DNA of 62,033 nt from Deltaproteobacteria bacterium (GTDB lineage Bacteria > Myxococcota_A > Polyangia > Polyangiales > Polyangiaceae): NCBI GenBank assembly GCA_016209145.1, contig JACQWT010000051.1:1-62033 (forward strand). Reading direction: 5' to 3'. Below, piece after piece: positions 1-62,033 of this stretch. Numbering within the stretch: position 1 is the first letter of the stretch; each line of letters opens with the position of its first letter. The position numbers and the translations under genes were made by a program. Below the pieces are notes generated by a model, which was given only the letters and a program-made list of their open reading frames with translations, did not search any database and had not been told where the DNA came from.

Positions 1-161
1 GCCGACCAGCTCCCGCGGGCTCGTCAGCAGCCTCTTCGCTCGGTGCCGCTAGATCTCGGCAAGCGGCGCGTTCGCTGCCGGCTCCTCGGCCGGCCGGCGC
101 CGCGCCGGCCCCGGTCGGGCGAGGCCGGCGCGTCGCCGGCCGGACAACAAGGAGGTCCCAC

Positions 162-581
162 ATGAGCTCAAACGCACCGCTTGCCACCGCCAGCCCACTC
201 CCAGCCGCCCCGATCCGTGCGCCGAGCGCGGCCTACGGAGTGAGCTTCCCCCACGAGCGACTCGACACGCACCGCGTGCTCCTGGCCGCCTACGAAGCCG
301 TCATGCGCTGGCCCGGCGTGGCCTTCTCTCGGGGCACGGCCGGCGACCAGCTCAAGCGCGCGCTCGGAAGCGCGCTCGTGCGCTACGCCGAGGGCTACTA
401 CGCGCAGGGCGGCAACCAGGCCTCGCTCTGGACGAGCGCGCGCGCCTCGTGCGGCGAGTCGGCCACGGCCGTGCTCGTGCTCGGGCTGGAGCGCCGCGTG
501 AGCGCGGCGCAGGCAGCCGAGGTCCGTGAGCTGCTCGGCCGGGCGATGTGCATGCTCTCGCGGCTTTCACGGCGAAGCTGA
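162..581 (+). CDS. Four-helix-bundle protein (23S rRNA intervening-sequence-protein-like)
   Basis: 139-aa ORF with an AAGGAGG Shine-Dalgarno at 150-156. Motifs DQLKRALGSALVRYAEG and ARASCGESATAV resemble the QLxRAxxSxxxNIAEG / GSxxE pattern of four-helix-bundle proteins. Confidence 0.5.
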   Translation: MSSNAPLATASPLPAAPIRAPSAAYGVSFPHERLDTHRVLLAAYEAVMRWPGVAFSRGTAGDQLKRALGSALVRYAEGYYAQGGNQASLWTSARASCGESATAVLVLGLERRVSAAQAAEVRELLGRAMCMLSRLSRRS

Positions 582-919
582 GTGAGTGCCCCGGCGCGGT
601 CAGGCCGCCGCGGGCGGCCTGGCTGCAACTTGCGGGCTCGGCCGGGCCCGGGCGCCGAGCAACCCTTCGGCTGACAGTGGGCCGCTCGACGCGCGGCGAC
701 CCTCGGGCGCCGGTGGCCGGCGGCTTCCCCCCGGCGAGCTGGAGCCCGCGCCCCCGCCCCCGCCAGGAGCCCGCCTCACTGGCAGCCGCCGACCGCCGAC
801 GGCTGGTCCCGGCGACTTTGCCGGGACCCTGGGCGATCTGCCAATCTCCCCGCCGATCGCGCGGATCGCTGTCCGGCGGATCGCAGGCAGGCGGGCTCGA
901 AACGGCGTATGATGGCCCT

Positions 920-1405
920 GTGCGGGCGCTGCGGATCTACCTTGACACCTCGGTCCTTGGCGGCTGCTTCGACCCGGAGTTCGAGATCTGGTCGAACGGG
1001 CTGATGGCCGATTTCCGAGCAGGCCTGCTCCGGGCCGTGCTCTCCGACGTGACTGCGGCGGAGGTGGCGCGCGCGCCGGAAACGGTACGTGGGTTGCACG
1101 CCGACCTGCTGGCCTCGGGCGCCGAGCTCGTCCCGACCACCGACGAGTGCCTGAGCTTGCTCGCCGCGTACGAGGCGCGCCGGATCCTCGCGCCGATGTT
1201 GCGCAACGACATGCTGCACATCGCGCTCGCGACCGTGGCAGACGTCGACGTGCTCGTGAGCTGGAACTTCCGCCACATTGTCCGGCTGGACAACATCCGC
1301 CTCTTCAGCGCCGTCAACATCGAGCTCGGCTACAAGCCGCTCGCCATCTACTCTCCTCAGGAGGTGTCGATCCATGGACGCGAGCCAGGCGATTCGAGCC
1401 GTTGA
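920..1405 (+). CDS. PIN-domain protein (VapC-like toxin candidate)
   Basis: C-terminal part of ORF 548..1405, with an in-frame GTG at 920. Reads LRIYLDTSVLGG ... NDMLHIALAT ... DVLVSWNFRHIV, typical of a PIN subfamily. The upstream part of the ORF is Pro/Arg-rich GC noise. Confidence 0.6.
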   Translation: MRALRIYLDTSVLGGCFDPEFEIWSNGLMADFRAGLLRAVLSDVTAAEVARAPETVRGLHADLLASGAELVPTTDECLSLLAAYEARRILAPMLRNDMLHIALATVADVDVLVSWNFRHIVRLDNIRLFSAVNIELGYKPLAIYSPQEVSIHGREPGDSSR

Positions 1406-1589
1406 GCTGGTTCGACGTATCCGCGACGAGCTCGCCACCGAGCTCGTCGGTCGCAGCCGCGAACAGCTTCTGGCGTTCTTCCGGCAGGCAGGCGACGCTG
1501 CCCTGGCAGAAGCGAAGGCGCGACGCGCACACGCACCGGCCGAGCCAACCGACCGGCAGGGGGACGGCCGGCCCGCGCGTCCGGCCTGA
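1374..1589 (+). CDS. Small hypothetical protein overlapping the PIN gene 3' end (possible cognate partner)
   Basis: In-frame ATG at 1374 within ORF 1278..1589. Helical sequence MDASQAIRAVELVRRIRDELATELVGRSREQLLAFFRQ. Overlaps the PIN gene by 32 nt. Confidence 0.35.
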   Translation: MDASQAIRAVELVRRIRDELATELVGRSREQLLAFFRQAGDAALAEAKARRAHAPAEPTDRQGDGRPARPA

Positions 1590-1875
1590 GGGCCGCCAGC
1601 CCATGGCGCCAGCGGGCGGCTGCGGCTCCCGATGAGACCCGGGCCCTCGCACGACTGTCAATCGGCTTGCTGGCGCCGCGCACGAGGACGGGCTGCCCGA
1701 AATCCTCTGCGTGTGCGAGGTCGAGAGCCTGCTCGCGCTGCGTGGCCAGTAGGGCAGCCGGCCAGCCGGCCAGCGGCCGGACGCGATCGGCCGCAAGGGG
1801 CGGGGCGTGGGTCCAGGTCGACGAGCCGATGGCTCGGGGCTCGCTTGCGGCCCTGGTGACCGCGATCGCGCCGGC

Positions 1876-2103
1876 TCAAGCCGCGAAACGGAGGATCTCG
1901 ACCTCGGCGCCGGCGCGGACCGCCGCGTCGGCCACCGAGTACACGCGCTGCGCCACCGGCTCCGTGAGGTAGAACTCGCCGCAGTTGTCGCAGATCTCGG
2001 CGGGAACGGCTTTCATGATGATGGTGGTCTGCCCGCGCTGGAGCGTGACGGTCGTCTCTCCCGGCGCCATCTCGCCGTTCTTGCAGAGCAGGCACGTTGT
2101 CAT
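1876..2103 (-). CDS. MqsA/YgiT-type zinc-finger antitoxin
   Basis: MTTCLLCKNGEMAPGETTVTLQRGQTTIIMKAVPAEICDNCGEFY has the CxxC...CxxC YgiT-type zinc finger. The ATG at 2103 overlaps the stop of the upstream DUF4258 gene (ATGA). Confidence 0.7.
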   Translation of the reverse strand: MTTCLLCKNGEMAPGETTVTLQRGQTTIIMKAVPAEICDNCGEFYLTEPVAQRVYSVADAAVRAGAEVEILRFAA

Positions 2104-2393
2104 CGCTTTCTCCTCTTGAAGCCGGGCTCCCACTTCGCCGGGTCGGGCTCGTACACGGTGATCACGTAGCACCGCCCGGTCGCATCGTCACGGGCGGCCA
2201 CGACGTGGAGCGCCCTCCCGCCGACCGTGCCGAGCAGAAGGCGGCTGGGGTGCGGCTGGTCATCCGGGTACTCGGCGATGATCTCCCCGGCGGCGACCAC
2301 CTCGCGCACCTGCCGGGGAGAGATGGCGCGCGCGAACATCCGCGCAAGGGCGTGGCCCGTGAGGATGATCTCGGTGCACTCCACCAGGTCCAC
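2100..2393 (-). CDS. DUF4258-family toxin
   Basis: C-terminal 97 aa of ORF 2100..3713, starting at GTG 2393. Reads VDLVECTEIILTGHALARMFARAISPRQVREVV...GRCYVITVYEPD, matching the DUF4258 pattern. The rest of that long ORF is antisense to the Hsp70-like gene. Confidence 0.65.
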   Translation of the reverse strand: MDLVECTEIILTGHALARMFARAISPRQVREVVAAGEIIAEYPDDQPHPSRLLLGTVGGRALHVVAARDDATGRCYVITVYEPDPAKWEPGFKRRKR

Positions 2394-2696
2394 CCTATCA
2401 GGGACGAAGCCGGAGAAGGAGTGTGAAGTCAGGGGGGACGGGCGTGGTGCCCCGCGAGGGGCCCCCACCCCGGCTCGCGCCGCTGCCAGCCGCGGCGGCG
2501 CGGCGACTCTGGCTGCGTCCTGCGGCGGCGTCGGCGCATGCGTCCCCGTATGCGACTGCGTCAGCGGATCCGACTGCGGCTGTGCCTTCGGCTGCGGTTG
2601 TCGATGTGCGTCAGCCCCACCGCAGTTTCCGGCAGTAGTGCTAGACTGGGCGTGCCCCTGGATCGGGGGCACCGCGGGTCGCCGCGGAGGTGGCGG

Positions 2697-5303
2697 TTGA
2701 GCATTGCGATAGGGGTCGACATCGGCACGGCAGGCGCGAGCGTGGCCGTGTTCCGCCAGGGCCGGGCCGAGGTTATCGCCGACGGCAGCGGCCTGAGGCG
2801 CACCCCCGCGGCGGTGGCCCTTTCCGGCGGCGTGGTGCGCGTCGGGCAGGGGGCCATGAGCCGGCTCGCCGGCGAGCCATCGACCACGGTGCGCGCGCCG
2901 AAGCGGCTGCTGGGCGGGCCACCGGTCCTGCTGGGCAAGGAGCAGCACAGCCCCGCGCGCCTGGTCGGCCTGCTGGTGGGCCAGATGGTGGCCACCGCAG
3001 AGGCCGTGACCGCAGAGCGGCCGCTCGGCATGGTCCTTGCGGCACCAGTGTGGTTTGGGCCGGAGCAGCGCCAGGCGCTCGCCGAGGCGGGGCGGCAGGC
3101 CGGCGTCGAGGTGCTCGCCCTCGTGCTCGATCCCACGGCCGTGGCCATCCGGCAGTGCGACCTGGGCGTGCAGGCGCGGCGGGCGGTGGTGGTCGATGCC
3201 GGTGCCGGCGGCATCAGTGTCGCCGTGCTCGCCATCGGCCCGCGGGCCGTACGCCTGGTCTCCGCCGCGGGCGACGATCGCGCGGGAGGCGATGCGTTCG
3301 ACGGGGCCATCGTGCGCCGCGCGATCGAGAAGCTCGGGCCGCAAGGCGGCGCGGCGGCCGGCGACCCGGTTCGGGGCGAGCTGCTGCGGCAACGCTGCGA
3401 GGAGATCAAACGCGAGCTGAGCGATTTGGATGCCACGAGCATGCCGCTTCCCTTCCTGCCGCCCTGCGCCGACGGCTCGCCGCCCTCGCTGGCGATGACG
3501 CGTGCCGAGCTGCAAGCGCTGCTCGGCGACTTGCTGCCGCGCACGGCCTTGTGCTGCGAGCGCGCGCTGCGCGACGCGGGCACGAGCAAGCAGGAGATCG
3601 ACGCGCTGCTCGTCACGGGCGGCATGGCGCACGTGCCTGAGCTCCGGCGCGCTATCGAGCTGGTGTGCGGGGGAGCCAAGGCGCAGCTCCAGCCGGCCGG
3701 CGCTCTCGCCCACGGAGCGGCGCTGCTCGCCGGCGCCCTGAGCGGCCTGGACGAGGAGCTACTCGCCGACGAAGGCGCGAGCGGGGGAGCCCAATCCCGT
3801 CGGACGTCGAGCCGCCCGGCCGCGCCCGCCCCGGTGCCCAGCCGCCCGGCCATCCCCGCCCCGGTGCCCAGCCGCCCGGCCATCCCCGCCCCGGTGCCCA
3901 GCCGCCCCGCCGCATCCGCCGCGGCACCCAGCCGCCCCGCCGCTCTCGCCCCGGCACCCAGCCGCCCCGCCGCTCTCGCCCCGGCACCGAGCGCCCCAGC
4001 CGCGCCGGTTCCCACGCCGCCCGTGGCGGCGGCGGCCGCCCCGCCTGCCGCGCCCGCGCCGCCCGGTAGTGCCCCCGGTCCGGCCTGGCTCGAGTCGGGC
4101 CTGGCCTTGCCGGCCGAATGGGCCGGCGTCCCCCCTGCCCCGCGCTCGCAGCCCAGCCTCCCGCCCGTGCCCGAGCGCGGCACGATCCGCAACCCGTCGG
4201 ACGCGGCTTCGCTGCTGGGGCTCCCGCTGTCTCGGCCGCCCACCGCCGCCGAGCTCGAGCCCGTGGCGCTGGCGGTGCTCCTGGCGCGCCTGCTGCGCCG
4301 CCGCGCCGTCACCGGACAGCTCGAGATCAAGCGGGGCGAGCGCAGCGTCGAGCTGCGCGTGCTGGCCGGCCGGGGACTCATCGACAAGAGGGAACGCGAC
4401 AGCCTGCTCGATGCCTTCGGCTGGCCCGAGGCGAGCTACCTGTTCAAGGCGCAGGAACCGCGGGGCATGGGCGCCGAGTCGATTGGCCTGCTCGGGCTGG
4501 CTGCCGAGGGACTGCGCGTCCAGCTCCGCGGCCTCGGGGCCGAGGAGCTGGAGAAGGAGCTCGGCGAGCTGCTCGATCTCGCGCCGAGCGTGGACCACGA
4601 GCGGATCGGAGTGCTGCGGCAGCTCGGCCTGAACCAGCGCGACATGCGCTTCGTGGACTTCGCCCTGGACGGCTCGGCCAGCGGCCGGCACGTCGTCTTG
4701 CACGGCGGCATAGCCCGGCGCACTGCTCTGCAGGTTCTGGGCCTGCTCCAACTCTTCGCCTGCCTGCGCTGGAAGCCCGTCGTCGTGAAGGAAGACCTCG
4801 TGGGCGAGCTGGCACGCCGCTGCGGGCGGACGCTGCGCGCCAATCACTTCGAGGCCCTCGGCGTGCACTGGAGCGCCGGCACCGACGACGTCGAGAATGC
4901 CTACCGCCGTCTTGCCGAGCAGCTCGCCCCGGGCGGCCCATGGAGCGAAGCGGCCCCGGAGGCATGCCGCCAGATGCGCGAGCGGGCGGAGGCCGCCTAC
5001 GCCGTGCTGCGCGACCCGAAGGCCCGCATCGCGTACCGCCGCAAGGCCCACCCGGACATCGACTTCCACGCCATCGACGACCTGCTGGATCAGAAGGCCA
5101 AGGCGCTGGCGATGCGGCAGGCCGACCGCGAGGCCGAAGAGGAGACGCAACGGCGCGAGGAGCTGCGGGCTTCCTGGCACGGGCCCGAGCCACGCAGCCG
5201 GAGCTCGCGCCCGGGCGCCCGCGACAGCGAGCAGCCGTCGCCCTCGACGCGGCCGCCGGCGCCGTCCGCCGGGCCGCACGGCACCGGCGCGGGGAAGCGC
5301 TAG
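2697..5303 (+). CDS. Hsp70-like ATPase fused to a Pro-rich repeat linker, a DUF4388-like region and a C-terminal J-like domain lacking HPD
   Basis: IGVDIGTAGASVAVF...TPAAVA, VVVDAGAGGISVAVL and LLVTGGMAHVPELR are actin/Hsp70 nucleotide-binding motifs. The C-terminus has NHFEALGV...ENAYRRLAEQLAPGG...AYAVLRDPKARIAYRR, which is J-domain-like with APG where HPD is expected. Probable TTG start at 2697. Confidence 0.7.
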   Translation: MSIAIGVDIGTAGASVAVFRQGRAEVIADGSGLRRTPAAVALSGGVVRVGQGAMSRLAGEPSTTVRAPKRLLGGPPVLLGKEQHSPARLVGLLVGQMVATAEAVTAERPLGMVLAAPVWFGPEQRQALAEAGRQAGVEVLALVLDPTAVAIRQCDLGVQARRAVVVDAGAGGISVAVLAIGPRAVRLVSAAGDDRAGGDAFDGAIVRRAIEKLGPQGGAAAGDPVRGELLRQRCEEIKRELSDLDATSMPLPFLPPCADGSPPSLAMTRAELQALLGDLLPRTALCCERALRDAGTSKQEIDALLVTGGMAHVPELRRAIELVCGGAKAQLQPAGALAHGAALLAGALSGLDEELLADEGASGGAQSRRTSSRPAAPAPVPSRPAIPAPVPSRPAIPAPVPSRPAASAAAPSRPAALAPAPSRPAALAPAPSAPAAPVPTPPVAAAAAPPAAPAPPGSAPGPAWLESGLALPAEWAGVPPAPRSQPSLPPVPERGTIRNPSDAASLLGLPLSRPPTAAELEPVALAVLLARLLRRRAVTGQLEIKRGERSVELRVLAGRGLIDKRERDSLLDAFGWPEASYLFKAQEPRGMGAESIGLLGLAAEGLRVQLRGLGAEELEKELGELLDLAPSVDHERIGVLRQLGLNQRDMRFVDFALDGSASGRHVVLHGGIARRTALQVLGLLQLFACLRWKPVVVKEDLVGELARRCGRTLRANHFEALGVHWSAGTDDVENAYRRLAEQLAPGGPWSEAAPEACRQMRERAEAAYAVLRDPKARIAYRRKAHPDIDFHAIDDLLDQKAKALAMRQADREAEEETQRREELRASWHGPEPRSRSSRPGARDSEQPSPSTRPPAPSAGPHGTGAGKR
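3811..3990 (+). repeat. Six tandem 30-bp in-frame repeats (PAPVPSRPAI-type decapeptides) inside the Hsp70-like gene
   Basis: Units start at 3811, 3841, 3871, 3901, 3931 and 3961 (gccgcccggccatccccgccccggtgccca and variants). Confidence 0.9.
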
Positions 5304-5551
5304 TGGGCCGTCCCGCAAGTCCCGCGGATAAGGGGCGGGACGGCCCACTTCGCGGGGAAGGCCACGCCGCTTGCAATTGCGGCCTTCGGCCGCGCAAGCG
5401 GCGTGCCCTCCCCGCGGGCCCTACCGGGGGAGGCGGGGCGCCGCCTCCCACGGCCCCCCACCCGCGTGGCGCGTCCCGGCAATTTCTCCGCACGACTTGT
5501 GGGACGCGCCACTAGCGCGGCGGCCGGCCGTGCTAGGATGGGCCTTTGGCC

Positions 5552-8542
<2,991 letters not shown>

Positions 8543-10318
8543 GCCGGCGCGGGCCAAAGGCCGTGGGATCGGCCGCGTCGGCGTCCATGAGCTGGGTAGG
8601 CGTGTCCCGGCCGAAGTCGTCGGGATGCCCGGGATCGTCGAGCAGCACGTGCCCGAGCTCGTGCGGCACGGTGAACGAGGCGCGGCCCGCGTGCAGCCCG
8701 GCGCGGTCGACCAGCACGACGTTGCGCAGGGCGCCGCGGTCGGCGCCGATGAACGACTCGCCGATGCGCCCGCCGCGGCTGAAGCCCGGGAGCACGAGCA
8801 CGTCGATGGTGCGCGGATCGCCGTCGTCGTAGGCCCTGATGAGCGTGCGCTCCTCCACCGTCCCCACGACGGCATCGATGTCGCCGAAGTGGTCGAGCCC
8901 ATCGTCGAGGTTCACGTGGCCGATGCAGACGCCCATGCTCTCGTCGCTGGACAGGGGCCCGTGCGCCGGCGGCTCGATCGCGACGAGCTCGCCGCCGGAC
9001 CGCCGCACGGAGATGTCCGTGGAGCCGTGGGCGCCGGCCGAGGAGCGCGGGTTGTCCGAGACGAGGGCCGCGAGCCCGGCCCGGCGAACGGCCGCCGCCA
9101 CCAGCCGCGCCGCTTCCTGGGGCAGTGCGCCGGCCGGGACCCACGCCTGGATCGGCCGCTCGCCCGCGCGAAACCGCACCAGGCCGCCGCTCGCGGGCGC
9201 GCCGTCGCCGCAGCCCAGCACCAGCAGGTGCGCGGGCGGCGGGGCGACGATCTGCACCGCTGCCTCGGCCGGCGGCCCGAAGCTGACGCCGCAGGCGCCC
9301 CAGAGGGCATTTGCCCGCGCGATCTCGGCGCGCGCCAGCGCGATGGCGCCGGGCTCGTCGCCGCCCAAGGGGACCGCCCCGCCCGGCGCCAGGCGCACGA
9401 GCAGCAGGCGCATGGTGGCGCGGTAGCGCCGGATCGGCCCCAGGGCGGAGCGCCGCGGGCCGCCCACCCGGATCGCTTGCAGCTCCCGGCCCTGCGGGCC
9501 GAGGAGCACGAGCGCGCCGCCCAGCTCGGCCAACACCGAGCGGCTCGCCACGAGCGGGTGCTGGGCATCGACCGGATCGGCCACGGCGCGGATGGGCGCG
9601 CTCCCGACGCAGATCTGACTCGCGGGCACGGGAGCCGGGCACGGCGCGGGCAAGAGCGGGACGCGCGAGAGCTCGCCGAGAAGCTCGCCCGCGGCCGAGA
9701 GCGAGCGAATGGCGAGCGCCTCCGGCAGCGCGCCTGGCTCGCCGGCGAGGACGTAGCGCAGCGCATCCGGATCCGCGCCTGCCCCGCCGGCGGCGTTGCC
9801 GTCGTCCCGGGGCACAGTGCGCTCGAGGCTGGCGTGCGAAGCCGTCAGATCCACGGCCTGCCCCGAGCCGTCCACGGCCCACACCGAGAGCGCCGACACG
9901 CTCGTCGTCCGGCCGCCCACCCGCACCGTGGCGGGGCCGGAGCCGGTGGCTTGCAGCTCGAGCCGCGCCGTCCCGGGCGGCACGAGCCGTCCGGAAGCGA
10001 GCGGCCGGCCATCGGCGAGCACGCGCACCGGCGCGCCGGGCGGCAGCTCGATCCGCGCCGCATGCCGTGGCAGATCGAGCCGCAGCAGCTCGGCGCTCGG
10101 CGGCACGAACGCCTGCCGGGCGTCGGCGACGCCGTCGGCGTCGTCGTCGTTCCAGTCGGCGCCGAGCACGGGATCCGCGGCCCGGCCGCGCGACGCCCCG
10201 CCGACAACGGCGCCCGCGAGCGCCGCGGCGAGCAGGCGGGCGGCGAGATGCGTCCGGCGCGTCACAATGCTGCCAGCGTAGCGCAGCCCGGGCGGGCGTG
10301 CGCTAGCATCTGCGGGCG

Positions 10319-11242
10319 ATGGACACGGTGCGCTGCGCCACGCTGCTGCTCTCGTGGCTGTTCGGAGCCGCGGCTTGTCGGACGGAGGGATCCACGACTC
10401 CCCCCGTGCCGGCCGCCACGCCCCAGGCCGTCGCCACGGCCGCGCCGTCGGCCAGCTCCGTCGCTGCCTCCTCCTGCGGCGCGCTCGGCTGCCGGCTCTA
10501 CGAGTCTCCGGTCGCTGCCTTCGCCGCCGTGCTAGGCACGCAGCCACGCATTCTCGCCGTGGGCGAGGCCCACGCGCCGCAGGGGAGCGAGGCCGTACTC
10601 TCGGCCACCAGCCGCTTCGCGCACGCGCTCTTGCCGCTGCTGCGGGGCCGCATGAGCGATCTCGTCCTGGAGCTCGCCGTGGCCGACGGAAGCTGCGGCG
10701 CGCGGGAACGCCAGGTCGCCGCCGCCCAGAAGCCGGTCACGGCGCGCCAGGCGTCCACCAACCAGGACGAGCTCGTGGCCCTGCGCCGCCGTGCCACCGA
10801 GCTCGGCGCTCGCGCGCACCTGCTGCGGCCGAGCTGCGCCGACTACGCCGAGGTTGCCCGCGCCGGACCCGACGCCATCCCGCGAATGCTCGAGCTCGTC
10901 GCGCGCCTCACGGCGACTCGCGTGAGGGCCCTGCTCAGCGCCGCGCCCTCCTCCTCCGACCGCATGGTCGTGACCTACGGCGGCGCGATGCACAACGATC
11001 TCGTTCCGCGCCCAGGCCGGGAGAAATGGAGCTTCGGCCCCGAGCGGTCCGCGCGCACCTCCGGCCGCTACGTCGAGCTCGATCTCGTGGTGCCGGAGTA
11101 CGTGCGCGACAACGACTCGTGGCGAGCGCTGGAGTGGTACCCGTACTTCAGTCCGGCGGCGCACCCCGGCAAGACCTTGCTCTTCAACCCGCGGCCCGGA
11201 TCGTACGTGCTGATCTTCCCGCGCGACGGCGTGCAGCGCTGA
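10319..11242 (+). CDS. Hypothetical lipoprotein (weak ChaN/Tiki-like GEAH...GGAMH motifs)
   Basis: Lipobox LLSWLFGAAAC at the N-terminus. ILAVGEAHAP and TYGGAMHNDL motifs. Divergent from the protease gene. Confidence 0.45.
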   Translation: MDTVRCATLLLSWLFGAAACRTEGSTTPPVPAATPQAVATAAPSASSVAASSCGALGCRLYESPVAAFAAVLGTQPRILAVGEAHAPQGSEAVLSATSRFAHALLPLLRGRMSDLVLELAVADGSCGARERQVAAAQKPVTARQASTNQDELVALRRRATELGARAHLLRPSCADYAEVARAGPDAIPRMLELVARLTATRVRALLSAAPSSSDRMVVTYGGAMHNDLVPRPGREKWSFGPERSARTSGRYVELDLVVPEYVRDNDSWRALEWYPYFSPAAHPGKTLLFNPRPGSYVLIFPRDGVQR

Positions 11243-11306
11243 CCCCCGACTCGGTCTTGCGCCGCGCCCCGATCGCCTCCACACTTCCGCGCGAGGGAGG
11301 CAGCCC

Positions 11307-12455
11307 ATGACCGACGCGATGTTCACGCTGGAGAACCCCACCGAGGAGCACGCGCTGCTGCGCCGCACGGTGCGCGACTTCGCCCAGAGCGAGATCGATC
11401 CGCAGGCCGACGCGCACGACCGCAGCGGCGAGCTCAACAAGGCGCTCCTGCGCCGCTGCGGCGAGCTCGGCCTGCTCGGCGTCACCGTGCCCGCCGAGTG
11501 GGGCGGCGGCGGGCTCGACGTGCTCGGCTCGGTGCTCGTGCACCACGAGATCGCCAAGAGCGATCCGGGCTTCGGGCTCGCCTACCTGGCGCACGCCGTG
11601 CTGTTCGTCAACAACTTCTTCTACGCGGCGAACGACGAGCAGCGCCGGCGCTACCTTGACAAGACCCTGACGGGCGAGCACGTGGCCTGCATGTGCATGA
11701 CCGAGCCGGACTACGGCACGGACGGCATGCAGACGAGCGCCCGCCGCGACGGCGACCACTACGTCCTGAGCGGTCGCAAGGCACTCATCACCAACGCGCC
11801 CGACGCCCACCTCTTCCTCGTCTATGCCAAGGTGGGCGGGCGCATCAGCGCCTTCGTCGCCGAGCGCGGCATGCCGGGCCTGTCGACCCCGCCCCGGACG
11901 CACAAGATGGGCATGCGGGCGAGCACCCTGGGCGAGGTCGTGCTCGACGACTGCATCGTGCCGCGCGAGAACCTGCTCGGCGAGGAGGGCGGGGGCGTGG
12001 TGCACATGATGCGCAATCTCGAGGCCGAGCGGCTGACCCTGGCGGCGCTGAGCTTAGGCATCGCGGACCGCTGTCTGGACGTGATGATCCGCTACGCCGC
12101 CGAGCGGAAGGCATTCGGCAAGCCCATCGCCGAGTTCGGCCAGATCCAGCGCTACGTCGCCGACAGCTTCGCCAAGACCGAGGCCGCCCGCACGCTCATC
12201 TACACCGTGGCCCGAGACGTGAGCGCCACGGAGCGCAACCGCATCGGCACCGATGCCGCCAAGCTGTTCGCCGCGCCCGTGGGCAAGGAGGTGGCGGACA
12301 ACGCCATGCAGGTGCTGGGCGGCTGGGGCTACTGCGACGAGTACAAGGTCGAGCGCTTCCTGCGCGACGCCAAGCTGCTGGAAATCGGCGGCGGCACGAT
12401 CGAGGCGCACCAGAAGAACCTGACGCGCGATCTGGTGAAGCGCCTGGGCGCATAG
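11307..12455 (+). CDS. Acyl-CoA dehydrogenase (isovaleryl-CoA dehydrogenase-like)
   Basis: 382 aa with a GGGAGG RBS before ATG 11307. EEHALLRRTVRDFAQSEIDP..., CMCMTEPDYGTDG, and the YCDEYKVERFLRDAKLLEIGGGTIEAH C-terminal signature. Confidence 0.9.
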   Translation: MTDAMFTLENPTEEHALLRRTVRDFAQSEIDPQADAHDRSGELNKALLRRCGELGLLGVTVPAEWGGGGLDVLGSVLVHHEIAKSDPGFGLAYLAHAVLFVNNFFYAANDEQRRRYLDKTLTGEHVACMCMTEPDYGTDGMQTSARRDGDHYVLSGRKALITNAPDAHLFLVYAKVGGRISAFVAERGMPGLSTPPRTHKMGMRASTLGEVVLDDCIVPRENLLGEEGGGVVHMMRNLEAERLTLAALSLGIADRCLDVMIRYAAERKAFGKPIAEFGQIQRYVADSFAKTEAARTLIYTVARDVSATERNRIGTDAAKLFAAPVGKEVADNAMQVLGGWGYCDEYKVERFLRDAKLLEIGGGTIEAHQKNLTRDLVKRLGA

Positions 12456-12479
12456 CCCCGCTAGGGGCGAGGGAGCCTC

Positions 12480-12508
12480 TTGACCAGTATCATACAAGAA
12501 TGTAGATT
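12480..12508 (+). promoter_or_regulatory. Near-consensus sigma-70-type promoter with an embedded 9-bp palindrome upstream of the RHH-GNAT pair
   Basis: TTGACC (12480-12485), a 17-nt spacer, then TAGATT (12503-12508). GTATCATAC palindrome lies in the spacer. GGAAG RBS sits 5 nt before ATG 12526. This is a locally AT-rich island in a 70% GC genome. Confidence 0.5.
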
Positions 12509-12525
12509 CCTCATTGGAAGTCGCG

Positions 12526-12792
12526 ATGGCCAAGGGCACCCAGATTTCGGCGCTGATCTCGGAGACGACGCGCCAGCTCATGGACAAGCACGTCCGCCAC
12601 AACGGCGTCAAGAAGGGCCATCTGATCGAGCAGGCGCTCCTGCACCACCTTCAGGCGCTCGACGAGCTGCCGGCGGAGCTCATCATCCACCCGCGCATCG
12701 TCGTGTCGCGCAAGACTGGTGAAGAGATGCTCCGTCAGGCCGAGGCCGGACCGACGCCTGCCCTGCGCGAGCTGATGCGCGATGGAGATTAG
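12526..12792 (+). CDS. Ribbon-helix-helix-type antitoxin of a GNAT toxin module (TacA-like role)
   Basis: MAKGTQISALISETTRQLMDKHVRHNGVKKGHLIEQALLHHL. Overlaps the downstream GNAT gene by 11 nt. Confidence 0.55.
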   Translation: MAKGTQISALISETTRQLMDKHVRHNGVKKGHLIEQALLHHLQALDELPAELIIHPRIVVSRKTGEEMLRQAEAGPTPALRELMRDGD

Positions 12793-13306
12793 GGCTCTGC
12801 GCCGGAGCGACGACCGCTCGGCCTTCCAATCAGGGGACGAGGCCCTCGACCGATTCCTGCACCGCTACGCAGGCCAGAACCAGTTTCGTCACTACCTCGG
12901 CGTGACGTATGTGGCGGTCGACGCAGGGCGCATCCTCGGATTCGCCACGGTGGCGCCCCGGCATCTGGCCATCGAGGATCTGCCCGAGCGGACGCGCAGG
13001 AAGCTGCCCCGCTACCCCGTGCCGGTCCTCGGGCTCGCCAGGCTCGCGGTTGACAGGTCCGCCCAGTCGATGGGCCTCGGCACGCAGCTCCTCCGGTTCG
13101 TGCTCGAGCTCGCCGCGAAGATGGCTGACGATGTCGGCTGCGCCGGCGTGGTCGTCGACGCGAAGCCGGGCGCGGTCGGCTTCTACGCCAAGTTCGGCTT
13201 CGCGCCCTTCGAACCGATCGAGGGCCAGTCCGACGCGCGGCCGCGCCCGACGGCGATGTGGCTGCCCATCCAGGCGATCAAGGCGGCAAGCGGGCGGACG
13301 CGCTGA
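12782..13306 (+). CDS. GNAT-family N-acetyltransferase toxin (TacT/KacT-like)
   Basis: MEIRALRRSDDRSAFQSGDEALDRFLHRYAGQNQ...LGLARLAVDRSAQSMGLGTQLL...FYAKFGF. This is the typical architecture and size of GNAT toxins paired with a small upstream antitoxin. Confidence 0.7.
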   Translation: MEIRALRRSDDRSAFQSGDEALDRFLHRYAGQNQFRHYLGVTYVAVDAGRILGFATVAPRHLAIEDLPERTRRKLPRYPVPVLGLARLAVDRSAQSMGLGTQLLRFVLELAAKMADDVGCAGVVVDAKPGAVGFYAKFGFAPFEPIEGQSDARPRPTAMWLPIQAIKAASGRTR

Positions 13307-13373
13307 TGGGCCCGCCGCGGGCCCGACACGCAGAAACTTGCCACCGCACAGGCAAGCCGCCCATATTCCTCCC

Positions 13374-13976
13374 ATGCGCCCTTCCCCTCTCGCCGCGCCC
13401 CTGCTCGCCTGCACCCTCGTGCTCGGCTGCGGCGGCGCGCCCCCGGCCGCGCCCGTGACCGCCGCCAAGCCCGCCGTGACGAGCCCTCTTGCGCAAGTGG
13501 TCCAGCTCCCGGCCCCGAAGAGGCCCGAGCGCTACCTCGACCGGACCGAGCTCCACGCCGTGCTGCGCGAAGGGCCCGCCACCCTGCTCGAGCTCGTGCC
13601 CATCGAGGAGGTGCTCGACAAAGGCGCCTTCGTCGGCTGGCGCGTGCTGGAGCTGCCGCTCCAGTGGCAAGGAGCCGAGATCGAGCCCGGTGACGTGGTC
13701 ACGGCCGTCAACGGCATGCCGATCGAGAAGCCGCCCGAGATGTGGGCCGCGTGGACGACTCTTAGCGTGGCGAGCGAGCTCAAAATCGCCTACCAGCGCG
13801 AGGGCGAGAAGCGCGTGCTTGCCATTCCCATCGTGGGCGAGGCGGGTCCCGCGGCGACAGCTCTCACCGGCGCCGCACCGGCCGGCGCAGCCAGCGCACC
13901 AGCGCCGCGGCGCGGGCCCACGCACAAGCCGACCATCGTCATCGGCGGCGAGCGCGAGCCCGCGCAGGAGTGGTGA
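13374..13976 (+). CDS. Lipoprotein with a PDZ-like (GspC-like) domain
   Basis: ATG 13374 within ORF 12909..13976. Lipobox LLACTLVLGC. GWRVLELP...IEPGDVVTAVNGMPIEKPPEMWAAW resembles a PDZ-like fold. Confidence 0.5.
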   Translation: MRPSPLAAPLLACTLVLGCGGAPPAAPVTAAKPAVTSPLAQVVQLPAPKRPERYLDRTELHAVLREGPATLLELVPIEEVLDKGAFVGWRVLELPLQWQGAEIEPGDVVTAVNGMPIEKPPEMWAAWTTLSVASELKIAYQREGEKRVLAIPIVGEAGPAATALTGAAPAGAASAPAPRRGPTHKPTIVIGGEREPAQEW

Positions 13977-14013
13977 GCGCGAGCCTCGCGCCCCCCGCCC
14001 ACCAGTCGATCGC

Positions 14014-14796
14014 CTACCAGTCGATCGCCAGCCCGAGCACGAAAGTCGACGTGCCGACGTGCATCTGGGGCTTGGAGCCGATGCCGTCGAGGTTGGCCCC
14101 CATCCACTCGCCGAAGAGGAAAGCGTAGTCCACGCCGGAGCTCTCGCGCAGGGAGACGGCGGTGCGCGGATCGAAAGCGTTCAGGGCGAGCGCGGCGCCC
14201 ACGGCGGAATGCAGCCCGAGGCTCGTGCCTTGGCCGGCCACGCCTTCGTACTTGGACGTGCCGTCGCTGCCCGACGCCGTCCACATGCCCCAGCCCAGCC
14301 CGAGCTTGATGTACGGCACCACGGGGACGCTGTGCTCGCGCAGCAGGTAGTCGCCGCGCAGCACGGCCGAGACGTGCATCGGCAGGACGGTCAGACCCGT
14401 GTCGGCCGCCGACGCCTCGCCCGTACCGGAGATCATGGCCTTGGCCGAGGAGTGGGTGTAGCCCCACCCGTAGCCCCCGCCGAGCGAGCCCACGTAAGGG
14501 ATCCTCGCCGGCAGCCAGTCGAGCTCCAGCCCGAAGTAGAAGCGCGCGTCCGAGCCGAAGACGTCCTCGTAGGGGCTCTTGCCGCTGAGCTCCTCGTCCA
14601 CCTGGGGCCAGTAGGGGCCGAAGCGCACCTCGAAGGCGAAGTGCTCGGGATCGAGCCAGCCCGAGCGCTCGCCCCGGCGCGCGCGCTGGCGCCAGTCCTG
14701 CTCCAGGCCGGCCTTCTCGGCGCGAGCCGGCGCGGCAGAGCACAGCGCCGCAGCGGCGAGGGCCGCGGCGAGCGGGAGGACCGGGCTGCGGCTCAC
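14014..14796 (-). CDS. MXAN_2562-family outer-membrane beta-barrel protein
   Basis: Signal peptide, alternating aromatic/Gly beta-strand pattern, and a C-terminal ...FVLGLAIDW. Overlaps the upstream gene stop (4 nt). Confidence 0.55.
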   Translation of the reverse strand: MSRSPVLPLAAALAAAALCSAAPARAEKAGLEQDWRQRARRGERSGWLDPEHFAFEVRFGPYWPQVDEELSGKSPYEDVFGSDARFYFGLELDWLPARIPYVGSLGGGYGWGYTHSSAKAMISGTGEASAADTGLTVLPMHVSAVLRGDYLLREHSVPVVPYIKLGLGWGMWTASGSDGTSKYEGVAGQGTSLGLHSAVGAALALNAFDPRTAVSLRESSGVDYAFLFGEWMGANLDGIGSKPQMHVGTSTFVLGLAIDW

Positions 14797-16151
14797 GGCA
14801 GCCTCCCCGCTGGCGCCGCGCAGGTCCGCCTCGCCGTGCCCCGCCGCCGCAGGGCAAGCCCCAGCGCCAGGGCCGCCATGGCCGCAACCGAGCCGGGGCT
14901 GTTCTCCCGCCGCGCGGCCACACCGCAGAAGTTGCAGAAGCCCCCGCCGGCCTGCCCGCCGGCCTGCCGGTAGAGCTTGAAGAAGTCATCCACGGGCCGC
15001 GGGGTCGCGCAGGCGAGCTCACTGAGCTTGCCCTCGTTGCCCACGCCGTCGATGCCAGCCACCGCCACCGCATAGCGGACGCCATTGATCAGGCCAGTGG
15101 CCTCACCTTGCACGCCGCTGGTGGTGCTACCGCACGGCGTCATCCCTTCCGGCGGCAGCTCGCCCGCCACCAGCGTTTTGGCGCTGCACTCGCCGCTGGT
15201 GGCGGCGGCGCCGCCCGCGCCGGCGACGCCCGAGCTCGCCGAGCTCGCCGAACTGGCCGAGCTCGCCGCGCCGCCCGTGCCACCGCTGCCCCCTGCGCCC
15301 GCCGCGCCGCCAGATGCCGCACCGCCCGCGCCGGCCGCGCCGCCGCTCCCGCCTGCGCCCGCCCCGCCCGCGCCGGCCGCGCCCCCATCGCCCGAGACCG
15401 GCTCGTCTTGGGGCTCGTCGCGGCGCGCGCCGTAGGCGCTGCGCGCGGTCGCGCCGCCGTCCGTGCCGGAGCTCGCGCCGCTGGCGACCTCGCAGTAGAA
15501 GTCGTAGCGCTTGCGATCCGTGGTCGTCAACTCGGTGTAGCTCACCACGAGCTTGGTGTCGGATATGCCTGGCGTCACGCCGGTGGGCGGGGTTGGGCCG
15601 AGCAAATCTACCTGGGTCGGCCACGAGGCGGCGTTGTCTTGCACGTCCTCATTGGGGGTGGTCGTGATCAGGAAGTAGAGCACGACGTTGCGCGGCCCGC
15701 TGGTGGTGCTGGAGTCCTCGCAGCCGCTGTCGGTAAGCGCGTTGGCTATGTCCTTGGACGGGAGCTGCACGGTGGTGGTGTCCGGGGCAGGCTGTGCCTC
15801 CTTCGTGCGCACCTCCTTGCAGTGCGCGTTCGAACCGTTGCGCTCTGCGTCGAGCGAGCAGTTTGCGTCGCCTTCCGCCAGCCAGATCTCGAAAGTCCCG
15901 TTCGTTGGGTGGGCATCGAACGTGACGTTGAACTTGAACTCGTCATCGCTCTTGCAGTCCGCGTAGCTCACGGCCTGGGGGGACTCCGTCGAGGGGCGGT
16001 TCGAGAGCGTGCGTTTCTCGTACGCGACGGTGACCTTCGCGTGCGCCACGGACGGCAGGCCGATCGCCAGAAGCGCCGCCGCCGCGGCCCACAGGCGCGC
16101 CCGACGTACCGGAAGGGAGCTGCGTGACCTCATCGCCGCCATGCTCAACAT
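14793..16151 (-). CDS. MXAN_2561-family secreted protein with a MYXO-CTERM-like tail
   Basis: Signal peptide ending SVAHA, a Gly/Ala/Ser low-complexity linker, and a C-terminal GGFCNFCGVAARRENSPGSVAAMAALALGLALRRRG sorting-signal-like segment. Confidence 0.55.
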   Translation of the reverse strand: MLSMAAMRSRSSLPVRRARLWAAAAALLAIGLPSVAHAKVTVAYEKRTLSNRPSTESPQAVSYADCKSDDEFKFNVTFDAHPTNGTFEIWLAEGDANCSLDAERNGSNAHCKEVRTKEAQPAPDTTTVQLPSKDIANALTDSGCEDSSTTSGPRNVVLYFLITTTPNEDVQDNAASWPTQVDLLGPTPPTGVTPGISDTKLVVSYTELTTTDRKRYDFYCEVASGASSGTDGGATARSAYGARRDEPQDEPVSGDGGAAGAGGAGAGGSGGAAGAGGAASGGAAGAGGSGGTGGAASSASSASSASSGVAGAGGAAATSGECSAKTLVAGELPPEGMTPCGSTTSGVQGEATGLINGVRYAVAVAGIDGVGNEGKLSELACATPRPVDDFFKLYRQAGGQAGGGFCNFCGVAARRENSPGSVAAMAALALGLALRRRGTARRTCAAPAGRLP

Positions 16152-16252
16152 ACTTCGACCGAAATCTAGTCCACCCTACTCCGGTTCCAGGCGAGCGGCT
16201 AGAAAGCCCAACCTGGCGTGACGGCTCGGTGGTGGCGCGCTACGCTGGGGCC

Positions 16253-16571
16253 ATGGTGCACCTCGCCGAGCCCGCCTTCAGCCCCGAGCGGCTGCACTAC
16301 CGCCGGGCCCCGCGTCCGCTGGTGTTCCCCACCGAGGCCGCCGTGCCCGAGACCAAGCGCCACCTGTGCCTTCGCATGCTGCTGTTCGAGATCTTGCGGC
16401 GCGCGCTCGCCGACCGCGCCTGCGTCGGCTCCGAGCAGTTCGTCTACTACGACGCCTCGGACCCATCGCGCTGCCTCGCCCCGGACGTGTTTGTGCGCAC
16501 GGGAACGCCGGACTTCGCCTTCGACCTGGCGCATTGCCGAGCTCGAGGCAGAGCTGGGCAAGCGGAGGTGA
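16253..16571 (+). pseudogene. Uma2-family endonuclease remnant (internal deletion)
   Basis: The N-terminus MVHLAEPAFSPERLHY...PETKRHLCLRMLLFEIL...APDVFV is Uma2-like. The nuclease core is missing, and the family-typical C-terminus IAELEAELGKRR* continues in another frame (ORF 16218..16571). Confidence 0.55.
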
Positions 16572-16844
16572 CAGGCACCACAGGGCCCGCGCCGCGGCGC
16601 TCTGCTGTGCGGTGCCGTCCGCGGTACTGGCGAGCAGCTCTGCGCTGCGCTGCCGCGGCCTCGTGACGAGGCGGCAGGGCCGGCGCATCTTGTTTGGCCC
16701 AGGTTCTGCGGACCTGCACGCGTGGACCGCTGTGGACCGGCCGAGCGCACCGCTCGCCGATGTGCCACGGCCAGACGGGGAGCGCGCCGCCCGGCACAAG
16801 CTGGGCGGGCGCGCCCGTCGCGCGCCATCGGCGTCTCAATTCTC

Positions 16845-16914
16845 GGAAAGCGGGAATAGAGGCCCCGATGGCGAGGTGATCGCCCGGTCTATTCCCGCTT
16901 TTCGGGAATAGAGG
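16845..16914. promoter_or_regulatory. Three copies of CGGGAATAGA (direct, inverted, direct) in the intergenic region upstream of the kinase gene
   Basis: CGGGAATAGAGG at 16851-16862 and 16903-16914. Reverse complement TCTATTCCCGC at 16888-16898. There is a 14-bp inverted repeat GAAAGCGGGAATAGA / TCTATTCCCGCTTT. Confidence 0.3.
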
Positions 16915-17088
16915 GCCAGATCGCTTGCGCAGCGGGCCGGTAGACCGGAGGCCGTCTCCGAGGGGACGAAGCAGTCGCCCGCGCGCCCCGCTCGCAGTAT
17001 GGCGCCAATGTAGGATGATGCGCCGGTCCTGGACGAGGCGGCCGAGAGAGCGTAGCGGCAAGCTTCCGGAAGCGGTATTATCGCCGGC

Positions 17089-20000
17089 GTGACGCCACTC
17101 GGGCCCGGTACGAATGTCACGGCAAACGTGCGCCTGCTGCGGCACCTCGGCAAGGGAGGCATGGGCAGCGTGTGGGTCGCCGAGCACTTGACGCTCGACA
17201 CGCTTGTCGCGGTCAAGTTCATCTCGACGGACGTTTCCAAGGCAGAGCTGCCCGAGCTCATCAAGCGCTTCGAGCGCGAGGCCAAGGCCGCGGCAAGGAT
17301 CAAGAGCCCCCACGTGGTGGAGATCTACGACCGGGGCGTGATGGCCGGCGGCGCACCGTTCATCGTGATGGAGCTGCTCGAAGGCGAGAGCCTTGCCGAT
17401 CGGCTGGAGCGAGACGCAGCGCCCAGCCTGCACGAGGCGGCGCAGATCGTCCAGCAGGTCGGCAAGGCGCTCGGCGCCGCCCACGCGCTCGGCGTGGTCC
17501 ATCGGGACATCAAGCCCGAGAACATCTTCCTCGAGAACCGGCCCGAGCACCCCGCCTTCGTCAAGATTCTGGACTTCGGCATCGCCAAGATCGTGGCCGA
17601 GCAGCTTCTCAACCCCAAGGAGGCCGACCACCGTGTCGATCTGTGGGCGCTCGCGGTGGTGGCGTACGAGATGCTGACGGGCCAGCTTCCGTTTGCCGGG
17701 GAGACTGCGACGGCGCTGTGCCTGGCGATCTGCGAGGCCAAGTTCGTGCTCCCGAGCCGCATCAACCCGGCGCTGCCAAGCGCGCTCGACCAGTGGGTCG
17801 GGCGCGGCCTGTGCCGGATGCGCGAGGGACGCTTCGTGTCGGCCAAGGAGATGGCCGCGGCGTTCGTGCGGGCGCTGAGCCCGAGCGGGGTAGGCATGCC
17901 GGCCGCGCTGTTCGACAGCGGGGAGCACAATCTGCTTCGGCTCAAGCTCAGTCGCGCTGAGGAACGGCGGGCGCGGCGCAGCGAGGCATGGAAGCGGCCC
18001 GAGTGGCTGCTGCGAAGCGGCGGCGGAGGCGAGCCGCTCGGGCCGATCTCCCTCGATCAGATCTACCGGGCTCTTCGCGCCGGCGAGGTGCCGCCCGACG
18101 TGCAAATCGCTCGCCAGGGCTCATCCGACTGGCAGCTCGCGAGCCTCGTGCTGCTCGATCACGCCGAGCATGCCGGCGAGCCGGCGCACCGCGTCGGGCG
18201 CACGGTGCCCGGGGCGCCAGCCGAGGCGCTGGTCGAGCACGACCTGCCGCCCGCGTCGCGCGGTACGGCGCGGTTCTGGCCTGCCCCCGTTCGAGCGCCA
18301 ACGCCGGGCGAGTCGCGGCCTTCGCCCGGCGGCGCAAGCCGGCCGGCGACCCTCGGAGCGCCCACCTCCCCTACGGTACCGGACGAGCCTCCCGCGGCGG
18401 CGGCTTTGCACGAAGCAGAAGGCCTGCAGCCACCCGGGCGTGCGACGCCGGCGGCCGGCGCGGCCGAGCACGACTCGAAAGTGCCGACGGCTCCGGTGCC
18501 CCGCGCTGCGCCGCCGGTGGCTGGCGGCCACGCCGGGCGGCGAAGGTTTGTCACACGCATCAAGCGGCTGCTCGGCCGCGCCGCGCCGCCGGCCCTTGTC
18601 GGCGGAGACGAGGGCGAGTGGAAGGTATGGCTGCCTGGCGAGCAGCCCGCGGCGGACGGCCCAAGCCAGACGGAGCCCCTCGACAAGCCGGAGCCAGGCG
18701 AGCATCCGGCGGCGGCCCTGGGCGAAGCAGCCGGTGGGCCGCAGCCCGGGGCTGCGCCGACGCCGGCCGGCCCGGACGAGGACGCATCTGCCTGGGACGA
18801 GGACACATGGCGCGCACGCCGCGCGGCGTCACCGGAGGCTGCTGGTGGTGCTGCGCCCGAGGCTGCCGGTCCAGAGCCGCTGCCCTACGAGCCCACGGGT
18901 GCTGGTCGCCCCAAGCAGCAGGCCCGGACGTGGCCAGGCGGCATAGCGGCCCTCGGTGCCTCCCTGCTCCGGGCCTATCGGACCTGGCAGCAGTCGCGCA
19001 CAGCGGGGCTCGGCCCGAGCGATGGTCAGAGGCTGCCGGTGGCCGGCTCGCCGCGCTCGTGGCGTGCGCCAGCGACCATGCGCCTCGGCAAGCCGGCCGC
19101 CACTGGTCTGCGGGCGGCTGGCTCGCCGCTCCCGTGGCGTGCGCCGGGGACCATGCGCCTCGGTAGCTCGGCTGCGAGCAAGCCGCCGGCGCCGGATGCT
19201 GCTGCGCTTGCGAGCGGACCGGGCGCGGCTGGCGTCACCGCCCCGGTAGAGGGTGCGCTCCACCATTCCCACGGCAGGCCGCGCAGCCTGGCAGGCGTCT
19301 CGCGCGCGCTGCCGGCCGCGCTTCGCGCCGGATCTGCCAGCGCCGCTCGCATCGTGTCTGCCGCAGCGGGGCTATGGGCGGACCTGCGGTCGCGACCTTG
19401 GTTGAACAAGCGCGTCGCTGGCATCGCGGTTGGCTTCGCCGCGGCCGTCGTACTGGCCGTTGCGACCATCGCCGGCGTGCTGAGCCGCACCCCGGCCGAG
19501 CAGCCGATTCGCCAGCCGGCAGCCACGCCGGGGCCGAGCTCGCAGCAAGCGGCGCGCCCGACCGAGGACGGCGGCGCGGCGCCGACGAAGGAGGCGCCGA
19601 CGGGCATGGTGGGTGTGGCCGCCGGCACCTTCCTCGTGGGCTGCGGCGAGGGCAGCCCCAAGTGCTTGGACAACGAGAAGCCCGCGCACCGCGTCGATCT
19701 CGCCGCCTTCGGCATCATGGTCCACGAGGTGACCGCGCAGGAGTACGACGAGTGCGTAGCCGCCGGCCGCTGCCCGAGCCCGGGCAAGAGGCAGGGCTGC
19801 ACCTGGCGGCGCAAGGGCATGAAGCAGCGTCCTATCAACTGCGTGACCTGGGATGCTGCCGGCGCGTACTGTGCCTGGCGCGGCTGGCGGCTTCCTACCG
19901 AGGCACAGTGGGAGGCCGCCGCACGCGGCCCGAAGCAGCCGGACTACCCCTGGGGAAACCAACCGCCCTCGTGCGACCGCACGGTGGTGGCCGACGCGAA

Positions 20001-20286
20001 TGGCGGCGGCTGCGGCAGCGGCGGCCCCCTGCCGGTCGGCTCCCGCCCGGCGGACCGGTCGTGGGTCGGCGCGTTCGACATGGGCGGCAACGTGCGCGAG
20101 TGGACTGCGTCGGCCTACGCGGCCTACCCGGGCGGCAAGGCCGACCAGAGCGCCGGCGGCAAAGTCAACCGCGGCGGGAGCTGGCTGATGGAGCCGGCCG
20201 AGGCCAACACCACGCACACCCGTGACGTAGATGAGCCGGACCAGTCCCGACCGGATCTCGGCTTCCGCTGCGCTCTTGGTCTATGA
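17089..20286 (+). CDS. Ser/Thr kinase-like protein with a GYF_2-like segment, a long Pro/Ala-rich linker, a TM segment and a C-terminal FGE/SUMF1-like domain
   Basis: LGKGGMGSVW, VAVKF, HRDIKPENIFL and DFGIAK. C-terminal VGCGEG...NEKPAHRVDLAAFGIMVHEVT...NCVTWDAAGAYCAWRGWRLPTEAQWE...GGSW...LGFRCA. The activation-loop region is absent (see findings). Confidence 0.85.
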   Translation: MTPLGPGTNVTANVRLLRHLGKGGMGSVWVAEHLTLDTLVAVKFISTDVSKAELPELIKRFEREAKAAARIKSPHVVEIYDRGVMAGGAPFIVMELLEGESLADRLERDAAPSLHEAAQIVQQVGKALGAAHALGVVHRDIKPENIFLENRPEHPAFVKILDFGIAKIVAEQLLNPKEADHRVDLWALAVVAYEMLTGQLPFAGETATALCLAICEAKFVLPSRINPALPSALDQWVGRGLCRMREGRFVSAKEMAAAFVRALSPSGVGMPAALFDSGEHNLLRLKLSRAEERRARRSEAWKRPEWLLRSGGGGEPLGPISLDQIYRALRAGEVPPDVQIARQGSSDWQLASLVLLDHAEHAGEPAHRVGRTVPGAPAEALVEHDLPPASRGTARFWPAPVRAPTPGESRPSPGGASRPATLGAPTSPTVPDEPPAAAALHEAEGLQPPGRATPAAGAAEHDSKVPTAPVPRAAPPVAGGHAGRRRFVTRIKRLLGRAAPPALVGGDEGEWKVWLPGEQPAADGPSQTEPLDKPEPGEHPAAALGEAAGGPQPGAAPTPAGPDEDASAWDEDTWRARRAASPEAAGGAAPEAAGPEPLPYEPTGAGRPKQQARTWPGGIAALGASLLRAYRTWQQSRTAGLGPSDGQRLPVAGSPRSWRAPATMRLGKPAATGLRAAGSPLPWRAPGTMRLGSSAASKPPAPDAAALASGPGAAGVTAPVEGALHHSHGRPRSLAGVSRALPAALRAGSASAARIVSAAAGLWADLRSRPWLNKRVAGIAVGFAAAVVLAVATIAGVLSRTPAEQPIRQPAATPGPSSQQAARPTEDGGAAPTKEAPTGMVGVAAGTFLVGCGEGSPKCLDNEKPAHRVDLAAFGIMVHEVTAQEYDECVAAGRCPSPGKRQGCTWRRKGMKQRPINCVTWDAAGAYCAWRGWRLPTEAQWEAAARGPKQPDYPWGNQPPSCDRTVVADANGGGCGSGGPLPVGSRPADRSWVGAFDMGGNVREWTASAYAAYPGGKADQSAGGKVNRGGSWLMEPAEANTTHTRDVDEPDQSRPDLGFRCALGL

Positions 20287-20293
20287 ACCCGCC

Positions 20294-21142
20294 ATGACGA
20301 AGCGAGCGGGGAGTCCAGCACCGCGCGGATCGGCCCTCGTGGCGGCCGTGGTTGCTGCCGCGGCCATGCTCGCCGCACCGTTGGCACTCGCCCAGCCCGG
20401 GCAGTGTCCCGGCGGCAAACAGTGGTACGCGGGCAAGTGCCGTTACCCGGACGAGATTGCCGAGCTCGAGGCCAAGAGGAGGGCCCAGCAGCGCGCCGAG
20501 GGGCAACGGCGCAAGGCCGCGGCCGAGGCGCAACGGCAGGCCGAGCAGGCGCGCCAGGCAGAGGAAGAACGGCGCAAGGCCGAAGAGGAGCAGCGGCATC
20601 GCGCCGAGGAGCAACGGCGCAAGGCCGAGGCCGAGGCACAACGGGAGGCCGAGCAGGCGCGCCAGGCAGAGGAGGAACGGCGCAAGGCCGAAGAGGAACA
20701 GCAGCGGCGCGCCGCGGAGCAACGGCGCAAGGCGGAACAGGACGCGCAGAGGCGCGAGCTTGCCTCACCGCCAGCGCAGGCGCCCGCACCGCGTAGGACC
20801 GAGCCCCGGGCCGTCTCACCGTTCACCTACGTCGGCTTTGGCGTGGGCGCCGCCGGGCTCGTGGTCGGGGCGGTCACCGGAGCAGTCGCCAGCGCCAGAT
20901 CCTCAGAGCTTGACGATGTGTGCCCTGGTAATGTGTGCCCCCCGAGGAAGCGGGATGTCCTCGACAGCGCGAACGCGATCGCCGACGCCTCGACCGCGAG
21001 TTTCATCATCGGAGGCGTGGGAATCACCGTCGGGCTGGTCTCTGTGCTTGTTTCCGTCTACGGCCGTGACGAGGCTAGGGCGGGCGGGCAGCTCCGCCCC
21101 ACTGTGGGGCTCGGGTCGGCAAGCATCGCGGGGCGCTTCTAG
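20294..21142 (+). CDS. Secreted/membrane protein with an Arg/Glu/Ala/Gln-rich coiled-coil repeat region and two C-terminal hydrophobic segments
   Basis: ATG 20294 within ORF 20231..21142, with signal AAVVAAAAMLAAPLALA. Repeats of the form AEAQRQAEQARQAEEERRKAEEEQ. Confidence 0.5.
   Translation: MTKRAGSPAPRGSALVAAVVAAAAMLAAPLALAQPGQCPGGKQWYAGKCRYPDEIAELEAKRRAQQRAEGQRRKAAAEAQRQAEQARQAEEERRKAEEEQRHRAEEQRRKAEAEAQREAEQARQAEEERRKAEEEQQRRAAEQRRKAEQDAQRRELASPPAQAPAPRRTEPRAVSPFTYVGFGVGAAGLVVGAVTGAVASARSSELDDVCPGNVCPPRKRDVLDSANAIADASTASFIIGGVGITVGLVSVLVSVYGRDEARAGGQLRPTVGLGSASIAGRF
20522..20737 (+). repeat. Two tandem 108-bp (36-codon) in-frame repeats
   Basis: gccgaggcgcaacggcaggccgagcagg at 20522 recurs as gccgaggcacaacgggaggccgagcagg at 20630. 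Confidence 0.8.
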
Positions 21143-21164
21143 GGCCGTCGGCTTGGAGGCAACG

Positions 21165-21584
21165 ATGGCGAGCAGGCGGATCATGGCAGCGGGCAGTCGA
21201 GCAGCAGTTCTCGCGATGCTCGCCCTCGCCGCAGCCTGCCGCGCCATCGTGGGGCTCGACGAGTTCGAGGTCGGCGACGAGTTCGAGGTCGGCTGCGACA
21301 ACTCGGGCGACTGCGACGCCTGCCAGCAGTGTGCGACAGATGGCAACTGCACTGAAGAGCTCGCCGCGTGCATGGAAGACCAGACCTGCCCGGACCTGTG
21401 GGACTGCTTGAGCGGCTGCTTCGCGAAGCGCGGCGACCACGATGCGTGCTACGGGGATTGCACTTCGCCCGACCCCTGCGCCGCCATGGACCCCGACGCC
21501 ACGCAGATCTACCGCAACCTGGTTTCCTGCTTGTTTTGCAAGGAGTGCTACAGCGACTGCGGTGCGCCCTGCGCCTGCCAGTAG
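21165..21584 (+). CDS. Small Cys-rich lipoprotein
   Basis: ATG 21165 within ORF 20352..21584. Lipobox LALAAAC, a DEFEVGDEFEVG duplication, and many paired cysteines (CDACQQC, CLFCKEC). Confidence 0.5.
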   Translation: MASRRIMAAGSRAAVLAMLALAAACRAIVGLDEFEVGDEFEVGCDNSGDCDACQQCATDGNCTEELAACMEDQTCPDLWDCLSGCFAKRGDHDACYGDCTSPDPCAAMDPDATQIYRNLVSCLFCKECYSDCGAPCACQ

Positions 21585-21635
21585 CCGCCGCCGCGCGCGT
21601 CGAGCACACGGGCGCGGGTCAGGGCAACAGACCGC

Positions 21636-22283
21636 TCACCCCTCGCCGTCGCCCTCACCGAGCGCGTCGAGCTGCGCCCAAATCGCGTCGAGATCGATGG
21701 TCAGCTCCGGGCAGCCGGGCACGCCTTCGATCTTGCCGCCCGCCGCGCCCAGGGCGTGCACGTAGCGACCGTCGGGACCGAGCTCCCAGATCTCGAGCGT
21801 GCGCAGCTCGGGATCCATGATCCAGTACCAGGGCACGCCGAAGGCGGCGTAGTCCTCGACCTTCTCCAGGCGGTCGCGGCGCACGTCCCTGGGCCGGGGC
21901 GTGAGCACCTCCACGACGATGCTCGGAGGCAGGCGTAGCAGCGAAACGCTCAACCCTGGCCGCCGTGCGCCGGGGAGGTATGCGAACAGATCCGGCTTGC
22001 GTCCCCGTCGCGGTCGGACGGCGAGCTTGCCCTCGGAGCCGGCGGCACAACCGCCACGCGGAAGCAGCCAGGCGTTGAGCACCGCGCCCAGCAGCACCAC
22101 CACGAGCTCGTGCGCGAACGTCGGCATCTCCTCCTGCACGAGCTCGCCCTCCACGAGCTCGCCCGGCTCGTCCTCGTCGAGCTGGGCCCACTCCTCGAGC
22201 GTCAGGCGCGACGCGGCTCCCGCCTGCTCGATCTGGCCGATGCTCACAAGTTCGAGGATAGCGTGCGGGCAAGGCGGCATCAA
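21636..22283 (-). CDS. Uma2-family endonuclease
   Basis: LTLEEWAQLDEDEPGELVEGELVQEEMPTFAHE...PDLFAY...PSIVVEVLTP...DRLEKVEDYAAFGVPWYWIMDP is the canonical Uma2/PD-(D/E)xK layout. Confidence 0.75.
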   Translation of the reverse strand: MMPPCPHAILELVSIGQIEQAGAASRLTLEEWAQLDEDEPGELVEGELVQEEMPTFAHELVVVLLGAVLNAWLLPRGGCAAGSEGKLAVRPRRGRKPDLFAYLPGARRPGLSVSLLRLPPSIVVEVLTPRPRDVRRDRLEKVEDYAAFGVPWYWIMDPELRTLEIWELGPDGRYVHALGAAGGKIEGVPGCPELTIDLDAIWAQLDALGEGDGEG

Positions 22284-22409
22284 CAGCGAGGCGACGAGGA
22301 AGCAAGCCTGCGAAATGACAACGACCGTCTCTCGGGTGTATCGTGCCGCCGCTTGGTGCGGGTGGTCACCGGTTCGGGGCGACCGCTGCGGGCACGCGAG
22401 CCTTCCACG

Positions 22410-25148
22410 ATGTCATCGGAGAGAGAAACTCGGCTGGGCCTCGGCGCGTCGACCCTGCGTGCGCCCGGCGCGATCGGGCAAGATCTCGTGCCGCGCGCGG
22501 ACGACGAATCCGACGACGAATTCGACATTGACACCACCCTGCCCGGCCTCGGCACGGGGACGGGCGCGAGCGGGGAAGGAGAGGTGGGGCGCGGTCCGCT
22601 ACGGCCTCGCGCCTCTGAGGTGCGCCCGGCGGCGGCTCCTGGCCCCGGGCACGAGCTCGCAGAGGGAAGCCGGCAGCGGGGATCTGCGTACGACCTGCCG
22701 CTGCAGCCCGGCATGGTCGTCGCGCAGAAGTTCACGCTCCTGCGTCAGATCGACGAGGGCGGTGCCGGGGCCGTCTTCGAGGCCGAGGACATGCTCATTG
22801 ACCGTCGCGTCGCCCTCAAGATCCTCCTGCCGGCTCGCGCGGCAGACGCCGAGGCCAGGCGCCGGTTTCGCTACGAGGCACTGGCCACGGCGCGGGTGAA
22901 CCATCCGAACGTCGTGACCGTCCTCGAGGCGGGACACCTGCCCGACGACACACTCTATCTCGTTCAGGAGCTGCTCGCGGGACAGACGTTGCGCGAGCAC
23001 CTGGAGGAGAAGGGCAAGCTCACGGTGCCCGAGGCGCTGGCGATCGTCGTGCCGATCATGGATGCGCTCGTCGTGGCCCACAGCAGGGGCATCGTCCATC
23101 GTGACGTCAAGCCCGAGAACATCCTGCTCAGTCGCGCGTCCTCGGGCGCCGTCGTGCCGAAGCTCATCGACTTCGGGATCGCCAAGTTGCCTCCTGGCGA
23201 CACAAGGCCCCGGACGCAGCCGGGCTCGGTGCTCGGCACCATCCAGTACATGGCCCCGGAGCAGATCCAGGGCAAAGCGGACATCGATGGCCGCGCCGAC
23301 GTGTGGGCCATGGCCGTGGTCCTGTTCGAGCTGCTCGCCGGGCACCCGCCGTTCGACGGCACCGCGTACCAGATCATCTTGGACATCCTGAGGAGCAGGG
23401 CCCGGCTCGGTGCGGCCGCACCCGACCTCCCTGCCGGGTTCCCCGAAATCGTTGAGCGGGCTCTGGAGCCAGACGTGGCGAAGCGTCCCATCATGCAGGC
23501 ATTCCTGCACGAGGTATGCGATTTCTCTGGCCGGGCCGGGAGCCCAGCCCCCAAGCCTGCCACCGGCGAGCTGCCGACGCCACTGCCGCCCCAAGAAGCA
23601 CGGCCAGAGCTGGATCTCGCCGACGCTGATGCCGTCGAGGAGGCGCCGGCGCCACTCGGTCCCGCACCGCTCCGCCCCGAGGATCTCACCGGCCTGGACG
23701 CACAGGAGGAGGGCGGGAGCTTCAGTGAGGCGCCGACCAAGAGGACCTTCGTCGGGGCGCAGCAGCCTGTCGGGGTTCCACCGCAGGGCAGCGCGCCACC
23801 GCGCGACGCTGCCGAGGAGCGCACGAGCCGGGTACCCGCGCCGACTCCCGAGAAGCTCCGAGATCTCTGCGCCGACTCGGCGGTTCGCGCGCTGGGGCAG
23901 AACGCGCTCGACAACGCCATCGTCCGTGCCGAAGAGGCGATCGCCATGGGGATAGGTGGCGCGGATGCTGCGGGCCGCATGTGGCTCGTGGAGAGCATCG
24001 CGCACTACTGGCTCGGCAACTACGCCGAGGCGAAGCGGTGCGGCACCGAGGCCGGTCGGCTGCTGGCGCCGGGGAGCACGGGCTACTACTCGGCGCTGGG
24101 CTACGCCGCGCTTGTGGCTAGCTTCCTCGGGGAGAGCGAGCAGCTCCAGCCCATGGTCGAGCAGCTTCGTGCGGTCGTGGTGACGGCCGCGACCGCCGGC
24201 GCGCACATGGTCGCCGCGTCCAGGCTGGCCGTCGCCCTGGTGCGTGCCGGCAGGCGGATTGAGGCCCGTGATGTGCTCGCGCACGGTCGTGGGCGGCTCG
24301 ACGGGCGAGCGGCCGCGGCGCCGGTGGTCAAGGCATGGCAGTATGTCGCGCTGGCCGAGATAGAAAGCTACGTGGGCGACGACATGGGCGCTGCCCTCCG
24401 GCACATCCAGGCGGCCGTCGAGCGCTTCACCGCCGCGGGCGACGTGCGCAACGCGTGCCTCCAGAAGTGCCACCTGGCCAACGTCTGGATAGGCATCGGC
24501 GCACACTTGCCGGCGGAGCGCCTGCTGCGCGAGGTGCTCGCCGTAGCCGAGCCGATGAAGCTGTGGTTGGTTGCGGTTGCGACGGTGAACCTCGGCCATG
24601 TCCTCGCGCGCTTGGGTGAAACCGATGCGGCGCTCGCGACAGCGCAGAGCGGTCGGCGTCTCTCGATCCACTTCGACAACCGGCGGTTCGAGTGCCTGGC
24701 CTGCATCCACCTCGCTTTGATCCACGCCATGCGCGGCGAGCTTGCGCCAGCGGCATCTCACGCGCAGCTCGCCATCGAGCGATCTGGAGCCTTCCGGGCG
24801 GTTCAGGCGTACGGCCTGAGCACGGCGGCCTACGTCCTGCTCCGCCAGGGCGAGCCCGAGGCCGCCTCGAAACCGGCACGTGAGGCGATGGCCCTGCTGG
24901 AGAAGCTCGGCGGCACCGAGGAAGGCGAGTCGTTCATCCGCCTGATCTACGCCTCGGCTCTCCATGCCAGCGGGCTCAGCCGCGAGGCCCAGGCCAGCAT
25001 CAGAGAAGCCCGCGCCCGGCTCCTCGCGCGCGCGCAGCGCCTCGCCGACGTACGGCTGCGCAGGAGCTTCCTGGAGGACCTGGTCGAGAACCGGCACACG
25101 CTGCGGCTCGCGTCGGAGTGGCTGGGCGAGGCTCAGCCGTCGGTCTAG
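22410..25148 (+). CDS. Ser/Thr protein kinase with a large C-terminal TPR-like/helical-repeat domain
   Basis: ATG 22410 within ORF 22110..25148. HRDVKPENILL, DFGIAK, GTIQYMAPEQ and DVWAMAVVLFE, followed by a ~500-aa helical repeat region. Confidence 0.85.
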   Translation: MSSERETRLGLGASTLRAPGAIGQDLVPRADDESDDEFDIDTTLPGLGTGTGASGEGEVGRGPLRPRASEVRPAAAPGPGHELAEGSRQRGSAYDLPLQPGMVVAQKFTLLRQIDEGGAGAVFEAEDMLIDRRVALKILLPARAADAEARRRFRYEALATARVNHPNVVTVLEAGHLPDDTLYLVQELLAGQTLREHLEEKGKLTVPEALAIVVPIMDALVVAHSRGIVHRDVKPENILLSRASSGAVVPKLIDFGIAKLPPGDTRPRTQPGSVLGTIQYMAPEQIQGKADIDGRADVWAMAVVLFELLAGHPPFDGTAYQIILDILRSRARLGAAAPDLPAGFPEIVERALEPDVAKRPIMQAFLHEVCDFSGRAGSPAPKPATGELPTPLPPQEARPELDLADADAVEEAPAPLGPAPLRPEDLTGLDAQEEGGSFSEAPTKRTFVGAQQPVGVPPQGSAPPRDAAEERTSRVPAPTPEKLRDLCADSAVRALGQNALDNAIVRAEEAIAMGIGGADAAGRMWLVESIAHYWLGNYAEAKRCGTEAGRLLAPGSTGYYSALGYAALVASFLGESEQLQPMVEQLRAVVVTAATAGAHMVAASRLAVALVRAGRRIEARDVLAHGRGRLDGRAAAAPVVKAWQYVALAEIESYVGDDMGAALRHIQAAVERFTAAGDVRNACLQKCHLANVWIGIGAHLPAERLLREVLAVAEPMKLWLVAVATVNLGHVLARLGETDAALATAQSGRRLSIHFDNRRFECLACIHLALIHAMRGELAPAASHAQLAIERSGAFRAVQAYGLSTAAYVLLRQGEPEAASKPAREAMALLEKLGGTEEGESFIRLIYASALHASGLSREAQASIREARARLLARAQRLADVRLRRSFLEDLVENRHTLRLASEWLGEAQPSV

Positions 25149-25235
25149 GCCCCTGGGCCGGCTCGCGCTGGCGTGCGCTGCGGCGCGCGCTGCGGTTGGC
25201 TTGACAGCGCTAGAGTGGGCGCCGATCCTCCCGAC

Positions 25236-26159
25236 ATGGGCCGCGAGCTGGAACGTCGCGCGCAGGTGCGCGTCGGAACGATCCTCAAGGACGCTTGGCG
25301 CCTCGACGCTCTGCTCGGCGTGGGCGCGATGGCCGCGGTGTACGCCGCCACCGCGCCCGATGGCTCCCGGGCCGCCATCAAGCTGCTCCACCCCGAGCTG
25401 TCGTCCCTCGACGAGCTGCGCGCCCGGTTCCTACGCGAAGCCTACGTGGCCAACCGCATCGAGCACGCGGGCGCGGTGCGCGTGCTCTCCCACGGCGAGG
25501 ACAAGGACGGCGTGGTCTTCCTGGTGATGGACCTGCTCGAGGGGGAGACGGCGCATGCTCGCTGGCGACGCAGCGGCAACCGGCTCGAAGTGGCCCTCGT
25601 GCTGCACATCGCCGACGCCGTGCTCGGCGTGCTCGTCGCCGCGCACGACCAGGGGATCTATCACCGCGACATCAAGCCAAAGAACATCTTCCTCACGGAC
25701 GACGGTTCGGTCAAGCTGCTCGACTTCGGCATCGCCCGCATCACGGACGCCGCTACGGCGCTGACCCAAACCGGCGTCCTCATCGGTACGCTTCCTTTCA
25801 TGTCGCCGGAGCAGGCGCGCGGACAGGTGCACAGCTACGGCCCGTCCTCCGATCTGTGGGCGCTCGGCGCGGTCATGTTCACCTTCCTGTCGGGCCGCTT
25901 CGTGCACGAGGCCGACACGCCCAACGAGCGCCTGCTCGCCGCCATGACGAGAGCGGCGCCACCGCTGGGCGCGTTGCTCCCTGGGGTCCCGGAGGACTTG
26001 GCGAGGCTCGTCGACACGGCCCTGGCGTTCGACCGGGACCGGCGTTGGCAGCAGGGCCGCGAGATGCTGGCGGCCCTGCGGGCAGTGCGCGCCGCTCTGG
26101 CCGAGTCCCCGGCGCCAAGCGCCCCGCCCGCGCCGCCTTGCCGGCCCGAATCCGCGTGA
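25236..26159 (+). CDS. Ser/Thr protein kinase (kinase domain only)
   Basis: ATG 25236. GVGAMAAVYAA, HRDIKPKNIFL, DFGIAR, GTLPFMSPEQ and DLWALGAVMF. Confidence 0.85.
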   Translation: MGRELERRAQVRVGTILKDAWRLDALLGVGAMAAVYAATAPDGSRAAIKLLHPELSSLDELRARFLREAYVANRIEHAGAVRVLSHGEDKDGVVFLVMDLLEGETAHARWRRSGNRLEVALVLHIADAVLGVLVAAHDQGIYHRDIKPKNIFLTDDGSVKLLDFGIARITDAATALTQTGVLIGTLPFMSPEQARGQVHSYGPSSDLWALGAVMFTFLSGRFVHEADTPNERLLAAMTRAAPPLGALLPGVPEDLARLVDTALAFDRDRRWQQGREMLAALRAVRAALAESPAPSAPPAPPCRPESA

Positions 26160-26184
26160 ACGGATCCGTGGTATCATCGCCGCG

Positions 26185-27711
26185 ATGCGGGAGACCGCCA
26201 GCGCCGGCGACCAACTACGGCGACGCGCCGAGCGGCGGGTCGGCGCGGTGCTGAACGAGAAGTGGCAGCTCGATCGGCTGCTCGGCGTCGGCGGTATGGC
26301 GGCCGTCTATGCGGCCACGCATCGCAACGGCAAGCGCGTGGCCGTCAAGGTCCTGCACCCGGAGCGCGCCCTGAACGAAAGCATCCGGCGCCGGTTTCTG
26401 CGCGAAGGCTACGCCGCCAACAAGGTCGATCACCCCGGGGCCGTGTCGGTTCTCGACGACGCTGTGGCCAAGGACGGCAGCGTATTCCTGGTCATGGACC
26501 TGCTCGAAGGGGAGACCCTGCAGGCGCGCATCGAGCGCGTGGGGCCACTGCCCGTCGAGGCTGTCCTGCCGGTCGTCCACTGTCTGCTCGACGTGCTTGC
26601 CGCAGCGCACGACAAGGGCATCGTACATCGCGACCTCAAGCCCGAGAACGTCTTTGTCACCGACGCCGACGTGGTCAAGGTGCTCGACTTCGGCATCGCC
26701 CGACTACGCGAGGACGCCGGGCGCACCGGGGCAACCGGCGCCGACACCTCGCTCGGGACACCCGCCTTTATGCCACCCGAGCAGGCCCGCGGCCGCTGGA
26801 ACCAGGTGGACGGCCGCTCCGATCTATGGGCGGTGGGCGCGATCATGTTCACCCTGCTCACCGGTCGCTACGTGCACCAGGCGGCCACGCTCAACGAGCA
26901 CTTGTTGGCTGCCATGACAGAGCCCGCTCCTGCGTTGGGGGTGGTGGCCCCGGAAGTGCCAGCGCAGGTGGCATCCATCGTGGACCGGGCGCTCGCCTTT
27001 GAGAAGGACGCACGCTGGCCTGATGCCCGAGCCATGCAGCAGGCCGTCGCCGACGCCTACGAGGCGCTCGTCGGTACGCCATTGCCCGAGCCTGGCGAGC
27101 ACTCGTCCCGAGGTCTCGCCCGTCCCCCGGCGTCGCGGCCCCGCTCCGCCTCGGCCCCGGTGCTCTCGGCGAGTGGCGACGCAAGCCGGTCCACCACCGC
27201 CGGCGGAGCCCACGAGCTCGGCGGGATCCCGGCGCGGGCCAGGCGGCGCTCCTATCTGCTCGCCGCCGCACTCCTCGTCGCGGTCGCGGTAGGCGCCGCC
27301 TGGCTTGTGCCTCGTGGCGCCGGGCGCGACCGCACGGCGCCGCCGGCGGCCGCGGGCCCCGAGGCTGGCAGCGCGAGTGCGCCGGCTTCGCTGGCGACCG
27401 CGCAGGCAAGCCAGGGCGCGACGGCTCCAGACGCCGGGCTCGCGGTACGCCTGCCGCCTGAGCCGGTCGCAACGGGCGGGCCGTCGCCACCGGGCTCCAC
27501 CGCGGCTGGCGCTCGGGCGGCGGCGAGCCAGGCTTCCGCCGCAACAGCCGCCGCCCCTCCGCGGCAGCCGGGCGTGTCCGCGCCGGCGACCGCTAGGTCC
27601 GCAACTCAGCCCGCGACGAGCGCCGGGCCTTCTGGCGGCGCACGAGCGCCACGGCCGGCCGAGGCCAGCAGCCGCCCGGTTGATCCACTCGGACCCGAGA
27701 CGCAGTGGTGA
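26185..27711 (+). CDS. Ser/Thr protein kinase with a TM segment and an Ala/Pro-rich C-terminal region
   Basis: GVGGMAAVYAATHRNGKRVAVKVL, HRDLKPENVFV, DFGIARL, GTPAFMPPEQ, and the TM segment YLLAAALLVAVAVGAAWLV. Confidence 0.85.
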   Translation: MRETASAGDQLRRRAERRVGAVLNEKWQLDRLLGVGGMAAVYAATHRNGKRVAVKVLHPERALNESIRRRFLREGYAANKVDHPGAVSVLDDAVAKDGSVFLVMDLLEGETLQARIERVGPLPVEAVLPVVHCLLDVLAAAHDKGIVHRDLKPENVFVTDADVVKVLDFGIARLREDAGRTGATGADTSLGTPAFMPPEQARGRWNQVDGRSDLWAVGAIMFTLLTGRYVHQAATLNEHLLAAMTEPAPALGVVAPEVPAQVASIVDRALAFEKDARWPDARAMQQAVADAYEALVGTPLPEPGEHSSRGLARPPASRPRSASAPVLSASGDASRSTTAGGAHELGGIPARARRRSYLLAAALLVAVAVGAAWLVPRGAGRDRTAPPAAAGPEAGSASAPASLATAQASQGATAPDAGLAVRLPPEPVATGGPSPPGSTAAGARAAASQASAATAAAPPRQPGVSAPATARSATQPATSAGPSGGARAPRPAEASSRPVDPLGPETQW

Positions 27712-29528
27712 GACGCTCCGAGATGGCGGCCTGGCCGGCGATCGCGGCGCTGGCGTGCGGCGGCGTCCTGCTTGTCCTGCCGGCCGTCACGCGGGCACAA
27801 GGGCCGTGTCCGTGTCCGGTCGGAGAGCAGCGGCCAGGCGAGCCCGGCCAGACCGAGCTGCTGGCGCGCGCCAAGCAGCTCTTCCGCGAGGGCGTCGCCC
27901 TGCTCGATGCTGGCGAGCTGGAGCGAGCATTGGCTCAGTTCATGCGCTCGCGGCAGGCTCACCCCTCGCTGCCCAACACCAAGAGCGCCGCCTACTGCCT
28001 GATGCAGCTTGGCCGGCTGGACGAGGCCATCGAGCTGTACGAGGAGCTGCTGACGCGCTTCGGTAACGAGCTCGGCGAGGGCAGGAGGGAGCTCGCGCTG
28101 CGCTTGCAGGAGCTGCGCCGCCGGCTCGGCAGCATCGACGTTGCCGCCAACGTCAACGGCGCCCTGGTCGTCGATGGCCGCCTGCGCGCGACGCTGCCGC
28201 TGCTCGGGCCGCTGCGGCTAATGCCCGGACGCCACGTCGTGCGCATCATCATGGAGGGCTACGAGACGTTCGAGCAAGCCGTGCAGGTCCGAGCGGGCGA
28301 GACGGTGCCCCTGGATGCCCGCCTCTCGCCGCTTCGTCAAGCCGGACGCCTTGTGGTGCAGGCTGCCGGCTCCGAGGGGGCTGAGCTGTTCGTCGACGGC
28401 GCCCCGCTCGGATCGCTGCCCTGGGAGGGAACGCTGCCCGTCGGCGACCACGCCGTGGTCGTTCGCCAGGGCGACAGGGGCACGGCTCCGAGCGCCGTGC
28501 ACGTGCTGGAGGGCAAGACCGTGCGCCTGAGGCCCGTGCTGCAACCCCTCGGGCCGGAGATGCGCGCCATCGTCGTGCCGCCTACCGCGAGGCTTGCGAT
28601 CGACGCTGTGCCAGTCGGCGCGGGCGGGTGGCAGGGCCGGCTGCCGTTGGGACAGCATACGCTTGCGGCCCACGAAGATGGCTACCTGCCCGCGTCTGTC
28701 CGCGCCGCGGTTGGCCCCGAGCAGCCCCGGGCTCTGACGCTGCGCCTTGTGGCCGATGAGAGCCACCCCCGCTGGCAGAGCTCCGTGCCGGGAACGGTGT
28801 GGATCAGCGCTTCGTTCGGAAGTGCAGTCGGCGCTTCTCTGCGAAGCGAGGCCGAGGCAAGCTGCGAGGTTGCTGCTTGCTCGCTCGTGCGCGGGGCGCT
28901 CGGCGCAGCTCGTGTCGCGTACGGCTTCCCCAACGGCCTCTCCCTCGAGCTTGGTGGTGGCTACCTGCATGCAGCCCGCGATGTGCTGCGGGCGATCGAA
29001 CAGCCCTTCGGTCCACCGCGGCACGAGACGGCGACGCGCTACGTGGTGCGCGATTCGATCGCGGTTGACGGGCCGTTCGGGTCGGTGGGCGTCGGCTACC
29101 ACCACGACATTGGGATGGCCGGCCGGCTGGCGCTCGGCGCGAGGTTTCATCTAGGCGGCATGGCGGCTACCGGCCGCGACGCTATCGATGTCGCGGCATA
29201 CGGCCCGGATGGCTCGTTCGCCCCGGCAACGCTTGCGGCAGCCGGGACCCCGGCTCGCGCGTTCTCGCTGCTGCTCCTTCCTGCGGTCGAGGCTCGGCTC
29301 AGGCTCCACGCCTTTCACAGCGCGCTGGGCCTCACCGCCGTCGCCTCAGTGCTCGACGGGCCTGACAACGAGCACGGCGAGCTCATCGTGCACCGCGGAG
29401 ACGCCAAGTGCGACGGCTACCCCGCGCCGGTCGGGTGCGCGCCAGGAGAGGGCTTTCTGGCAGCCGAGAAGGCGTTCGGTCGGTTCGTGCTGCTCGTGCC
29501 CACCTTCACCGTCGGCCTGCAGTTCTGA
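27705..29528 (+). CDS. Secreted TPR plus PEGA-like domain protein
   Basis: The start overlaps the kinase stop. Has a signal peptide, a TPR-like N-terminus, and PEGA-like repeats (HVVRIIMEGYETFEQAVQV, AAHEDGYLPASVRA). Confidence 0.6.
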   Translation: MVRRSEMAAWPAIAALACGGVLLVLPAVTRAQGPCPCPVGEQRPGEPGQTELLARAKQLFREGVALLDAGELERALAQFMRSRQAHPSLPNTKSAAYCLMQLGRLDEAIELYEELLTRFGNELGEGRRELALRLQELRRRLGSIDVAANVNGALVVDGRLRATLPLLGPLRLMPGRHVVRIIMEGYETFEQAVQVRAGETVPLDARLSPLRQAGRLVVQAAGSEGAELFVDGAPLGSLPWEGTLPVGDHAVVVRQGDRGTAPSAVHVLEGKTVRLRPVLQPLGPEMRAIVVPPTARLAIDAVPVGAGGWQGRLPLGQHTLAAHEDGYLPASVRAAVGPEQPRALTLRLVADESHPRWQSSVPGTVWISASFGSAVGASLRSEAEASCEVAACSLVRGALGAARVAYGFPNGLSLELGGGYLHAARDVLRAIEQPFGPPRHETATRYVVRDSIAVDGPFGSVGVGYHHDIGMAGRLALGARFHLGGMAATGRDAIDVAAYGPDGSFAPATLAAAGTPARAFSLLLLPAVEARLRLHAFHSALGLTAVASVLDGPDNEHGELIVHRGDAKCDGYPAPVGCAPGEGFLAAEKAFGRFVLLVPTFTVGLQF

Positions 29529-32008
29529 CCCGGGCGGGTTGCCGTAGCACTGCCCAGGACCAAGTCTCGCCGCCGTGGCCGGCGCAGCGGGAGCAGACAC
29601 GTCGCCAACAGCAGCCACCATCCAGGTTGCCGTCGAGGCCCGGCCACGAGCACCCCGTTGTGCTCGCAGCCAGCCGGTCCGACGGGGATGGCGGCGATGG
29701 GCACGCAGCGGCGCTGCGCATCGCAGCGATATCCGGCGGCGCAGTCGACCGCCGACCAGCATGTCGGCACGCATGCCTTGGCCTCACAACGGTGGGCATC
29801 ATCGCAGTCCTTGTCGCCGCTGCAGATCTCAGGGCATGACGTGTCGCTTCCGCTACAAGCGTAGCCGAGCCCGCCGCAGGGCTCGCCCGGGGCCGCCGGC
29901 TCGCAACTACCTGAGGCACAGCGCGCGCAGGGGCCCTGGCACGGACTGCTGCAGCAGATCCCGGCGACACAGAAGCCGCTGCGGCACTCGCCGCCGCTCG
30001 CGCACGGCGAGCCCGGGGCCTGCATCTCGAAGCGCACGCTCGATTTCAGGATAGGTGGAGCACCTTCGGACAGAGCGCCACCCATGATCAAGACCGACTC
30101 GGACTGGCCGGAGCCAAGCATGGTGGCCGCGTGCCGTGTGCGACGAGGGATGGCGACGCCGTCCACGACGGTTGGCGGCATCGGCTCGCGAGTAGCGAAG
30201 AACGTCCGACCGCCGGGATCGAACAACTCGCCGAAAGCTGCCTCGTCGGAGCCCATACCGCCCACCACCAGCACCCAGCCGTTGACAGCCAGCGTCGTGG
30301 CCGTGTGGCCGAAGCGGGGCGCGTACATCGGACTCTTGGTTTCGGTGAAGGAGCCCGCATAGGTCACTGCCCCGTCGGCAGACTTCTCGTCGGTAGAGTG
30401 ATAGAGCTCGGCGCTTGCCAGGGCGAAGTCCGGAGGCAGGTCACCACTGCGCCCGCCCACGATGAGCACGTTGCCATCGGGAAGCAGCGCGGCAGCGTGG
30501 TGCTCGCGAGCCGAGAGCATCGGCCCCACGGGAGTGAACTGAGGCGGGTCGCCAGGATAGAACAACTGCGCGCTGTTGGTCGTATGGTGGGTCTGCTGGC
30601 TGCATGTGCCTTCGTCCTGAGGACAGCCGCCGGCAAGAAGCACTGTGCCGTCCTCGAGAAGAGTGGCCGTATGGCCGATGCCGCGTGGCGGGCCGCCATC
30701 GTCGGAAACCGCGGTGAAGCCGCCCCTTCTGCCGTTGGCAGCAGGATCGAAGAGCTCAGCCTTGGACGGCCCCCGGCTACCCACGAGAAGAACCTTACCC
30801 GACCTGAGAAGTGTGGCCGTATGGTTGGCCCGACGAAAGGACATTGGCTGGGCAGTGGGTGTGGAAGCCCCGCTGCCGCCGTCGGCCTCCGGATCGAACA
30901 GCTCTGCCGAGCGGAGCTGTGGGCCTGGATCCATCAGCCGGCCGCCCGCGATCAGCACGTTGCCGGACTCGAGCAGCGTCGCCGTGTGCTCCTCTCGGCC
31001 ACTTAGCAGCGAGGCAGATACCGTGTAGGCGCCGTGGCCGCCGTTGGCGAGCGGATCAAAGACCTCCGTTGGCGAGAGCGACGGCGCATGGACGTCGAAG
31101 TCATCGTAGCCACCGACAATGAGGACCTTGCCGGACTTGAGCAGCGTCGCGGTGTGGCGGGTGCGGGCGAAAGCCATGTCTTCCGTGCTCTCCCACATCG
31201 GGTCGACCAGCACCGGCCAGGCCGAGGCCCTGCCAACCAGCAGGTGCACCCGCGGCCCTTCCAGCTCAAGCGCGAGCGGCACCTCGCCGCCACGCGCGTC
31301 CCAAGCGCGACCGGCCCGCAGCCGCAGGTAGGCCGTGCCCGCCGCATCGACGACCTCGAGCAGGCGCGGGGCCAGATTCCTCAGCTTTGAGCCGGCCGGC
31401 AGATCGATCTCGTAGCCGAGGGCAGCACCCGTAGCGCGGACCAGCAGCAGCTCCTCGATGCCGCTGCGCGTGCCAAAGAGCAGCACGTCGACACCCTCGC
31501 TCGCTCCGGGACAAAGGAGCAAACCCTGGTGCAGCGACGCATCAGCGGATCTCGCATTGAGCCGCCGCACTCCGATAGGCTCGGGATGGCCGTGAGAGCG
31601 AATGCTCGTCAGTCCGTCGGCACGGGCCGGCAGCTCGGCCACGACCCCGACGCTTCCCGTGCGCCACGTGCCCTCATCCGCCCAGCCCGGCAGCGAGGCC
31701 GCCAAGTGCGGCCTCCTGCGCGAGGCGAGACGGTAGCCGAGCGGCTCGCCCCAGACGACCGCGGGCTGCTCGGCCGCGCTCTCCAGCAGCTTCTCGACCT
31801 GCGGGAAGCGCTCCAGGATCGAAGCGACGAGCGCATGCTGCCTCGCGGGTGGAGCAGAGCCACCAGGATACGCTCCGTCGTCGAGCAGACACGCCCCGCA
31901 AAGCAGCGCGCCGAGCACGCTCGCGCATGCCGGACGGCCAACGTTGCCACGGAGGGAGCAGCCCGGCAGCCGTCGGCTGCCCGGCGAGCTGCCCCAGGCT
32001 TCAGTCAT
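29417..32008 (-). CDS. Kelch-repeat beta-propeller protein with a Cys-rich region and a MYXO-CTERM-like tail
   Basis: ATG 32008 overlaps the stop of the upstream lipoprotein gene. Seven HTATLL.G.VL..GG-type blades, then a Cys-rich module, then GCEHNG...GWWLLLATCLLPLRRPRRR. Confidence 0.8.
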   Translation of the reverse strand: MTEAWGSSPGSRRLPGCSLRGNVGRPACASVLGALLCGACLLDDGAYPGGSAPPARQHALVASILERFPQVEKLLESAAEQPAVVWGEPLGYRLASRRRPHLAASLPGWADEGTWRTGSVGVVAELPARADGLTSIRSHGHPEPIGVRRLNARSADASLHQGLLLCPGASEGVDVLLFGTRSGIEELLLVRATGAALGYEIDLPAGSKLRNLAPRLLEVVDAAGTAYLRLRAGRAWDARGGEVPLALELEGPRVHLLVGRASAWPVLVDPMWESTEDMAFARTRHTATLLKSGKVLIVGGYDDFDVHAPSLSPTEVFDPLANGGHGAYTVSASLLSGREEHTATLLESGNVLIAGGRLMDPGPQLRSAELFDPEADGGSGASTPTAQPMSFRRANHTATLLRSGKVLLVGSRGPSKAELFDPAANGRRGGFTAVSDDGGPPRGIGHTATLLEDGTVLLAGGCPQDEGTCSQQTHHTTNSAQLFYPGDPPQFTPVGPMLSAREHHAAALLPDGNVLIVGGRSGDLPPDFALASAELYHSTDEKSADGAVTYAGSFTETKSPMYAPRFGHTATTLAVNGWVLVVGGMGSDEAAFGELFDPGGRTFFATREPMPPTVVDGVAIPRRTRHAATMLGSGQSESVLIMGGALSEGAPPILKSSVRFEMQAPGSPCASGGECRSGFCVAGICCSSPCQGPCARCASGSCEPAAPGEPCGGLGYACSGSDTSCPEICSGDKDCDDAHRCEAKACVPTCWSAVDCAAGYRCDAQRRCVPIAAIPVGPAGCEHNGVLVAGPRRQPGWWLLLATCLLPLRRPRRRDLVLGSATATRPGQNCRPTVKVGTSSTNRPNAFSAARKPSPGAHPTGAG

Positions 32009-33149
32009 CGCAAGGCTCGACCGGTTCAGGCCCCGGGCAGGACGCGAGCGGATTCGGATCCGGCTGTGGCTCGCCGTAGAGGGCGGCCACGGCCTCGAAA
32101 CCGATGCCAACAGAGATGGCGTTGCAGTCCTCACCGGCATCGTTGGAGATGATGTCCTTGTCCTTGTCGTAGTGGATGTCTTGGGCCTTCTCGATCGCGT
32201 CGTCGACCACGCTGCTGCCACACGGCACCTTGAGAGGACTGTGGAGCAGCATCGTCTGCACGTCGCGGAGAGCTTCCTCGATAGGTACGACGCCCGCGAT
32301 CGTGCCCTGCAGCGCGCGCGAGCGATCGTCGCTAAGGGTCATCTCGATGCGCGCGTGACGGATGGTCATGGCAAGGGGGTAGTCACCTGCCGTCAGGCGC
32401 AGACGCAGCCGGGGGAGCTCGATGGCAAGCACGTCGCCAGCTAGCGCAGCGGCAGGATCGTGGAACAGCGCGTCGTCGAGGCTCAGCGCACTGCCGCCGT
32501 CGGGTCCAGCCCCGCCGGCCCCACACGCGCCAAGCAAGCATGCCTGGTCGATCGGAAACACGTCTGAGCCGTCCAGCAAGGGCGGTGGTGCGGGCAGCGC
32601 TAGCGTGCGGTAGATGTAGGTCTGCACGTAGCCGTCACGCAACAGCTCGGGCAACGACGTGCGAAAAAGCAACGTTGTTCCCCCGTCCGGCCAAATCGCC
32701 TTGTTGACGTCGGTCGCAAACGTCGGCGCGGGACCTTTCACCAGCGGCACTATGTTGCGCGCAAGGGAGTTGTCGATCCCGTCCTCGCCGTCGAGCTTGA
32801 CGTCGGAGGGCTTGGCGCCGGGGTAGAGGGTGCAGTGATCGGGCGAGGTGATCTTGGAGTCCTTGCCGTCGAGATCCATCCCGAGCTGCTCGGCCGGCGG
32901 GCTGTCCGGGTCCTCGCTCGGGTCGCCGAGGTGCAGGCGCCACACGACCAGGTTTCCGGTGGGCTTCGCGGGCGGCAGCGCGTCGGCCGGTGCGTCCGCG
33001 CCCGCATCGCTACCGGCGTCCGCCGCGCCGCCGCTTCCGCCGGTGGTTGTCGTCGGCGGGGCCGTGCCGCTGCCCCCAACCTCGTCGTGGCAGCTTGACG
33101 CAAGCGCCAGCGCAAACGCAACGCCCAGAGCCCAGAGCCGGTAGTGCAT
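32001..33149 (-). CDS. Hypothetical lipoprotein
   Basis: 382-aa ORF with lipobox ALALASSC. The stop overlaps the Kelch gene start, consistent with an operon. Confidence 0.5.
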   Translation of the reverse strand: MHYRLWALGVAFALALASSCHDEVGGSGTAPPTTTTGGSGGAADAGSDAGADAPADALPPAKPTGNLVVWRLHLGDPSEDPDSPPAEQLGMDLDGKDSKITSPDHCTLYPGAKPSDVKLDGEDGIDNSLARNIVPLVKGPAPTFATDVNKAIWPDGGTTLLFRTSLPELLRDGYVQTYIYRTLALPAPPPLLDGSDVFPIDQACLLGACGAGGAGPDGGSALSLDDALFHDPAAALAGDVLAIELPRLRLRLTAGDYPLAMTIRHARIEMTLSDDRSRALQGTIAGVVPIEEALRDVQTMLLHSPLKVPCGSSVVDDAIEKAQDIHYDKDKDIISNDAGEDCNAISVGIGFEAVAALYGEPQPDPNPLASCPGPEPVEPCDD

Positions 33150-33239
33150 CGCCCCCTCTTGACCTGCATCCGAGGAGAAAGTCTAGCAGCCTTGGCAAGA
33201 CAGCGACATCCCTTTCGCCGCCGACGACCCGATCCTGCG

Positions 33240-33749
33240 CTACCTCCCCGTCCCCCCCCGACCCTTCCACCCCAGCACCCGCAGCGCATTCTCCGAGAAG
33301 ATCTTGCGCACGTCCGCCTGACTCAAGCCGGCGGCGCCCAGGGCACGGGCGAGGTCGGGCAAGCGCGAGGCGTCCTCCAGGCCGCCGGCCGGAGTCGCGC
33401 CGTCGAAGTCCGACCCGATGGCCACGTGGTCGATACCCGCGACGCCGACCATGTGCAGGGCGTGCCGGACGAGATCGTCAATGGTGGCGCGGCGGCTGGC
33501 GATGAACTTCGCGTGGAAGTTGAGCCCGGCGATGCCCCCCGTGCGCGCGATCGCGCGGAGCTGGTCGTCGGTCAGGTTGCGCTGGTTGCGGCACTTGGCC
33601 CGGGCGTTGGAGTGGCTCGCCACGATGGGCGCCCCCGCGGCCTCGGCGATGGGCACGAGATCGGCGAATGCCGCATCGGACATGTGGGAGGCATCCACGA
33701 GCACGCCCTGCTCGTAGATCCGCCGGCACAGCGCCTTGCCGGCCGCGGG

Positions 33750-33750
<1 letters not shown>
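33240..33750 (-). pseudogene. Duplicated 3' half of the M19 membrane-dipeptidase gene (fragment)
   Basis: About 510 bp at ~96% identity to 35637-36145. Encodes AAGKALCRRIYEQG...DFDGATP...LGWKGRGGTGR and lacks the N-terminal half of the enzyme. Confidence 0.75.
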
Positions 33751-34362
<612 letters not shown>

Positions 34363-34555
34363 AGCGCAGGGCCGTCGGTGCGGCGCGGATGATCGGCGCA
34401 CCCTCCGGGGGTGCCAAGCTGGCCACGCCCGTCGCCCCCGCGCCAAGCTCGCGCACGAGCCGGTGGGAGCCCCCGGTGGCTAGGCCAAGCAAGCGCTCGC
34501 GCGGCGGGGCAGGCATACTTGACCCAGGAGGGAACGCCCGCAAGCGGGCGGCCGC

Positions 34556-34690
34556 TCACCCCTGGCCATCGCCCCCGCCGAGCGCATCGAGTTGCGCCCA
34601 GATCGCGTCGAGATCGATGGTCAGATCCGGGCAGCCTGGCACGATCTCGATCTTGCCGCTCCCGGCACCGCGGGCGCGCACTGCGCGTGG
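34556..34690 (-). pseudogene. 3'-terminal fragment of a Uma2 endonuclease gene
   Basis: GKIEIVPGCPDLTIDLDAIWAQLDALGGGDGQG* is nearly identical to the C-terminus of the intact Uma2 gene at 21636 (GKIEGVPGCPELTIDLDAIWAQLDALGEGDGEG*). No N-terminal part is present. Confidence 0.6.
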
Positions 34691-34812
34691 GCAAACCAAC
34701 CCGCGCGCCGCAATGCGCCTCGCCCGAGAGAAGCCAGTGCGCGCACGCCCTCCGGTGCAAGAGGCGATCGGTCGCGTGGGGATCCAGGCCAGCCCCTTGT
34801 TGGCCCGGGCTC

Positions 34813-35334
34813 TCACGGGGCAAACATCTCCTGAAGAACCGTGGCAACCCGCGCGAATGTCGGCCCTGACAGTCGGCCAAGATGTCGGAGAAGACGTTCC
34901 CGATCGACGGTGCGAAGCTGGTCCGTGACGACGTGTCCGTTCCGATTCAGGAACCGGCAAGGCACGCGGAACGGGTACGGTCGGCCTCCTGTCGTTAGAG
35001 GAGCGACGATGACAGTGCGGAGATGCGCGTTGAGCTGATCCGGCGAGACCACGACACAAGGCCGCATCTTCTCGATCTCGCTCCCGCGGGTCGGATCCAG
35101 GTCGACGAGGAACACGTCCCCGCGCTGTACGCGTTCACGCCTTCTCCCAGTCGGCTCGTCAGGCGGCCGCGAGCGCGAGCGCGCCCGGAGGCCCGGGCCG
35201 CAGCGTACTCCTGTACGTGAGGACCCGGGCGGAGGACGTAAGCCGCGATCGCGGCCGACTCGGCGAGCCGTCGTTGCTGGCGCGGAAATGCCGTGAACGG
35301 CTACCCCGCGCCTGGCAGACTTCGCAGCTACCAC
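34813..35334 (-). pseudogene. mazF: MazF/PemK-family toxin gene split by a 180-bp MITE-like insertion
   Basis: Core RGDVFLVDLDPTRGSEIEKMRPCVVVSPD...VAPLTT...VVTDQLRTVD. The first nine codons (GTG 35334 ... AGG CGC) are separated from the core by the element at 35126-35305. Confidence 0.7.
35126..35305. mobile_element. MITE-like element, copy A (180 bp, terminal inverted repeats, 6-bp TSD CCGCGC)
   Basis: The ends contain CGTTCACG / CGTGAACG inverted repeats. CCGCGC is at 35120-35125 and 35306-35311. The interior is ~90% identical to the reverse complement of 53047-53225. Confidence 0.65.
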
Positions 35335-35576
35335 CGCCATTCGGCCTCGTCGAAATGAGTGGGCGTCGGAGCGTCAAGGAGCCGGTCGGCGTCCTCGGCG
35401 TGGGCCATCCGGGCGGCCTCGGCCCAGCCGCTTCGCGGCGTCTTCTGCGCAAGGATTACGATGGTGTTGCCCCGCAGCTCCAGCTCGACATCATCGGGCA
35501 AGCCCGCCAGCATGATGAGGGGCTTCGGGAGCCGGACGCCGCGGGAGTTGCCCATCCGGACGAGCCTGGTCCTCAT
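35328..35576 (-). CDS. mazE: AbrB/MazE/SpoVT-family antitoxin
   Basis: MRTRLVRMGNSRGVRLPKPLIMLAGLPDDVELELRGNTIVIL is a SpoVT/AbrB swapped-hairpin motif. Lies immediately upstream of mazF. Confidence 0.7.
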   Translation of the reverse strand: MRTRLVRMGNSRGVRLPKPLIMLAGLPDDVELELRGNTIVILAQKTPRSGWAEAARMAHAEDADRLLDAPTPTHFDEAEWRW

Positions 35577-35636
35577 ACGGAGATACAATGTACCTACGTC
35601 GGGCCGTGACGTCAAGCCCGAGGTGCACGCGCACGG

Positions 35637-36853
35637 CTACCTCCCCGTCCCCCCCCGACCCTTCCACCCCAGCACCCGCAGCGCATTGTCCGAAAAGATC
35701 TTGCGCACGTCCGCCTGGCTCAAGCCGGCGGCGCCCAGGGCGCGGGCGAGGTCGGGCAGGCGCGAGGCGTCCTCCAGGCCGCGGGCCGGAGTGGCGCCGT
35801 CGAAGTCCGACCCGATGGCCAGGTGGTCGATGCCGGCGACGCCGACCATGTGCAGGGCGTGCCGGACGAGATCGTCAATGGTGGCACGGCGGCTCGCGAT
35901 GAACTTGCCGTGGAAGTTGAGCCCGGCGATGCCCCCCGTGCGCGCGATCGCGCGGAGCTGGTCGTCGGTCAGGTTGCGCTTGTTGCGGCACTTCGCCCGC
36001 GCGTTGGAGTGGCTCGCCACGATAGGCGCCCCCGCGGCCTCGGCGATGGGCACGAGATCGGCGAATGCCGCATCGGACATATGGGAGGCGTCCACGAGCG
36101 CGCCCTGCTCGTAGATCCGCCGGCACAGCGCCTTGCCGGCCGCGGTGAGCCCGTGCCGGGCGGACCCGGTCGCCGAGGAGGAGAAGGCGTTGTCGTGGGC
36201 GTGCACGGGGCCCACGAGACGCACGCCGCGCGCGATGAAACCGTCGATCTTGGCGGGATCGGACGCGAAGGCGCGGGCTCCCTCGATGCCGAGGTACACG
36301 GCCACGGCGCCAGGGGGCGCCGGGCCTTGGCTCGCGAGGCGCAGCGAGGGGTTGGCAGCCAGGATCTTCTCGATCGTGCCCAGGACCGCCTCCGTGTCTG
36401 CCGGCCGCGGCTTGCCGCCACGCGCGTCGTCCGGGACGTAGATCGCGAACAGCACCGCGGCGTAGTGGCCGGCGCGCAGCGCCTCCGCGGTGATGTGCCC
36501 CTCCGGCAGGCTCGGGAGGCGCCCCTTGGAATGCACCTGCCAGGCCGTGTCCACGTGCAGATCGACGACCGGCACGGGCGCGTCCGGCCCAGGCTCAGGC
36601 ACCGGCACCGGCAGAGCCGGCTCGCCGGTGCCGGCCGTTGGGCCGCCGCGCGGGCCGGCCGCGGCAATCGAAGTACCGGCGGCGCTCGCCGTCACGGCGG
36701 CAGGGGCCGACCCCGAGGCCGCGCTCGGCGGCTCGGCCCTCTCCGGCCGCGCACAGCCCTGCAGGCAGAGCACGGTGCCCGGCAGCGCCAAGGCGCCGAG
36801 CACCGCGCGCCCGAGGCGGCGGTGCGATCTTCCGGCCGCGGCAGGTGCACGCA

Positions 36854-36854
<1 letters not shown>
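35637..36854 (-). CDS. Membrane dipeptidase (peptidase M19) lipoprotein
   Basis: ATG 36854 overlaps the kinase stop (GTGATG). Lipobox LCLQGC. VVDLHVDT, GPVHAHDNAF, ALVDASHMSD, ASHSNARA and GSDFDG motifs. Confidence 0.85.
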
Positions 36855-38029
<1,175 letters not shown>

Positions 38030-38137
38030 TGGGGCGCCCTTATACGACAGATCGGCACGGGCGGAACCGCCATGCGGCCCGGCGCTGGTGCTATGCTCGC
38101 CCTGACGCCGCCGGAGCGGGCGGCGCGTGAGGGCTTA

Positions 38138-39973
38138 ATGAGCAGGACAACGGCACGCGGCGGGTTTCTGCTTCTCTCGGCAGCGGGCGCCTGGGGCATG
38201 CTCGCCTGCTCGGGCAGCGAGCCAATCGCCGCCACGGGGACTACGACCGGCGGGACAGGGGGCGCGGGCGGGTGCCCCGCGGGGCTGACCGAGTGCTCCG
38301 GCAAGTGCGTGCCCACCGCGCTCGACCCGGCGCACTGCGGCGGCTGTGATCGGGCCTGCGCCCCCGGCGAGGTGTGCGCGGCGGGCCAGTGCGCCATCGA
38401 CTGCGGCGGCGGCACCACCAAGTGCGGCGGCAAGTGCGTGGACACCACCCTCGACAAGGCCCACTGCGGCGGCTGCGACAATGCCTGCGCGGTGGGCGAG
38501 CTGTGCTCCGCCGGAGGGTGCGCGCTCCAGTGCCTGGGCGGCACCACCGACTGCGGCAAGGCGTGCGTGGACACGAAGCTCGATCCGGCCAACTGTGGCG
38601 CCTGCGGCCACGGCTGCGCCCCGGGTGAGGTGTGCTCGGCCGGCCAGTGCGCCCTCGACTGCGGCGGCGGCACCACGAAATGCAGCGGCGCCTGCGTCGA
38701 TCCGGATCTCAACCCCGAGCACTGCGGCGGCTGCAACAACGCCTGCGGCGCGGGCGAGCTGTGCTCGGCCGGCCAGTGTGCGCTCCAGTGCCTGGGCGGC
38801 ACGACCAAGTGCGGCAACAAGTGCATCGACACGACCAACGACCCGGCCAACTGCGGCGGCTGCGGCGTGGCCTGCGCCAAGGGCCAGATCTGCGCGGCCG
38901 AGAAGTGCCAGTCGGAGTGCGGGCCGGGCACGACCAAGTGCGGCAACAAGTGCACCGACACCGCGCTCGATCCCGCCAACTGCGGAAGCTGCGGCGCTGC
39001 CTGCCCGGGCGGCCAGGTGTGCTCCTCCGGCCAGTGCGCGCTCCAGTGCTACGGCGGCACCGTCAAGTGCGGCAGCAAGTGCGTCGACCCGACCCTGGAT
39101 CCGGCCAACTGCGGAAGCTGCGGCAATGCCTGCCCGGGCGGCCAGTACTGCGTGGCCGGCGCCTGTCAGCTCGTCTGCCCCGGACCGCTGACCAAGTGCG
39201 GGAACAAGTGCGTCGACACGCAGACCGATCCGGCTCACTGCGGCGGCTGCGACAAGCCCTGCGGCAACAACGAGACGTGCAGCGCCGGCAAGTGCATCGG
39301 CGGGCTGTACAAGACCTGCAAGGAGATCCTCGATGCCGGCAAGTCGGTGGGCGACGGGATCTACTACATCGATCCCACCGGCGGCGACCCGGGGGACAAG
39401 TTCCAGGTGTACTGCGACATGACGCTGAGCGGCGGCGGCTGGACGCTGGTCTACTTCGTCGACGCCGCCCACTTCGACGGCACGCACGCCAACGACAAGA
39501 ATCTCAACCCCAATGCGCCTACGACGATCAACGCCCAGAAGGACTTCTGGAACGCCGAGTTGAAGCTCGGCATCGCCGAGACGCTGTTCGCCTGCACCAC
39601 GCAGAACGGAGGCGGGCCATACTGGTGGTACTACAACAAGAAGGACCCGCACACGTTCTTCGCCAACACCAGCCAGAGCTACGACTACCAGCCCTCGATG
39701 GCCAGCACCGCCCACAACGGAACGTCGGCCGGCGGCTGCATGAGCACGCACAAGGCCAATCCCTACGGCTTCGTCGTGATCGAGAAGAGCGGCTGCGGCT
39801 CGTGCGGCCAGATGCTCTACGGGATGTACCACTACGACGGCGGCGGCGGCTGCAACAGCACGAGCAACACCTACGGCAACCACGCCAGCCCCTGGGACAA
39901 CCGCAGCATCGCCTACCCGATCTGCAACGGCCAGCAGACGAGCAACGGCAAGCTCTGGGTGGGGGTGCGCTAG
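38138..39973 (+). CDS. Secreted lipoprotein with nine Cys-rich 43-aa repeats and a C-terminal fibrinogen-C-like (FReD-like) module
   Basis: ATG 38138 within ORF 36638..39973. Lipobox GMLACS. Repeats of the form CGGGTTKCGGKCVDTTLDKAHCGGCDNACAVGELCSAGGC, then CKEILDAGKSVGDGIYYIDPTGGDPGDKFQVYCDMTLSGGGWTLV. Confidence 0.65.
   Translation: MSRTTARGGFLLLSAAGAWGMLACSGSEPIAATGTTTGGTGGAGGCPAGLTECSGKCVPTALDPAHCGGCDRACAPGEVCAAGQCAIDCGGGTTKCGGKCVDTTLDKAHCGGCDNACAVGELCSAGGCALQCLGGTTDCGKACVDTKLDPANCGACGHGCAPGEVCSAGQCALDCGGGTTKCSGACVDPDLNPEHCGGCNNACGAGELCSAGQCALQCLGGTTKCGNKCIDTTNDPANCGGCGVACAKGQICAAEKCQSECGPGTTKCGNKCTDTALDPANCGSCGAACPGGQVCSSGQCALQCYGGTVKCGSKCVDPTLDPANCGSCGNACPGGQYCVAGACQLVCPGPLTKCGNKCVDTQTDPAHCGGCDKPCGNNETCSAGKCIGGLYKTCKEILDAGKSVGDGIYYIDPTGGDPGDKFQVYCDMTLSGGGWTLVYFVDAAHFDGTHANDKNLNPNAPTTINAQKDFWNAELKLGIAETLFACTTQNGGGPYWWYYNKKDPHTFFANTSQSYDYQPSMASTAHNGTSAGGCMSTHKANPYGFVVIEKSGCGSCGQMLYGMYHYDGGGGCNSTSNTYGNHASPWDNRSIAYPICNGQQTSNGKLWVGVR
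38273..39297 (+). repeat. Tandem array of ~129-bp coding repeats (about nine units, with a 258-bp super-period)
   Basis: gactgcggcggcggcaccac recurs at ~38398 and ~38656. Each unit carries the CxxxxxxC...C..C...C......C......C spacing. Confidence 0.8.
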
Positions 39974-40059
39974 CTGCCAACGGCCAGGGGCAGGCCCCGC
40001 CCGCCCGCTTCGTGCTCCCGGCCACCGGACGCCGGCGCGGCTGCTATGCTCGCTGCGCC

Positions 40060-41457
40060 ATGCTGTGTCGCCTCGCCCGCCTGCTCCTGCTGTTCGGCCT
40101 GGTCCTGCTGCTCGGCTCGCCCGCGGCCCTGGCGCAACGGCGCCCGGAGCCCGATCCCGGCCCCATCCCGGTCGGCCGCGACGATCCGAGCAGGGGCAGC
40201 CCGAACGCGCCCGTGACAGTGGTCTTCTTCGGCGACTTGCAGTGCCCCTTCTGCCGCCGGGCGGGCGGGACGCTGGACGAGCTCCAGCGCCACTACGGCG
40301 AGAGCAAGCTGCGCATCGTGTGGAAGAACTATCCGCTCCCGTTCCATCAGAAGGCCAGGCCCGCCCAGGAGGCCGGTGTGGCGGTCTTCCAGATGCGCGG
40401 CGAGCGCGCCTTCTGGCGCTACCACGCGGCAGCGCTCGAGGCGCTAGGCGCCCAGCAGGACCACGAGGGTGCGCTCGCAGCGGCGGGGGTCGCGCCAGGC
40501 CGCGTGCAACGCCTGCTCGCCTCGGGCGGGCCTGCCCGCAAGGTGGACGAGGACATGGCGCTGGGCGACAAGCTCGGCGTGCGCGGCACGCCCTGCTTCT
40601 TCGTCAATGGCGTGCGCATCTCCGGCGCCCAGCCCGCCGCGGAGCTCGAGCGGGTGGTCGACCAGCAGCTCGCCGAGGCCGCCGCGCTGCGCGGCAAGGG
40701 CGTGGCGGCCGCACGGATCTACGCGGAGCTCAGCCGCCGCAACTACGCCCCGCCCGAGGCCGCGCCGCCCCGACCGCGCGCCGCGGCCCCCGCGCCGGCC
40801 GAGGACGACGCGAAGAGCGTACACCGCGTGCCCGTCGACGGCTCGCCGGTGCTGGGCAGCCCGGCCGCCTGGGTGACGCTGGTGATGTTCCAGGACTTCC
40901 AGTGCCCCTTCTGCTCGCGCTCGACCGCCACCGTCGAGAAGCTGCGCGGCCGCTACGGCGAGAAGCTCCGCGTGGTGTTCAAGAACCACCCCCTTCCCTT
41001 CCACCAGCGCGCCGAGCCGGCCGCCCAGCTCGCTCTCGAGGTGCGGGCGCGCCAGGGCGACGCCGCCTTCTGGAAGGCCAGCGAGCGGCTTCTCGGCCAG
41101 CAGAATCGCCTGGAGGACGCCGACTTGGAGCAGGTCGCGGTCGAGCTCGGGCTGGATGGCCCCTTGGCCATGCAGGCCGTGCGTAGCCGCAAGCACGCCG
41201 CCCGCATCGAAACCGACACGAAGCTCGCGGAGGCGGTGGGGGCCATGGGTACGCCGACCTTCTTCATCAACGGCCGCAGGCTGGTCGGCGCGCGGCCCTA
41301 CGAGGACTTCAGCCGCCTCGTCGACGAGGAGATCGAGCACGCGCGCCAGCTCCTCGGCCGGGGCGTGCCCTCGACCAAGCTCTACGACGAGATCCTGAAG
41401 AGCGCGGTAGAGCGGCCCGCCGCGCGCAAGACCGATGAAGTCGCGCCCGTGCCGTAG
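40060..41457 (+). CDS. Secreted double-DsbA (thioredoxin-fold) thiol-disulfide oxidoreductase
   Basis: ATG 40060 with a signal peptide. Two DsbA-like halves each have CPFC (FFGDLQCPFCRR; FQDFQCPFCSR) and a GTP(C/T)FF(V/I)NG motif. Confidence 0.8.
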   Translation: MLCRLARLLLLFGLVLLLGSPAALAQRRPEPDPGPIPVGRDDPSRGSPNAPVTVVFFGDLQCPFCRRAGGTLDELQRHYGESKLRIVWKNYPLPFHQKARPAQEAGVAVFQMRGERAFWRYHAAALEALGAQQDHEGALAAAGVAPGRVQRLLASGGPARKVDEDMALGDKLGVRGTPCFFVNGVRISGAQPAAELERVVDQQLAEAAALRGKGVAAARIYAELSRRNYAPPEAAPPRPRAAAPAPAEDDAKSVHRVPVDGSPVLGSPAAWVTLVMFQDFQCPFCSRSTATVEKLRGRYGEKLRVVFKNHPLPFHQRAEPAAQLALEVRARQGDAAFWKASERLLGQQNRLEDADLEQVAVELGLDGPLAMQAVRSRKHAARIETDTKLAEAVGAMGTPTFFINGRRLVGARPYEDFSRLVDEEIEHARQLLGRGVPSTKLYDEILKSAVERPAARKTDEVAPVP

Positions 41458-41528
41458 CGTGCCGCGCGCGGGCGTGTCGGTTTCACCCTTGGGGTGTCTA
41501 ACCGAATTGGGGGTGCGGGCGGAAAAGC

Positions 41529-41599
41529 GAACCGCCAAGGCGCCAAGCACGCCAAGAAACCGATTATTCTCCTTGGCGACCTTGGCGTCTTGGCGGTTC
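41529..41599. repeat. 71-bp imperfect palindrome built from GCCAAG units (REP-like element, or terminator-like without a T-tract)
   Basis: Left arm GAACCGCCAAGGCGCCAAGCACGCCAAG pairs with right arm CTTGGCGACCTTGGCGTCTTGGCGGTTC. AT-rich loop accgattattc. Lies 70 nt downstream of the DsbA stop. Confidence 0.5.
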
Positions 41600-41668
41600 A
41601 TCCGGCGGCGCTCCCCGGTTCTGGTAGGCACCCTCACCCTTGAGCCGCAGGCGCAGCCCGCGCGTGGT

Positions 41669-41878
41669 ATGTTGACCTGGCCGGGCCAGGAAGCGATCCT
41701 GCTGCAGAGCTCCGAGGCGGCGATCTGCAACCACTGCGTGCTCTTCGCCTATCAGGTTTTCGACGCCGAGGGGCAGTTGCCCGTGGCCTCGCTGCACGAG
41801 AGCCCGAGCCGCATGGACGACGAGAACGACGAGCTGGCCGTGACCAGCACGCGGCTGCGCAAGGTGCCGGACAAGTAG
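41669..41878 (+). CDS. Small hypothetical protein (degenerate ClpX-type zinc-ribbon-like N-terminus)
   Basis: ATG 41669 within ORF 41435..41878. ILLQSSEAAICNHCVLFAYQVF weakly resembles ClpX ZB domains but has only two Cys. Confidence 0.25.
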   Translation: MLTWPGQEAILLQSSEAAICNHCVLFAYQVFDAEGQLPVASLHESPSRMDDENDELAVTSTRLRKVPDK

Positions 41879-41889
41879 CCCCTGTCTGG

Positions 41890-44346
41890 CTATGGCGGCC
41901 CGACCTTGAGCGGCACCCGCAGGAGCTCGCTCCGCATGCCGTCGCCGTAGAGCACGGCGTAGGCGGCCAGCGAGGCGATGACCTGCTGCGTGTAGCGCCG
42001 CGTCTCGCGGTACGGGATGCTCTCGATGAAGACGTCGAAGTCGTCGCTCGGCCGCTCCCGGCGCCAGCGGGCCGGGGCGCCCGGCCCGGCGTTGTAGGCC
42101 GGGATGGCCAAGAGCGGGCTGCCGGCGAAGTCGCGCCGCAAGAGCGACAAGTAGCGGCAGCCCAGGGCGATGTTGATCTCCGGTCGCTCCAGCGCGGCGC
42201 GGCGCCAGGGCAGGCCGAGCGGCCGGGCCAGGCGCTCGGCCGTGGGCTCCATGAGCTGCATCAGGCCCACGGCACCCGCCGCCGACACGGCCTGCGGCCG
42301 GAAGGCGCTCTCCTCGCGCATGACGGCGTAGGCCAGAAGCTCGGAAACGCCGAAGCGCGCGGCCTGCTGCCGGACCAGATCTTGGTGGGCCCGGGGATAG
42401 GCCAGCCGCCAGATCCGCTGCCAGATGCCGGCCGGGTAGTGCTCGGTCCACAGGCGCGTGGTGGAGCGCAACAGGTCGTGCGACTCGGCCGCGGCCTCGA
42501 CCCGGGCCAACAGAAACGCCCCGGCCCACAGGAGCGACGGATCGGCGCTCCCATCTCGCACGCCGAGCCGGTCGAGCTCGGCCAGGGCCCCCGTCGCCTC
42601 GCCCTGGCGCACGAGCTCGATGGCGCGCTCGAAGCCCGGGGCGTGCAGCGGCTCGCTATCGGGGATGACGAAGCTGCCCCCGGGCTCGGCGGCGAGCGCA
42701 TCGGCGAGCACCCGCTCGGCCGCGGCCGGATCGCGCTCGCGCAGCCGGTTGTACGCCAGCACCATGTAGAACGAGAGTGGGAAGTCGCGCACTACCTGGG
42801 CGAGCAGGGCAGCGCCGTCGTCGGCGCTGCCGAGCGCAATCCGGGCGCGCGCGAGGAAGTAGCGGGCGCGGGCCTCGGCGTCGGCGCGCTCGGGCCGTCC
42901 CCGCCCCAACCGCTGCGCGGCGCGCTCCAGGGGAGCGAGCGCGCCGGCCCAGTCTCCCTTCTCGATGCGGTCGAGGGCCAGCACGAACAGCCCCTGGTCG
43001 ACCATGTCACCCTGGGGGTAGTCGTCGGCGATCCGGCCTAGCGCCCGCACGAAGCCGGCCTCGTCGCCGAGCTTGCGGGCGGCCTCGGCGCCGTGCAGAC
43101 GCGCGTCGTCGGCGAGGCTGTGCGCCGGGAACTCCTCCTCGACCAGGGCGTAGCGACGCCGCGCCTCGGCGGGCTGCCCGCCGCGTAGCGCCGATCGTGC
43201 CCCGAGGAACAATGCCTGCGCGCGCCGGGGAGTGCCGGCACACTGGGCCATGGCCAGGCCATACTGCTCGGATGCCTCGCCGTACCGACCGAGCGCGCCC
43301 AGCGCCTTGGCCCGCGCCAGGAACGTCTCGCACCCGAGCTCGCTCGGGCCCTTGCCCGTGAAGTGGGCAGCGAGCCGCACGGTCGCGGCCAGGGCCTCAC
43401 GCGGCTGGCCCGCGTCCGCCAAGGCGCGGGCCTGGGCCACGAGCTCGGCCCGCTCGACGTCCTTCAACCGCCGCCGTCGCTGCGACGGAATGGCGGACAA
43501 GGCCTGCTCCTCGAGCTCGCGCGCCTCCCCGACGCCGCGGCCGGCGGGCGACTGGAAGATCACGAGCCGTGCCACCTGCACGGCCCGCTCGGCGCGGGCC
43601 TCGGAGGGCTGCCGCAGCAGCGCCCGCGCGAAGCGCAGGGCGACGAGCTGCCAGCCGCTCGACCGCGGACGCCGCGCGAGGTACGGCTCCCAGATCTCGG
43701 CGGCCCGATCCACCTCGCCGCTGTCCGCCAATGCGCGGGCGCGCAGCAGATCGATCTCGCCGTCCGCCGCAAGCTCGGCGCGGATGCCGCCGAGCCGCGC
43801 CAGCGCCTCGGCCGGCTCGCCCGCCTGCACCAGCAGATCGGCCGCCTCCAGGCGCGCGTAGTCCGAGAGCGGCCAGTCGGCCGCCGCGGCCCGGTCGAAG
43901 GCCAGCACCGCGCCGAGCGGATCGCCAGCGCGCGAGCGCAGCAGGCCGAGCTGGTAGCTCCAGGCCGGCTCCTCCCAGGGCTGGCCGGCCTTCTCGGCCG
44001 CGCGCATGGCCGCCTGAAGCTCTTCCTGGGCGCGCACCCATGCCTGCCGCAACGCCGCTTGCTTGACGGCCGCCAGGCGCGGATCGTCGAGCACCGCCGC
44101 GATCCGCTCGGGATCGAAGACCGCGGCGGCCGGATCGACGACGCGGGCGGGCAGCGCCTCGACCGGTGGCCGCGCCGCGGCGCTCGGCTCGGCGTAGGGC
44201 CGCGCCAGCCAGCTCGGCACCGGCCCCGGTTGGGCGGGCGGGTCCGTGGCCGCCCCGCACCCACAGCCGTCGGCGCCGGCGAGGGCGACGGCGCAGAGCA
44301 CGGCCGCGGGCACCGCACGCCGGGCACAGTGAGCAAGCGTTGCCAC
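41890..44346 (-). CDS. Soluble lytic murein transglycosylase (Slt70-like)
   Basis: 818 aa with a GTG start and signal. Long superhelical N-terminus, then a C-terminal ESAFRPQAVSAAGAVGLMQLMEPTA ... AIPAYNAGPGA SLT catalytic domain. Confidence 0.85.
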   Translation of the reverse strand: MATLAHCARRAVPAAVLCAVALAGADGCGCGAATDPPAQPGPVPSWLARPYAEPSAAARPPVEALPARVVDPAAAVFDPERIAAVLDDPRLAAVKQAALRQAWVRAQEELQAAMRAAEKAGQPWEEPAWSYQLGLLRSRAGDPLGAVLAFDRAAAADWPLSDYARLEAADLLVQAGEPAEALARLGGIRAELAADGEIDLLRARALADSGEVDRAAEIWEPYLARRPRSSGWQLVALRFARALLRQPSEARAERAVQVARLVIFQSPAGRGVGEARELEEQALSAIPSQRRRRLKDVERAELVAQARALADAGQPREALAATVRLAAHFTGKGPSELGCETFLARAKALGALGRYGEASEQYGLAMAQCAGTPRRAQALFLGARSALRGGQPAEARRRYALVEEEFPAHSLADDARLHGAEAARKLGDEAGFVRALGRIADDYPQGDMVDQGLFVLALDRIEKGDWAGALAPLERAAQRLGRGRPERADAEARARYFLARARIALGSADDGAALLAQVVRDFPLSFYMVLAYNRLRERDPAAAERVLADALAAEPGGSFVIPDSEPLHAPGFERAIELVRQGEATGALAELDRLGVRDGSADPSLLWAGAFLLARVEAAAESHDLLRSTTRLWTEHYPAGIWQRIWRLAYPRAHQDLVRQQAARFGVSELLAYAVMREESAFRPQAVSAAGAVGLMQLMEPTAERLARPLGLPWRRAALERPEINIALGCRYLSLLRRDFAGSPLLAIPAYNAGPGAPARWRRERPSDDFDVFIESIPYRETRRYTQQVIASLAAYAVLYGDGMRSELLRVPLKVGPP

Positions 44347-44422
44347 AGAGCAACCCTAGACCAAAACGCGGATCCGGTCGAAATCGCGCAACTCGGCGCC
44401 GCCCCGTGTCGATAGACAGGGC

Positions 44423-45358
44423 GTGGATACCGTACGTCTGTCGCCGACCCAGCTCGGCTACCCGGCCGGCATGCGCGAGCTGTGGCGGATCTGGCGGGGT
44501 CTGCTGGCCGCCTGCGCTCCGCCGCCGGCGCTCTACGTGCGGGGCGTCCTGCCCGCCCGCCGGGGCGTGGCCCTGGTGGGCACCCGCAAGCCCTCTGCCG
44601 AAGCGCTCGCGTTCGCGCGCCGGCTTGCGGCCGGCCTGGGCGAGGCCGGGTACGCCGTCTGGTCTGGAGGCGCTCGCGGCATCGACGGCGCCTGCCCCGA
44701 GGCGGCCTTGGGAGCAGGCGCGCCCACGGGGGCGGTGCTCGCGGGGGGCCTCGACCGCCCCTACCCGGAGGAGCACGGCCCGCTCTTCGAGCGGGTGCTG
44801 CGCCAGGGCGGTGCGCTCGTCTCGCTCTACCCCGACGGCACGCCCCACCGGCGCCCCCTCTTCCTCCGGCGCAACGGCGTGCTCGCCGCGCTGACCGCTG
44901 CAACCATCGTGGTGCAGGCCCCGCACATCAGCGGCGCGCGCTCGACGGCGAGTGCCGCGCGAAGGCTGGGACGCCCGCTCGGCGTCGTGCCGCACCCGCC
45001 ATGGTGCCCGCACGGCGCCGGCTGCGCGCGGGAGCTCGGCCTCGGGGCCCGGCCTATCAACCAGATCTCCGACGCGCTCGGCCTGCTCGCCGGCCCGAGC
45101 CCACCCCGGCCGCAGCCCGAGCCGGCAGCGCCGCTACTGCACCCGGGCGACACTGAGATAGTCACAGAGAATCAAGCACTTGACAGCGAAGAGCAAGTCG
45201 TTTTCGAGGCAGTGGGGCCCGCCCCGCAGCACGTGGACGAGCTGTGCCGAGCGACCGGCATGTCCTGCTCCGCTGCCGTCAGGGCGCTCTTGACCTTGAC
45301 CCTGCGGGGGGTGGTAGTAGAGGGCCCAACAGGCCACTTCCGGCGCCGGCCCCTCTAG
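44423..45358 (+). CDS. dprA: DNA-processing protein DprA
   Basis: VALVGTRKPS..., VWSGGARGIDGA, AATIVVQAPHISGARSTA, and a C-terminal winged-helix-like DELCRATGMS...LLTLTLRGVV. Confidence 0.85.
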   Translation: MDTVRLSPTQLGYPAGMRELWRIWRGLLAACAPPPALYVRGVLPARRGVALVGTRKPSAEALAFARRLAAGLGEAGYAVWSGGARGIDGACPEAALGAGAPTGAVLAGGLDRPYPEEHGPLFERVLRQGGALVSLYPDGTPHRRPLFLRRNGVLAALTAATIVVQAPHISGARSTASAARRLGRPLGVVPHPPWCPHGAGCARELGLGARPINQISDALGLLAGPSPPRPQPEPAAPLLHPGDTEIVTENQALDSEEQVVFEAVGPAPQHVDELCRATGMSCSAAVRALLTLTLRGVVVEGPTGHFRRRPL

Positions 45359-45381
45359 CGGCCGCGTCCTGGCAGCTTAAG

Positions 45382-47756
45382 ATGGCAACAACGCTCGTCA
45401 TCGTCGAGTCCCCCGCCAAGGCACGGACCATCAAGAAGTACCTCGGTGCCGGGTACGAGGTGCTGGCCTCGAACGGCCACGTCAAGGACCTGCCCAAGAA
45501 GCTCGGGGTCGACGTGGAGCACGACTTCCTGGAGACCTACGAGACCATCGCGGGCAAGGCCAAGGTAGTGGCCAAGCTGAAGAGCGCCGCGCAGAAGGCC
45601 GACCACGTCCTGCTCGCCACCGACCCGGACCGCGAGGGCGAGGCCATCGCCTTCCACATCGCGCAGGAGATCGACGGCGGCGGCCGTGGCGTGGACCGAG
45701 TCGAGTTCCACGAGATCACCCGCCGCGGCATCGAGCACGGCGTGCGACACCCGCGCCGGCTCGACACCAACCTCTACGATGCCCAGAGGGCACGCCGCGT
45801 GCTCGACCGCATCGTCGGCTACGACGTCTCGGCGCTGGTCTGGTCGAAGCTCGCCTACGGCTTGTCGGCCGGCCGGGTCCAGTCGGTGGCCCTGCGGCTC
45901 ATCGTCGACCGCGAGAGCGAGATCGATGCGTTCGTGCCCCGTGAGTACTGGAGCATCGGCGCGGCCCTGTCCCACGAGGGCGGCCGGCCGCTCGGCGCGA
46001 AGCTCGTCAGCGCCGACGGGGAGAAGATCGATCTGGGTGACGCCGGCGTGGCAGGCGCGGTCAGCGCGGACCTCGAGCGCGCCACGTTCCAGGTGCAGAA
46101 GATCACGCGCCGCGAGCAGCGGCGCCGGCCGCCCGCGCCGTACACCACCTCCAAGCTCCAGCAGGATGCCTCGAGCTACCTGCACCTGCCGGCCCGGCGC
46201 ACGATGCGTGTCGCGCAGAGCCTCTACGAGGGGTGCGACCTGAAGCAGGCAGGCGGCCCGGTCGGGCTCATCACCTACATCCGCACCGACTCGACCCGCG
46301 TGGCCGACGAGGCGGTGCGCGAGGTGCGGGCGTACATCGAGAAGGTCTTCGGGGCGGGCTCCTTGCCCGAGCAGGCGTGGATCTACAAGTCCAAGAAGTC
46401 GGCCCAGGACGCGCACGAGGCCATCCGGCCCACCCACGTGGACCTGCACCCGGACGCCGTTCGCCGGTATCTCACGAGCGACCAGTACCGGCTCTACAAG
46501 CTCGTCTGGACGCGCTTCGTGGCCTCGCAGATGGCCGCGGCCGTGTACGATCAGACCAGCATCGACATCGAGGCTCGGCCGGGCGTGGCCGAGCGCCGCC
46601 GCGAGCGCTACCTCCTGCGCGCCACCGGGCGGATCCTCAAGAGCCCGGGCTGGCTGCAGGTGACCGGGGGGCAGATCCAGTTCGCCGGCGAGGGCGAGAA
46701 CGGCCACGACGAGGGCCGGGAAGAGCAGCCGGACGGGCTGACGAGCGAGCCGCCGAGCGGGCCGCCGAGCGAACCGCCCGTCTCGATCGGCTCGCAGCTT
46801 GCGCAACTGCGCGCCGCCGCGCTCTGCGGCCGCAACGAGACGCTGCCCGGCCTGCCGGACGGCGCGCTCCTCGATCCGGTCCGTCCGCCGGGCGTAGTGG
46901 CGGAGCAGAAGTTCACCCAGCCGCCGCCGCGCTACAACGAGGGCTCGCTCGTGCGCGAGCTGGAGAAGCGGGGCATCGGCCGGCCGTCGACCTACGCCGA
47001 GATCATCGGCAAGGTCCAGGCGCGCGACTACGTGCGCAAGCTCGATGGCGGCGCCTTCCAGCCGAGCGAGCTCGGCCGGCTCGTGGTGGGCGGCCTGGTC
47101 CGGAGCCAGCTCGATTTCATGGACCCGGGTTTCACCGCCGAGATGGAGGAGGAGCTCGACGAGGTCGGCGCCGGCCGCCTGGGCCGCGCGGAGCTGTTGC
47201 GGCGCTTCTACCATCGGTTCAAGGAGCAGCTCGATCGCTCCAAGCAGCAGGCCGCGTGGAAACCGGCGCCGGAGGAGACCAGCGAGAGCTGCGAGGAGTG
47301 CGGCGCGCCCATGCTCAAGCCGCGCCGGCCGGCGAGACGAGCGTCGTGTGCGAGAAGTGCGGCAAGCCCATGGTGATTCGGTCCGGGCGCTACGGCGAGT
47401 TCCTGGCTTGCAGCGGATACCCCAAGTGCAAGAACGCGCGGCCCGTGCCCCTCGGGGTCGCCTGTCCCAAGTGCGGTGGCGATCTCGTCGAGATCCGTTC
47501 GCGCAAGCCGGGCGGGCGGCGCTTCTACGGCTGCGCCAACTACGCCGCCGAGCAGAAGTGCGACTTCCGGCTCTGGGCGCGGCCGGTCCCCGTCCCCTGC
47601 CCCGTCTGCGGCACGCCGTTCATGACGGAGCGCAAGGGCAAGAGCCCGGCCCTGGTGTGCGCGGACAAGAAGTGCGGCGGCCGGCGGGCGAACGAGGCAG
47701 GCGGCGGCGAGCCGCGGATAGCCGAGGCGGCTGCGCCGACCGAGTCCCCTTCGTGA
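45382..47756 (+). CDS. topA: DNA topoisomerase I (apparent frameshift near 47320-47335)
   Basis: MATTLVIVESPAKARTIKKYLG (Toprim), ITYIRTDS (active-site Tyr region) and QPPPRYNEGSLV. The C-terminal zinc ribbons CEKCGKPMVIRSGRYGEFLACSGYPKC and CPKCGG...FYGC continue only in ORF 46233..47756, a different frame from ORF 45244..47376. Confidence 0.85.
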
Positions 47757-47809
47757 GCATGGCGGGCGAGCTCTCGACACGGTCGTCGCACGGTGCCCAT
47801 AACTCCGCT

Positions 47810-49324
47810 CTAAGGACCCACCTGGGCGCTCTCCGGCCTCCCCACGGCCGCGGACGCCTGGCGGGCGGCCTCGCCCCGGGGTCGCCCCCCGACCCCGAGC
47901 CGGTAGCTGGCAGGGGCACGCCGCCGCTTCGCTCGGCGGCGAGCGTCGTACATCGCGAGCAGGCGCCCGCGCGCGTCGACGATCTCTTGGAGCCGCTGGT
48001 CACCTACGGGCACTCGGACCGAGAGCTGGCTCTGGTGGACAGCGAGCTCGCCCGCGAGGGTGAACAGCTCGTAGCGCAGCCGCTTCGGTCGCGCGTCCCG
48101 GAAGCGCTCCGGTAGCGCGCACCTCTTGAGCACGGTGAGCACGTTGAATGTCAGCGCGTTGATGCGGAACCATGCGGCGTTTGCGCCGAACCGCGCGCTG
48201 GGCAGCACGCCCGCGCCGAGCTCGTCCTTGAGCACCCGGTGCACGTGCTCGATCGTGCCGGCCTTCTGCCGGTGCCAGCGCACGATCTCGGCCGCGTCTT
48301 CGAGATCGTGGCGGTTGCTCACGATGGCGTGGTAGCTGACCCCCTTGCTCTCGAACAGCTCCTGCTGGCGCGGCGTGAACCGCAGCGCGATGTAGCGCAG
48401 CGGCTTCGCGTCGCGCGGCCAGTCGCCCGGCGTGAACTCCACCTCGGCGAGGTCGACCTGTTCTCGCTCACGCGTATCGAGCAGAGCCCACCGCTCCGGT
48501 TCCACCGCGGTGCAGCACGCTCGTAGCTCCTTCGACATGTCCGCGCTGATCGCGAAGCCGATCTTCTCGCTCACCAGGTACTTGAGCAGCGGCGTGTAGT
48601 ACGCCGCCGAGTCGGCACGGAAGCGGCGCGCGACGACCCACGGCGGCAAGTTCGCAAACGCCCGCTTCACCGAGGTCAACGGGTCTTCGCCCCCCGCCAC
48701 GTTGCCGTCGCGGAACTCGTCCGCCACGACGAGCTGCTGCTCCGCCCACACCGCCACCAGAGGCTGGAACCCCCGCGTTCCCTCGTACGCCACCTTCGCG
48801 TCGCGCTTGTGTGCCTCGATGATCGTCCCGTCGTGGTCGATGGTCGCCTGCGTCACGCCAGGCTCGGCGCCTCGCGCCACCAGTTCGCGGTTGACCGCGT
48901 CCAGTGCCCGCAGACTCTCCGACTCCGGCGGCACCCACGCCTTCTTCTCGGGCGGCCGATCCTCGTAGCCCTTCGGGTCGTGGAACTGTCCGACGATGTC
49001 GAGTAGCGCGTCGGGCGATGGAAAGGGCGCGCCGAGAAGCTTCTCCAGCCCCCTGTCCTCCGCCAGCACGCGCACGTCCTCCACGCGATCGCCGCCCGCC
49101 GCGATCAGCGTCACGAGCGCCTCGAGCTTCTGCGCGGGAGCGAAGCCTCGCTGCCGCTTCTGCTGCGGCAGCTCATTCGCTGCCAACTCGTCCAGCCCCA
49201 GCGCCCGCATCGTCTCGACGACGAGCGGCAGCCCGGCCCGGGCGGTGACGTCGTCTCGCTTGGCCTGCACGATCACGAACGGCAAGATACCCTGCCGGCC
49301 GTCCCGACGCAGTCGCAGGCTCAT
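47810..49324 (-). CDS. IS1380-family transposase
   Basis: MSLRLRRDGRQGILPF...TIDHDGTIIEAHKRDA...FRADSAAY...YHAIVSN...WHRQKAGTIEHVHRVLKDELG... is the typical IS1380/DDE layout. The stop lies inside the left inverted repeat. Confidence 0.9.
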   Translation of the reverse strand: MSLRLRRDGRQGILPFVIVQAKRDDVTARAGLPLVVETMRALGLDELAANELPQQKRQRGFAPAQKLEALVTLIAAGGDRVEDVRVLAEDRGLEKLLGAPFPSPDALLDIVGQFHDPKGYEDRPPEKKAWVPPESESLRALDAVNRELVARGAEPGVTQATIDHDGTIIEAHKRDAKVAYEGTRGFQPLVAVWAEQQLVVADEFRDGNVAGGEDPLTSVKRAFANLPPWVVARRFRADSAAYYTPLLKYLVSEKIGFAISADMSKELRACCTAVEPERWALLDTREREQVDLAEVEFTPGDWPRDAKPLRYIALRFTPRQQELFESKGVSYHAIVSNRHDLEDAAEIVRWHRQKAGTIEHVHRVLKDELGAGVLPSARFGANAAWFRINALTFNVLTVLKRCALPERFRDARPKRLRYELFTLAGELAVHQSQLSVRVPVGDQRLQEIVDARGRLLAMYDARRRAKRRRAPASYRLGVGGRPRGEAARQASAAVGRPESAQVGP

Positions 49325-49325
49325 C

Positions 49326-49691
49326 TCAGCTCCGCCGGCGCCGGCGCGCCCGGCGGCGCTCGCGCGCCTCACGCTTCAGGTCCGAGAGCTCGCACGCGGT
49401 CAGCTCGTTGATCACCTTCCATAGCGTCGTGTACGCGCCGAGTGCTGCGCGCACCCTGGCCTCGTCCTCGGGGCGGACGTGCAGCGCATGCGTGCGCCCG
49501 TCGAGCTGCACCGTGAGAAACTTCCCTCCGTGCCGCTTGCCTGGATCGCGGGCGCAGGCGCAGTTGGGGCGACCGCAGCGCCGCAGGCGCTCGACCAGCG
49601 AGCCGCGCATCAGCGGCGCGAAGCTCAGCGCGCGGAGCTGCTCGCGCAGGTCGCGCCGGTGACGCTGGGTCTGCTCGCGGTCGGATGCCAT
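49326..49691 (-). CDS. Small Cys-motif accessory protein of the IS (DUF6788-like)
   Basis: MASDREQTQRHRRDLREQLRALS...RCGRPNCACARDPGKRHGGKF. Lies directly upstream of, and coupled to, the transposase (TGAGATG). Confidence 0.5.
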   Translation of the reverse strand: MASDREQTQRHRRDLREQLRALSFAPLMRGSLVERLRRCGRPNCACARDPGKRHGGKFLTVQLDGRTHALHVRPEDEARVRAALGAYTTLWKVINELTACELSDLKREARERRRARRRRRS

Positions 49692-49887
49692 ATCTGAATC
49701 ATGTAACACTAACCAGATATCCGCTCAAGCAAAAATTCGCCCTTGGGGCGGACCCCCTCCACGCCCGAACCCCCTGCTACTGCGGCGGATCCCGGGACCC
49801 GGCCGACCTTAGAGCGGAGTTATGGGGTGCCGCGCCTGCTTGTCGTTCTCGTGCAGGTCGTGCTACAAGAGCTCGGGGAGCAGTGGC

Positions 49888-51057
49888 GTGTCAGAGCAGC
49901 CAACAACTGCCGTGCTGGGTTCTCGACTGCGTCAGCGTCGAGAGGAGCTCGGCGCCACATTGGAGCAGGCCGCACAGTGGTCGGGGCTTGTGCCGGAGTG
50001 GCTTGCGGCGATGGAGGCCGGTGCGCTCGACGTGACCGCTGGGGATTTCGAGCGCGCGTGCCGCGGCATTGCGGTCGATCCGACCGTCATCTACCGCGGC
50101 GACGACACGCCGAAATGGCGCATGACCCGCTTCCGAGCGGCGTCTACGCCGGACGCGCCGTTGCCGCCGGCCGCGATCCGAGCGCTGGCGCTCGGCGCCG
50201 AGCTTGGACGCGTGCTGGCGAGCCTGCTGCGCCGCCTTGGGCGACCAGTGCCGCTGGAGCAGCACCGGAGGACCGAAGCCCTGCGCTCGGCTCCGGAGCC
50301 GTGGGAGCAGGGATATGTCCTGGGCGAGCGGGCTCGTGCTCGCCTCTTCCCCGATCCCGGGCCAATCCAAGACGTGGAGGCGCTGCTTGCTGATCTCGGG
50401 GTGCACGTGGGCCCAGTCCGGTTCGGTGTCCGGGAGATCGAGGCGGCTTCGCTGTGGGAGCCGGGGGCGGCGCCCGTGATCCTGCTCAACGCGGGGCTGC
50501 GACGCGCGCGCTACGGTCTCTCGCGTCGAGCGATCCTATGCCACGAGCTCTGCCATCTGCTGCACGATGCCGGGGAGGCGCAGATGACGACGCGGGTGAG
50601 CTGGTCGGAGGATGCCGGGAACTACGACGATGCCATCGAGCAGCGTGCGCGCGGGTTCTCGCCGGCCTTCCTTGCTCCGCGGGAGCAAGTTCGGTCGGCC
50701 CTGGCCGAGGAGCTTGGCGCGAAGCGACGGCCCGATGCGCCACGTGTCGTCGGTGCCATCGCGCGGCGTTGGGGCCTGTCGTACGAGGGAGCAATTTGGC
50801 ACGCGAGGAACTGCCGGCTCATTCACGTGGCCGACGCGCAGCATCTCGTGGCGCGCCATTCCGCGTCGCCGCAGCTACCGTGGGCCCACGAGCTCGAGCA
50901 GCCCCTGCCAACTGCGGCGCCCGCGCTTGTGCATGCGGCCCTTCCGGACAGACGGTCCCCGATAATGGACGGGGCCGGCGCCAGTGTCGTGCTCGCCGCG
51001 CTCGACCGGGCCGTGATCTCGGCCGGACGGGCACGGGAGATCCTGACGTGGGCCTAG
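49888..51057 (+). CDS. XRE-family HTH fused to an ImmA/IrrE-type metallopeptidase domain
   Basis: LGSRLRQRREELGATLEQAAQWSGLVPEWLAAME (HTH) and RRAILCHELCHLLHD (HExxH). Probable GTG start at 49888. The ORF-track ATG at 49822 lies inside the IS inverted repeat. Confidence 0.7.
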   Translation: MSEQPTTAVLGSRLRQRREELGATLEQAAQWSGLVPEWLAAMEAGALDVTAGDFERACRGIAVDPTVIYRGDDTPKWRMTRFRAASTPDAPLPPAAIRALALGAELGRVLASLLRRLGRPVPLEQHRRTEALRSAPEPWEQGYVLGERARARLFPDPGPIQDVEALLADLGVHVGPVRFGVREIEAASLWEPGAAPVILLNAGLRRARYGLSRRAILCHELCHLLHDAGEAQMTTRVSWSEDAGNYDDAIEQRARGFSPAFLAPREQVRSALAEELGAKRRPDAPRVVGAIARRWGLSYEGAIWHARNCRLIHVADAQHLVARHSASPQLPWAHELEQPLPTAAPALVHAALPDRRSPIMDGAGASVVLAALDRAVISAGRAREILTWA

Positions 51058-51641
51058 GCCCGCCGCGCTGGATCCTCGACGACGGTGCGCTCGGCGTGCT
51101 GGCCGAGACCATCGCCCCCGCCGCGCCCGCGTCGTGGCCGCCCGGTGAGCTGTTCGTCGCCGAGCAGACCCAGGCCGACGTCGCGCACGACAAGTCAGGG
51201 CGCCGCGTGGCGCTGCTGGCCGTCCGGACCGACCGCAAGCCCGTGATCGACGTCCTCCGCGTGCCGCTCGGTTCGCCAGCGGCGCGTATCCTCTACGATC
51301 ACCTCGGCCGCGGATCCGACGACACTGAGGGCCGGGCAGAGCGTCAGGCAATCGCCTGGGCGATCGACATCGGCACGGACGCCATCTTCGTGACGCACGA
51401 CAAGCGCGCCGCGCTGACCGCGCTCGCCGAGCTCGGGCGCTGCCGCGTGGCGCACACGTTCGATCTCTGGATGCACCTGCACGCGTCCGGCCGCGTGACC
51501 GACGACGAGTACGGCAGGTTGTGCGAGCGGACCGCGAAACGAGACGATGGGTTGCCGGGGGTGCCGTGGCGGATCAAGAGCGCGGCGAAGTGGGTGCATG
51601 CAGGCAAGGACATAGTGATGGCGGGCTGGGCTGACGGATGA
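51048..51641 (+). CDS. PIN-like (DUF3368/DUF4411-like) putative nuclease partner of the ImmA protein
   Basis: GTG 51048 overlaps the ImmA gene end. [11 protein letters not shown]... and [36 protein letters not shown] resemble the GE.e.ia.A......i.DD..AR..A PIN-like pattern. Confidence 0.45.
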
Positions 51642-53020
51642 CGGCACGAGTGAGCATGGCGAGCCAGACGCCCGCCGTCACGGTGGTGGGCGGCGGCCTG
51701 GCCGGCTGCGAGGCGGCTCTGCACCTCGCGCACCGAGGCATCCCGGTGCGCCTCTACGAGATGCGGCCAGCGCGGCGCTCCCCCGCGCACGCGAGCGACG
51801 AGCTCGGGGAGCTCGTCTGCTCCAGCTCGCTCGGCGCCACGGCGCTCACGGGCGCCAGCGGGCTGCTCAAGGAGGAGCTCGCACGCGCCGGCTCGGCGCT
51901 GATGCGCTGCGCCGATCAGACGCGGGTGCCGGCCGGCGGGGCGCTGGCGGTCGATCGGCGGCGCTTCGCCGTGGCGATGACGGGCCTCGTGGCCGCGCAC
52001 GAGCGCATCGAGATCGTGCGCCGCGAGGTCGCGCGCATCCCTGACGAGCGGCCGGCGATCGTCGCCACCGGGCCGCTCACCTCGGATGCCCTGTGCGAGA
52101 GCCTGGCCCAGGCGGTGGGCGCGGAGCACCTGTTCTACTACGACGCCATCGCCCCCATCGTCAGCGCCGAATCGATCGACTGGTCTGTGTGCTGGAAGCA
52201 GTCGCGCTACGACAAGGGCGGCGCCGACTACGTGAACTGCCCCCTCGACGAGACCCAGTACCGCGCCTTCGTCGCGGCCTTGCTCGCGGCCGAGAAGGTA
52301 GCGCCACGACCGTTCGAGGAGCCCGTCTACTTCGAGGGTTGCCTGCCGTGCGAGGTGATGGCCGAGCGCGGGGTGGAAACGCTGGCCCACGGCCCGCTCA
52401 AGCCCGTCGGGCTGACCGATCCGCGCGCGGGCCGGCGGCCCTATGCCGTGCTCCAGCTCCGCGCCGAGGACGAGGCGGCGAGCGCCTTCAACCTCGTCGG
52501 CATGCAGACGCGCATGAAGCACGGCGAGCAGAAGCGCGTCTTCCGGATGGTGCCGGGCCTCGGGGGCGCCGAGTTCCTGCGTCTGGGAAGCGTGCACCGC
52601 AACACCTTCCTCAACGCGCCCGAGTTGCTCGACGAGACGATGCAGCTTCGCGCGCTGCCGGGCGTGTACGTTGCCGGCCAGCTCACCGGTGTCGAGGGCT
52701 ACGTCGAGAGCGCCGCCGGCGGGCTGCTGTGCGCCGTCACGCTGGCGCAGCGGCTTCGGGGCGAGCCCGTGCGCCCGCCGCCCGCCACCACCGCGCTGGG
52801 AGGCCTCCTCGGGTACCTGCGGCGCCGGCAACCGGCGTACCAGCCCTCCAACATCACCTGGGCGCACCTGCCGCCGTTGGAAGAAGGCGACCGGCGCCTG
52901 CGCAAGCGCGCGCGCTACCAGAAGGTGGCCGAGCGGGCGCTGATGGAGCTCGACTCCTGGCTGCACGAGGCGGGGCTGGGAGGCAGGAGCGCGGCCGAGC
53001 CGCGCCGGGGCTACGAGTAG
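51638..53020 (+). CDS. trmFO: Methylenetetrahydrofolate--tRNA-(uracil-5-)-methyltransferase TrmFO
   Basis: [39 protein letters not shown] and [21 protein letters not shown] 51638 overlaps the previous stop; the alternative ATG 51656 fits family N-termini better. Confidence 0.9.
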
Positions 53021-53036
53021 GCCTTGCTACGGTGCC

Positions 53037-53456
53037 TCACGGCGTTGGTATGCGTTCACGCATTGCGGCGCTAGCAACGACGGCTCGCCGAGTCGGCCGC
53101 GATCGCGGCTTACGTCCTCGGCCCGGGTCCTCACGTTCGGGAGTACGCTGCGGCCCGGGCCTCCGGGCGCGCTCGCGCTCGCGGCCGCCTGACGATCCGG
53201 GTGTTGGAATGCGTGAACGGCTACCGGCGTTGACGTCCACGACCGCTCGGTCGTCGTCCACGGCGTACACGACCCGGTAGTCCCCGACGCGGATGCGCCG
53301 CAGGTCGTTGCGACCGACGAGCTTACGGCGCCCCGGCGGTCGCGGGGCCGCAGCGAGCGCCTCGATCCTCCGGAGAACGCGATCGGCCTGCCGCGCATCG
53401 AGGCCCTCCAACTCGCGCCGCGCGGACCGCGCGAGGACCACGCGGTACCTAGCCAC
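53037..53456 (-). pseudogene. RelE/ParE-family toxin gene with its 3' end replaced by read-through into the MITE
   Basis: GTG 53456. VARYRVVLARSARRELEGLDARQADRVLRRIEALA...LVGRNDLRRIRVGDYRVVYAVDD is RelE/ParE-like. After ...VVDVNA the frame enters the element at 53225. Confidence 0.65.
53047..53225. mobile_element. MITE-like element, copy B (179 bp, TIRs GGTATGCGTTCACGCATT / AATGCGTGAACGGCTACC, 6-bp TSD GGCGTT)
   Basis: GGCGTT at 53041-53046 and 53226-53231. The interior matches the reverse complement of copy A. Confidence 0.7.
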
Positions 53457-53646
53457 GGAGCTTGCCCAGCTTGCGGAGCCGGCGGCCGACGGACTCAATG
53501 GTCTCCCGGGGCTCACTCTCGCGCTGCCTCGCCACGATGGCGTCGTAGATGTCCTCCCAGAGCCCGGCGTGCCTCCTCAGGTCGAGCAGGACGGCGAGTC
53601 GCTGGCCTCTGTCGTCCGTCACGAACTGCAAGCCCGGAACGCCCAT
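53449..53646 (-). CDS. Small antitoxin candidate upstream of the RelE/ParE gene
   Basis: 65-aa ORF overlapping the toxin start by 8 nt, which is typical type II TA organisation. Family not recognised. Confidence 0.45.
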   Translation of the reverse strand: MGVPGLQFVTDDRGQRLAVLLDLRRHAGLWEDIYDAIVARQRESEPRETIESVGRRLRKLGKLRG

Positions 53647-53983
53647 CGTCTCCTCCGTCGCTCGACGAGCCAGATCCCCGACCCGTGCTGCGAACCTAGC
53701 ACCGAACCATGAGCCTCGCCACCCGGCGTCTCACGGGACGCCAGCGCCGACGCCCCGGCCCTGGCGTCCGTGGGGCGCATCGGCGATAATCATGCCGCGC
53801 ACGACGCGCTGCGCGGCGCCGCGCCGCGCGCGCCGCACGCTGATGCGTGTGGAAACCTGCTGCTCGAACGGCACGCAGGGCATGGGGCCTCGCGGCGGCG
53901 TCTTCTGCTACGCCGAGTCCCGTGGCAGCGGCGTGCTGTGCTGCCGCGACTGATCTAGCTGTGCGGGCAGCCTACGGCCGCCA

Positions 53984-54310
53984 CTACCCCCCCGCCACCA
54001 GCGCCAGCACGGCCACGCAGCCATCCTGCAGCGGCCTCGACCACGTCACGGTGCCGCGCAGGAGCAGTGGCATGCCCGACGGCAGCAGGACGCGCAGCAC
54101 GCACCGCATCCCGCGCTCGAGCGCGCAGTCCACGGCCACGCGGACAGTCCCGCCGCGCGCGCCGATGCTCACGCCGCTTCCGGGGGCGGGCTCCAGCACG
54201 TCCACGTCGGCGGCGATCTGCGACGGCCAGCTTCGTGAGGCGCGGCGCGGCACGGTGGGCGGCGCGTCGTCGGACGCCGGGGGCGGCGAGCTGGGGGAGC
54301 GGTCAGTCAT
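53984..54310 (-). CDS. Small PilZ-like protein (tentative)
   Basis: ATG 54310 within ORF 53984..54502. RRASR (RxxxR) is followed ~25 aa later by GVSIGARGG, loosely PilZ-like. Confidence 0.3.
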   Translation of the reverse strand: MTDRSPSSPPPASDDAPPTVPRRASRSWPSQIAADVDVLEPAPGSGVSIGARGGTVRVAVDCALERGMRCVLRVLLPSGMPLLLRGTVTWSRPLQDGCVAVLALVAGG

Positions 54311-54569
54311 GTCTTCTGCCTTCGCAAAGTCCGGGCCAGGGAGCGGCGGGCGCCCTGCGAGTCGGGCTGTCGCTAGGAGATCCACGTGGTTGCGTATCCA
54401 GGTCGCCGCCGCACGCAGCGGCCGTTTGCAGGTTGGACGGCCAGGCCCGCGCTTTCGGCCTACCGCACCCACGACAGTGCTGTCGCGGTGGGCTCGATCC
54501 ATGGGTTGCGCCGGCTACGCGGACGTTCAACCATGACGCACCGTGGACGGGAATACCGCCAGCCGTCGC

Positions 54570-54686
54570 GTAGCCGTTCACGGCATTTCCGTGCCGGCAA
54601 CGACGGCTCGCCGAGTCGGCCGCGATCGCGGCTTTCGTCCTCGGCCCGGCTCCTCACGCACAGGAGTACGCTCCGGGCCGGGCCTG
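54570..54686. mobile_element. MITE-like element, copy C (truncated or degenerate, one terminus only)
   Basis: GTAGCCGTTCACGGCATTTCCGTGCCGGCAACGACGGCTCGCCGAGTCGGCCGCGATCGCGGCT... matches copies A and B for ~115 bp, then diverges. No second TIR is present. Confidence 0.5.
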
Positions 54687-54702
54687 TGGAGCGCTGCTCC
54701 GC

Positions 54703-55506
54703 TTGCCAGTCCCTCGCGCTCGCATCGCCTCGGACGGGTCCCAGACCAACCCCGGCCCGAACGGCGGCGCGCCCGTTGGCAACAAGGTCTCGACGGCGCA
54801 CAATCCCAACAGCGCGGTCGACATCAAGAGCTGCAACGACCCGAGCTGCATCAAGGACTGGTTCGAGGCCGAGTACCGTCCCTTCAAGAAGGCCAACGAG
54901 CTCCCCGTCGCGCCCAACTGCGGCTCCGGCAACGCGGGGGGACCGCAGACCGCCAGGGACTCGGTCATGCTCAAGCTGCGCCTGCGGGCGCCGAGCAACG
55001 CGCTCAGCTTTTCCTTCAGCAGCTTCTTCCTGTCCGCGGAGTACCCCGAGTACGTCTGCTCGAGCTACAACGACCAGTTCATCGCCCTCGTGACCACACC
55101 GGGAGGCGCGCCCCAGCCGATCCCGAACCCGGTGGACAAGAACCTGATGGTCTACAACGACGGCCAGCAGAAGTGGCCCATCGGCATAAACATCGCCTAC
55201 GGCACGAATCTTTTCGCGGTGTGCGAGCCTCAGAACATCAACCCGGGCTGCTGGGACCAGAGCGTCAGCGTGAAATCCTGCAAGCTGGGAGACGCCATGC
55301 TCGCCGGCACGGGCTACGACAAGAAGAGCAACTGCGACATCGGCGGCGGGACGTACTGGCTCACGACGCACGGCAACGTCATTCCAGGCGACATCGTCGA
55401 GCTCCGCATCGCCATCTGGGACGTGGGCGACGCCCAGTTCGACTCGCTCGCGCTGATCGACGGCTTCAAGTGGCAGGCCAACGCCACCATCCCGGGCACG
55501 GAGTAG
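54703..55506 (+). pseudogene. Choice-of-anchor-L-like secreted-protein gene lacking its 5' end and signal peptide
   Basis: DSVMLKLRLRAPSNALSFSFSSFFLSAEYPEYVCSSYNDQFIALV is a typical choice-of-anchor L core. The ORF opens directly at the truncated MITE copy, with no signal peptide and only a TTG start. Confidence 0.45.
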
Positions 55507-55519
55507 CAGGCCCGCCGAC

Positions 55520-56350
55520 CTAGCCCCGGCGCAGCCGATCGATCTCCGCCTGCAGCTCCGCGACGCGCCGCAGGGCCTCGTCGCGCTCCTGCTCGGCGCG
55601 CTCCCGCTCTTGCTCGGCGCGCTCCCGCTCTTGCTCGGCGCGCTCCCGCTCCTGCTCGGCGCGCTCACGGCGACCGACCAGATCGCCGACCATGGCCTCG
55701 AGCCTGGCCACGAGCTCGTCGGCCTCTGGCAGCGGCGCCGTGCCGAAGTAGAAGCGCAGACGCTCGTCGACAAGCGCCAGATCGAGGCCGAGCACCGCCG
55801 AGCTGTACAACCCCTGCTGCGGCATGATGGCCTCGTAGCTGCGGGCCTCGACGCGCGGCAGCCGCCAGCCGTAGAGCCGGCCGCGGGTTCGGTCGAACAA
55901 GAAGTACTCGGGGATCCCGAGCCGCGCGTAGCGCCGGCGGTTGCCCTCGAAGTCCTTGGCGAACTCACCGCTGACGTGGATCTCCAGCACCAGATCGAGC
56001 CCCTTGCCCTCGTGGCTCACGACCCACGTGCTGCGCTCGTGCGGCTCCACGTCGAGCACGGCCAGCACGTCCGGGGCGAAGCGCGGCTCGCCCGGGTAGT
56101 AGACGCTGAGCTCCGAGGACAGGTACACCTTGCGCCCGATGCGGCGGTAGAAAGCGTCGAGCGCGCCGAGCGCGCGCGACTTGGCGAGGCGGTGGGCGTC
56201 GCCCTCGGGCATGAACAGCTCGAGCGGCACCTCGCACGGCAGCGCCGCCACGACCCGGCGGCGTTCTTCGGACGACATGCGCTCCCACTGCTCGGCCGTG
56301 GGCGCCCGAGGATCGCTGGCGTCGAGGTGAAAGACGACGGGTTGGGTCAT
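55520..56350 (-). CDS. Uma2-family endonuclease with a C-terminal heptad-repeat extension
   Basis: ATG 56350. FMPEGDAHRLAKS...FAPDVLAVLDV...LDLVLEIHVS...YARLGIPEYFLFD, then a C-terminal (ERAEQER)x4 and VAELQAEIDRLRRG. Confidence 0.7.
   Translation of the reverse strand: MTQPVVFHLDASDPRAPTAEQWERMSSEERRRVVAALPCEVPLELFMPEGDAHRLAKSRALGALDAFYRRIGRKVYLSSELSVYYPGEPRFAPDVLAVLDVEPHERSTWVVSHEGKGLDLVLEIHVSGEFAKDFEGNRRRYARLGIPEYFLFDRTRGRLYGWRLPRVEARSYEAIMPQQGLYSSAVLGLDLALVDERLRFYFGTAPLPEADELVARLEAMVGDLVGRRERAEQERERAEQERERAEQERERAEQERDEALRRVAELQAEIDRLRRG
55583..55672 (-). repeat. Four tandem 21-bp in-frame repeats (ERAEQER heptads)
   Basis: gcgctcccgctcttgctcggc is repeated head-to-tail. Confidence 0.85.
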
Positions 56351-56425
56351 CACCACCAGGATAGCGCGGACCGGGCCCGGTGTGCTACGCACGGGCCGTC
56401 GCCCGCCCTCTCACGCAGTCTCCTC

Positions 56426-59206
56426 ATGCCCGCCCGTCGTTCACCCTACCTCCTGCGAGCGCGCCTGCTCACCCCGCTGCTGTGGTTCTTTCTGGCCGGG
56501 TGCAGCCTCGATGCGCCGGTAGATCCGCCGACCGGCCCGGGCCGGCGGCCGCAAGGCGTGCAGGCCGAGCAGCGGGCTTTCGCGCTGCCCGACCGGCTCG
56601 ACCTGACGCTTCCCTGGGGCCCCGGCCCGGCCGAGGTTCGCTTTTCGCCCCCCGGCCTCGAGCAGGTGGCGGCCGGCCCGAGCGCCATCGCCGTGACGCC
56701 CGACGGCGCGGCGCTGGTGCTCGATCGGCTCGGCGGCCGCGTGCTGCGCGTGACCGGGCCCGGCGGCGTGGCCGAGCTGGCGAAGGTGCCCCGCGACGCC
56801 GAGGACCTCGGCGTGGGGCCGGGGGGCGACATCGTCGTCTTCAGCCCGCTGCGGGCCACCGCTTGGCTCTTCGGCGCGGACGGCCGTGCGTCGGGCGAGC
56901 TCGGGGTGCCGCGCGTCTTGCGCGAGATCCAAGGGATCTCGCTCGGCGTGTCGCGCCGGGTACTGCTGCGCACGGCCTACCAGGAGCAGCTCGTGCTCGG
57001 CAGCCCCGCCGCACCGCTCTCCCTCGCCGCCGCGTTGCGCACCAAGGCCGAGGGTGCCTTCGCGATCGGGAACGGCCGGACGGTGGCCGCCCGCGTCGAC
57101 GGCGAGGCCGCCGCGATCGTCGTGCTGGAGCCCGGGCCGGCGGAGGATCCGCGGGCGCGCGAGGTGCAGCGCCACCGCCTCCCGGGCGAGGCGAGCGCGG
57201 TTCGCCTCGTTGGCGCCGCGGGCTCGCTCGTGTGCGCGCGCATCGAGCGCGTGCGCTCGAGTCCCGAAATCGAGGTCGAGCGCCGCGCCGTCTGCCTCGA
57301 CGCCGGCACAGGCGACGTGCTCGCCGAGCTCGCCCTGCCGCCGCCCGGATCGTACGTGCCGCGCACCGAGCTCGCCGTTGGCGGCGCCGAGCTGACGGCG
57401 CGCAGGCTGCTCGCGGCCGGATGCGCGGCGCTCTGCGTGCTTGGCCTGGCGCCGCCGGCGCTCGCCATCAGCCGCGACGAGGTCATGGTCCGGGCCAAGG
57501 CATTCGCCTATCACCCCTGGACCTGCACCAACGCCAACCTCACCGCCCCGTGCAAGGGTGGCTACAAGAGCGCGTATGTGCCCGGCGACTACCTCGGCCT
57601 GCCCTACGACTGGGGCGGCTACATGACGCTGTTCGAGTTCGACCAGCAGATCGCCAAGGGCTACGGCGCGGGCTCCTACCCCCAGGACGGCGTGCTCGAG
57701 TGCACTGCGGGCGTCGACTGCTCGGGCTACGTGAGCAAGTGCTGGGACGCCGCACACTACGGGACGGCGTCGCTCGGCCAGATCTCGTCGGCCATCGACG
57801 TCTCGGCCCTGCTCGCCGGCGATGCGCTCAACAAGCCCGACTACCACGTCGTGCTCTTCAGCCACAAGACGGGCGGTGGTGAGCCGGTTTTCTACGAGGC
57901 CGTCGGATACAACGTCCACGTCAACGTCAGCGCCGGCTGGTCGTACGTCGCGGGCTACACGCCGCGGCGCTACCAGGGCATCACGGGCTCTTCCGCCGGC
58001 AACCCCGCGGGCACGCCGCTCAATCCCATCGTCATTGGCGCCCTGCCCTACACCGACCAGCGCGACACGACCGAGAGCGCGAGCGACGTGCTCGACGGCT
58101 GCGGCGCCGCGCCGAGCAAGCAGGAGTCTGGCCCCGAGTACGTCTACCAGCTCGACGTCAAGCAGCCCGGCACGCTCACGGCTGCGATCCAGGACGATGT
58201 CAACGTGGACATCGACGTGCACCTGTACACCTCGATGAACACGGGCGACTGTGTCGCGCGCGACGACAGCAAGCTCAGCTACCCGGTCGACTGCGGCACC
58301 TACTACATCGTCGCGGACACGTTCCACAGCGGCAGCAGCGGCAAGGACTACCCCGGACCCTACTCGCTGACCGTCACGCTCGCGCCCTCGGGCAAGAGCT
58401 GCGGCGGCGGCCCGCCCCAGTATGCCTTCGAGGGCGAGCTGGGCGATCCCTGCGCCTACCCCGGCGACGAGAGCCTGCCCTTCTGCAACCCGAACCTCGG
58501 CGCGGACACGTGCCTGTACGGTGATGCCACGAGCTTCTGCTCCAAGCCGTGCGACTCGGACGGCGACTGCAAGGGGCTTGCCGGCGGCTGCTGCGGCGAC
58601 ATCGGCCAGAATGAGCTCTACTGCCTGACCGCCGAGCTGTGCGGCTCCGGCCCGCCCGACGGCGGCTCCAGCTCCAGCTCGACGTCAAGCTCGGGCTCCA
58701 GCTCCAGCACGAGCTCCACCACGAGCTCGGGCTCCACGTCGACCGGCTCCAGCAGCGGCGGCGGCGCAGGCGGCGGCGTCGCGCCGGGCGGCGGCGGCCC
58801 GGGCACGGGCGGCGAGGCAAGCTCCACGAGCGGATCGAGCGCAGGGGGCAAGAAGCGGGGTGCGGACAGCGAGGACGAAGGCGGGTGCGCCCTGGCGCCC
58901 GGGCGAGGGCGCGGTGGGGGCGCGATGCTGTGGCTGCTCGCCGCCCTGGTCGCTCTGGCACGGGGCCGCAAGGCTGCGGGCGACCGGCTGCGGGCATGGA
59001 TCGGGGTTGGATTTCCTGGTCACCCGCTACCGGATTTTGAGAAGCTACGGAATTGGCCTGATATTTCTTCGTATTCCCGCGAGGCCGCGCGTGGAGCTCG
59101 ACTGGACCACCGTGGACAAGCTGGCCGCGATGAATACCGACTTCGAGAACTTTCTGAAAAACGTCACCTACGATCTTGGGACGGACATTCACCCGAAGGA
59201 GTATGA
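56426..59206 (+). CDS. Composite ORF: N-terminal lipoprotein region, then an NlpC/P60-like cysteine peptidase, a PPC-like domain, a Cys-rich module, a Ser-rich linker and a MYXO-CTERM-like tail
   Basis: ATG 56426 with lipobox FFLAGC. An internal signal-like TARRLLAAGCAALCVLGLAPPALA at ~57395. GVDCSGYVSKCWD...HVVLF (NlpC/P60-like). GGCALAPGRGRGGGAMLWLLAALVALARGRK near 58880-58975. The ORF then reads on into low-GC DNA. Confidence 0.55.
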   Translation: MPARRSPYLLRARLLTPLLWFFLAGCSLDAPVDPPTGPGRRPQGVQAEQRAFALPDRLDLTLPWGPGPAEVRFSPPGLEQVAAGPSAIAVTPDGAALVLDRLGGRVLRVTGPGGVAELAKVPRDAEDLGVGPGGDIVVFSPLRATAWLFGADGRASGELGVPRVLREIQGISLGVSRRVLLRTAYQEQLVLGSPAAPLSLAAALRTKAEGAFAIGNGRTVAARVDGEAAAIVVLEPGPAEDPRAREVQRHRLPGEASAVRLVGAAGSLVCARIERVRSSPEIEVERRAVCLDAGTGDVLAELALPPPGSYVPRTELAVGGAELTARRLLAAGCAALCVLGLAPPALAISRDEVMVRAKAFAYHPWTCTNANLTAPCKGGYKSAYVPGDYLGLPYDWGGYMTLFEFDQQIAKGYGAGSYPQDGVLECTAGVDCSGYVSKCWDAAHYGTASLGQISSAIDVSALLAGDALNKPDYHVVLFSHKTGGGEPVFYEAVGYNVHVNVSAGWSYVAGYTPRRYQGITGSSAGNPAGTPLNPIVIGALPYTDQRDTTESASDVLDGCGAAPSKQESGPEYVYQLDVKQPGTLTAAIQDDVNVDIDVHLYTSMNTGDCVARDDSKLSYPVDCGTYYIVADTFHSGSSGKDYPGPYSLTVTLAPSGKSCGGGPPQYAFEGELGDPCAYPGDESLPFCNPNLGADTCLYGDATSFCSKPCDSDGDCKGLAGGCCGDIGQNELYCLTAELCGSGPPDGGSSSSSTSSSGSSSSTSSTTSSGSTSTGSSSGGGAGGGVAPGGGGPGTGGEASSTSGSSAGGKKRGADSEDEGGCALAPGRGRGGGAMLWLLAALVALARGRKAAGDRLRAWIGVGFPGHPLPDFEKLRNWPDISSYSREAARGARLDHRGQAGRDEYRLRELSEKRHLRSWDGHSPEGV

Positions 59207-59331
59207 CGAGGTGCCTGATGATGCCGCTCGCTATGTCAAGGAGCGCAGAGCATGCAGGGGCACTTCTCGCTCGCCGGCGTAGTCCCGCGAACTGTTGAAG
59301 GTTGAGTGGCGGCTTCCACCAACCCGATCGG

Positions 59332-59856
59332 ATGATCGGGCTTGCAAAGGAGGTCGCCGCCCTGAAGGAAGCTGCCAGGAAGAGAGCCGCGAGGGAGGGG
59401 CCTGCCGCACAGCCGACGCTTCCGCTCGGCGCGGCGGTGCGCGAGTCGCTGCTGGAGACACTGATCGCGTCGGGGATGGCCCACGTCTACGAGGTGCTGG
59501 AGCGTGGGCGCGTCGCCGCGTGCGGACCGCGCCACGAGCATGACGCCGAGCGCCGGGCGCGCCGTGCGGGCCACACGCCGGGGGCGCTCGTCCACGGTGG
59601 CCGTCGCGTCGCGGTGCGCCGGCCGCGTGCGCGCACCGTCGGCGGCCGCGAGGTCGAGCTGCCGAGCTGGCGCGCCTGGTCCGACGAGGACCCGCCGCGG
59701 GAGCGCGCGATCGAGCAAATGGTCGTGTGTGTCTCGACCCGCCGGTACGACCGCTCGCGGGAGCCGGTCCCCGACGTCGTGCCCAGGGATGCCCCCGCTC
59801 GTCGCTGCTCTCCGTGCCCACGACGCGAAGCTCGACGGAGCTACGCGCCCAGTTGA
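59332..59856 (+). pseudogene. N-terminal fragment of an IS256-family (Mutator-type) transposase
   Basis: LLETLIASGMAHVYEVLERGRVAACGPRHEHDAERRARRAGHTPGALVHGGRRVAVRRPRARTVGGREVELPSW...VSTRRYDRS matches the N-terminal third of IS256-type transposases. The DDE region is absent. Confidence 0.55.
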
Positions 59857-60085
59857 CGCGCCCAAGAGGGCCGCGTAGCGATGCCGGTGCCGCCGCTGAA
59901 TTTCCACAGCGACCGGGACATCGCCCCCGCCGACTGATTTCTCAATTCCCGCGGCGGCCTCAGGGCTTCGGACGAAGCCGCGGGCGGCGTTTCCATACCC
60001 CGCCGCCAAGCTGTTGCGTTCCCTTCGGGATTCTCCGGCGGCGCCATCCGCGGCCGCGGCAAGGCAGCCCATGAAACCAAGGCGA

Positions 60086-60901
60086 TCAATCTGCGACCAG
60101 GGAGCCGCGGTGAAGCTGCCCCCGCAGCTCGGCGTAGCGGGCCGGTGAGAGAGCCGCGTTCCACGTCCGCCGCTTGCGCGAGAGCCACGAAAGAAGACGG
60201 CCAGGGTCAGTCGGCGGCGCCGCACGGGCTGCTTCGCCAGCCAGATTGGCAAGCCGGCCGACCGGATCCTTCTCGGAAGCTGCCTGCCGGCCCACGTCCG
60301 CAACCAGGGCGAGACGAAATGCGAGCACGGTCCAGCGCGCCACCGCGATGGTCTGCGCCAGTGAGAAGCCGATCGGGCCGCGCAGGTCGGTGGCGGCAAG
60401 CTCGGGATCGACGTCGAGCCGGTCGAGCGTCCAGCGAAGGAGATGGACGCCCGAGGTCCACTTCCCGCGCCGCTCGACGCACGTGCGGAAGTAGCCGCGC
60501 GACAGGCTCACCATGGCCACCTCGGCCCGGCAGCCCTCGACCCGGTGGAGCGCGGCCATGGTGGCGATCTTCGTGCCGAGGTGGCCGTAGTTCTGGACCT
60601 CCTCGATCACGGCGTCAGCCGGAAGCTGGCCGTTCGGCTTCTCGGCGAGACCCCGTTCCAACGCGCCGACGTTGGCCTCGGCTACGAGGACCGCGCGCTT
60701 CTTCGGGTAGACCTTGGCGTGCGCGGCCTGTTCCCAGGCAGCCGACTCGGCCAGGAGATCCTTGCGCAGCAGCAGGCCGCAGGTCGTGCGCTCGGGGTGC
60801 GAGAGGATGAGCCGGTGGCGCGTGCAGTAGCCGAAGGCGGTGCCCACGGGCCCGATCTGCAGCGGGTTGTGGCAGCAGTTGACGCAAGAGAGCGGCTGCA
60901 T
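60086..60901 (-). CDS. Hypothetical protein with an N-terminal Cys cluster (second gene of a coupled pair)
   Basis: 271 aa with protein-like composition. MQPLSCVNCCHNPLQIGPVGTAFGYCTRHRLILSHPERTTCG, then a helical region. ATG 60901 overlaps the stop of the upstream gene (TGATG). Confidence 0.5.
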   Translation of the reverse strand: MQPLSCVNCCHNPLQIGPVGTAFGYCTRHRLILSHPERTTCGLLLRKDLLAESAAWEQAAHAKVYPKKRAVLVAEANVGALERGLAEKPNGQLPADAVIEEVQNYGHLGTKIATMAALHRVEGCRAEVAMVSLSRGYFRTCVERRGKWTSGVHLLRWTLDRLDVDPELAATDLRGPIGFSLAQTIAVARWTVLAFRLALVADVGRQAASEKDPVGRLANLAGEAARAAPPTDPGRLLSWLSRKRRTWNAALSPARYAELRGQLHRGSLVAD

Positions 60902-61350
60902 CAGATCCTCACTCGCGCCTTGGCGAATGTCCCGCGCACCTTCTCCTCGATCATCTCAGCAGCAACGGTGGTCCAGTCAAGCAGGTGCTCGCTCCACTGG
61001 GCTACGTAGGCCGCGGCCTGCGCCACCTCGAAGGCGTCGTGCCACTTGGCCTTGCCCTTGCCGAAGCCGCGCAGGTTCTCGAGGAGCTGCTTGCGCGGCA
61101 GATGCTCGGCTCCTGCCGTCGTGGCCGTCGGCACGTCCGTCTGCCAGACCTGGCCCGTCTGGCCGGCGAAGTACTCGGCCACCTCGACGGACTCGGTCGT
61201 CGACGTGAAGGGCGTGCTGCGCCCGGGACCGCCGAGGTAGAGGACATGCGCCACAAGGCTCGTGCGGGAGGTCGGATCGGGCACGGCCGGTCCGGCAGCA
61301 GCATCGCCGCGGTAGAGCGGGTCGCGCGTCGTCCAGGGCTTGCGCGCCAT
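60901..61350 (-). CDS. Hypothetical 149-aa protein (first gene of the pair) with a weak R-S-E-like residue pattern
   Basis: ATG 61350 within ORF 60901..61500. MARKPWTTRDPLYRGD...RSTPFTSTTESVEVAEYF...AQWSEHLLDW. No recognised family. Confidence 0.4.
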   Translation of the reverse strand: MARKPWTTRDPLYRGDAAAGPAVPDPTSRTSLVAHVLYLGGPGRSTPFTSTTESVEVAEYFAGQTGQVWQTDVPTATTAGAEHLPRKQLLENLRGFGKGKAKWHDAFEVAQAAAYVAQWSEHLLDWTTVAAEMIEEKVRGTFAKARVRI

Positions 61351-61542
61351 GACGAGCGTGAGAGTAGCACAAGGGGACGGCGGACGTGTTGGCGACGCGG
61401 TCTTGGCGTCGGCGCGCGCAGGCGTGACGTGGTCGCCCGCGCGCGGCCCCGCCAGGCCGCAGCCGACCGCCTTCCGGCATGGATCGGGCTTGGATTCCAT
61501 GCGAACGCCTCTGCGCCGCGCGAGCAGGCGGTGATAGCCTGG

Positions 61543-61667
61543 CCCTAGGAGTCTGTCGGAGAAAAAACTAAGTGCGCGGAATTATTAGGTTCCAGCGTCA
61601 GAGTAAAGTGAGCGATTTCGATAACTTGGACCATTTCGAGCACGCTTTCTCCGACACACTCCTAGGG
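61543..61667. repeat. 125-bp element: 22-bp near-perfect inverted repeats flanking an 81-bp low-GC core, ending 3 nt before an ATG
   Basis: CCCTAGGAGTCTGTCGGAGAAA at 61543-61564 versus TTTCTCCGACACACTCCTAGGG at 61646-61667 (21/22 complementary). Confidence 0.6.
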
Positions 61668-61670
61668 ACG

Positions 61671-62033
61671 ATGCTGGCGAACCGGCGCAGCCTGGTGGGT
61701 GCCCTGGCCGCCGCGCTCCTGCTTGCGGGGGGCGCGGAGTGCGGGGGCAGTGCCACCATCGACAGCGGCGGCGGGGCCGGCGCCGGCAATGGAGACGGAG
61801 GCGCGGCCGGCCACGGCGGCCACGGCGGCCACGGCGGCCACGGCGGCCACGGCGGCCACGGCGGCGCGGGCGGCGACGCCGGCTGCGGCCCGTGCGCGGC
61901 GGGATGGCAGTGCTGCAGCGGGCAGTGCGTGGACGCGGCGAGCGATCCGGCCAACTGCGGCGGCTGCGGCCAGGCCTGCGCGCCGGGCCGGCCCTGCACG
62001 CTCGGGCAGTGCGGGCCGGGGTGCATCGGCTGC
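61671..62033 (+). CDS. Partial (5' end) secreted Cys-rich repeat protein, paralogous to the repeat region of the 38138 gene
   Basis: It is missing from the ORF track, presumably because it runs off the window. MLANRRSLVGALAAALLLAGGAEC (lipobox), (GHG)6, then CCSGQCVDAASDPANCGGCGQACAPGRPCTLGQC. Confidence 0.55.
   Translation, partial: MLANRRSLVGALAAALLLAGGAECGGSATIDSGGGAGAGNGDGGAAGHGGHGGHGGHGGHGGHGGAGGDAGCGPCAAGWQCCSGQCVDAASDPANCGGCGQACAPGRPCTLGQCGPGCIGC
61809..61862 (+). repeat. Six tandem 9-bp repeats (GGCCACGGC, encoding Gly-His-Gly)
   Basis: Read directly from the sequence. Confidence 0.9.

Follow-up and report, generated by a model that had tools for sequence, protein, structure and literature searches.

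Near the end of the window, the 62,033-nucleotide stretch of contig JACQWT010000051.1 analyzed here from a bacterium of the Polyangiaceae, two overlapping genes of the minus strand encode proteins of 149 and 271 amino acids, and the question raised by this locus is what such a pair does. The sequence-only reading had described it as a translationally coupled operon and a candidate novel toxin-immunity or defence pair located in a mobile context. The interpretation favored here, to which a probability of roughly 55% is given, is that of a self-contained and horizontally mobile cassette made of an ADP-ribosyltransferase (ART) toxin and of the partner that neutralises it. The coordinates of the relevant features are collected in Table 1.

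Table 1. Features of the gene pair and of its surroundings, in window coordinates
Feature	Coordinates	Strand	Basis	Assignment or remark
Small gene, 149 aa	61350-60901	minus	ORF and translation	minimal ART-fold protein, putative toxin/effector
Large gene, 271 aa	60901-60086	minus	ORF and translation	putative neutralising partner (antitoxin/immunity) or sensor
TGATG stop/start overlap	60899..60903	minus	sequence	translational coupling
Extended -10-like element TGcTACTCT	61361..61369	minus	sequence	ends 10 nt before the small-gene ATG
R14 codon	61311-61309	minus		small gene
S50 codon	61203-61201	minus		small gene
E121 codon	60990-60988	minus		small gene
Cys/His cluster of the large gene (codons)	60886-60779	minus	conserved residues	followed by a helical domain
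72-nt direct repeat, left copy	58947-59018	plus	repeat search	falls within the 3' end of a long ORF (55610-59206)
72-nt direct repeat, right copy	61430-61501	plus	repeat search	78% identical to the left copy; similar to the 3' end of the secreted-protein gene located upstream
Decayed N-terminal IS256-family transposase fragment	59302-59856	plus	NCBIfam NF033543	between the left repeat and the pair; weak match
22-nt inverted repeat	61543-61564 / 61646-61667		repeat search	

Both open reading frames are present exactly where the sequence-only reading had placed them, and they overlap in the proposed manner: the stop codon TGA of the small gene (60903-60901) and the start codon ATG of the large gene (60901-60899) have one base in common, and a GAGG Shine-Dalgarno-like site of the large gene lies just 5' of the overlap (60910-60907). 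Overlaps of 1 or 4 nt between the two genes are also annotated in the homologous loci L002, L005, L040 and L050. A chance pair of reading frames is excluded because the homologues of the two proteins number in the dozens to hundreds. The small gene can also be read in a longer frame that starts from 61500 and comprises 199 aa; the 149-aa version was retained as the right product because the homologues begin at the position of M51 (MARKPW...) in this longer frame. No Shine-Dalgarno site is present in the sequence ahead of the small gene. The extended -10-like element found at this place is probably the promoter of a leaderless or near-leaderless transcript. A TAnnnT hexamer ending 4-13 nt before the start codon occurs in 14 of 29 loci, for a mean of 1.9 and a maximum of 7 in 1000 shuffles, and an upstream TG accompanies the hexamer in 9 of those 14 loci (shuffle mean 0.34, maximum 4). 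A generic scan of the locus for sigma-70 promoters and terminators returned no match, and the sequencing runs that contain the cassette sequence are groundwater-metagenome DNA runs only.

The association of the two genes was then considered across genomes. Homologues that never occur together had been named beforehand as an argument against a functional pair; they are found together in practically all cases, coupled and with their order unchanged. Seeding with the large gene covered 30 species-representative genomes, in which the small gene or a remnant of it is located directly upstream and on the same strand in every locus that includes an intact large gene and upstream sequence. L035 consists of a 56-residue fragment of the large gene only, the small gene being wholly absent. 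Seeding with the small gene relied on a limited sample, namely L040/L041 and L042/L043, which represent two distinct places, together with five metagenome loci recovered by a metagenome scan with a narrower small-family alignment; the large gene is located downstream in all of these loci (L040-L048). Whichever gene serves as the seed, the pair is always adjacent, co-directional and abutting or overlapping in loci with enough sequence. The two proteins also diverge together, with a Mantel correlation of r = 0.80 that none of 2000 permutations reached. No third conserved gene was detected near the pair, the recurring antisense ORFs being artefacts of high GC content. The obligate adjacency that is expected from toxin-antitoxin and toxin-immunity modules is directly observed here, pairing, coupling and co-divergence all being computed from the loci themselves.

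Decay of the pair, likewise read directly from the loci, is one-sided. The small gene is broken in six independent loci, in each of which the large gene is full-length and high-scoring. The damage to the small gene consists of a frameshift in L001, a reduction to about 25 aa in L017/L038, the loss of the N-terminal half in L029 and of the N-terminus in L018, and in-frame stops in both L019 and L033. The reverse case, an intact small gene next to a broken large gene, occurs at no locus among those examined. With damage proportional to gene length, six breaks out of six in the shorter gene would have a probability of about 0.002, a figure to be read with the provision that some of these broken copies stem from MAGs, in which an assembly error can appear as a frameshift. 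The observed distribution is the one known from modules in which the toxin is never left without its antidote and an orphan antidote is tolerated.

Both proteins had been described as resembling no recognised family, and this description holds: neither is matched in Pfam, NCBIfam, PADLOC or PHROGs, the PADLOC-DB 2.0 models having been searched with E values up to 1. Confident homology to a housekeeping family, which would have contradicted the initial proposal, was likewise not found in these libraries. Both proteins and all 32 small-family members, compared to the family libraries with E values up to 10, yielded nothing meaningful, and the profiles of the small and large families gave chance-level matches only against PDB sequences. 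No paper describing either family was found in the literature. The small family, which first comprised 32 homologues and then about 80 representative clusters at 50% identity, all unnamed, appears small and sharply bounded in an exhaustive profile search. The longer matches of this search are N-terminal over-calls, in addition to a 4619-aa VWC-repeat protein that was discarded as spurious since it is aligned over 33 residues only; a 396-aa 'fusion' was also set aside, as it looks like an over-called high-GC ORF. These data bear on a possible role of the pair in antibacterial attack, as in polymorphic-toxin systems, the small protein being an effector that is secreted or delivered by contact and the large protein providing immunity to it. 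TreTu, the closest compact structural match of the small protein, indeed forms the toxic end of an Rhs protein whose immunity gene lies downstream. The small protein, however, stands alone at 149 aa and lacks a signal peptide, a lipobox and a trafficking domain; no credible fusion to a delivery module (Rhs, PAAR, LXG or another) emerged from the exhaustive search, and no secretion-system genes recur near the pair. A delivered effector is consequently regarded as highly improbable.

The small protein contains the motifs LYRGD (R14), FTSTTES (S50) and QWSEHLLDW (E121). Residues R14, G15, D16, H35, S50, E121 and H122 are invariant in the 27 intact family members, and at position 52 only S or T occurs. 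A distant sister family also keeps D16, H35, S50, E121 and R14, the latter in 7 of 7 sister proteins. The gene downstream of this sister family bears no relation to the large protein (hhalign probability 3.5%), and the partner is therefore not common to the whole superfamily.

The spacing of these three motifs had evoked, as an avowed speculation, the catalytic triad of R-S-E ADP-ribosyltransferases, and the guess is supported at the level of the fold. The ART core is a split beta-sheet of six strands arranged in the order 4-5-2/1-3-6. The AF2 model of the small protein (pLDDT 95.2) displays six strands in ART sequence order, and its 20 best Foldseek matches in the PDB are, without exception, ART-fold proteins belonging to at least six ART families, among them KptA/Tpt1, TreTu, cholera A1, DarT, pertussis S1 and AvrPphF; each of these matches is weak (E 0.1-3, TM 0.28-0.46, best probability 0.89). 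The model thus places the small protein in the ART fold superfamily, as an assignment of fold class whose homology is unproven by score. R14 is located within predicted strand 12-17 (strand 1), S50-T51-T52 within predicted strand 48-52 (strand 2) and E121 at the start of predicted strand 121-125 (strand 5), and the R-[ST]-E triad of ARTs sits on strands 1, 2 and 5 according to the clade definitions (PMC9825190). From this secondary structure, R14, S50 and E121 would be expected to cluster in space. The canonical [QE]-x-E of strand 5 is absent, in agreement with the earlier remark that the ExE motif is not canonical: E121 is the single Glu, position 119 being W, H or another residue and never Q or E. 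A conserved Gly/Lys loop, RGFGKGKAKW, occupies the site of the usual target-recognition (ARTT) loop and suggests a phosphate-rich or nucleic-acid target.

Tpt1/KptA, the RNA 2'-phosphotransferase that provides the best fold match (probability 0.89), was rejected as an identity of the small protein: most of the alignments extend over about 80 columns, corresponding to one lobe, PF01885 is not matched, and the small protein is limited to 149 aa with Arg instead of His on strand 1. Tpt1/KptA enzymes measure about 180 aa, have two lobes, of which the N-terminal one binds RNA, and possess an H-H-h / R-H-R-R active site. The ART likeness could also reflect a shared fold only, the pair having some other function and the small protein no NAD+-dependent activity. 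This is considered unlikely: every fold match is weak, the ExE motif is missing and no sequence or profile method ties the small protein to any ART family, yet the best fold matches are unanimous and the residues that remain invariant over two divergent families occupy exactly the triad positions on strands 1, 2 and 5.

The large family comprised 69 homologues at first and then 306 clusters at 90%, all unnamed and devoid of Pfam domains. The five-Cys cluster noticed at the N-terminus of the large protein is present and conserved (C6, C9, C10, C26 and C41), and it is accompanied by two conserved histidines (H11 and H29). The AF2 model of the large protein is of high confidence (pLDDT 95.1, pTM 0.92), and Foldseek found no relative of it in the PDB (best E 1.7) or in BFVD (best E 0.75), with TM values below 0.3. 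The large protein is on these grounds a putative metal-binding partner whose predicted fold has no known counterpart. Its identification as a macrodomain, ARH, NADAR, HTH-regulator or MqsA-like protein was dropped, as fold and profile searches gave no support to any of them. Several polar residues are invariant (R46, K47, D48, E127 and R196) or nearly so (R135, Y137, H153 and D202), a pattern as compatible with an enzyme or a sensor as with a passive antitoxin, if not more so. A tentative and rather doubtful extension of these observations is that the large protein might be the founder of a new class of metal-cluster folds working with ARTs, either as a new ADP-ribosyl 'eraser' or as a sensor of infection or of restriction-enzyme state that gates a nucleic-acid-modifying mini-ART.

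The possibly enzymatic nature of this conserved partner, associated with an ART fold, would also be compatible with a housekeeping or regulatory writer/eraser pair resembling DraT/DraG or SirTM/macrodomain, in which the small ART would reversibly modify a protein of the cell and the large protein would act as the eraser; the metabolic genes present in many neighbourhoods point in the same direction. Such a pair would nevertheless be hard to reconcile with a 'writer' that is repeatedly pseudogenised and with a large protein showing no macrodomain, ARH or NADAR similarity. No recurring neighbour gene offers itself as a possible target, and the patchy, horizontally transferred distribution of the genes, their plasmid and ICE copies and their repeated insertion into restriction-modification (R-M) loci, described below, argue against this role as well, which leaves it with little likelihood.

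The mobile accessory context had been deduced from the surroundings of the pair in the window. Of the elements invoked, the flanking repeats proved to be direct repeats, which bound a segment of about 2.5 kb carrying the pair. The IS remnant exists as an IS256-family fragment, whose match to NF033543 is weak (E 6e-5, 22 bits, far under the family cutoff) and aligns residues 74-151 with positions 5-83 of a 338-position profile; no match to this fragment was obtained in Pfam or among plasmids. The inverted repeat is present as well, but it is located outside the repeat-bounded segment, directly before the start of the neighbouring gene, and its position indicates that it is probably not the operator of the pair.

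The mobile character is borne out by the contexts directly recorded in other loci. In Sorangium cellulosum So ceGT47 the pair is inserted in a type I restriction system, the order hsdR-small-large-hsdM-hsdS forming one co-directional operon, and a gene of the MmeI/Eco57I type (type IIG) is located immediately upstream of the pair in L011, L021 and L037. Nearby genes include a NERD-kinase and an MmeI-like gene (L002), a TIR-SLOG gene (L030), JetC-JetD of Wadjet (L034), a primase-reverse-transcriptase (L023) and Bub/ThiF genes (L042). L040 is an ICE equipped with SAVED, CTD6 and MC2 genes, an integrase and TraG, and on a 17.9-kb Methylospira plasmid the pair lies between an IS66 and a group formed by an integrase, ParDE and HicAB. 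About two thirds of the neighbourhoods consist of ordinary housekeeping genes. No viral copy of either family was found in IMG/VR. The carriers are distributed in a patchy manner among Myxococcota, Chromatiaceae, Stenotrophomonas, Methylococcales, Binatia and Anaerolineae, and the GC3 of the Thiodictyon cassette deviates from that of its host; horizontal transfer is suggested by these two observations.

The same contexts lend some weight to a sensor-effector system directed against phages, in which the large metal-cluster protein would sense infection, or the inhibition of a neighbouring restriction enzyme in the manner of PrrC/EcoprrI, and would switch on an otherwise inactive small ART. The location of the pair within a type I R-M operon and beside type IIG enzymes, Wadjet and a TIR-SLOG gene speaks in favor of such a system; the effector gene comes first in the operon, and the invariant polar residues and metal cluster of the large protein exceed the needs of a simple plug. 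Decay restricted to the small gene is, however, what would be expected of a small protein that becomes dangerous once its partner is missing, and it is harder to understand if that protein is inert alone. Many loci are devoid of defence neighbours, and the plasmid copy lies among addiction modules. A sensor-effector system is therefore kept as a possible explanation, less probable than a toxin and its neutralising partner.

The operation of the toxin-partner cassette can be outlined as follows. The small protein would be a minimal ART whose R-[ST]-E arrangement consists of R14 (strand 1), S50-T-T (strand 2) and, at the head of strand 5, the single Glu E121; it most likely uses NAD+ in order to ADP-ribosylate an essential macromolecule and would be harmful when free. 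The large protein, presumably translated in step with the small one by means of the TGATG overlap, most likely prevents the enzyme from doing harm, whether by blocking its active site through binding or by undoing the modification. The cassette would then act like a toxin-antitoxin or abortive-infection module, possibly with an anti-phage role, and it has been repeatedly recruited into R-M operons, defence islands, an ICE and a plasmid.

ADP-ribosylating modules such as DarTG, ParST, Tre1-Tri1, TreTu-TriTu and CmdTAC have in recent years moved to the center of research on bacterial conflict and phage defence. The cassette, which is probably a new toxin-antidote or anti-phage module, would add to this repertoire a new and very small ART family absent from Pfam, NCBIfam, PADLOC and PHROGs, together with a partner family, about 300 sequence clusters in size, that combines a confident predicted structure and a conserved Cys/His cluster with no relative in solved or viral structures. 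An ART of 149 aa with a putative single catalytic Glu would constitute a minimal model of the functional needs of the fold. The repeated insertion into restriction-modification operons leads to a testable hypothesis of layered immunity, which matters particularly for Myxococcota, whose defence repertoire is poorly explored. Should the large protein be a sensor of infection or of the restriction enzyme, the cassette would represent a previously unrecognised anti-phage system backing up R-M enzymes.

Comparison with known systems reveals partial resemblances only. PrrC is a single anticodon nuclease that sits within the EcoprrI genes and is restrained by the restriction enzyme itself. The So ceGT47 pair occupies a similar place between hsdR and hsdM-hsdS, but the cassette brings its own partner and is located away from R-M genes in most loci. 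DarT-DarG is likewise a mobile two-gene module found in defence contexts, with the gene of a small ART-fold toxin placed first and followed by a larger coupled partner gene, and DarT is one of the fold matches of the small protein. The small protein is nevertheless without DarT sequence or profile match (PF14487 is unmatched) and its triad is of the R-S-E type, whereas that of DarT is of the H-Y-E type; DarG neutralises by means of a macrodomain, and the large protein possesses neither a macrodomain nor a known fold. The cholera-toxin-like R-[ST]-E ARTs (ARTC clade), several of which belong to the fold matches, have the Arg on strand 1, the S-T-[ST] on strand 2 and the Glu at the head of strand 5 in common with the small protein. 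They differ from it by the [QE]-x-E motif, which is replaced by W-S-E here and by varied residues in the sister family, and no Pfam ART model matches the small protein, whose approximately 149 aa include a helical insert and a Gly/Lys loop in the place of the ARTT loop.

TreTu-TriTu provides the best compact structural match, TreTu being a 130-aa target with a TM of 0.46 normalised by target. TreTu is also a minimal ART with an Arg on strand 1 and an unorthodox triad, and it is neutralised by the product of the adjacent gene, which closes the active site like a lid (PMC9825190). It differs in forming the C-terminal end of an Rhs protein that is secreted; the small protein stands alone and is only 16% identical to it. 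TriTu is a small beta-sheet protein, in contrast to the 271 aa of the large protein with their Cys/His cluster and helices. Bxa, a phage MuF-fused toxin, is accompanied by BAH, an enzyme of the ARH family, and by the small Bsi, none of which is related to the present proteins in sequence or fold. In that system, adjacent genes neutralise the ART by hydrolysis of the mark or by occlusion of the active site (PMC11699363), and these are the two options considered for the large protein.

The two genes are read from the minus strand and are joined by a TGATG junction, in which base 60901 is common to the small-gene stop TGA and the large-gene ATG; a GAGG is located 5 nt upstream of this ATG. An alternative in-frame start at 61500 would give a small protein of 199 aa, and the product of 149 aa was retained because the homologues begin at the MARKPW position. 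The motifs pointed out by the sequence-only reading (LYRGD, FTSTTES and QWSEHLLDW in the small protein, a CVNCC...C...C cluster in the large one) are all present in the translations. The G+C content is ~70-77% in the window and ~67-71% in the pair. The window sequence originates from a groundwater metagenome and is contained in no RNA run.

Coordinates of the gene pair, of its surroundings in the window and of neighbouring genes at homologous loci (L002 etc.)
Feature	Coordinates	Strand	Basis or remark
Small gene, 149 aa	61350-60901	minus	ORF and translation
Large gene, 271 aa	60901-60086	minus	ORF and translation; directly after small gene
Direct repeats, 72 nt, 78% identical	58947-59018 and 61430-61501		repeat search of window
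Long secreted-protein ORF	55610-59206		
Uma2-family putative restriction endonuclease gene	55520-56392	minus	PF05685, E 1e-15
Inverted repeat, 22 nt, one mismatch	61543-61564 / 61646-61667		unique in window
Stig1-like neighbour gene	61572-62033		PF04885, E 1.4e-7; runs past window end
L002, 239-aa gene after cassette	9056-9775		no Pfam or NCBIfam match
L038, 239-aa gene after cassette	2882-3601		RhuM family
L023, 1782-aa ORF	4971-10316		DnaG-type zinc finger, Toprim primase and reverse-transcriptase domain
L040, ICE-like region	4457-9969		SAVED-domain fragment, two Tle1-like fragments, CTD6, MC2, AAA_23 ATPase and KorA just upstream of cassette; integrase and TraG/DotM downstream

Both genes are real, conserved and unnamed. 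Neither protein is matched by any Pfam, NCBIfam, PADLOC or PHROGs model, and no match was obtained when all 32 members of the small-protein family were scanned singly at E values up to 10. The first homologue search returned 32 homologues of the small protein and 69 of the large one; an exhaustive profile search of 1.84 billion representatives gave 80 clusters at 50% identity for the former, and a profile-based deeper search 306 clusters at 90% identity for the latter. The small-protein relatives are unnamed or 'hypothetical protein', as are all the large-protein clusters listed, which carry no Pfam domain.

The small and large genes are an obligate unit. A toxin-immunity or defence pair had been proposed from the sequence together with a co-occurrence analysis, and the homologues proved to be adjacent, co-directional and abutting or overlapping. 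Using the large protein as seed and one genome per species, 30 loci were collected. At every locus with an intact large gene and available upstream sequence, the small-protein profile matches immediately upstream in the same orientation, with the two genes abutting or overlapping, or a small-gene remnant sits there. When the small protein served as seed (L040/41, L042/43 and, from metagenomes, the five loci L044-48), the large gene lay downstream in every case. Annotated overlaps of 1 or 4 nt recur in L002, L005, L040 and L050. For 27 intact pairs, divergence in one protein closely tracks divergence in the other (pairwise comparison, Mantel r = 0.80, a value reached in 0/2000 permutations). 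No third conserved gene emerged from an all-against-all comparison of the flanking ORFs.

Decay of the unit is one-sided. The small gene is damaged in six independent loci, all with a full-length large gene scoring 280-410 bits: by a frameshift in L001, by reduction to the last ~25 residues in L017/L038/L039, by loss of the N-terminal half in L029 or of the N-terminus including strand 1 in L018, and by an in-frame stop in L019 and in L033 (Thiohalocapsa), the latter just before H35. No intact small gene was found beside a damaged large gene among the loci compared; the sole damaged large gene, a 56-residue fragment in L035, has no small gene left beside it. The small gene is the shorter target (450/1265 nt), and damage in six cases out of six has p ~0.002 under length-proportional decay, with the caveat that several of these loci are MAG contigs. 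A toxin and its antidote would be expected to decay in this way, which would make the small protein the dangerous partner.

Structure prediction and Foldseek, as suggested by the sequence-only reading, led to the ADP-ribosyltransferase (ART) fold. The small protein was modelled with AlphaFold2 on the family alignment (pLDDT 95.2, pTM 0.88) and displays six strands (12-17, 48-52, 67-71, 82-84, 121-125, 143-144). No single PDB match is strong (best E 0.11, probability 0.89, TM 0.28-0.46). The 20 best are nevertheless all of ART fold and from several distinct families, including KptA/Tpt1, cholera toxin A1, pertussis toxin S1, DarT and AvrPphF ORF2, and TccC3, a PE-like toxin and PARP1 appear lower in the list. 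Since only a small share of PDB chains have the ART fold, this result cannot be chance and the small protein would have the ART fold, provided that the model is right. The Rhs toxin tips TreTu and TreX, also among the 20, bring to mind a secreted effector/immunity pair, a less likely reading than a toxin with a neutralising partner.

In ARTs, strands 1, 2 and 5 bear the three catalytic residues, and the clades distinguished are H-H-h, H-Y-[QED] and R-[ST]-E (quoted in PMC9825190). The speculative R / S-T-S / E triad fits this strand placement in the model, strand 1 carrying R14, strand 2 S50-T-T and strand 5 E121 at its head, and it is conserved: R14, G15, D16, H35, S50, E121 and H122 are invariant in 27 intact family members, and R44 is kept in 26 of them. 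The [QE]-x-E motif is absent, as had been cautioned, and only a single Glu is found. A non-enzymatic small protein might be argued from this missing motif and is less likely given the invariant triad. Strands 4 and 5 flank the target-recognition (ARTT) loop of other ARTs; at this place the small family has two helices and an invariant Gly/Lys loop, RGFGKGKAKW, which might suit a phosphate-rich target. As neither sequence nor profile methods connect the family with any ART, it was filed as a new family of the ART fold, belonging to no named one. A distant sister family of ~140 aa (P0171, P0174, P0176, P0177, P0180; loci L049 and L051) keeps R14, D16, H35, S50 and E121, in P0171, P0174, P0176 and others, and is devoid of the Gly/Lys loop. 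The gene that follows it in L051 (at least 225 aa) bears no relation to the large protein, so that such mini-ARTs may pair with differing partners.

The large protein (AlphaFold2, pLDDT 95.1, pTM 0.92) comprises a small N-terminal domain with two short strands and a helical domain from about residue 97. Neither a housekeeping nor any other relative was obtained with Foldseek against the PDB (best E 1.7, TM < 0.3) or BFVD (best E 0.75), or in a family profile search of PDB sequences. The conserved C6, C9, C10, H11, C26, H29 and C41 form a CxxC...CxxH with three further ligands, which points to one or two metal sites. Invariance is seen at R46-K47-D48-L49, E127, W190 and R196, and near-invariance at R135, Y137, C141, H153, R161, D172 and D202. 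These conserved polar residues exceed the needs of a simple plug, and an enzymatic or sensing role was therefore kept open. A sensor gating the small enzyme, rather than neutralising it, could employ such residues; we consider it less likely beside the antidote pattern of decay, but the strongest of the rival readings.

The small gene lacks a Shine-Dalgarno site, and an extended -10-like element, TGcTACTCT, stops 10 nt short of its ATG. The 75 nt upstream of the small gene were surveyed in 29 related loci (for example L005, L010, L014, L016, L019, L022 and L044). A TAnnnT hexamer ending 4-13 nt before the start codon is present in 14 of them (shuffles: mean 1.9, maximum 7), nine of which also carry the upstream TG (shuffles: mean 0.34, maximum 4). 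Myxococcota copies display TGnTAnnnT immediately before the start codon and no Shine-Dalgarno site, whereas gammaproteobacterial copies (L030, L032, L040, L046) have GGAG-type ribosome-binding sites instead. A generic sigma-70 scan saw no promoter. From the recurrent element and the missing Shine-Dalgarno site, it seems that the cassette brings its own promoter and that its predicted mRNA in Myxococcota is leaderless or nearly so.

In the window, the pair occupies the right end of a ~2.5-kb segment bounded by the direct repeats. The left repeat forms the 3' end of the long ORF for a secreted protein, whose predicted C-terminus resembles a MYXO-CTERM sorting tail; the right repeat encodes a decayed version of the same peptide. 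The segment has the look of an old insertion at the 3' end of this ORF; the left repeat and the pair are separated by sequence that holds a weakly matching IS256-family transposase fragment, and no integrase is left. The 22-nt inverted repeat attributed to the pair's promoter region is real, but probably not part of the pair: it falls beyond the right direct repeat, and 4 nt separate its right arm from the ATG (61672) that starts the Stig1-like gene, to which it probably belongs. Its two arms flank 81 nt of AT-richer sequence; instead of an operator of the pair, it may represent a hairpin in the 5'-UTR of that gene, or else a miniature TIR element. The neighbour's product has a signal peptide and a (GH)-rich repeat (HGGHGGHGG...), followed by the Stig1-like Cys-rich domain. 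The Uma2-family gene is 3.7 kb from the pair, and Uma2 genes adjoin the cassette in two other loci.

Elsewhere, the cassette is mobile and often in defence company. In Sorangium cellulosum So ceGT47 a type I operon has the cassette among its co-directional genes (hsdR-small-large-hsdM-hsdS). In L011, L021 and L037 the gene that ends immediately upstream is of MmeI/Eco57I type (type IIG/IIL), and a NERD-kinase giant and an MmeI-like gene lie downstream in L002. Upstream are a TIR-SLOG gene in L030 (Thiodictyon), where the cassette GC3 of 0.45-0.48 is far below that of the flanking genes, and JetC-JetD in L034. A primase-reverse-transcriptase fusion directly follows in L023 (Binatia MAG), and Bub/ThiF/ubiquitin-like genes are near in L042. 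In L040 the cassette lies on an ICE-like region, flanked by KorA and, on the opposite side, by an integrase with TraG/DotM; in Ca. Methylospira mobilis a 17.9-kb plasmid carries the cassette beside a tyrosine recombinase, ParDE and HicAB. By our own count, such neighbours occur at roughly a third of ~38 distinct loci, the remainder having ordinary metabolic genes, which are usual surroundings for small toxin-antitoxin cassettes. The carriers are mostly Myxococcota, and also Chromatiaceae, Stenotrophomonas, Methylococcales, Binatia and Anaerolineae; no copies were found in IMG/VR.

Our preferred reading, with a probability of roughly 0.55, is a putative ART-fold toxin with a cognate neutralising partner, in a toxin-antitoxin or abortive-infection cassette of new composition. 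Bacterial ARTs are known to be neutralised by reversing the mark or by occluding the active site (PMC11699363; PMC9825190), and the large protein would act in one of these ways unless it is a sensor that gates the enzyme. Mark reversal would also fit a regulatory writer/eraser pair, which is less likely beside the one-sided loss of the small gene. Modules of an ART toxin and its partner are already known as a kind; new to this one are an ART family of small size with a single-Glu triad, a partner protein without known fold and a recurrent link of the cassette with restriction-modification operons.
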